Shown piece after piece: positions 1-31,859 of a stretch of 31,859 nt of DNA (position 1 is its first letter; every line of letters starts with the position of its first letter). Made by a program: the position numbers and the translations under genes. The DNA is from a virus (Duplodnaviria > Caudoviricetes): positions 1 through 31,859 of IMG/VR virus record IMGVR_UViG_3300017774_005006, one strand, 5' to 3'. Under the pieces are notes generated by a model. It made no database searches, had not been told where the DNA came from, and saw nothing but the letters and a program-made list of their open reading frames with translations.

Positions 1-766
1 CCTTGGTTCGTTCAATCACGGCCTTCAGCCCTCGGTCGGTCATCAGGTAATCGAGGTCAGCCGTCCAGTTTTCGTGGCCTTTGCTGGGTGCTTCGCCCAT
101 GAGCCAAGCGTTTGACCGAACCCGAGCGAAGTAGTCCCGGAACCACGCCAAGGCCTCTGCGGCATTGGTGGCGCGGCGGCTGCCGTCGCCCTTGGTCGAG
201 GAAAGCACCCACGCCCAGCGCTGCCGCATTGCCCGCTGCCGCTTCGCGTCCATCACCCTGACGCCGGGCAGCGTTGGCAGTTCCTCGGCGTAGGCCTTGA
301 CGATTTCGGCGTATGGGCAGGGAACAACCGGCACCCCGTCGCCCCCCTTGGGGGGTAGGGGGGTATTAATGGTTACTGGTGTCTGGTTACTGGGAGCATT
401 GCCTTCGCTATGCGTTCGCATTGCGTCCGCATTGCGGTCGGTTTGCGGCTTGTCTTTGCTCCAACGTGCGTCCGCAGATGCCTTCGCTTTGCGTTGCTTG
501 TCTTGGTAGCGCTCAATCTCGCGGTCGCACCGGGTGTGGCGCCATTCGTCACCTTCGCGGGTGAAGAACTCATTCAGCACATCGCGGACGGACGACTTTT
601 CTTCATCACTGCGCGCCCCCACAAGCCGCATCACTTGGGCTTCGGGGATCGGTTCTTCACGGGTGTAGTAAATGTCCAAGAGCCGGCCATAGATGCCGTG
701 CTCCAGCAAGGACAGGTGCGCCGTGTCCTTCAGGTAGTCGCCAATGTGGCGCTCGTAGTAGTTCAA
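1..766 (-). CDS. Phage replication initiator (YdaU/DUF1376-type N-terminus), 3' end runs off the window
   Basis: Absent from the ORF track because it has no stop in the window. Manual translation from TTG at 766 (GAAAGG upstream): MNYYERHIGDYLKDTAHLSLLEHGIYGRLLDIYY...WLMGEAPSKGHENWTADLDYLMTDRGLKAVIERTK; sits downstream of the cII-like gene like lambda O. Confidence 0.85.
   Translation of the reverse strand, partial: MNYYERHIGDYLKDTAHLSLLEHGIYGRLLDIYYTREEPIPEAQVMRLVGARSDEEKSSVRDVLNEFFTREGDEWRHTRCDREIERYQDKQRKAKASADARWSKDKPQTDRNADAMRTHSEGNAPSNQTPVTINTPLPPKGGDGVPVVPCPYAEIVKAYAEELPTLPGVRVMDAKRQRAMRQRWAWVLSSTKGDGSRRATNAAEALAWFRDYFARVRSNAWLMGEAPSKGHENWTADLDYLMTDRGLKAVIERTK
400..500. repeat. Iteron-like 11-bp tandem repeats, probable replication origin inside the initiator gene
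   Basis: TGCCTTCGCTA/TGCGTTCGCAT/TGCGTCCGCAT/TGCGGTCGGTT/TGCGGCTTGTC at 400-454, with further copies at 467, 479 and 490; lambdoid origins lie inside the initiator gene. Confidence 0.65.
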
Positions 767-891
767 AGCCCGAGCCTTTCCGCGATCTGCTGGAAAGCCC
801 GCTCGATCTGCTCAGGGGTTGCGCCGGGGTGTGCGGCCATCCATGCGCGCTTTTGGGCGGCATAGGCTTGGTGCAGGGCTTGGGGGCTCAT
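763..891 (-). CDS. Small hypothetical protein (42 aa, MSPQALHQAYAAQKRAWMAAHPGATPEQIERAFQQIAERLGL)
   Basis: ATGA overlap with the upstream stop and TTGA overlap with the initiator start; below the ORF-track cutoff. Confidence 0.65.
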   Translation of the reverse strand: MSPQALHQAYAAQKRAWMAAHPGATPEQIERAFQQIAERLGL

Positions 892-1238
892 GCTGCGGCC
901 CTCTGGTCGGCCTGCAGTTGCTCCAGCACCGTCAGGCGGTCACGCGATGCCAGCCACTGCGTGATGGCGCAGTTGCCGCAGATCTCCTGAAACAGCCCGA
1001 TCTGGTCGGCGGGCAAGTCGCGCCGGCCGGCCTTGTCGTCGGGGTTCAGGTAGTCGCCCACGTGCTGGCGCACAAAGCCGAAGTCGCGGGCCATGTCGCT
1101 GGGCGTCAGGCCCTTGGCGCGTCGCAAGGTCCAGCACAGGCGCACGGCCTGGCGGTAGCTGCGGGCGAGCTGCAGCGTGGAGGCAGGCACCACGGCCGGG
1201 CCGTCGATGCGCTGCAAGAGGGGGAGCGGGATTTGCAC
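888..1238 (-). CDS. CII-like HTH transcriptional regulator
   Basis: HTH-like segment LTPSDMARDFGFVRQHVGDYLN; GGAGG before GTG at 1238; located between cro and the replication gene. Confidence 0.65.
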   Translation of the reverse strand: MQIPLPLLQRIDGPAVVPASTLQLARSYRQAVRLCWTLRRAKGLTPSDMARDFGFVRQHVGDYLNPDDKAGRRDLPADQIGLFQEICGNCAITQWLASRDRLTVLEQLQADQRAAA

Positions 1239-1335
1239 GGGTGCCTCCGTGTGGGGGTTGTCGGAATACAGAGCCCGAACCTGTCCATGAACCTGTTCGA
1301 GCTGGGCAAAACTGAGCCCATGCCCAGCAACACAA

Positions 1336-1425
1336 ACGCCCCCTCGGTGATGCACCCCACCCGCTCCGCTGTCAGCAGAGGCACCCGCTTGGGCGGATTG
1401 GGGAGGCACATCACGGAAGGGGCGC
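1336..1425 (-). ncRNA. Predicted structured RNA element (three-way junction) right after cro
   Basis: 22-bp closing stem (1403-1424 with 1337-1358; one mismatch, four G-U pairs on the minus strand) enclosing two small hairpins. Confidence 0.5.
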
Positions 1426-1430
1426 ATGGG

Positions 1431-1637
1431 TCAAGCGGGCTGGGGTGTGCGGTTGCGGCGCTTGGTCTTGCGTGCGTGCAGCGCGACCATCCGGCTGCCA
1501 ATCGAGAAATGCGGGTCAAGGGTCTTGCCGCGCTCCATCTCGCTCACGGTTGCCTGCGAGCAGCCGCATTCGTCAGCGATCTGCTTTTGCGTCAGGCCAA
1601 CCGCCTTCAACTCTTGGAGTAGGGTTTTGAAGTCCAT
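1431..1637 (-). CDS. cro: Cro-like HTH repressor
   Basis: 68 aa, LTQKQIADECGCSQATVSEMERG XRE-type HTH, divergent from cI. Confidence 0.88.
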   Translation of the reverse strand: MDFKTLLQELKAVGLTQKQIADECGCSQATVSEMERGKTLDPHFSIGSRMVALHARKTKRRNRTPQPA

Positions 1638-1652
1638 CGAAGTGCGCAAAAC

Positions 1653-1710
1653 ATCGGTTAGCCGATATTGTGGGCATCGGCTTGTCGGTTGTCAACATAG
1701 GCACACTGAT
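1653..1710. promoter_or_regulatory. OR-like operators (three 14-bp sites)
   Basis: ATCGGTTAGCCGAT (1653-1666), ATCGGCTTGTCGGT (1676-1689), ATAGGCACACTGAT (1697-1710); consensus ATYGG-N4-CCRAT is shared with the sites at PL. Confidence 0.7.
1667..1695 (-). promoter_or_regulatory. PR-like sigma70 promoter for cro
   Basis: TTGACA (1695-1690), 17-nt spacer, CACAAT (1672-1667). Confidence 0.75.
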
Positions 1711-1713
1711 TTC

Positions 1714-2325
1714 ATGGAAAAAAGTAGTCGCCCCCGCTCCGAATTCGGTTCGCGCCTAAGAGAAGCGCGAAATGAACGGCGCTTGACTCAGGGAAAAGTT
1801 GCCCAAGCTCTGGGCCTGAGCCAGGGAACAGTGAGCCAGGCCGAAAAGGAGGGGGACGGCTCCGTGCACGTCGCCGCCTATGCAAAGCTTTTGCAAGTCA
1901 ACCCGCTGTGGCTTGCAACTGGTGAAGGCCCTAAGAAGCCGCAAACCCATGTGGCTCACGAGGTGAGCCTGGATGCGTTCAAAGTCACAACCCTTACAAG
2001 GGAGGAACTATTGAGTGCAAAGACGCCAGAGCAGTTCGCTTACGAGCTGCCAGACGATGCAATGGGGGGCTTTGGCAGGGCGGGCACGCTTGTTCTGTTT
2101 AAGGCCATTGATTCGGCCGACCAGGCCAAGCCAGGCGCAGGGGTGTTGTTCAGCGACCGGACGGGCGCTTTCCATGTGCGCCGCAAGCGCCAAGGCAAAG
2201 CGCTGGGGCATTGGGTAGCATCAGCACCAAACGACGCCTACGCCAGCTTTGACAGCGAGGCAGACGGGCTCAAAGCAATCGGCTTGTGGGTCGGGGTTTT
2301 AAACAGGGGGCTTGAAGATGCGTGA
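1714..2325 (+). CDS. cI: CI-like repressor: XRE HTH plus a degenerate S24-like C-terminal domain
   Basis: FGSRLREARNERRLTQGKVAQALGLSQGTVSQAEK...LQVNPLWLATGEG; C-terminal FAYELPDDAM...GTLVLF...PGAGVLF resembles the S24 fold; start reassigned to ATG 1714. Confidence 0.88.
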   Translation: MEKSSRPRSEFGSRLREARNERRLTQGKVAQALGLSQGTVSQAEKEGDGSVHVAAYAKLLQVNPLWLATGEGPKKPQTHVAHEVSLDAFKVTTLTREELLSAKTPEQFAYELPDDAMGGFGRAGTLVLFKAIDSADQAKPGAGVLFSDRTGAFHVRRKRQGKALGHWVASAPNDAYASFDSEADGLKAIGLWVGVLNRGLEDA

Positions 2326-2644
2326 TCGCTTGCTTCTGTGCGTGCTGCTGTCTCTTGGCGGCTGCGCCATCCCGCCGCTCACACCAGAGCAGGCGGCCTA
2401 CCTGAGACAAAACCCGCTCGGCCAGCCGGTTCATCAGCCGTACATGCTGCAGCCGCCCAGCCGCCAAGGGCAGCCGGCCTTCCAGTTCCAGCCGAACACG
2501 CAAACAGCCTACTTCACAGGCAGCCGGCAGTCGGTGCGCACGATCACCAATCAGCAGGGCTGGCAGTGCCAGTACAGGCTTGGGGCGCAGTTGTTCGCTC
2601 GAGTGTTCGTTGGGGACTGCCCAGCAGCCATCGAAGTGCAGTAG
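2318..2644 (+). CDS. Lipoprotein co-transcribed with cI, candidate superinfection-exclusion or lysogenic-conversion protein
   Basis: MRDRLLLCVLLSLGGC signal peptide with lipobox; overlaps the cI 3' end; terminator follows. Confidence 0.7.
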   Translation: MRDRLLLCVLLSLGGCAIPPLTPEQAAYLRQNPLGQPVHQPYMLQPPSRQGQPAFQFQPNTQTAYFTGSRQSVRTITNQQGWQCQYRLGAQLFARVFVGDCPAAIEVQ

Positions 2645-2661
2645 CCGACCCCGCCCCAACA

Positions 2662-2686
2662 GAGCCCGCCGAGTGCGGGCTTCTTT
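2662..2686 (+). terminator. Intrinsic terminator ending the cI-lipoprotein transcript
   Basis: GCCCGC-CGAGT-GCGGGC followed by TTCTTT. Confidence 0.7.
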
Positions 2687-2728
2687 ACGCTTGGAAACGC
2701 TCGGGACTTCCCTAACGCCAATATTTTT

Positions 2729-2769
2729 ATTGGCTAGCCGTTGACACAGAAAATTGACTGGCCAATAAT
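2729..2769 (+). promoter_or_regulatory. PL-like promoter with two OL-like operators
   Basis: TTGACA (2741-2746), 17 nt, AATAAT (2764-2769); operators ATTGGCTAGCCGTT (2729-2742) and ATTGACTGGCCAAT (2753-2766). Confidence 0.75.
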
Positions 2770-2796
2770 TCACTCCAACGCAACACGGAGTGAGCC

Positions 2797-3138
2797 ATGC
2801 ACCAAGACGACAACGACGAAAGCGGCTTCGGCACCCTGCCCATCGCCGCCCTGGCCGACTGGATGGACGACCAATGCGCAGGCGTGGGCCATGTCGCACT
2901 GGTGCCACAGCTTCGCTGCATCACCTCGGCCGACCTGACCGCGCAGACGGTGCCCGGCCTGCTGGCTGTGGCGTTTGACGAAGGCCAACCCAACCGCGCC
3001 CGCCTTGCTGCGCTGGACGCGATCTTGGCCAAGTTCAACACCCCGCCCGCGATCCCCAGCCCCGAAGAACTGCAAGCCCGCTGGGCCGAGCTGTTTCAGG
3101 ACTTCCCGAAGGTTGAGCGCGTGGGGGTGTCGGCATGA
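2797..3138 (+). CDS. Hypothetical protein, first gene of the PL operon
   Basis: GGAG RBS; ATGA coupling to the next gene. Confidence 0.7.
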   Translation: MHQDDNDESGFGTLPIAALADWMDDQCAGVGHVALVPQLRCITSADLTAQTVPGLLAVAFDEGQPNRARLAALDAILAKFNTPPAIPSPEELQARWAELFQDFPKVERVGVSA

Positions 3139-3407
3139 AGGCTTTTTTCACCCAGGAAGACCAAGCCGTTGCTGCGGCCTACTGGCAAGGCAAGCCCGCC
3201 AAGGTGTTTGCTGTGGACATGGAAGCTGGCCCGATCAATGGCAAGCCGACCTTCAGCGCCACCAGCTATTGCCGTGCACGCAGCGCCCTGCGCGCTGTGG
3301 AGGCCATCAAACGACACGGTGTGCACGACGTGCGCGGCGTCCGATATCGCGTGCGCTTGGCCGGACCTGCGGAACTTGGCTGTGTTGTCACTGGGGGTGC
3401 CGCATGA
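3135..3407 (+). CDS. Hypothetical phage protein
   Basis: ATGA overlaps at both ends. Confidence 0.7.
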   Translation: MKAFFTQEDQAVAAAYWQGKPAKVFAVDMEAGPINGKPTFSATSYCRARSALRAVEAIKRHGVHDVRGVRYRVRLAGPAELGCVVTGGAA

Positions 3408-3784
3408 ACACCTGCACCCGCCACTGCGTGCAAGGCCGCTTCTGCACCTGCGCACCCGCCCCCGTGGTCATCCGCACCCGCCGCAGCCTGCTGGAGCGCA
3501 TCGGCGCTGCCGTGGAGGCCCCGTTCGTGGCCCTGGCCGCGTGGTGGGCTGCAGGCAAGGCCCGGTCTGAGCTGGCCGGCCTGGATTCCGACATCTCCGA
3601 ACTGCATGACGCCATCAGCTTTGACGAAGCCCACGTTTTCCGCCTGCACCCGCGCTACGAATCGAGCCCCGTGCTGCAGGAACGGCTGGCGCGCAACCGA
3701 AAAGAACTCAAGAACCTGACCGAGCGCCGCGCCGCACTGGCTGCGCGCTGCGGCCGAACCCTGACCCGAGTGGAAACCCAATGA
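3404..3784 (+). CDS. Hypothetical protein with Cys-rich N-terminus and coiled-coil-like C-terminus
   Basis: MNTCTRHCVQGRFCTC; ATGA overlaps at both ends. Confidence 0.7.
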   Translation: MNTCTRHCVQGRFCTCAPAPVVIRTRRSLLERIGAAVEAPFVALAAWWAAGKARSELAGLDSDISELHDAISFDEAHVFRLHPRYESSPVLQERLARNRKELKNLTERRAALAARCGRTLTRVETQ

Positions 3785-4779
3785 GCAACGCCGCACTTGC
3801 AACCATCCGCGCCGACATTGAGTCGGTGCGCCCGGCCTTTACCTCTATGGCGGGGGACTCACTGTCGTTTGAGAAAGAGGCCGGCTTCGCCACGCAAGTC
3901 CTGATGGCCAATGACTACGCCATGGGCATAGCCATGAGCAACCGTCAAAGCGTGATTGCCGCCGTCACGAACGTGGCCGCCATCGGCATCAGCCTGAACC
4001 CCGCCAAGCGCCAGGCCTATCTGGTGCCGCGAGACGGGAAGATCTGCCTCGACATCAGCTACATGGGCTTGTTGGACTTAGCGATTCAGTCCGGGTCGAT
4101 CTTGTGGGGCCAAGCCGAACTGGTGCATGCCGCCGATCGTTTTGAGCTGGCCGGCTTTGACCGCCCGCCGCTGCACAGCCGCGACCCATTCGCCCCCGAC
4201 CGTGGCGACGTGGTTGGCGGCTATGTCGTGGTCAAGACCCGCGACGGCGACTACCTGACCACCACCATGCCGATTGCCGAAATCAACGACATCCGCGACC
4301 GCTCGGCAGCGTGGAAAGCGTGGCTTAACAAGACCAAGAAGTGCCCATGGGTTACCGACCCTGGCGAGATGGCGAAGAAGACCGTCATCAAGCGCGCCTA
4401 CAAGCTGTGGCCCAAGACCGAGCGATTCGAGCGCGTAGAACAGGCCATCCACCACCTGAACACCGAAAACGGCGAAGGGCTGGAGGCCCTTGAGCAGAAC
4501 GCCGGCGCCAAGGGCTTCGGCTCGCCGCGTGACGCACTGCGCGAGGCCATGGAAGGCCTGCCGCTGGAAGAACAGACCGTCATGCATGAGCTGGGCGCCG
4601 AGGTGTCGGCCATGTGCCGTAACGCCGAAGTAGGCCCGGTCATGGCCTACGCGCATGTCCAGTCGCAGCACTTGGACAACGAGCAACACAAAGCGCTTTG
4701 GTACGTGCTGGACTCGGACGTGCGCTCGGCGCTCAAGGAGGAAGGCGCAGCGGCCAAGCTGGCAAAGGTGGCCGCATGA
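3781..4779 (+). CDS. recT: RecT-family single-strand annealing recombinase
   Basis: [16 protein letters not shown]...LDISYMGL...[23 protein letters not shown] motifs. Confidence 0.92.
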
Positions 4780-5507
4780 GCAAGATCAATCGCCGCACAA
4801 GCGGCATCACCCAAAGCGCCATTCTCGAAATGCTGCGCCAAGCCGGCCCCGAGTGCTTGACCGCGCCCGAGCTGGGCGCTGCATGCGGACGCACGCCCCA
4901 GGCCATCCACAGCGCCGCGCAAATGCTGATTGAGAGCCACGGCCTCGTCGTCGTGTCCAAGCTCGGGCTGCGCTGGATTCGCTACTTTGACGCCAAGCAA
5001 GCGACCCAGGCCGAAGCGGATCAGCGCTGCGCCGCGTGGAAGGCTAAAAGCCTGGCCGAGTCCGTTGCCAGCGATCTGCAACGCCGCCGCGACCTGACCG
5101 CCGCAGCGCGTGCCAAGCGCGAGGGCGACACCGAGGCCATGGAAGCCCTCATGCGCGCCAATGCTGACCGCAAGGCCAAGGCTGCAGCCGATCAGGCGGG
5201 CAAGGTCAAGCGACTGAGCGCGCACCTAGCGGAAAGCATCGCCAACAACGCACTCGCCGCCAAGATCAAGCGCGAAGGCGCAGCACTCAGCACCGCCACG
5301 CCGGGCAACCAAGCCGGCGCCCGGTTTGAAAAGTACGCCGTGGAAACCTACACCCCGCAGACCCGCATCACCATCGCCCCGCGCCCGGTGGGCCGGTACG
5401 AACTGCTCCAGCCCCGCGAAGGCGGCCTGCGCGGCCTGCCGCTGGGCAAGTACCTGGAGAAACCGCACAGCGTGGCGGCGAAGGCGGCATCGGAGGCAGC
5501 AGCATGA
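4776..5507 (+). CDS. Hypothetical protein with N-terminal winged-helix-like domain
   Basis: [44 protein letters not shown]; ATGA overlaps. Confidence 0.65.
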
Positions 5508-5851
5508 CCACCACCACCCACAAGCTGCCGCCGCTGCCCGGCTCTGACTACACGGCGTGGCTCAAGAACGGCGAGCGCTGCAACGCATTCCCGTGGAGCG
5601 CCGAAAGCCCGCTAGCGAGCGACGGGGACGGCTATTGGGCCGCAAAGGGCTTTGCTGCTGCGCCGTTGTTCACCGCCGAGCAGATGCACGCCTACGCCCG
5701 CGCCGCTCTGCCCCAGGACCAGGCAGAGGCAAAGCCTGCCGAGCCCTCCAACCCCGTGACGGTTTACACCAACCGAGGGGCCGCACCCGCAGCGCCTGCC
5801 CCTGTGCCGCTGACGGATGAGCAGATCGAAGAAGGACGCGAAACAAATTAG
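5504..5851 (+). CDS. Hypothetical modular early protein (AAPAAP linker)
   Basis: GGAGG RBS, ATGA overlap. Confidence 0.65.
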   Translation: MTTTTHKLPPLPGSDYTAWLKNGERCNAFPWSAESPLASDGDGYWAAKGFAAAPLFTAEQMHAYARAALPQDQAEAKPAEPSNPVTVYTNRGAAPAAPAPVPLTDEQIEEGRETN

Positions 5852-5861
5852 GAGAACTGAC

Positions 5862-5978
5862 ATGACTGACATGGAGACCTTCATTTTGGGGCTGGCAGCA
5901 GTGCGTGGTCTGCCTCCTTGCCGCACTGTGCGCGTTCTAGGCGCAGCCGGCCCCACCCAACTATTTAGCACCACTTAA
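5862..5978 (+). CDS. Small ORF (38 aa) or frameshifted small membrane peptide
   Basis: Strong AGGAG RBS; a +1 shift after MTDMETFILGLAAV would continue VVCLLAALCAF*. Confidence 0.35.
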   Translation: MTDMETFILGLAAVRGLPPCRTVRVLGAAGPTQLFSTT

Positions 5979-5987
5979 AGGTTGACC

Positions 5988-6497
5988 ATGAACAAAGACC
6001 TAGATACCAATGACCGCAGCTTGCTGCAAGCGCTCAGGGCCGACGCTGTGTCGCAGCTCGCTTGCCCCAGCCGCTCGCAAGCTTGGGCAGATGCCTACCG
6101 TGAGTTCCACCGCGCGGTAGACCGACTTGACGCCATGTGGGCGCGAGTAGAGATCGGACAAGCGCACATCGTCGCAGCCCACGGGCTTGGCGACCCAATC
6201 GCCGCACCCGCAGCGCCTGCCCAACGGATGACCTACGCCGGCCCCTGGTGCTGCGAAAAGGGCAAGGCCGAAGGCCGCCCGATCTGCAAAGCGTGCACGG
6301 AGATCCTCAACGCCTACGCCGCCGCACCCGCAGCGCCTGGACAACAAGAGGCAAAGTCAGTGTTAGAGCTTTTGCGCAAAGCACGCGCCGTGATACAGCC
6401 TGACTGGGAGGATGCAACAGGGGAGCCATTGGCGCAGTGGTGCACTGACGCAGATGCGGCCATCGCCGCCCCGCAGCGCCTGCCGAGCCGGCCATGA
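5988..6497 (+). CDS. Hypothetical modular protein with AAPAAP linkers and a CC...CxxC module
   Basis: ORF track; internal repeats separate unrelated segments. Confidence 0.65.
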   Translation: MNKDLDTNDRSLLQALRADAVSQLACPSRSQAWADAYREFHRAVDRLDAMWARVEIGQAHIVAAHGLGDPIAAPAAPAQRMTYAGPWCCEKGKAEGRPICKACTEILNAYAAAPAAPGQQEAKSVLELLRKARAVIQPDWEDATGEPLAQWCTDADAAIAAPQRLPSRP

Positions 6498-6838
6498 CAG
6501 GCGACCACGCTTGCAGGTTCGGCGTCTGGTGGGCGCACAAGCGCAAGACGTTCACAACCCCACGGCAGGCCGCTTGGGCCGCATGGGGCGAGGCCATGGC
6601 CGCACCCGCAGCGCCTCCCCCGCACCCTGACACCAAGGACGCGGAGCGGTATCGGTGGCTGCGCGACAACCCGCTGTGGCGTGTCACTTACCGCATCTGC
6701 CCCAACAGACCGAAGACGTTCCGCATGATTGACGACGAAGGCGACCTCTGGGGGCAGTGGTGGCCCACGCACGAACAAGCCGTAGACGCCGCCATCGCCG
6801 CCATCGCGGCCAGCAAAGGAGGCAAGCCATGCGAATGA
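6494..6838 (+). CDS. Hypothetical protein with DAERYRWLR motif (common in phage early accessory proteins)
   Basis: KDAERYRWLRD...VDAAIAA; may be the frameshifted C-terminal part of the preceding ORF. Confidence 0.7.
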   Translation: MTGDHACRFGVWWAHKRKTFTTPRQAAWAAWGEAMAAPAAPPPHPDTKDAERYRWLRDNPLWRVTYRICPNRPKTFRMIDDEGDLWGQWWPTHEQAVDAAIAAIAASKGGKPCE

Positions 6839-6846
6839 TCCACATC
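6821..6846 (+). repeat. 26-bp direct repeat, copy 1 (GGCAAGCCATGCGAATGATCCACATC)
   Basis: Identical to 8531-8556; ends exactly at the attC crossover position. Confidence 0.92.
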
Positions 6847-6934
6847 GATGGAGTTGAACCGCATGCCCCACGCTGACGCACCGAGTACCACCGAAGCCCC
6901 GCCGGGGCATGTCGGTTCGAACGAGGGGTTGGGC
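6840..6934 (-). mobile_element. attC: Integron attC site (95 bp) with non-canonical R' (G|ATGTGG)
   Basis: Minus strand: R'' GCCCAAC, 5-nt spacer CCCTC, L'' GTTCGAAC, CG-A-CATGCCCC...GGGGCATG-CG, L' GTTCAAC, 6-nt spacer TCCATC, R' GATGTGG; both extrahelical bases at canonical positions. Confidence 0.85.
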
Positions 6935-7508
6935 TTTACCGCCGAGGCCTCGCCCCGCGTGTTGGACCCGTGCAGCGGCAGCCGGATGATGTGGTTTGAC
7001 CGTGGCCACCAAGACGCGCTATTCGGCGACCGGCGCAGCGAAACGCTGACGGTGACCGACCGCAGCCACGGGCGCCAGGACGGCACGCGCACACTGACTG
7101 TGTGCCCCGACATGCTGATGGATTTCCGGGCGCTGCCCTTCGATGACTGCACGTTTCGGCTGGTGGCGTTTGACCCGCCGCACCTGGTGCGCGCTGGCCC
7201 GCGTTCGTGGCTGGCCGCGAAGTACGGCAAGCTGGGCCAGGACTGGCGCGACGACTTGCGCGCCGGCTTCAGCGAGTGCTTCCGCGTGCTGCACCCCGAC
7301 GGCGTGCTGGTGTTCAAGTGGAACGAGACGCAGGTGAAGCTGTCCGAGGTGTTGGCACTGACGCCACATGCGCCGCTGTTCGGGAACACCAGCGGCAAGA
7401 AAGCTGGCACGCACTGGCTGGTGTTCATGAAGCCCCCAGTAAAGCGCGCAATCTGCCCGCATGAAGACGCGGTGCAGGACTGGCGCCTGCATGGGAAATG
7501 AAGCCCAA
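6846..7508 (-). mobile_element. Integron gene cassette (663 bp) carrying a reverse-oriented methyltransferase gene
   Basis: Begins at G|TTGGGC of the upstream attC and ends in its own attC, whose R'' GCCCAAC is the exact complement; the single ORF fills the unit. Confidence 0.8.
6863..7501 (+). CDS. Class I SAM-dependent methyltransferase, probably an orphan amino (N6A/N4C) DNA methyltransferase
   Basis: Motif I VLDPCSGSRMMWF, catalytic-type FDPPHL, GFSECFRVL..GVLVFKWNE; the only in-frame ATGs upstream of motif I are at 6848 and 6863, both inside attC (GGAG precedes 6863). Confidence 0.85.
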   Translation: MPHADAPSTTEAPPGHVGSNEGLGFTAEASPRVLDPCSGSRMMWFDRGHQDALFGDRRSETLTVTDRSHGRQDGTRTLTVCPDMLMDFRALPFDDCTFRLVAFDPPHLVRAGPRSWLAAKYGKLGQDWRDDLRAGFSECFRVLHPDGVLVFKWNETQVKLSEVLALTPHAPLFGNTSGKKAGTHWLVFMKPPVKRAICPHEDAVQDWRLHGK

Positions 7509-7560
7509 CGTTCGTATTGAGCCGCAGCCGTAGGCTGTCGGCTCGAATACGGGGTTAGGT
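7503..7560 (-). mobile_element. attC: Integron attC site (58 bp, canonical)
   Basis: Minus strand: ACCTAAC CCCGT ATTCGAGC CG A CAGCC TAC GGCTG CG GCTCAAT ACGAAC GTTGGGC = RYYYAAC, 5 nt, 8-nt L'', 7-nt L', 6 nt, GTTRRRY. Confidence 0.9.
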
Positions 7561-7579
7561 TGCTTGGTGGAGAAACGCG

Positions 7580-8005
7580 ATGAATGAGGACGTGCAAAAA
7601 ACCTGCCGCACTTGCAAAGGCGCGAAACCCGCTACCGCCTACCGAAGGACGCGCAGCGAGTGCCAGGCATGTGAAAACCAACGGCGGCGGGCTTGGTATG
7701 CGGCGCAACCTGTGAAGCCGCACCAGACGGCGGAAGGCGCGGCCTACTACCGCGCATGGTACGAAGCCAACGCAGAAGCCGTAAAAGCGCGGGCAGTGGC
7801 CTGGACAGCGGCAAACCCGGGAAAGCGGCGGGACGTGTGCAAAAAGAACATGGCGCGACAGCGCGACAAGCTGAGCGCCGCATATGTGAGACGCATGCTT
7901 GCAGCGAGCGTGAACCTGAAGGCCAAAGACATACCGGATGCGCTGGTTGAAGCCCAGCGCGAACTACTGAAACTGAAAAGGGCGATCAATGAAAAACGTG
8001 GATGA
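7580..8005 (+). CDS. Hypothetical Zn-binding, basic protein
   Basis: CRTC...CQAC, basic helical region, GGAG RBS. Confidence 0.75.
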   Translation: MNEDVQKTCRTCKGAKPATAYRRTRSECQACENQRRRAWYAAQPVKPHQTAEGAAYYRAWYEANAEAVKARAVAWTAANPGKRRDVCKKNMARQRDKLSAAYVRRMLAASVNLKAKDIPDALVEAQRELLKLKRAINEKRG

Positions 8006-8213
8006 ACTGCGCAGCCAACTGGCCGAAGTGTTTGCCAAGCTGCGGGCTGGCGAGATGAAGCCCGGTGAGGCGGCAGAGCTTGCCAACTTGGCAGGCAAAA
8101 TGATCGGCAGCGCCAAGGTGCAGGTGGAGTATTACGCGCTGCGCAAAGAGGCGCCGACCATTGCGTTCTTGCAGGCCGAGTGCAAGACGCCACCGCCACA
8201 GGTGACGAAATGA
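7989..8213 (+). CDS. Small hypothetical helical protein coupled to the preceding gene
   Basis: Overlapping start; ATGA coupling downstream. Confidence 0.75.
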   Translation: MKNVDELRSQLAEVFAKLRAGEMKPGEAAELANLAGKMIGSAKVQVEYYALRKEAPTIAFLQAECKTPPPQVTK

Positions 8214-8548
8214 ACATCGTGGCGTGGCGCTACCGCCCGACGATGGGCGTGGACAAATTCCAGTGGCGGTTGACTGAGGTTCCGCCCTGGAAGTGGGGCA
8301 CAGACCTTGCCATTGAGCAGCAGCCGCTGTATGCCAAGAGCCCGCAGGACGGCACAAACAGCGCGGACGTGATCGCGGGCCTTGAGATGGCCTTGTCGCA
8401 GGCCGAGGCCATGATTGAGCGCCAGCAGCACGTCATGCAGCGCGCAATGGACGCATGGGACACCACGACGCACCAGAAGAACGGCGACGGGCGTTTGTGG
8501 CAGTGCATGGAAGAACTGCGCGGCGAGTGCGGCAAGCCATGCGAATGA
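8210..8548 (+). CDS. Hypothetical protein
   Basis: MNIVAWRYR...PLYA pattern typical of phage accessory ORFs; ATGA start. Confidence 0.7.
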   Translation: MNIVAWRYRPTMGVDKFQWRLTEVPPWKWGTDLAIEQQPLYAKSPQDGTNSADVIAGLEMALSQAEAMIERQQHVMQRAMDAWDTTTHQKNGDGRLWQCMEELRGECGKPCE

Positions 8549-8556
8549 TCCACATC
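8531..8556 (+). repeat. 26-bp direct repeat, copy 2
   Basis: Identical to 6821-6846; contains the start of the intact gene at 8539. Confidence 0.92.
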
Positions 8557-8841
8557 AGCCATGCCGGCCCCGAGTACCGCATCCGCTGCGGAAAGTGGAC
8601 CCGCTTTGAGGATCACCCCTACTGCGGCCCGATTTTCTTAGACCGCAAAGGCGACCCACTCAGCCAGCAGCCAAGCTCAATCGATGCTGTGTGGAGCCAC
8701 GTCAGTGCGTGGTACGCCCAAGGCAAGCAGTTCGAATCGTTGGGCGGCGAGAAGTGGGCCAAGTACAAAACAGACCGCCACAAAACGCTGAGCGAGGTTT
8801 GCGCTGCGCGGCGTGCGGCCACCCTGGAGCCAAAGCCATGA
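8539..8841 (+). CDS. Hypothetical protein (MRMIHISHAGPEY...)
   Basis: FEDHPYCGPIFLDRKGDP; coupled to neighbours. Confidence 0.7.
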   Translation: MRMIHISHAGPEYRIRCGKWTRFEDHPYCGPIFLDRKGDPLSQQPSSIDAVWSHVSAWYAQGKQFESLGGEKWAKYKTDRHKTLSEVCAARRAATLEPKP

Positions 8842-9059
8842 GCACCGCACAGCAAACAGCGGAAATGATTCAAGCCGCCGTGATGGCCGAGCGCCAGCGC
8901 TGCTACGACATCGTTCTGGAGTCGCCCTACGTGGTGAAGGGCAAGGCCACTGGCAAGGCCGTGGCGTTTGACTGTCTGGCGCGGATTCGGAGCGGCGAGA
9001 GCCCGACCGTCTTTTGCGATGGGCGCTTGATGCCCGGCGCATCGGAGGCCCAGCCATGA
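8838..9059 (+). CDS. Hypothetical protein
   Basis: GGAG RBS, ATGA overlaps. Confidence 0.65.
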   Translation: MSTAQQTAEMIQAAVMAERQRCYDIVLESPYVVKGKATGKAVAFDCLARIRSGESPTVFCDGRLMPGASEAQP

Positions 9060-9340
9060 AGCGCACGAAGTTCGGTTTCTGGCCCGGCTTCCTCGACGGC
9101 TTGTCCGCTGGCCCGCTTTGGCGCGCGGTTGCGCAGTGGCGGCAGCGCCGCGCAATGGCCGCGCTTGTGCGCAAGTCGCAGGCATCGCTCTGGTTCTCCT
9201 ATCTGGACAAAAAGGAACAGGTGGAAGAACTGCGTGAGGCCCTGACGCGAGTAATCGCTGCCCGTGAGCGCTATGGCTGGAGCCCGGAAGTGGACGAGGC
9301 CATCAACGCCGCTGCGGCCACCCTGGAGCCAAAGCCATGA
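9056..9340 (+). CDS. Hypothetical protein
   Basis: GGAGG RBS, ATGA overlaps. Confidence 0.65.
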   Translation: MKRTKFGFWPGFLDGLSAGPLWRAVAQWRQRRAMAALVRKSQASLWFSYLDKKEQVEELREALTRVIAARERYGWSPEVDEAINAAAATLEPKP

Positions 9341-9687
9341 GTCTCCCCCTCATGACCGCCGAGCAAGTCGCCGCCCAGCTCCGGCTGGGCCTGTCTACCA
9401 TCTACGGCCTTGCCCGCACCGGCGAGCTGCCCAGCGTGCGCCTGGGCGGCGCGGTGCGCTTCCACCCTGACGACCTCGCCGCCTACGTCCAATCATGCCG
9501 GTCTATTTCGACAAAACCCGCAAGCGCTGGCGCTACGAATTTGACCGCGTTGTTGACGGACGCCGACAGCGCACTACAAAAATGCTTCCGCAGGGCTGGA
9601 GCGCAACCCAAGCGCAAGCCTACGCAGCCGAGCACGACCGCAAGACCTACGCACTTGCAACTGGCGCACAAAAGCCCGAGCCCCTGA
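9337..9687 (+). CDS. xis: Excisionase (Xis, HTH_17-like)
   Basis: LMTAEQVAAQLRLGLSTIYGLARTGELPSVRLGGAVRFHPDDLAAYV; overlaps int by 193 nt. Confidence 0.85.
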   Translation: MSLPLMTAEQVAAQLRLGLSTIYGLARTGELPSVRLGGAVRFHPDDLAAYVQSCRSISTKPASAGATNLTALLTDADSALQKCFRRAGAQPKRKPTQPSTTARPTHLQLAHKSPSP

Positions 9688-10439
9688 TTTCCGAGGCCGT
9701 GCGCCTGTACGTCACAGAGCACGCGCCCACCCTCAAGAACAGCGCCAAGCTCATCGCTGACCTGGCGCTTTGCTTTGGCTGGTACGAAGGCCGCAGGCTC
9801 ACCGAGCTGCCCGAAGTCGTGCGCGAGTACGCCGCCGACAACCCCCAGCTCAAGCCCGCCACTGTGCGCCTGCGCATGGCCTACCTGCGCGCCGCGTGCC
9901 GCTGGGCGTGGAAGCGCAAGGGCCTGGGCGACCACGACCCCGCCGAGCGCGTCACGATGCCGAAGGTGCGCAACGAGCGCCACCACTACCTCACCCGCGC
10001 CCAGGTCGTGGCCCTGGCCCGCAGCATCAAGCACCGTGACGTGCGCGCCTGCGTGCTGATTGCCTTTTACTCAGGCATGCGCCAGTCCGAAATCCTGCGC
10101 GCACAGGCCACGCCCAAAGGCTGGCTGTTGGCCGACACCAAGAACGGCGAACGCCGCCTGGTGCCCATCCACCCCCGCACCGCGCACCTGGCCCGCCGCT
10201 GGCCCTGCGGCCTCAGCCGCAACACGTTGGTGCAGAGCTTCCGCCGGCACGCCGACGCCATGGGCTGGCCGCACTTGCGATTTCACGATCTGAGGCACAG
10301 CACTGCCAGCGCCCTGCTGGCGGCAGACGTTGATCTGTACACCGTGGGCGGCATCCTGGGCCACAAAAGCACGCAAAGCACGCGCCGTTACGCCCACCTG
10401 GCCAATGCCACCTTGGCGAAGGCCATCGGGGCTTTGTAG
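9495..10439 (+). CDS. int: Tyrosine recombinase phage integrase
   Basis: YSGMRQSE (R), TKNG (K), FHDLRH (HxxR), LGH, RRYAH (Y); adjacent to attP. Confidence 0.95.
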   Translation: MPVYFDKTRKRWRYEFDRVVDGRRQRTTKMLPQGWSATQAQAYAAEHDRKTYALATGAQKPEPLISEAVRLYVTEHAPTLKNSAKLIADLALCFGWYEGRRLTELPEVVREYAADNPQLKPATVRLRMAYLRAACRWAWKRKGLGDHDPAERVTMPKVRNERHHYLTRAQVVALARSIKHRDVRACVLIAFYSGMRQSEILRAQATPKGWLLADTKNGERRLVPIHPRTAHLARRWPCGLSRNTLVQSFRRHADAMGWPHLRFHDLRHSTASALLAADVDLYTVGGILGHKSTQSTRRYAHLANATLAKAIGAL

Positions 10440-10477
10440 GGCAGAAAATCCCCACACACCCGTTTCGTGCGGGCAAG

Positions 10478-10505
10478 AAAAAAGCCGCTCAGCGGCGGCT
10501 GTTTT
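10478..10505 (-). terminator. Terminator downstream of the tRNA 3' fragment (possibly bidirectional)
   Basis: AGCCGC-N6-GCGGCT stem with A-tract on one side and GTTTT on the other. Confidence 0.7.
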
Positions 10506-10513
10506 CATAGGTG

Positions 10514-10566
10514 TGGTGCCCAGGGTCGGACTCGAACCGACACGCCTTGCGGCGAGGGATTTTGAG
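10514..10566 (-). other. attP: attP core: 3' half of tRNA-Leu(CAA)
   Basis: Minus strand CTCAAAA TCCCT CGCCGCAAGGCG T GTCGG TTCGAGT CCGAC CCTGGGC ACCA = anticodon loop, long variable arm, T arm, acceptor 3' strand, CCA; 5' half absent. Confidence 0.9.
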
Positions 10567-10674
10567 CCGGTCTGCCCGCTATAGAGAAACGCCGGCCATA
10601 GAGGGGGCGCGCAGAGCATTGCGGGCTGGAACGGCCGCAAAAGCGCCTCGGATGGCAGATTTTCCCCACACAAA

Positions 10675-10923
10675 TCAGCGCGGCCAAGCCGCCACCAAGG
10701 CCGCATGCTTGGCCCGGCACTCAGCCGCCGCCGCCTCGCGCTGGGCTACGGTGTCCAGCAGCGCACCAAGGGGCACATCGCCGGGCGGGTAGTCGGGGCC
10801 GGTCGGGCACGGGCTGGCCAAGCCGGGGGGCGGGGGGTCAATCTTGGCGGGGGCCGGTGGCAGCAGCGCGCAGGCCTGCAACAGCATCGGCAGGCACAAC
10901 AACGTCAGCAAGCGTGGGCGCAT
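10675..10923 (-). CDS. o-spanin (Rz1-like lipoprotein)
   Basis: Lipobox LLQAC, proline-rich, overlaps the i-spanin 3' end. Confidence 0.8.
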   Translation of the reverse strand: MRPRLLTLLCLPMLLQACALLPPAPAKIDPPPPGLASPCPTGPDYPPGDVPLGALLDTVAQREAAAAECRAKHAALVAAWPR

Positions 10924-11215
10924 GGCCGTCTCCGGTGGGGGTGCAGGACAAGGGCGTGCGCAGGGCCACGCTCAGGGCGCCACGGGTGCGGTGCAGTTCG
11001 CCGGCCAGGCGGGCGCGTTTGGTTTCAAAGTCCGTGGCCGCCGCGTTGGCTTGATCGCGTTGGGCCTGCGCTGCAGCCTGGGCCGCGCGCTCTGCTGCCA
11101 CGGTGGCAGCATCCCAATCGGCTTGCACCCAGGCCTTGCCCTTGGTCATGCCGTGCGCCCACACCACGGCCAGCAGGATGGCGACGCCGCAGATTTGCCA
11201 AGCGGTGCGGGTCAT
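10838..11215 (-). CDS. i-spanin (Rz-like)
   Basis: N-terminal TM helix, Ala/Gln coiled coil, follows the endolysin. Confidence 0.8.
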   Translation of the reverse strand: MTRTAWQICGVAILLAVVWAHGMTKGKAWVQADWDAATVAAERAAQAAAQAQRDQANAAATDFETKRARLAGELHRTRGALSVALRTPLSCTPTGDGHAPTLADVVVPADAVAGLRAAATGPRQD

Positions 11216-11703
11216 GCTTCGTTGCTCGAACTGGCGCCGCTGGCTTGCAGCATGGGCAGGCGCTGGCCGGTGTTGAGCATGTTGTCGGTTTCGGCCGGCC
11301 AGCGGTAGCCCAGCACCCGCGCGCGGTCAAACGGGGCGATGTTGACGCTGTTGGACTGATTGCCGCCCAGCACCATCAAGCGGCCGTCGCGAGCCTCGCC
11401 AACCACCAGGCCGACATGCCCGCCGCCAGTGCGCTCAAACACCACCACGCAGCCCAAGACGGGGCTCTCGATGGGCACGCCCCAATCCAGCCAAGCGCGT
11501 GCGCGGAACCAGCTTTTTGCGGGCTCACAGCCTGCAGCACGCATCCACGCCGCGAGCACGCTGCCGCACCAAGGCTGGCCGAGCAGCCACTTGGCGCCGA
11601 GCTTGTCCAACATGCGTCGCAGCCATGGGCTGTCGTTCTGGCCCAGCGTTTCGCGCTGGCCGATGTCCAGCCGGGCGGCGGTCAGCCAAAGCGGTTCATT
11701 CAT
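11212..11703 (-). CDS. Endolysin, NlpC/P60-CHAP-like (TIGR02594-type)
   Basis: PWCGS, GGGHVGLVVG, LGGNQSNSV; start reassigned to MNEPLWL at 11703. Confidence 0.85.
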   Translation of the reverse strand: MNEPLWLTAARLDIGQRETLGQNDSPWLRRMLDKLGAKWLLGQPWCGSVLAAWMRAAGCEPAKSWFRARAWLDWGVPIESPVLGCVVVFERTGGGHVGLVVGEARDGRLMVLGGNQSNSVNIAPFDRARVLGYRWPAETDNMLNTGQRLPMLQASGASSSNEA

Positions 11704-11947
11704 GGCGCAACCCCTTGTGACCCGGCGTCTGCCGGGAGTCCAGTGCAAGGAACAGGTACAGGGCAAGGCCGCACAGGGCAGCGCCTGACTCGGGCGGCAC
11801 AAACAGCGGCAGACTGACCACAGCAGCCACAAGGGCGGCGCCGTGCTGAACCTTGGCGCGCGCGGGTGTGTTGGCGTCCATGTGCCGGGCCTTGCAGAAG
11901 ATGGCTGCGGCCACCAGCAAAACGAAGGTGATGTGCAGGGCGATCAT
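11696..11947 (-). CDS. Small multi-TM protein (holin/antiholin candidate)
   Basis: Three hydrophobic segments, immediately upstream of the endolysin. Confidence 0.6.
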   Translation of the reverse strand: MIALHITFVLLVAAAIFCKARHMDANTPARAKVQHGAALVAAVVSLPLFVPPESGAALCGLALYLFLALDSRQTPGHKGLRHE

Positions 11948-12336
11948 TTGGAGGCCTCGCGCTTGATTGCTGACTCAATCAGCGTGCGGCCAAGGCCCAG
12001 CGCCCATTTCCCAACGCCCGGCCACCTGTGCCCAATGGCGCCGATAAGCAGCGCGATGGGGCTCAAAAACCTGCGGTCAGCGAGCGAAGGCCAGGCGATG
12101 GACAGCAGCTCCGACAGCGAGCCAGCAAAGAGCCACGCCATGCAGCCCATGCCCAGCACGTACAGGGCGCCCATGCCAATCGAGCACTTGCGCCAGCTCA
12201 TGAGCCCAATGACGCCACCTGCCAGGCCAGAAATCAGCACCACCAGATGCGGCGCCAGCGCAGCCGCAGCGGTGGCACCGATCACAATGCTCAGAGCTTG
12301 GGCGATGCCAACAACCGGATCAACCGCGCTTGCCAT
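11944..12336 (-). CDS. Multi-TM protein (holin candidate)
   Basis: 3-4 hydrophobic helices, basic C-terminus. Confidence 0.65.
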   Translation of the reverse strand: MASAVDPVVGIAQALSIVIGATAAAALAPHLVVLISGLAGGVIGLMSWRKCSIGMGALYVLGMGCMAWLFAGSLSELLSIAWPSLADRRFLSPIALLIGAIGHRWPGVGKWALGLGRTLIESAIKREASK

Positions 12337-12670
12337 GGGTCATGCTCCAAAAGGTAGCCAAAGCCGCCGCGCCACTCAGCAGCATCAATGGCGGTTGAAA
12401 GGTCGTGCTGCACTGGTGCACGGAGCGGTCCAGCAGCCACCACAGGGCGCAAAGCGCGGTCGTGCTGGACATGACAGCCACCGAGGCACAAACGGCGCTG
12501 ACGAAGCGCTGTCCGGCCGCTTTGTGCAGGCACCACAGCAGCGCGCACAGCAGCGGCCACTGCGTCACGTCGCGCACATCGCGCTGCAGCTCCAGCGGTG
12601 CGGCCTGCCACGCGAATTCATGCGCGCAGGCCAGCACCAGCGCCGCCAGAGCCAGCGGCTGCAGCGTCAC
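12320..12670 (-). CDS. Membrane protein in the lysis cluster
   Basis: About four hydrophobic segments; GTGA coupling upstream. Confidence 0.6.
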   Translation of the reverse strand: MTLQPLALAALVLACAHEFAWQAAPLELQRDVRDVTQWPLLCALLWCLHKAAGQRFVSAVCASVAVMSSTTALCALWWLLDRSVHQCSTTFQPPLMLLSGAAALATFWSMTHGKRG

Positions 12671-12819
12671 CGGGGTGTCCCGGTGCCTGGGCCGGTGTCA
12701 CCTGGGCCGGCTTTGGTAGTGGCTTCGGGCCGTTCGGCCTTGCGCTTGGAGCGCTTGTAGAACCAGAAGATCAGCGCGCCGGCAATGGCTGCGATGAAGA
12801 AAACGATGGCAGTGGTCAT
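12667..12819 (-). CDS. Small single-TM protein (50 aa, MTTAIVFFIAAIAGALIFWFYKRSKRK...)
   Basis: Manual translation; TM helix then basic patch; stop overlaps the next start. Confidence 0.6.
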   Translation of the reverse strand: MTTAIVFFIAAIAGALIFWFYKRSKRKAERPEATTKAGPGDTGPGTGTPR

Positions 12820-12886
12820 TTGGTCATCCCTGTGGGTTGCGGTTAAAAGGGGCTGCGGGCGATGCGGTCGAGATCAAAATCCACCG

Positions 12887-14689
12887 TCAACCCCGCAAGA
12901 GCACAGACATGCGCGATTGACCGGAAGAAAGAACCGGCGACACGCTGCCGGTGTTGGCGGTAACCCAAAGCGTCAGCACATCGCCGTTTTCCAGCGCCAG
13001 CAGCGTGGAACCGCCGCCAGCGCTTGCGTTGCTTGCGTTGATTGACGCAAGCGGCCAAGTAGCCCTTCCGGTGCCGTTAACCCGAACCTCAACAAAGCCG
13101 CCCGCCGCAATGCCTGATGCCGCGCTAACGTAAACATCCGCGCTGATTTCGTAAAGTTGCGTGCCTGGTGTTGGAATCGTGAAATCCCCGCCAGACTGAA
13201 ACCCTCTGTTGTCGATGGACTCCACATCCCACGCGGCCTTAACCGCCGTGCCAGCAGTCAGAGCCTGATTGGTTGCCCGCGAAACTAGCGCAGCAACAGC
13301 GGCGGAATCGTTCAGCGAACTAGGGCCGGTGGGCGCGAAGTTGTCGCGCAGGTAAAGCTGGCCGAGCGCGGCGTTGTTGCTCACCAGCGTTACGCCGTAG
13401 TCCCCGGGGAAATAGTTGTTCGTGACGAAGTTAGCCCCGGAGCCCGCGCCGCTGTCGTTGTAGATCCAGCAATCAATGACGCCGCCGACAAACTGCATGC
13501 CCTTGCAGCCTTGGAACCAAATGGGCCCCGTAGAGCCGCCGTTACCGTAGGCGTGGCACGCAACGAAGGTGTGCCCATTGGTCACTCCAGTGGCCCAAAT
13601 GTTGGCTGAGTTGTTGTGGTTGATGTTCACACCCACATACATGCCGTGGCAGTGGTTCGCGCCAGCCAGTAGCCGCACGCCCGTCGTGTTGTCCACGATG
13701 CTTCCGCCAATGGTGGTGTTATTGCCAGCAGCCTCAACCGACCCAGTAACGCAGCCGCTGGCGTTAAAGTTCGTCCAAGTGTTGTATTCGGCTCCCGCGC
13801 CAGCATCAATCTGGCGCCCCACGGTGCAGTCAAAGGCCGCGCAGTCGGTGAACTGCCCCCGGTCGCCCCTAACTCCGGGGTTATTGACGCCGTCCAACCA
13901 GATGCCCTTGCCCTTGAAGTTGCGGGCCGTGACGCCTTCCACGCGGTACTTCTTGCAATCGGTGATGTAAAGGCCGGTTTCGGCCTTGGTGTCTGCCGAC
14001 ACAAGAGTGCCGCGAAGCGTCACGCTGCCGATGATTCGCCAGCCGGTTTTCCCGTTGGCGCGGAGAATGTTTTTCGTTTCGTCGGTGTGCTTGATGTCGG
14101 CGCCTTGGAACTCCCAGGTTTGGTTGTCCAAAATGTCGATCTGGTCGTTGATCAAGTATTTGAAGCCGGGCACCCGCACATGCAGCGACGCGGCTTGTGC
14201 CGCAATAAACGCCGAGGTGACATCCACAGCCTGCGTGCCGGCCAGCACGTCAGCGAGTTGTGCGCTGCTCATGAAGTCCAGGGGCGTGACCACCTCGCGC
14301 AGCTTTGCAAGTGCAGTGCGCGACACGGCGCCCACTCCAGCCTGCTGGTACCCCACCAGCGCCGCGCCTTTGCCGGACGCGGTGCTGGCGAGGTCGGCGC
14401 GCAACGTGTTGGTGATCGACTCAGGATCGGTCACGTTGTCCACCGTCCAAATGATCACGTCAGCGGCATCACGCAAGACCACCTTGTAGGAGCCCTGCCA
14501 GAAGATCGTGGCTTCGCCTCGGGCGTCCAGAATCACCGGGTTGGTGTTGGGCGTGGTGCCGGCCGCATCGGCAAAGGTCGGGCGCGGGGTGTTGGTGCCG
14601 GCGTCGTAGGTGTAGAGCCGGCCGCCTACCAGCGGGACGCCGGCCGAGGTGACGAAGCTCTGTTTGCCTTCCGGGCTGAGTGCGGGCAT
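12887..14689 (-). CDS. Tailspike: head-binding N-terminus, beta-helix depolymerase-like body, beta-sandwich C-terminus
   Basis: GGRLYTYDAGTNTP...TNPVILDARGEA head-binding segment; neck RTALAKLREVVTPLDF; Gly/Asn-rich beta-helix-like repeats. Confidence 0.85.
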   Translation of the reverse strand: MPALSPEGKQSFVTSAGVPLVGGRLYTYDAGTNTPRPTFADAAGTTPNTNPVILDARGEATIFWQGSYKVVLRDAADVIIWTVDNVTDPESITNTLRADLASTASGKGAALVGYQQAGVGAVSRTALAKLREVVTPLDFMSSAQLADVLAGTQAVDVTSAFIAAQAASLHVRVPGFKYLINDQIDILDNQTWEFQGADIKHTDETKNILRANGKTGWRIIGSVTLRGTLVSADTKAETGLYITDCKKYRVEGVTARNFKGKGIWLDGVNNPGVRGDRGQFTDCAAFDCTVGRQIDAGAGAEYNTWTNFNASGCVTGSVEAAGNNTTIGGSIVDNTTGVRLLAGANHCHGMYVGVNINHNNSANIWATGVTNGHTFVACHAYGNGGSTGPIWFQGCKGMQFVGGVIDCWIYNDSGAGSGANFVTNNYFPGDYGVTLVSNNAALGQLYLRDNFAPTGPSSLNDSAAVAALVSRATNQALTAGTAVKAAWDVESIDNRGFQSGGDFTIPTPGTQLYEISADVYVSAASGIAAGGFVEVRVNGTGRATWPLASINASNASAGGGSTLLALENGDVLTLWVTANTGSVSPVLSSGQSRMSVLLRG

Positions 14690-14707
14690 GCTTGGGACTC
14701 CAAAATG

Positions 14708-14733
14708 AAAAAAGCCCGCACAAAGGCGGGCTT
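14708..14733 (-). terminator. Terminator-like hairpin upstream of the tailspike RBS
   Basis: AAGCCCGC-CTTTGT-GCGGGCTTTTTT. Confidence 0.7.
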
Positions 14734-14748
14734 GGGTGTCATCACGCG

Positions 14749-14892
14749 ATGGACTACATCGAGTTCAAGTTGTGGCTACTGGGCGGCGGGATGGTGGTGG
14801 TCTTCCTCGCCCACTTTGTCTACCGCCTGATCACTGGCCGGTCGCTGGAAGAATTGGCGCCGCGCGATACGCAAGAGCGCCGGCCGGATTGA
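14749..14892 (+). CDS. Small antisense single-TM protein (moron-like)
   Basis: MDYIEFKLWLLGGGMVVVFLAHFVYRLITGR; opposite strand, overlaps the 3' end of the ejection gene. Confidence 0.4.
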   Translation: MDYIEFKLWLLGGGMVVVFLAHFVYRLITGRSLEELAPRDTQERRPD

Positions 14893-16882
14893 GCAACTGA
14901 GACAGGCGCGGGTTTGAGCCGGCCTGCTCAAGCAACAGGGCGGCTTGCTGCGGGTCAAGCAAGGCTTCACCCAAGCGCTGCTGGATGGATTGATTGGCGC
15001 GGCTGTAGGGCAAGCGCAGCAGGTTCCCCAGCGTGGTTTGCATGGCCTGGGAGCCGCCAAGGTTGCCAAGGGCCGACTGCAACAGTCGATCTTGCGCCAG
15101 GTTCTGCACCGTGTTGCTGCCGCTGGCCTTGCCGGCGTTCAGCGCCAATTGCGATGCGTTCAGGTCGGCGGCCAAGTCGCGCAACTGCTGCAACTGCTTG
15201 GGCGTCAGTTGCTTGGCCAGGTTGGCGCCTTCGTTTTTCAGGATGTTGTTCAGCTTGGCGGCCGACAGCAGCAAGTTGCCCTGGGTCTCGGTGGTGCCGG
15301 TCTGAACCCGCGTCAGCACGTCTTGCAGGGCTTCCATCTGGTTGATGGGCTTTGACAATTCGCTGTACTTGGAAAGGTAGTCGCGCCAGCCCGTGGCCGG
15401 CGCTTGTGCTGCGTCGGCGGCTTGCATGGCTGCGCCTTGGCCTGCGGTGACGGGGGCTTGTCCGGCCACCACCATGCCTGTGCCTGCGGGTTGGTTCACC
15501 GGGCGGCGGCTGGCGGCTTCGATGGCGTCATCAAAGGCGCTTTGCACCTTGTCCAGCGTGCCCCGCGCAAAGCGCAGGTTTCCTGCATCACCTTGCAGCT
15601 TGCCGTTCATGGCCAAGCCAATGTCCTTGCGGATCTCGTACAGCGCGCGGGCGTCGATCTGGCCGGTTTCGCCTGCGATCTCGCGCACCTGGCCCAGCGC
15701 ACGTTGCAAGCCCGCTCGAGCGGTAGAACCAGCGTTGTTCGGGTCGGCCAGCATGCGTTCTATTTGCGCGGTGATCGCATCGGCGTCCAGCGTTCCGGCT
15801 CGCTTCAAAGCGTCTTCACGCATGGCCCCCGTTGCAGCGTCGCGGGCTTCCTTGGCTACCGTCACCGCGCCCTTGGTGCCGGCAATGCCTTCCAGTGCGG
15901 CCGTGCGCGCGGCGTTTTGGGCAGCGGTGCGCTGCGTCAGCTCGCCGGCAAAGTCGTTGCTGGCGTTCTGCAGCGTGCGCGTCAGGCCCGACAAGCCCAC
16001 GTCACCGGACGCGGCAGCGGTCAACGGCGCAGACCCTGGGATGACCTGGCGCGCGGCCTTGAGCGCAGCCACGGCGGCTTGTGGGTCATTCGCGTACTCA
16101 CGCAGCACATCGGCCACGATCTTCTGTTGCCCGCTGGCGAAGAACGGGCGCACCAAGCCTGCAAAGGCATCGCCAGTGATCCCCGCCGCTTTGAACGCAG
16201 GAGGCATCAGGCCGCCGATGATGGCGCCGGCCGTGCCGCTGTCGGGGTCAACCAAGGCAGCAGAAGTGCCGCCCGTCACTGCGCCGCCCACCATGCGCGT
16301 GCCAATGTCGGCCGCCTTGCCTGCGGTTGTGGTTGCGGCAGCGCGGCCGGTGGAAAACCCGCTGCTGCCGATGGCCTGCAAAACGGGCTCAAAGCGCGCC
16401 GCAACGCTTGGGGGCACGAAGGACAGCGCCTTGCCGCCAGCCTTTGCCAGCGCGCCGCCAACGGGCAGCGTCGCCACGACTTCCCCGGTCAGCTTGCCGG
16501 CGCCGGCGCTGATCGGGTTGGCATCGGCGTAGGGCTTCAACTCGCCGGCCAGCTTGGCGCGGCCCTGCTCTGCGTCGCGGATCAGCCAATCGGCCGCACC
16601 GCCAACGATTGAGCCCGGATCGTCGGCCAGGCGCCGCAGCCCGCGCCCGACCCAATACTGCGCGCCCAGCGCCGTGTTGCCAACGCCAGTGCCAAGGCCC
16701 GCCAGCGCCGACAGGGTTTTGCCGGGCGCCGTCACCGCAGTTGCGGTGTTGCGCGCCGCAGTTGCGGGCGCACTGGCGGCCATGTTCGGGGCGTCTGCGT
16801 TTTCGACCGGCGCATTCATCCAAGCCGGTTGTTTGGCCGGCTTTGCCCCCTCGATGGGCGCGGCTTCCCATGCGGCCGGCAT
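14831..16882 (-). CDS. DNA ejection/transfer protein (P22 gp16 position)
   Basis: 683 aa Ala/Gly-rich helical protein, third of three large genes before the tailspike. Confidence 0.7.
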   Translation of the reverse strand: MPAAWEAAPIEGAKPAKQPAWMNAPVENADAPNMAASAPATAARNTATAVTAPGKTLSALAGLGTGVGNTALGAQYWVGRGLRRLADDPGSIVGGAADWLIRDAEQGRAKLAGELKPYADANPISAGAGKLTGEVVATLPVGGALAKAGGKALSFVPPSVAARFEPVLQAIGSSGFSTGRAAATTTAGKAADIGTRMVGGAVTGGTSAALVDPDSGTAGAIIGGLMPPAFKAAGITGDAFAGLVRPFFASGQQKIVADVLREYANDPQAAVAALKAARQVIPGSAPLTAAASGDVGLSGLTRTLQNASNDFAGELTQRTAAQNAARTAALEGIAGTKGAVTVAKEARDAATGAMREDALKRAGTLDADAITAQIERMLADPNNAGSTARAGLQRALGQVREIAGETGQIDARALYEIRKDIGLAMNGKLQGDAGNLRFARGTLDKVQSAFDDAIEAASRRPVNQPAGTGMVVAGQAPVTAGQGAAMQAADAAQAPATGWRDYLSKYSELSKPINQMEALQDVLTRVQTGTTETQGNLLLSAAKLNNILKNEGANLAKQLTPKQLQQLRDLAADLNASQLALNAGKASGSNTVQNLAQDRLLQSALGNLGGSQAMQTTLGNLLRLPYSRANQSIQQRLGEALLDPQQAALLLEQAGSNPRLSQLLNPAGALAYRAAPILPATGQ

Positions 16883-18255
16883 TACGGCTTCACCCGAATG
16901 CTGCCGTCAGGCGCTTGAAAGCGCGTGCCGCTGGGCAGCCTGTCGTAATCCGAATCGGACTTGATCGGCACGGGCGCTCCTTTTCTGGCGGGCGGCTTGG
17001 GCACAGTGCGCTTTTCTTCAGGCACCTCGGCCAGCATGCCGTCAATGGCCAGCGCACGGTTTCGGGCTTTCTGAGCTAGCACCTGTTCACTGTCGCCAGG
17101 TTGGGCGAAGTACTGCATGCGGGCGTTGTTGAACTCCTCCATGGCAATAGCCGCGCCCGACTCGCGGCGCAGCACAGCGTTGATGAAATCGCGCTGCGCT
17201 TGGTCAACTTGCTGCTGTTGGGGGTTGGCTGCGGCGGTTGCAATCCGTCCGGTAACACCGTTGCCGCCCGTGACCTGCTGAGGGAAAGAAGGCGCCGTTA
17301 CCCCCTGATCGGCCAGCTCTCCAATGATCCGGTCAGATTCCTTCATGCGGGCGCCGAACAGGTTGGCCTTTGCCTGCCCCTCGGTCAGCGCCTTGAACGG
17401 CACCACGGCTTTGCCAGTGGGGTCGGTGACGGGGCGCGCAACACCCGTGCGCTTGTCGCCAACGAACAACCCAACGCCGTCAACAGGGATGAACTGCGAC
17501 TGACTCGCCGCTTCTCGCGTCCGGGCGTCAGTCATGTTCTGCCCGCGCATCGTCACGGCGTTGCTGGCGATGCTGTCGGGCGTCTGCGTTTTCTTGAACG
17601 AGGTTGGCGCACCAGGTGCGCGGGTGTTGGCGTTCATGTCCACGATTTGAGACGTGCCGCCAAAGTTCTGCATTTGCAGGTCAGGCTGCTGCGACTTGAA
17701 CATGGCATCAGCGCTTGCCACTTCGGCCGCGCGGGTCATCAGGAACGGGCGCAAGGCCTCTTGGCTTCCCGGAAGCCCACGGGCCATCTCTGCGCCTTGC
17801 TCTGGCGTGATGATTCCCAAATTCACTTGCTGGTTGATGCTTTTGTAGATGTCATCGTGCGTCACGTTGGGAAGCGCAAGCAGCGATGAGATTGCTTTTC
17901 TTGTGGCCTGCACGCGCTTCTGCAGCGTTTCAAAGTTGCGCTGGCCCGTTTGTGAGGCGGTGTTGTCAATGTCGGCCTGCGTTTTCTTGCCAGCAAGCAC
18001 CTTGCTTTCAAAGTCGTTGGCTTCGTCAAGAAAGCCGCCCTGCCGCATTGCGTCCAAGCGCTCTTCATTGGTCTTCAGGCCGGTTGTCAGATCACGCAAG
18101 CGCTGCTGCCTCTGCATGGTTTGCTGCGCTTGGGCCAACTGCTGCTCTTGCATCTGCCCACGGGTGCGCATGTCGCGCAGCTCCATGCCGCGACCAATGG
18201 CGCCGGCAACGTCCAAGGGCTGCACGCCCATGGCAATTCGGGTGTCGAGTGGCAT
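16882..18255 (-). CDS. DNA ejection/transfer protein (P22 gp20 position)
   Basis: Gln-rich helical; FINAVLRRESGAAI; synteny. Confidence 0.7.
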   Translation of the reverse strand: MPLDTRIAMGVQPLDVAGAIGRGMELRDMRTRGQMQEQQLAQAQQTMQRQQRLRDLTTGLKTNEERLDAMRQGGFLDEANDFESKVLAGKKTQADIDNTASQTGQRNFETLQKRVQATRKAISSLLALPNVTHDDIYKSINQQVNLGIITPEQGAEMARGLPGSQEALRPFLMTRAAEVASADAMFKSQQPDLQMQNFGGTSQIVDMNANTRAPGAPTSFKKTQTPDSIASNAVTMRGQNMTDARTREAASQSQFIPVDGVGLFVGDKRTGVARPVTDPTGKAVVPFKALTEGQAKANLFGARMKESDRIIGELADQGVTAPSFPQQVTGGNGVTGRIATAAANPQQQQVDQAQRDFINAVLRRESGAAIAMEEFNNARMQYFAQPGDSEQVLAQKARNRALAIDGMLAEVPEEKRTVPKPPARKGAPVPIKSDSDYDRLPSGTRFQAPDGSIRVKP

Positions 18256-18258
18256 GGC

Positions 18259-19152
18259 TCAGACCTTGGAGTAATCGACCATCAGGAAGCCATCGGCGCT
18301 GGTGGCCACGGCGTCGGGGAACTTGCGCGCCACTTCGTGCGCCATGTGCCCGATGTGCTGCGGACCGCCCCAGAGGTAGTTGTAGCGGTACAGCGGCAAG
18401 CCGTTGTCGGCCGTGCCGATCTGGGTCACGTTGGTTTTCAGGCGGCGGTCGGATGGCATGTAGCCCGCCGTTGCGCCGGCCATCGTGGCTTGGCCCAAGC
18501 GCGAGCCGATGTTGGGGGGCGGCGTGCTGCCGCCAAGTTGGCTGAGCGTCAGGTAGTTGCCAACGCCGCTGTTGATGGCGTTGGCCGTGCCCATGTAGCC
18601 AGAGCCCCGAGCGTTGGCCGCTTGCATCCCCAGCTCGCCGCGAGCCTGGGCGTTGTTGGTGCCCATCTGCGCAATGTCACGGGTCGCCGTTTGGCCGGTC
18701 TGCGCCACGCCTGCAAGCCGGTTGTAGCGGCGGTCACGGTTGGCGTTGAAGCGGTTGTAGGCGTTCGTGTACTCGTTGCTCGCAAACTCTTGGTTGTAGC
18801 GGCTCAAGGCCTTGAGGGTGCCGCCACTGAGCAGGCCGCCACGGGCTGCAGCGCTGCCCTCAATGCCGCGCATGCCTTGATCGCGCCGGAACTGATAGCC
18901 GGGGTCTTGCTCGAAGTCGGCCGCGCCGAAGTCCTGCATGTATTCGCCATCCGGGGCGATGCCTTTGGACAGTTGGCCCAGCGCAGTAACGCCGGCCTCG
19001 CGCCACGGGGCGTAGTCCAGTCGGTTCTGCTGGAACTGCGCGTCACTCAACTCAGACGCCTGATTGGCGGCGTTGGCTTGGGTCTTTGAGGCCTTGTTGG
19101 AAGCGACGGCCCCCACAACTGCGGAACCGGCTATTGCTGCGGCAATGCACAT
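18259..19152 (-). CDS. DNA pilot/ejection protein (P22 gp7-like) with C-terminal S74-type intramolecular chaperone domain
   Basis: DYAPWREAG, DPGYQF, AAARGGLLSGGT; C-terminal SDRRLKTNV...YRYNY...GHMAHEV...VDYSKV. Confidence 0.8.
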   Translation of the reverse strand: MCIAAAIAGSAVVGAVASNKASKTQANAANQASELSDAQFQQNRLDYAPWREAGVTALGQLSKGIAPDGEYMQDFGAADFEQDPGYQFRRDQGMRGIEGSAAARGGLLSGGTLKALSRYNQEFASNEYTNAYNRFNANRDRRYNRLAGVAQTGQTATRDIAQMGTNNAQARGELGMQAANARGSGYMGTANAINSGVGNYLTLSQLGGSTPPPNIGSRLGQATMAGATAGYMPSDRRLKTNVTQIGTADNGLPLYRYNYLWGGPQHIGHMAHEVARKFPDAVATSADGFLMVDYSKV

Positions 19153-19631
19153 ATGCGTTTCTCCATGACAACGTCATCGGGGGCGTACCCGATCTTTTGC
19201 AAAATGCCGAACAGCGCGCCTTTGGGGGTCACCGGCCAGGCGACCACCACAATGCCGCGCCGCTCGAACTCTTCTTCCATGCTGGCGATGAAGCTGCGCA
19301 GGCGAGCCCTTGCGGCTGGGCGCAGGTAGAACGTGTCTACGTTCGCGCACTTGACCGGCGCGTGGTGCAAGCTCTGGTGCACCACGGCAAACGAGTAGCC
19401 CTGCGCGACCCCATCAGCGTCGCGCAGCACCCATGCAATCAGGTGGTCGTTCTGCCCAAGGAACACATACCGCCCCTTGTCCGGCTGGATCTTGAAGCCG
19501 CGTTCACCGTGAAAGGAGCAGGTGTCGTGCTTGATCTCGCTGCATTCGTCCCACGACTCTTGCCCGAGCGGCAGCAGTTCGTCGAACAGCTCAGGCGTAA
19601 GGGGTTCAATGCCAATCGTCAGAGTGCTCAT
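19131..19631 (-). CDS. GNAT-like acetyltransferase (P22 gp14 position)
   Basis: GYSFAVV...ANVDTFYLRPAAR...ILQKIGY. Confidence 0.65.
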   Translation of the reverse strand: MSTLTIGIEPLTPELFDELLPLGQESWDECSEIKHDTCSFHGERGFKIQPDKGRYVFLGQNDHLIAWVLRDADGVAQGYSFAVVHQSLHHAPVKCANVDTFYLRPAARARLRSFIASMEEEFERRGIVVVAWPVTPKGALFGILQKIGYAPDDVVMEKRICALPQQ

Positions 19632-20119
19632 TGCTGCTGCTCAAAAAGGGTGAAGTCACGATCCACCGGTGGGATCTGGACGGCCCCTGAAAGGTTGTTG
19701 TTCACCACCACCTGGCGCGTGACCTCCAAGGCCTCCGCGTTGGTTTGCGTCTGCACCGCAAGGGCGGCGGTGTTGGCGTTGGCCGTGGCCGCGTCGCTCT
19801 TGGCTGCAATGACGTTGCTGCTCAAGTCCATGATGCTGGGCGCCGTTGGGCCGCCCAAGCGCTTCTCGGCCACGTACTGAAAGAACCGATACCACTCCCA
19901 GCTCATCAAGCCGTCAGCGCCCACCAGCCGAACCCGCTGCGGCGGCAGCCAGGCTTTCAGGTTCACATCGGTTTGCTGGTTGATGTTCTGGTTGGCCCGG
20001 TAGGGCGAAGCCGTGGCAAACACGCCGGCCGTGATGGCAGTCACCGCGCGGCGGTTGGCCGAAGCCACCCCACCCGAAACCCGCGCGCCCAGCAGGATCG
20101 CTGTAACTGCCGTTGCCAT
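19628..20119 (-). CDS. Tail/plug protein (P22 gp26 position)
   Basis: LMSWEWYRFF followed by a coiled-coil-like segment; TGATG coupling at 20119. Confidence 0.55.
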   Translation of the reverse strand: MATAVTAILLGARVSGGVASANRRAVTAITAGVFATASPYRANQNINQQTDVNLKAWLPPQRVRLVGADGLMSWEWYRFFQYVAEKRLGGPTAPSIMDLSSNVIAAKSDAATANANTAALAVQTQTNAEALEVTRQVVVNNNLSGAVQIPPVDRDFTLFEQQQ

Positions 20120-20703
20120 CAGAAGGGCAGCCCGATGCTGGCCGAGGTGATGCCGTGCGTGCCCTGGCTGGCGTACACGTCCTCGGTGATGCTGGACAGC
20201 ACACAGTCTGTGGAGCCCGCTGCGGTCAGATCGATGGCAACCCCGCCAGAGGTTGCGGCCACCTTGAAGCTGTCGGCGGTGGCGTCGCGCACGAAGTACA
20301 CGGTGCCCTCCACCAGCGGGGCCGGCACGGTGCCGTTGTAGAACACGATTTTTTGGCCGTCTGCGTAGCCGTGCGCGGTGGACAAGATCAGGTCGCTGGA
20401 GGGCTGACAGAAGAACTCGCGCGGGCTGCCTCCGTTGGGGCCGTAGCCCACGTAGGAAGCCCCGACCCAAAACCCCACCCAGCGCACGGTAGAGCCGGCG
20501 CCCACATCGAATGTCACCGTGCCCGTGGTGGTGCGCGATCCACCGGCAGCCGCGCCAAAGGTGACAGGCCGGCGCGCATAGGCCGGGGAGCCGCCCGACA
20601 GTTCACCCGTGCCGGTCAGGCCAGGGAAGGCACTGTGCAGGCTCATGGTGTCGGGGGACAGTGCCCCGAGCATGGTGTTCTTGGCGGCGGTGGTCAGGCT
20701 CAT
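20119..20703 (-). CDS. Virion structural protein (beta-rich)
   Basis: LSGGSPAYARRPVTF, GTVYFVR..TADSFKVA; lies in the tail cluster. Confidence 0.6.
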   Translation of the reverse strand: MSLTTAAKNTMLGALSPDTMSLHSAFPGLTGTGELSGGSPAYARRPVTFGAAAGGSRTTTGTVTFDVGAGSTVRWVGFWVGASYVGYGPNGGSPREFFCQPSSDLILSTAHGYADGQKIVFYNGTVPAPLVEGTVYFVRDATADSFKVAATSGGVAIDLTAAGSTDCVLSSITEDVYASQGTHGITSASIGLPF

Positions 20704-20706
20704 GTG

Positions 20707-22134
20707 TCAGCTCTCTACGGCAACGTCAATCGACGCGCCAACAATGGCGACCTTCACAGGGTCCGTGATGGTCAGTTCGAACACGCGATCACGGGCAAAG
20801 CCCAGCCGTCGCCAGCGCACCCGACGCAAGCGCTCGCCCATGCGGCCGATGGAAGCCCACAGTTCGTTGCTCCAAGTAAAGCCGCCGTCATCGCTCCAGC
20901 GCAACATGGCTTGCGGGTCGCTGCCCTGTCCAGTGCTCAAGCCCACGCCGGCTTCCATGTCCACCTGAAAGGCGCTGAAATACTGGCGCTTCAGGTCGGC
21001 GGCAATGTGCGAGCAGGCCCGAACGCGGGGAATCAGCGCGCCGTTGTCGGTGTAGGCGTCCAGGCTGAAGCGGTACACGTTGCCGCTCTCCCAGTCGCCC
21101 ACCAGCACGGCGTTGGCGTAGGCCATCTGGCTTTGCGTGCGGTGCCGATTCAAGCTGCCGTCAGCAGGATCGCGCCAAGCGCGTTCGTGCCAAAGGCCGG
21201 TCGAGGCGTCAAAGGCCCAGGTCTTGTTGGCCGTGGGGAAGTTCAGCACGTAGAACGCATGGCCGTCCTGCTGGTAGGTGTAGGCCACCGCGTCGTCAAT
21301 GCGGCTGTAGGTGGACAGCGCGAACTCCAGTGCGTGCGTGCTGATGCGCTGGGGCTGATACCCCGCAGCGCGCATCACCATCCCCTGCCCTCGGTCGTCG
21401 GCGGTCAGCCACACCACGGTGTTGTCCAGCTTGGCCGGGCTGTACTTGGCAGCGCACCCGACCTCAATGAACGCGCCTTGGTTGCGCTCAAAGGGGAAGT
21501 CGGGGTTGCCGCTGTTGAACCAAACCTCGGTGCTGTTCTCACCCAGCAACCAAAGCTCGCGGTGATCCACGATCAGCGTCACCAGCTTGTCTGGCGAGCC
21601 TTCGGCAGTGGCGAAGTCCAAGCCGTCAATATCAGAGCCGTAAAGCTGCGTGATCTGAAACTGGCCGGTGCCCGGTTTATTGAAAACGAAGTAACCGTCG
21701 ATAAAGTAAACCGCGTCAGCGCCGGTGAAGTCGCCGTCAGCGATGGGTGTCACCGTGCCGGCTACGGGGTTGACGAATGCCCCGACAGCGCCGGCTACCA
21801 CCATCACCAACGTCCCATTGCTTGCCATGCTCACGGGGCCGGTGCCTGCGATGGCACCAAGTGCCGTGGCAACGCCTGCGGTGGTCACGGTGTAGGCGGT
21901 GCCACCCGACACAACCAAAGCCAGGTCGGCGGTGAAGCGCAGCATGCCCCGGATGGGGCCGGTGCCGATGGCCGACCACAGCACCAGGCCGGGCGTGCCG
22001 ATCAGGGCAATGGCGGCCTTGCTGGGGCCTGGTCCGGCTTCGCTCTGCTCCACGTACAGATTCACGCACCGCTGGCTGTCTAGCGTCTTGCTGCGGGCCG
22101 TGTAGCTGCCGCCGACAAAGGGAAACAGCGCCAT
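20707..22134 (-). CDS. Tail hub / packaged-DNA stabilisation protein (P22 gp10-like)
   Basis: 475 aa; IDGYFVF, FATAEGSPD, YQQDGHAFYVLNFP, WSDDGGFTW. Confidence 0.85.
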   Translation of the reverse strand: MALFPFVGGSYTARSKTLDSQRCVNLYVEQSEAGPGPSKAAIALIGTPGLVLWSAIGTGPIRGMLRFTADLALVVSGGTAYTVTTAGVATALGAIAGTGPVSMASNGTLVMVVAGAVGAFVNPVAGTVTPIADGDFTGADAVYFIDGYFVFNKPGTGQFQITQLYGSDIDGLDFATAEGSPDKLVTLIVDHRELWLLGENSTEVWFNSGNPDFPFERNQGAFIEVGCAAKYSPAKLDNTVVWLTADDRGQGMVMRAAGYQPQRISTHALEFALSTYSRIDDAVAYTYQQDGHAFYVLNFPTANKTWAFDASTGLWHERAWRDPADGSLNRHRTQSQMAYANAVLVGDWESGNVYRFSLDAYTDNGALIPRVRACSHIAADLKRQYFSAFQVDMEAGVGLSTGQGSDPQAMLRWSDDGGFTWSNELWASIGRMGERLRRVRWRRLGFARDRVFELTITDPVKVAIVGASIDVAVES

Positions 22135-22841
22135 CAGGTGCCCGTGCGCCAGTTCATGTAACCGGCCTCGTTCAGCAAGCCCGGATCCGTGCTGCTGCGG
22201 TACTGCTGGCGGTTGCTGCGCTTGTAGTCGGCCTTGCTCTTCATGGCCGTTTCGCGCAACTGCGGATCAACCGGAACGCCGTACTCGGTCGCCAGCTCAA
22301 TGGCGAGCAGCTCGCGCAAGGCCTTTGCGGCGCCGGGCGGATAGTTGATGACGGTGGCCGTGTTCGGGATCTGCGTCAGCAGCCGGTCGGCGGTCAGCGT
22401 CAGCGGCATGGCCTGGGTGGGCACCGGCCAGAGCGTGATTCGACCCAAAGGGAAGTCGTTCACGTACAGCAACTGCTCGGGGATGGGCTGCTGCTGGGTC
22501 TTCAGGCTGACTTCGTTGTACTGAAGCTGGCCCACGATCTCCAACGGGAAATCAACCCCGCTGAAGGTGACGTAAGCCCCCGTGATGGCCATGGGACGCG
22601 ACACGTTGAAGTTGCCCGTTGGCCCGATGGTGTAGGTCGCCTGCCCGCCCACGGTCGTTACCACATCGTTTGCTTTGCCCCACAGCGCCAGCGGTTCGAC
22701 ACTCCAGTTTTCGAGGATGTCGTTCAGCATCGCCAAAGCATCGTTGGCCTCTTCGGCGGTCGGCGTTTCACCGCTGGCCAGGATCTTGGCGAGCCGGAAG
22801 CTGCGGTTGATCAAGTCGATGGCGGGCGTGGGGCTGGGCAT
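22134..22841 (-). CDS. Head-tail adaptor (P22 gp4-like)
   Basis: DLINRSFRLAKILASGETPTAEEANDALAMLNDILENW; precedes the gp10-like gene. Confidence 0.75.
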   Translation of the reverse strand: MPSPTPAIDLINRSFRLAKILASGETPTAEEANDALAMLNDILENWSVEPLALWGKANDVVTTVGGQATYTIGPTGNFNVSRPMAITGAYVTFSGVDFPLEIVGQLQYNEVSLKTQQQPIPEQLLYVNDFPLGRITLWPVPTQAMPLTLTADRLLTQIPNTATVINYPPGAAKALRELLAIELATEYGVPVDPQLRETAMKSKADYKRSNRQQYRSSTDPGLLNEAGYMNWRTGT

Positions 22842-22844
22842 GGC

Positions 22845-23045
22845 TTACTCGCTCTTGCGCGGGCGGCCAGGGCCACGCTTGACGGGTGCAGGCTCGGCCT
22901 CGGCCTCGGGCTCTGCAAACACGCCATCGGGCGGGCATTGCTTGTCGGGCCAGCCCATCTCGATCAGGGCGTCCAGTTCCTCTTGCGAGGTGCACAAGAT
23001 GCCCGGCACATCGTGGCGGGGCTTGAACCAGTTGGGGAAGTCCAT
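22845..23045 (-). CDS. Small protein with C-terminal AT-hook-like motif
   Basis: MDFPNW...EELDALIEMGW...KRGPGRPRK. Confidence 0.65.
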   Translation of the reverse strand: MDFPNWFKPRHDVPGILCTSQEELDALIEMGWPDKQCPPDGVFAEPEAEAEPAPVKRGPGRPRKSE

Positions 23046-23055
23046 GTGCGCCCCG

Positions 23056-23418
23056 TCAGATTTGGAAGCCCGACGCGGAGGTGGCCGCGTTGGTGTTGCC
23101 AGCGCCCAATGCCGGCAGCGTGCAGACGATGGCGGTGTTGACACCAGTTGCCACCAAGGGCGGGTCAAAGTTCAGCACCAGCGGCGCGGCCGGCACCGTG
23201 GCGCCCGTTGGCACGCCGAACACATAGGACAGCGGGCCGCCCACCACGCCCGTGATGGTGGCAAGCACCAGGCCGCCAGCGGTTGCGCCGCCGCCCGTGA
23301 ACTGCACCGATGCCAAGCACGTTGTGCGGCTGGCTGCGGCCGGCAAAGTGGCGACGGCGTTTACGTTGGCTTGGTTGCCGCTGCTGTTGGCAACAGCGAG
23401 ACCGACTTGAGCGCCCAT
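23056..23418 (-). CDS. Virion structural or decoration protein
   Basis: AGGAG RBS; Ala/Gly/Thr-rich. Confidence 0.6.
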   Translation of the reverse strand: MGAQVGLAVANSSGNQANVNAVATLPAAASRTTCLASVQFTGGGATAGGLVLATITGVVGGPLSYVFGVPTGATVPAAPLVLNFDPPLVATGVNTAIVCTLPALGAGNTNAATSASGFQI

Positions 23419-23469
23419 GGCGTGCTCCTGAGAAAGTGGATGGCCGGGCAGTGACGCCCGGCCTGTTGC

Positions 23470-23865
23470 TTACTGCGTGACGGTCATGCCTAAATTGGGG
23501 TTCAACTGCACCCAATCGACGGCGACGGCAGCGGTGGTGGCGGCGTTCAGGATGAACGTCACCTGACCAGCGGCCGGGACGATGCGGGTTACGCTGGTGG
23601 CGGTGGTGTCGGCGGTGGCGTTCGACAGCACAGCCACGAACTTGCTTTCAGCGGTGAAGCCGGGGTTCGACACGATCACTTGCGTGCCGGCTGCAGCAAT
23701 GCCACTGCGGCCCGAGAGTTGGTTGGTCGTTTGGTTGCCGGCAGTGACCGGACCAGCCGAGAGCGAAGCGAGGCCGGAAGAGACCAACGCCTGTTCCACG
23801 GAGGTCGGCAATTGAACGATGACGTTGGCGGGATAACCGCCGTAGGAGCGAAGTAGCAAAACCAT
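23470..23865 (-). CDS. Capsid decoration-like protein
   Basis: Directly after coat; AAGGA RBS; small-residue beta-rich composition. Confidence 0.6.
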   Translation of the reverse strand: MVLLLRSYGGYPANVIVQLPTSVEQALVSSGLASLSAGPVTAGNQTTNQLSGRSGIAAAGTQVIVSNPGFTAESKFVAVLSNATADTTATSVTRIVPAAGQVTFILNAATTAAVAVDWVQLNPNLGMTVTQ

Positions 23866-23885
23866 GATGGGATTCCTTGAAGAAG

Positions 23886-23907
23886 AAAGCCCGCACGCGG
23901 CGGGCTT
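23886..23907 (-). terminator. Terminator after the coat gene
   Basis: AAGCCCGC-CGCGT-GCGGGCTTTCTTCTT. Confidence 0.7.
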
Positions 23908-23930
23908 GGGTTCAGTGGGTCAGACGGCGA

Positions 23931-25136
23931 TCAGGTCGCGTACAGGCAGGACAGTTCGGGATAGGTCGCAGCCCACCCAAACAGCACGTCAATACGCATG
24001 ATCGAGTTGTCGTTCACGCCGTCGTAAAACTCGGTGACCTTCAGGTTGAAGCCCTTGTAGGACTCCTGGGCCACGTCGATCACGCCCTTGCCGCCCGGAG
24101 GCGCCCACATTGGCACCATGGCCAGGGTGAAGGCGTCCTTGTGGAAACCCACGCTGGCGCCGTACGAACCCGAGGCGGTGCCGAAGATCGTGAAGTTGGC
24201 CGCCGTGGTGGCGTTGCTCACGTTCTGGAAAGCACCCGAGGGGATGATGGCCGGGCTGATGGGCAGCGCGGTGGCACCGGCCGCCAGGTCGGCGGTGATG
24301 GTGAACTGCGCCAGAACGCCAGTGCTCACGCGGCTTTGCGGGTTGACCGCGAACACGCCAGGGAAGCTGATCTTCGTGCCACGGGTGATCGTGCCGCCCA
24401 AGGCCGTGCAGGCAATCGACGCGCCGGACAAGCCCGCAGCCACCGCCGTGCCGGTCACCGCTTGGGAGCCGTTTACATGGGTGTCTACGTTCTGGTCCAT
24501 GGCGTAGGTCAAGCCCAACGAATCCACCATCAGGCCGCTGCCGAACTGCTTGCTGATCTTGTCCTGACCGTTGAACAGGCCCGCAAAACCTTGGATGGTC
24601 GCGGCGTTCAGGGCCGGGTTCATGATCATGGCGCGCATCTTGTCGCGGGGCGCGGCGTTGTCATCCAAGCGGCGGTTGACTTCCGTGATGGCTTGCAATG
24701 CCAAGGCTTGCGTAGTGGGCAAGGTGCCGGGCGTGCCGATCACGTTGGGCGTTGCCAAGCGGGCGAGCTGGCAGCCTTGGCGGTCGATTTCGTTCGCCAC
24801 AGTGGCCATGGCGGCTTGCAGCTTGCCTTCCAGTTGCTGAAGCGACAGGGTGCGCTCCAGGCTGGTGAAGTTCAGATCGACACCGCCTTGCGACAGGGTC
24901 AGCGGCACGGTGTTTTCGACCGTGGCTTGCGGCACCGCCACGCGGCCGGCGCGGTAGGTGTAGCGCGGGGGGCGCTTGATGTTGATGGTCTGACCGGTCG
25001 AGTAGCCGCGCGACTGATTGCCGGCGAATTCGTCTTCCCAATCGCGGTTCACTGCGGCCGAGAAGCCCAGCATGTTTTCCAGCACCGCCAAGGCTTCTTT
25101 GGCGACGATGGAGCAGGTAACAAGGGTGTTGCTCAA
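23931..25136 (-). CDS. Major capsid protein (P22 coat family)
   Basis: IVAKEALAVLEN...GQTINIKRP...RIDVLFGWAATYPEL; TTG start after GGAG. Confidence 0.92.
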   Translation of the reverse strand: MSNTLVTCSIVAKEALAVLENMLGFSAAVNRDWEDEFAGNQSRGYSTGQTINIKRPPRYTYRAGRVAVPQATVENTVPLTLSQGGVDLNFTSLERTLSLQQLEGKLQAAMATVANEIDRQGCQLARLATPNVIGTPGTLPTTQALALQAITEVNRRLDDNAAPRDKMRAMIMNPALNAATIQGFAGLFNGQDKISKQFGSGLMVDSLGLTYAMDQNVDTHVNGSQAVTGTAVAAGLSGASIACTALGGTITRGTKISFPGVFAVNPQSRVSTGVLAQFTITADLAAGATALPISPAIIPSGAFQNVSNATTAANFTIFGTASGSYGASVGFHKDAFTLAMVPMWAPPGGKGVIDVAQESYKGFNLKVTEFYDGVNDNSIMRIDVLFGWAATYPELSCLYAT

Positions 25137-25153
25137 GATGCTCTCCAGAAATG

Positions 25154-25174
25154 AAAAAACCCGCCGAAGCGGGT
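25154..25174 (-). terminator. Terminator-like hairpin between scaffold and coat
   Basis: ACCCGC-TTCG-GCGGGT-TTTTT. Confidence 0.7.
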
Positions 25175-25193
25175 CTGTGTGGGGTTGTGAGGG

Positions 25194-25991
25194 CTACTTG
25201 GCCCAGCGCGCGCCTTGCTTGGCGCGGTAGGCCCGGTATTCCTCATGCGACATGCGCGCGGGGTCTAGGGTTGCGCCGCGTCCTTGGGTGCCCATGACAC
25301 TGGCGGGACGGGGTGCGGCCGTGGTCTTCACGGCGGGGGCTTGTGCAGGCTGGGCGAGCAATGCCTCCAGGCGGCCAATCTCTCGATTGGCTTGTGCCTC
25401 TGACATGCTGTTCAGGCGCTCCAGCTCCTGCGGGTTCTTGGCCAGGTGGTACATCAACTGCGGGCCGGCTTCGCTGTCCAGCAAGGCCGCAGACACATGC
25501 GGCGTCACGGGCGCATCACTGCTGCCCACAACGGCGTCATAGTCCTGGGCCTTTGCCTTGAAATCGGCTTGGCGCTGCTCAAAGGTCTGCACGCGGGTCT
25601 GTTCAACCCGGCGCTGCCCCTCTTGCTGCATCCGCTCGTTGATCTTCTGTTCGGTCTTCCAGTCGGTCAGCGCTTCGACGTACTCGGCGTAGTCGTTGAA
25701 CTTGTCCGGGGTCGGCTTCTCGTTCGTCTGCTGCTGGCTGGCTTGGGTCGCCATGGTTCGCCAGTACGCAGCCTCGCGTTCTGCCTCACGCCGAGCGCGG
25801 GTCAATTCATCGATCCGAGGCTGAACGCCTTTGAAGCGCCCCTTCTCGTCCCGGTCCTTGGCCTGCTGTTCGCCTTCGGTGCCTTCTTCGGTCTGTGCTG
25901 CGGGTTGCTCGGTGGTTTGCTCGGGGGCTTGCGCCTCCTGCTCAACAACCGGTGCCGCTACTTCCTGACTGGTGGTTTCTTCCGCGCTCAT
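25194..25991 (-). CDS. Scaffolding protein
   Basis: Acidic N-terminus, RDEKGRF, VQPRIDELTRARREAERE, basic C-terminal helix; between portal and coat; AGGAG before ATG 25991. Confidence 0.85.
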   Translation of the reverse strand: MSAEETTSQEVAAPVVEQEAQAPEQTTEQPAAQTEEGTEGEQQAKDRDEKGRFKGVQPRIDELTRARREAEREAAYWRTMATQASQQQTNEKPTPDKFNDYAEYVEALTDWKTEQKINERMQQEGQRRVEQTRVQTFEQRQADFKAKAQDYDAVVGSSDAPVTPHVSAALLDSEAGPQLMYHLAKNPQELERLNSMSEAQANREIGRLEALLAQPAQAPAVKTTAAPRPASVMGTQGRGATLDPARMSHEEYRAYRAKQGARWAK

Positions 25992-26079
25992 TGAGCGATC
26001 TCCTGCCCGCTGTTGGCCTGCGGTGTGCCCCTTGTGATGCGCCGTGTCTGCTGCCAAGGATCAGCGGGGCGTGGAATGC

Positions 26080-26111
26080 AAAAAGCCCGCCGCGATTGCT
26101 CAGGGCGGGCT
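26080..26111 (-). terminator. Terminator after the portal gene
   Basis: AGCCCGCC...GGCGGGCTTTTT. Confidence 0.6.
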
Positions 26112-26128
26112 GTGTTGGGTGTCTTACG

Positions 26129-28267
26129 TTACTGCGGCGGGAGCTGGCCCTGCTGCATCGGTTCTTGCTGCTCTTCGCCGTAGCCTGACTGTTCGAATTC
26201 GGGCTGCATGCCTTGCATCGGCTCTGGCTCTTCCACTTCGGCCAGGTCTTGCGCCACTTGCTGCGCGAGCAATGCGGGCGGCTGCATGTTGGCCAGCAGC
26301 AGCTTGACCAAGCCGGTCAGCTCGGCCACATCGTTGCGGCCTTCGGCGTTGATGCTGGCGACTTCCACGCGGCTGCGGGCCTCGATCTCGGCCTTCTTGA
26401 TGCCGCTCTTGGCCTCTTGCAACTGCTGCATGAGGTCTTCCATCGCGCCTTCGTACTGCTGCAACTGCTGCTGCACCTCGGGCGGGATGGCCGGGCCGTC
26501 TTCCTCGCCCTCTTGCTTGTCCTGCAGTTCTGGCGGGATGGTCTTTTCGATGCGGTCGGCAATCTGATCGGCCATCGGCCAATCCATCGAGCGCACCACC
26601 TTGTCACCGGCAATATCCATCAGCTTCGGCCAGCTTTGGGCCACGGAAATCATGCCGTCCACGGCCTCTTGGCGAAGCGTGTCGTAGCTCGGGCCGCTGC
26701 TGATCGTTACGGCGTATTCGCCGGTCGTCATGTCATTCAAGATGCGCTGAATGGCGCCGGTCTTGGGGTCGGGCTTCTGCTCTTCAGGCGGGATCGGCTT
26801 GTTGATCGGCGTCGCCGTCACTTTGCCGTCCTGGCCCATCATTTTCAGCGTGCGTTCGGCGTCGTAGACCTTGGGCCACATGTCCAAGATGCACCGGCCA
26901 GCGTGCCGAAGCGTGTTCAGCAGGTTGTCGGTGTAGTGGAAGTTCGACACCTCGCCCTGACGATCACGGGCGCGGATGGCAATGCCGCTGGTCTCGTTGC
27001 TCTTGGCCCCCAAACTGGCGTCAAAAATGCCCGTGGTGGCCTTGATGTCGTCGTTGGCGTGCATCGCCATTGCAAGCACACCGCCTGGCAGATCGGCCAT
27101 GGGCTGACGTTGCGGCGGCGGGGCCAGCACACCACCCAAGCTGACGGGCCGGTACTCAAGGAACGGAAAGTTCGATGTGTTGGCCTGCGCCCACTCGGTT
27201 TCGTAGCCTTCGAACTGGCCTTCTGCGCCAATGTAGGGGGTCTTCGGACGCATGGCGACTTCCTCAGTCGCGGCCGTCATCCAAAAGTTGTACATGCGCG
27301 CCGGGTCTTTGGCGTTGCGGATCAGGCCCGAGCGGATGATCTTGCCGTCAATGTCCAGTTCGTCACCGTAAACCGGGAAAACGGGAATCCACTTGCACGG
27401 GATCTCGGCGCGGTCGATGATTTCCGTGGCGGTCAGCTTGAACCACTCCACGGTTTTGCGCACGCCGTCGCGCTCGCGGGCAATGGTCACGCCGGGCGGC
27501 AAATCCAGCAGATCGTCGGCATAGCCGCTTTCCCCGTTGCTGAGCTGCACCACCTTGGCCGGCTTGGAGGTGATGCGGTAGTACTCGGCCACGCGCACCG
27601 TGTCGCGGTCGGCCCAGTCTTGCGCATCGCCCATGCCCTGCACTTGCGCAAAGTCGCAAGCATCGGCGGTCGGGTACTCAGCGCGGAACTCGCTGCGGGC
27701 CACCTTCACGCTCAGGATGCACCATTGCATGTCAGAGCCATCGGGCTCAATGCTGGCCGGGTCCGGGTAGACCGTGAACGGGTTGCGGATGCGCTTGAAC
27801 TTGATCTCCTGATCAAAGCTCGCGTCGTCGCAGTAGTCCGTGACCAAGCGGAAGTAGCCAAAGCCAATGGCCGCCGCGCTGTTCACTGCGGTGTCGTAGG
27901 CCACATCGGCGTTTGAGGCGTACTCAATGTGCCGAATGCCGCCTTGGATGACCTCGGCCACCTTCACGTCACCATCACCAACCGGGTGAACCTTGATGCT
28001 GGGCACGTTCTGCCGCTGGCTGTTCGTGACCTGGTGCAAGAACGTGGGCAGCTTGTTGATGGTCAAGCACGGGCGCTTGTCGCGGATGCGCTGCGCCTGA
28101 ACGGCCGGGTCCCACTGCGCGCCGGCTTGGAACTCCAAGTCATCCAGGGCGTTCTGGCGGTTCGTGCCATCGGCGCCGATGCACAACTGCATGCGCTTGA
28201 TCGCCTCGGCAATGATGGCGGCGTCGTCCGTCGCCTGTGCCGAGTCGTCGTCTTTGGCCGCCATCAT
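26129..28267 (-). CDS. Portal protein (P22-like)
   Basis: DDLEFQAGAQW, RPCLTINKL, WIPVFPVYG, GLIRNAKDPARMYN, GPSYDTLRQEA; Gln-rich barrel-like C-terminus. Confidence 0.93.
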   Translation of the reverse strand: MMAAKDDDSAQATDDAAIIAEAIKRMQLCIGADGTNRQNALDDLEFQAGAQWDPAVQAQRIRDKRPCLTINKLPTFLHQVTNSQRQNVPSIKVHPVGDGDVKVAEVIQGGIRHIEYASNADVAYDTAVNSAAAIGFGYFRLVTDYCDDASFDQEIKFKRIRNPFTVYPDPASIEPDGSDMQWCILSVKVARSEFRAEYPTADACDFAQVQGMGDAQDWADRDTVRVAEYYRITSKPAKVVQLSNGESGYADDLLDLPPGVTIARERDGVRKTVEWFKLTATEIIDRAEIPCKWIPVFPVYGDELDIDGKIIRSGLIRNAKDPARMYNFWMTAATEEVAMRPKTPYIGAEGQFEGYETEWAQANTSNFPFLEYRPVSLGGVLAPPPQRQPMADLPGGVLAMAMHANDDIKATTGIFDASLGAKSNETSGIAIRARDRQGEVSNFHYTDNLLNTLRHAGRCILDMWPKVYDAERTLKMMGQDGKVTATPINKPIPPEEQKPDPKTGAIQRILNDMTTGEYAVTISSGPSYDTLRQEAVDGMISVAQSWPKLMDIAGDKVVRSMDWPMADQIADRIEKTIPPELQDKQEGEEDGPAIPPEVQQQLQQYEGAMEDLMQQLQEAKSGIKKAEIEARSRVEVASINAEGRNDVAELTGLVKLLLANMQPPALLAQQVAQDLAEVEEPEPMQGMQPEFEQSGYGEEQQEPMQQGQLPPQ

Positions 28268-28283
28268 TGCGGCCCCCCACCGG

Positions 28284-28646
28284 CTACGCTTTGCGCGCCT
28301 TCTTCGGCGGCGTGTACGGCTCGAACTTTGGCAAACGAACAAAACCAGGGAAGCCGCCCCAACAAGCCATTGCAAGCTGGAACCCCCGGCGACCAAGCCA
28401 ACGTCTTTTGCTTTGTTGCTCTTTGCCGTCTTTGTACGGGTCGTGCCCCACGTACAGCGTAATCCCCTGCTTGTCTGCCAGTTCGCAAATTGCATCCAGC
28501 AATTGCGAAGCGTCCCCACGCGCGAGCATTTGCTCTGGCGCCAGGTCCATATGCAGTCTCGCCCCAGACACAGAAGTCGTGACTTTGAACGCCGTTAGGC
28601 CGTACTGGTGCAAGCCATCTTTCATTTGCACTGATTTTGCCGACAA
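28284..28646 (-). CDS. Degenerate GNAT-like protein, similar to the adjacent gene
   Basis: ARGDASQLLDAICELADKQGITLYV...WLGRRGF aligns by eye with RKGYATTLMHKVCREADAAGMVLLL...WYGREFGF. Confidence 0.5.
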   Translation of the reverse strand: MSAKSVQMKDGLHQYGLTAFKVTTSVSGARLHMDLAPEQMLARGDASQLLDAICELADKQGITLYVGHDPYKDGKEQQSKRRWLGRRGFQLAMACWGGFPGFVRLPKFEPYTPPKKARKA

Positions 28647-28658
28647 AAAGGGGCTGCA

Positions 28659-29057
28659 TCAATGAGTACCTTCTTTTACAGCAGTAAATGCGGCGCGGGC
28701 ACCGGGTTTCAGTTCAAGGAAACGCGGGGTTGCGCCGGGTTGGCGGGCCATCAACAGCGGTTCGGGCTGGATGGCCTGAAAGCCGAACTCGCGCCCGTAC
28801 CAGTCGGCCAGCTCGTCGCGGCTCATGCTCACGTTGTCGCCATAGGGCTGCGGCCACAGCAACAGCACCATGCCTGCGGCGTCAGCTTCACGGCAGACCT
28901 TGTGCATCAGCGTCGTGGCGTAGCCCTTGCGCTGCTCAGCCGCAGGCACCTCCAGCGCTGCCACCTCGCGCACGCTGGCGCGCATGTGCTGCGGGATTGC
29001 CACGGTCTGGCGAATGCGCAGCGTGGCAGGGCCTACGCGGCGTTGTCCTGTTTCCAT
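28659..29057 (-). CDS. GNAT family acetyltransferase
   Basis: Motif A VPAAEQRKGYATTLM and WY...FGF; TGATG-coupled to terL. Confidence 0.75.
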   Translation of the reverse strand: METGQRRVGPATLRIRQTVAIPQHMRASVREVAALEVPAAEQRKGYATTLMHKVCREADAAGMVLLLWPQPYGDNVSMSRDELADWYGREFGFQAIQPEPLLMARQPGATPRFLELKPGARAAFTAVKEGTH

Positions 29058-30340
29058 CAGCCCATCCAAGCGGTTGCGTTCATGTGCCCGCCGCCCATTG
29101 CCACTTCGCGGGCAGTTGGCTTGCGGGTTGTGGTGCCGGTGAGCTTGTCAGCCACCAAGGCGAGGTATCGAAAGGCGTCAGCCCCGTGGCTGTATTCGTC
29201 ATGCCGTGGCGTTCCGGCCTCGCCCGTGCTCTTGCTCACGTTGCGGCGGTAGCGCTTCAGGCACTCAATCAGCCTGCGCACGTTGGGCGTGTCGTTGAAC
29301 CAGATGCGCGGGAACACCACGCGAGCAGCGCGAATGCCCTGCTCCACCTCAACATTCGGAGTCATCTCCGGCGCGCGGTTCAATGCGCGCAAAACCTCTT
29401 CATCGCTCTTGCCTGTCTGGTGGCGCTTGGCGAACCCGTCATGCGGCAGCCAATCGTTGCCCCAAGTCATCGGCATGGCCTGCAGCTGCGCCACGTACTC
29501 CGGCAACGGGCGGTGGCTGTCTTCGATGTAGTCGATCACCCGAAGTTCACTCGCTGCGCGCTGCACAACGATGATGGCCATGGCGTCGTTCCAGCCCAAG
29601 TCCCACACCGCATGCGTGCGCAAAAGCGGGTCGTGCGGCACGCGGCCAATGCGCTTCTGCTCTTCGGCCTGGGCGATCTCGTTGGCGTAGATTGCACCCT
29701 CCACGGCCGGCATGCACCGGCCTTCCCACTTGTGCGCGTACTCCACAGCGGGCAGCAGCACTTCGTCTTGCGCCCGCTCCTTTTCCAGCACCTCGGGGAA
29801 CCAAGGGTTGTCACGCCAGTTCATCAGCACCGAAACCGTGTCGTCACGCGGAACGATCACTGCGCGCTGGTGCGTTTCGTCCGTCTCAAGCTCTGGGTTG
29901 TAGGTCGTCCAAATCTCAGAGCCAGGGGCGCGAATGGTTGGAGTCAGGATCGACCACGAACGCTTGCTGATCGTCTGCGCCTCTTCGAGCCAAACCCGCG
30001 TGCAGCCTTCGAAGCTCTTCACGCTCTCTGCGGTCTGGTCGCTCAAGCCCTTGAACAAAAACAAGGAGCCATTGCGGCCCCGGATCTCGTCCCGCAGCAC
30101 CTCAAAGAACCCGCCAAGGCCCATTGCCTCGATCTGGTCGCTCAAGAGCCGGTGCACCGAGTCCTTGATGCTGTCCTGAATCTCACGGGCACACAGCACG
30201 CGATGCGGCGCTTGGCTGGCTTGGATCAGCAGAGCCCGAGAAACTCCCCAGCTCTTGCCGCTTCCTCGGCCACCACGGATGAACTTGTATCGACCCTGCT
30301 CAAAGAGAAACGCAAGCTTGTCGGCAAGCTCAACTTTCAT
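29057..30340 (-). CDS. terL: Terminase large subunit (PBSX-type)
   Basis: Walker A GGRGSGKS, CAREIQDSI, Walker B VWLEEAQ, nuclease WDLG and HGADAFRY. Confidence 0.95.
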   Translation of the reverse strand: MKVELADKLAFLFEQGRYKFIRGGRGSGKSWGVSRALLIQASQAPHRVLCAREIQDSIKDSVHRLLSDQIEAMGLGGFFEVLRDEIRGRNGSLFLFKGLSDQTAESVKSFEGCTRVWLEEAQTISKRSWSILTPTIRAPGSEIWTTYNPELETDETHQRAVIVPRDDTVSVLMNWRDNPWFPEVLEKERAQDEVLLPAVEYAHKWEGRCMPAVEGAIYANEIAQAEEQKRIGRVPHDPLLRTHAVWDLGWNDAMAIIVVQRAASELRVIDYIEDSHRPLPEYVAQLQAMPMTWGNDWLPHDGFAKRHQTGKSDEEVLRALNRAPEMTPNVEVEQGIRAARVVFPRIWFNDTPNVRRLIECLKRYRRNVSKSTGEAGTPRHDEYSHGADAFRYLALVADKLTGTTTRKPTAREVAMGGGHMNATAWMG

Positions 30341-30714
30341 GCGGGCCGAATGAACTCCACGGCAAGGCTGATCTGCGCGGCCATGTCGATCTTTGTCGGC
30401 GCGTTGTAGCCGTGCATCTCGTTCAAGGCCTTCACGGCGCTGATTCGGTCAGCCGCCCTGTCTCCACCAATCTCACGGATAAGCGCGACCACGGACTGTT
30501 CCCGCGTCCACAGCGCCTTTTGCGCCAGCGCTGCCTTTAGCTCTGCGATCCTTGACGTAACCTTGACGTTCGCAGCAAGCTCGCTGGCCTTTTCATGCAC
30601 CGAAGCGGCTTTCATGTTGCCGGTGCTGTACGAAGCGCGGTAGGCGTCGGCCTGCGTCATGCCATCGGCGACGGCCTGGCAGAACTTTTCCTGCTGTGCT
30701 GTGAGTTTGGACAT
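30337..30714 (-). CDS. terS: Terminase small subunit
   Basis: LTAQQEKFCQAVADGMTQADAYRASY; ATGA-coupled to terL. Confidence 0.88.
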   Translation of the reverse strand: MSKLTAQQEKFCQAVADGMTQADAYRASYSTGNMKAASVHEKASELAANVKVTSRIAELKAALAQKALWTREQSVVALIREIGGDRAADRISAVKALNEMHGYNAPTKIDMAAQISLAVEFIRPA

Positions 30715-30825
30715 GGGATGCCTCTCGGCTCGGCATGCCGCGAACCCGGCAAGTGGCGGTGTAGGTGCCCCCGTAGCTGATCCCCGGTCGATCAAGGATT
30801 GGTCGGGCGTCGTGGGGCAGAAAGC

Positions 30826-30858
30826 AAAAAGCCCGCAGGGCGCGAACCTTGCGGGCTT
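30826..30858 (-). terminator. tR'-like terminator downstream of the late promoter
   Basis: AAGCCCGCAAGG-TTCGCG-CCCTGCGGGCTTTTT. Confidence 0.75.
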
Positions 30859-30888
30859 GTTTTTGGGCGCACTTATGCGCCTGAAATG

Positions 30889-30917
30889 ACTTTAGGGCTT
30901 TTCGCCGGCCTTTGCAA
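30889..30917 (-). promoter_or_regulatory. PR'-like late promoter
   Basis: TTGCAA, 17 nt, TAAAGT just after the Q-like stop, followed by a GGCGCA-TAAG-TGCGCC hairpin and a terminator. Confidence 0.7.
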
Positions 30918-30922
30918 GCCCC

Positions 30923-31303
30923 TCAAAGCACCCCGGCCGCAATCAGCCGCGCCGTGATCTTCACCCGCGCTGCAGCCTCAATCTCTGCCCGCTGCGCCGG
31001 GGGCACCCTGGGAGATGACCACACCGAGTAACCGCAGGAAAGCGAACGGGCCATGGCGTACAGCGCAGAGCGCCACGGGTCGGCCATCTCGCTCACCTGA
31101 AAATCAACCACGCGCATCGTGCTCGAGTCCAAGTCGTCATCGAGTGCGCCGTTCGTGTCGTCGTACTGGCGGCTTGTCCGGTAGTCCCCGCAGACCAAGG
31201 CCTTCGGCGCCCAGCCCTTCGTTACAGGCCGGCTTGCGCCCCAGTGGTGCCAGCGGCTCAGCAAGTCATCCAGCGCGGCTTGTGGGTTGATCCGGTCGTT
31301 CAT
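30923..31303 (-). CDS. Late antiterminator Q-like protein
   Basis: LDDLLSRWHHWG N-terminus; position between ninG and the promoter/terminator pair. Confidence 0.6.
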   Translation of the reverse strand: MNDRINPQAALDDLLSRWHHWGASRPVTKGWAPKALVCGDYRTSRQYDDTNGALDDDLDSSTMRVVDFQVSEMADPWRSALYAMARSLSCGYSVWSSPRVPPAQRAEIEAAARVKITARLIAAGVL

Positions 31304-31859
31304 GCGGCGTTTTTCTCCAGTTGCTTGGCCTTTGCTCGATACCCGTCGCGGATGGCCCGCAGGTCATCCCGCTGCCACTTGGCCGGCGTGTTCGCAGCCT
31401 CCAAGGCCTCCACGCGCTCAAGCCCAATGCGAGCAATCAGCCCCAAGCGGTAGTCCACCGCCCTGCCCGCTCCGTGGCGGTTGCACTGGGCGTCCTGGGC
31501 GTGGCAGTTGTCTTCGTTGAACCGAAGCGTGTCGGCGCTCCCCGTGCTGCGGTAGTGGCCGGCGTCCACGGCCCCGCCGAACACACCCCAGCGCAGGGGC
31601 TTGCCGCAGCAGATGCACGGATGGCCGGCCTTGCGGTCACGGGCGCGGATGTAGGCGTTGAAGGCGTGCTGGGCCTCGCGCTTCAGCTCGGGCAGGCCTT
31701 TCAGGACCTCACGCTTGGCGCGGTCGCCGGCTTTGGCCTGGCGGGCTTCCCTGGCTTGCTTGCGCTCCAGTTGCGCGCGGCCGAACTCCAGGGCGCACGG
31801 CACGCTGCACGTTGTCTGCATCGGGCGCGCGGGCACGAACTCAGCCCGGCAGGCCTTGC
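31300..31859 (-). CDS. ninG: NinG/Rap-family endonuclease, 5' end outside the window
   Basis: AFNAYIRARD, CICCG, DAGHYRS, LRFNEDNCHAQ; frame stays open to the window edge (KACRAEFVPARP). Confidence 0.88.
   Translation of the reverse strand, partial: KACRAEFVPARPMQTTCSVPCALEFGRAQLERKQAREARQAKAGDRAKREVLKGLPELKREAQHAFNAYIRARDRKAGHPCICCGKPLRWGVFGGAVDAGHYRSTGSADTLRFNEDNCHAQDAQCNRHGAGRAVDYRLGLIARIGLERVEALEAANTPAKWQRDDLRAIRDGYRAKAKQLEKNAA

Follow-up and report, generated by a model that had tools for sequence, protein, structure and literature searches.

Two elements with the anatomy of integron attC sites lie in the early operon of a phage, which raises the question of which recombinase brought them there and whether they still move genes. 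Integrons are regarded as bacterial devices for the storage of resistance and anti-phage genes. We analyzed an entire viral record (31,859 bases, linear, 84% complete; this whole stretch is termed the window), which belongs to a P22-like, temperate phage. Its rightward early operon runs from a sigma-70-like promoter match (2741 to 2769, plus strand, 11/12) through a gene for a RecT-like single-strand annealing protein (3781 to 4779, plus strand) and small accessory genes to xis and int, which encode an excisionase and an ordinary phage tyrosine integrase (9337 to 10439, plus strand), and then to an attP-like copy of part of a tRNA-Leu(CAA) gene (10514 to 10566; best matches at 96 to 98%). Two such promoter matches were found where 1.1 were expected by chance, and the one heading the operon is a candidate that we predict to drive expression of the cassette genes. 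The window contained no complete tRNA and no LexA-type box, the pattern of which is CTGT-N8-ACAG. The unstranded contigs of one RNA run (X8) covered only positions 6700 to 6734 and 8119 to 8378.

We looked first at the two sites themselves. Read from 7560 to 7503 on the minus strand, attC-A (58 bp) is an intact canonical site composed of ACCTAAC, 5 nt, ATTCGAGC, 18 nt, GCTCAAT, 6 nt, and GTTGGGC. Read from 6934 to 6840 on the same strand, attC-B (95 bp) is composed of GCCCAAC, 5 nt, GTTCGAAC, 55 nt, GTTCAAC, 6 nt, and GATGTGG. Both have an R'' of the form RYYYAAC, a 5-nt spacer, an 8-nt L'' with an extrahelical base, a 7-nt L', and a 6-nt spacer, and 569 bp separate them. The R' core GTTRRRY is present in attC-A and absent from attC-B as integrated, being found in the attC-B homologue of a related locus (L001) and at the far end of the cassette that attC-B begins (cassette 1). 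An earlier note on this DNA had reported two minus-strand elements with full attC architecture. Their places and strand are confirmed; the architecture is complete in attC-A, but the R' of attC-B reads G|ATGTGG instead of G|TT.

A strict-pattern scan of the window returned attC-A and attC-B as its only two matches, and in 100 dinucleotide shuffles the loosest pattern averaged 0.59 matches and the full architecture 0. We then searched with a covariance model built from 32 attC sites, all from bacterial loci and chosen with our own scanner, so that the model is not fully independent of that scanner. It matched both sites on the minus strand, at 48.4 bits (E 1.4e-9) for 7503 to 7560 and 27.2 bits (E 2e-4) for 6840 to 6934, and the best of the other matches (7 in all) reached 9.5 bits. 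In attC-A and its homologues, a small set of 6 sites found by a pairing-based scan, 98.6% of 72 cells were paired, two-sided changes occurred in 6/12 pairs, and the covariation score was reached by 0/500 shuffles. Contigs from two other studies span attC-A unchanged, which makes an assembly artefact there unlikely; among the pieces shown, attC-B was spanned only by one from run X1, possibly the source sample.

Could these hairpins be chance structures, or phage terminators that happen to resemble attC? attC-A folded far better than shuffled sequences (z -4.7 and -5.0) but attC-B did not (z -1.3 and -1.5), and none of the 11 weak Rfam matches in the window fell at either site, both of which would suit such a reading. 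The covariance-model matches, the covariation, and the cassette boundaries that fall at the core in relatives speak against it, as does a comparison of cores in 84 units, where a unit's own cores matched in 65/84, composite cores in 23/84, and the permutation maximum was 25 (10,000 permutations). Neither site was reported by a terminator scan of the window. The comparative evidence refutes this explanation, to which we give almost no weight, and we take both attC sites to be real, as judged from their sequences.

The sites would need an integron integrase, and the integrase of this phage scored only 28.7 bits against an IntI model with a cut-off of 265. We rejected it as the attC recombinase. 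No other IntI match was found anywhere in the record (84% complete), so the earlier claim that the phage integrase is not an IntI and that no integron integrase is present was right. With two nearby attC sites and no integron integrase in an 84% complete record, the window is a CALIN; it has neither intI nor an attI-like site upstream of xis and is not a complete integron. Rubrivivax MAGs are the source of the named relatives of the phage integrase, which makes a host in the Burkholderiales likely. A search with this integrase returned one distant viral locus (44%), which lacks attC sites, and no close whole-phage relative. The 29 records of named phage genomes that match the window do so only at a methyltransferase gene.

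That gene, which encodes an orphan DNA methyltransferase (6848 to 7501, plus strand; phrog_954, E 1.1e-68; DPPH motif), fills cassette 1 (6846 to 7508, 663 bp) and is antisense to the attC top strands. It had no Pfam match and no PDB sequence relative; by its family, it would likely protect phage DNA from host restriction. Both of its candidate start codons (6848 and 6863) lie within attC-B, on the opposite strand. The cores at the two ends of the cassette match, as had been claimed for a 663-bp unit with complementary ends. L001 is 90% identical to cassette 1 at the DNA level over 590 nt, and this identity starts at base 6846, the predicted crossover; ahead of the equivalent base, its flank is unrelated to the window. 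The window's copy differs by a 71-bp extra stretch (7427 to 7506, plus strand), which is bounded by a 9-bp direct repeat (7427 to 7435 and 7498 to 7506), is absent from L001, and extends the C terminus of the methyltransferase; it had no match among the loci collected, save the window's own record. In cassette-form relatives, the last conserved residues of the protein, K-P-N, coincide with the core site, the reading frame closing within the following attC or close to it. Cassette 1 is a unit with complementary cores that would move at G|TT, judging from its boundaries in relatives and its matching cores, and it departs from a canonical cassette, in which the ORF lies on the attC top strand and ends before its attC. 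In another locus (L007, 3620 to 3700), the cassette after the methyltransferase seems to have its own sigma-70-like promoter, unlike most units.

We examined 86 copies of the methyltransferase gene; attC was called beside 12, in two cases at the borderline, and beside none of the other 74. In the methyltransferase tree, which like the IntI trees below was made with quick methods and FastTree only, cassette and plain copies were interleaved, with 10 changes, at least 3 of them forced by strong branches; 48 to 58 of 500 shuffles were as low as 10 changes.

These features bear on whether ordinary bacterial cassettes were captured backwards, by top-strand recombination or by inversion of an array. 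Top-strand recombination does give insertions in the opposite orientation, according to the parts of PMC5027507 covered here, and attC-A resembles a class 1 site, matching a plasmid aacA34 locus at 78.6% over 56 nt. Yet backward capture flips the gene and its site together, and here the genes are antisense to their own sites, as read from the extrahelical base. The start codon inside attC-B and the prevalence of the methyltransferase as a non-cassette phage gene (74/86 copies without attC) also stand against this origin. It is largely refuted by the antisense genes and the start inside attC-B, and we consider it very improbable.

We then looked for an integron integrase in related phages. The complete phage record that holds L001 (G001) encodes an IntI at 412.8 bits (cut-off 265), between the cassette array and xis/int and on the same strand as the cassette genes. 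It contains 12 attC sites by the covariance model, plus the attC-B homologue; because this array runs over the ends of a linear record, it is linked to intI only if the genome is circular. Two near-identical attC sites about 1 kb apart across these ends (G001:C1, 31 to 131 and 53954 to 54054) are either a duplicated site or an assembly overlap. Searching with this IntI, we found 48 viral loci, some near-duplicates and some distant, and all of the 68 attC sites that 24 of them contain lie upstream of intI on the opposite strand. The cut-off was passed by 10/10 viral proteins tested. Compared with IntI1, the phage enzymes show 53% identity, and both the catalytic residues and the IntI-specific segment are retained. 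In 16/48 viral loci, a conserved attI-like motif stands ahead of intI. Among 24 viral contigs with this motif, intI was full in 14 (in two pieces in one of them), partial in 4, and absent in 6, one of which looks like a chance occurrence of the motif; the 4 partial and 6 absent genes indicate that loss of intI is common. One unit stands next to attI in L116 and far from attI in L100, the two copies being 94% identical. When we searched the first 10 cassette-bearing records, most of them fragments, just 1 yielded an IntI above the cut-off.

In a quick tree of 115 IntIs, 24/35 viral rows grouped together with a phage contig from a Rubrivivax MAG (SH-aLRT 94). A second tree, to which we added 37 IntIs of the host family and whose viral rows are those already grouped in the first, again placed 23 viral rows and that phage contig together (97% local support), as a sister group to the class 1-like group, with 0/37 host-family rows inside. 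These trees suggest a phage IntI clade, which is provisional because the sampling was centered on one query and the genome scan covered 17/64 parts. Outside this main clade, two lower-GC viral contigs (L140, 51% GC, and L130, 56%) carry divergent IntI-like genes with minus-strand attC sites upstream, a hint at more than one origin. In Virus Rctr41k (KX853513; L232, 4680 to 5678), a true IntI of 383 bits is annotated as xerD and sits in a co-directional operon, in which our scanner found no attC site. An ORF just past the cassette array of L014 (5846 to 6334), on the other strand and either host flank or phage cargo, encodes what we take to be a type IV pilin-like protein (N-terminal GFTLIELMIVVAIIGIL).

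Evaluation of gene orientation, called heuristically from the longest ORF of each unit, revealed 26 antisense, 3 sense, and 15 unclear units in the viral IntI loci and 13 antisense, 1 sense, and 5 unclear units in the methyltransferase loci. Bacterial IntI loci gave 0 antisense, 16 sense, and 5 unclear units, and arrays of the candidate host family (12/20 arrays) gave 5, 45, and 12, respectively. A codon-model test, which offers secondary support only since it was trained on genes of the window's phage, called 34 viral units antisense, 0 sense, and 3 neither, versus 9, 26, and 27 host units. By a heuristic count over 80 viral attC sites, a predicted start lies inside 21 (18/45 of the long ones) and a stop inside or just before 70. 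From 115 array ORFs picked, we scanned 81 on the plus strand, leaving out 3 minus-strand picks, and 28/81 matched PHROGs, including several methyltransferases. The early operon of related temperate phages ends with the cassette array, the attI-like site, intI, xis, and int, with all genes on one strand, and the attC sites of these arrays face away from intI, as in regular integrons.

We propose that the two antisense-gene cassettes of the window probably represent a piece, now stranded, of a phage-encoded integron for the shuffling of early genes. Given antisense genes and attC sites that face away from intI, the inverted cassette genes would be read from the phage early promoter and not from a cassette promoter, and with this orientation a Pc promoter driving cassettes away from intI would be unnecessary. 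Long attC loops often contain the start of the next gene, and the last codons of a gene serve as the core site, as seen in this methyltransferase family. Cargo, orientation, and the nearest cassette copy point to the phage IntIs as the builders of the cassette pool. Counted against our proposal are the lack of intI and of an attI-like site in the window, whose record is linear and 84% complete, the 3 sense units in viral loci, and the presence in the phage of RecT and several gene-boundary repeats, which means that some mosaic joints need no IntI.

The absence of intI from the window also suits the view that a host chromosomal IntI acting in trans brought the cassettes in and still moves them today. 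Of the 151 genomes of the candidate host family, that of the Rubrivivax MAG, 67 have an IntI above the cut-off (the sample includes an unpublished genome, G144, as does the one behind the tRNA-Leu matches). Moreover, IntI1 recombined 5/6 phage attC sites in the portion of PMC9892861 covered, and IntI1 to -3 insert cassettes at GWT sites in that of bioRxiv 2022.09.11.507474. Against a host enzyme stand the phage-type cargo, with no protein match between 87 viral and 100 bacterial cassette units (a small sample), the mostly sense orientation of host arrays, and the fact that the closest copy of cassette 1 lies in a phage with its own IntI, whereas the host is only a candidate. Given the phage IntI clade, the system can be explained without a host enzyme, although such an enzyme could still serve the window's phage, even if phage IntIs built the pool. 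On balance, we regard the host enzyme as a possible but rather doubtful author and mover of these cassettes. The earlier note had proposed a phage-borne cassette system that uses a host IntI in trans. Its first half, the cassette system, stands on the model matches and on the variation at the crossover; its second half is possible, and intI does occur in the host family, itself only a candidate, but it is not the best account of origin, as the phage holding L001 encodes its own IntI.

How the window came to lack a complete array is suggested by its second cassette. Cassette 2 (7509 to 8537) comprises attC-A and three ORFs: a 141-aa ORF (7580 to 8005, plus strand) with weak endonuclease-family matches (phrog_2340, E 2e-4; phrog_1035, E 7e-4) and unnamed viral proteins as Atlas neighbours, a 74-aa ORF that travels with it (7989 to 8213, plus strand), and gene Y (8210 to 8548, plus strand), the last ORF of the cassette. 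Its far core is missing here and present in relatives. In L081, cassette 2 occurs from the core onward and is preceded by a different gene. A contig of run X5 matches positions 7503 to 8223 with 17 differences (about 98% identity) beside another upstream neighbour, and a second contig of this run follows the window to 8537 and then runs into a core matching attC-A. The viral contigs that share the end of gene Y (4/4, two of them being the contigs of L083 and L084) likewise continue into an attC-A-matching core and then into different DNA each. Neighbours thus switch at the predicted crossovers in L001, L081, and X5, the variation that the earlier note had proposed to look for. The cassette it described is confirmed, but it had omitted the antisense gene, the second cassette, and the damage to attC-B.

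In the window, the start of another gene, gene X (8539 to 8841, plus strand, 100 aa), stands where the far core of cassette 2 would be. Gene X, the likely insertion target, is an attC-flanked cassette gene in L260 and L261 and lacks, in the window, both attC sites that these relatives have; we found no relatives in viral contigs and 3 metagenome loci, one being the window's own record. Its 5' end is duplicated, in a 26-bp direct repeat whose left copy (6821 to 6846, plus strand) stops exactly at the attC-B crossover and whose right copy (8531 to 8556, plus strand) lies at the start of the intact gene. Microhomology is no explanation for the left joint, across which only one base is shared. The target here, G|AT (6846 to 6844, minus strand), fits the GWT attG consensus, and positions 6 to 9 (GATC) agree with the CRGM hotspot motif in 2/4 bases, so that the hotspot motif is not matched. 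Runs X4 and X6, from two studies, each contain a contig that joins 6821 to 8529, so that gene X is intact there and follows the same linker. On its short side, this joint has 26 letters, below the advised 30, and the gene further upstream differs, so we regard it as modest support for an uninterrupted form of gene X; absent cover over the cassettes in X4 and X6 was not counted as evidence.

Taken together, these observations point to a probable insertion of the two-cassette block into gene X, at a G|AT secondary site, by which the core of attC-B was damaged. In the simplest reading of its history, an IntI would have recombined the two-cassette unit into this non-att site, at codon 6 of gene X. 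Recombination with an uninterrupted sibling at about 9 nt of microhomology, for which RecT is a candidate agent, would then have restored gene X and removed the far core of cassette 2. Without intI and with attC-B damaged, the block would now be mostly fixed, attC-A being still usable by the IntI of a co-resident phage or of the host. With the attC-B core damaged, it is also less likely that the 663-bp unit is actively shuffled in this genome.

One may go further and regard the sites as real but mere relics, the block moving only by RecT-type or microhomology recombination like other early modules. The R box of attC-B barely pairs as integrated (pair probability 0.00 to 0.03 versus 0.96 to 0.99 in a modelled excised circle), the far core of cassette 2 is gone, gene X lacks both sites of its relatives, and boundary repeats of 26 and 29 bp are nearby. 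However, attC-A is intact, at 48.4 bits, and the occurrence of cassette 2 at about 98% identity beside other neighbours in X5 suggests recent movement at the core. This alternative describes the present state and not the origin and in part overlaps the stranded-piece explanation; as a full account we find it somewhat unlikely.

A broader reading, offered tentatively and with clearly less confidence than the stranded-piece explanation, is that temperate phages operate an integron of their own to shuffle early genes and build new cassettes from their own genes. IntI would place units with an attC at gene ends, at GTT or GWT sites, the attC loop would supply the start of the next gene, and the methyltransferase would flip repeatedly between plain and cassette forms, consistent with its 12 cassette and 74 plain copies being interleaved. 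If this held, a route to the unsolved origin of gene cassettes would become visible, with the window caught mid-process; the birth of cassettes can be tested on genes that exist in both a plain phage form and a cassette form. If the phage IntI clade is true, phages would vary their early genes with integron machinery, including methyltransferases that may counter restriction, and site-specific recombination would add to the usual explanations of phage mosaicism. A natural attC that doubles as coding sequence shows the site's tolerance of overlap, and the window, a degraded example, is valuable for its clear footprint of an off-target insertion and repair.

Phage attC clusters with methyltransferases are known. 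The parts of Qi et al. 2023 (PMC9892861) covered here describe 17 CALINs in 10,705 phages and five methyltransferase cassettes, and complete phage integrons that consist of parts of Vibrio, Shewanella, and class 1 integrons. The window resembles those CALINs in having attC sites without intI and an orphan DNA methyltransferase as cargo, and a P22-like phage among their records, MW202573, encodes a methyltransferase from the same family that ends in MKPNV. In contrast to the window, the covered text has no antisense genes, no starts inside attC, and no phage IntI clade. Our orientation scan of their records found MW202573 inverted, on which that text does not remark, and the TJE1 array sense-oriented; the scanner gave no clear attC site in P12002L or in Rctr41k, and PH101 was left out.

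With regular integrons (class 1 and chromosomal ones of Betaproteobacteria), the phage arrays share the attC anatomy, the G|TT crossover, and sites that face away from intI. They differ in that the cassette genes are antisense, co-directional with intI, xis, and int, with coding sequence overlapping the sites, and the window itself differs by lacking intI and attI. Correct cassette orientation serves the Pc promoter in regular integrons (PMC5027507, in the parts covered). The phage arrays share a common direction of transcription with integrons whose intI is co-directional with the cassette genes, but phage intI and attC lie on opposite strands, which is the regular geometry, with the genes flipped and intI downstream. 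As in attC x attG insertion and SALINs (bioRxiv 10.1101/2022.09.11.507474, in the portion covered), the crossover in the window lies at GWT within a gene, away from att; unlike those cases, it concerns a phage genome, two cassettes, a CRGM match of 2/4, and a target gene that was likely repaired afterwards. The inverted phage layout is not described in the covered portions of PMC11023631, PMC8618304, and three bioRxiv preprints. In a search with most subscription papers and bioRxiv supplements outside its scope, neither a phage IntI clade with antisense cassettes nor an inverted, IntI-bearing phage integron turned up. Judged by its sequence, the window would act as an integron array does, but reoriented to suit a phage operon; it is neither a canonical cassette array nor a complete integron.

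Several further features of the record were noted. Consecutive early genes (5768 to 6620) contain 4 to 5 copies of a GCCGCACCCGCAGCGCC-type repeat, an Ala/Pro-rich linker, and contigs of runs X1 to X3 bridge some copies, suggesting module exchange. The gene-end linker at 6796 to 6823, which has a ribosome-binding site, is common to several phage variants from different runs, where it precedes different genes. Two different genes have an exact 29-bp repeat at their ends (8814 to 8842 and 9313 to 9341), the copies being spaced by 499 bp, and other contigs diverge at 8843. In the late region, two ORFs (19131 to 19631 and 28659 to 29069) have weak matches to acetyltransferases.
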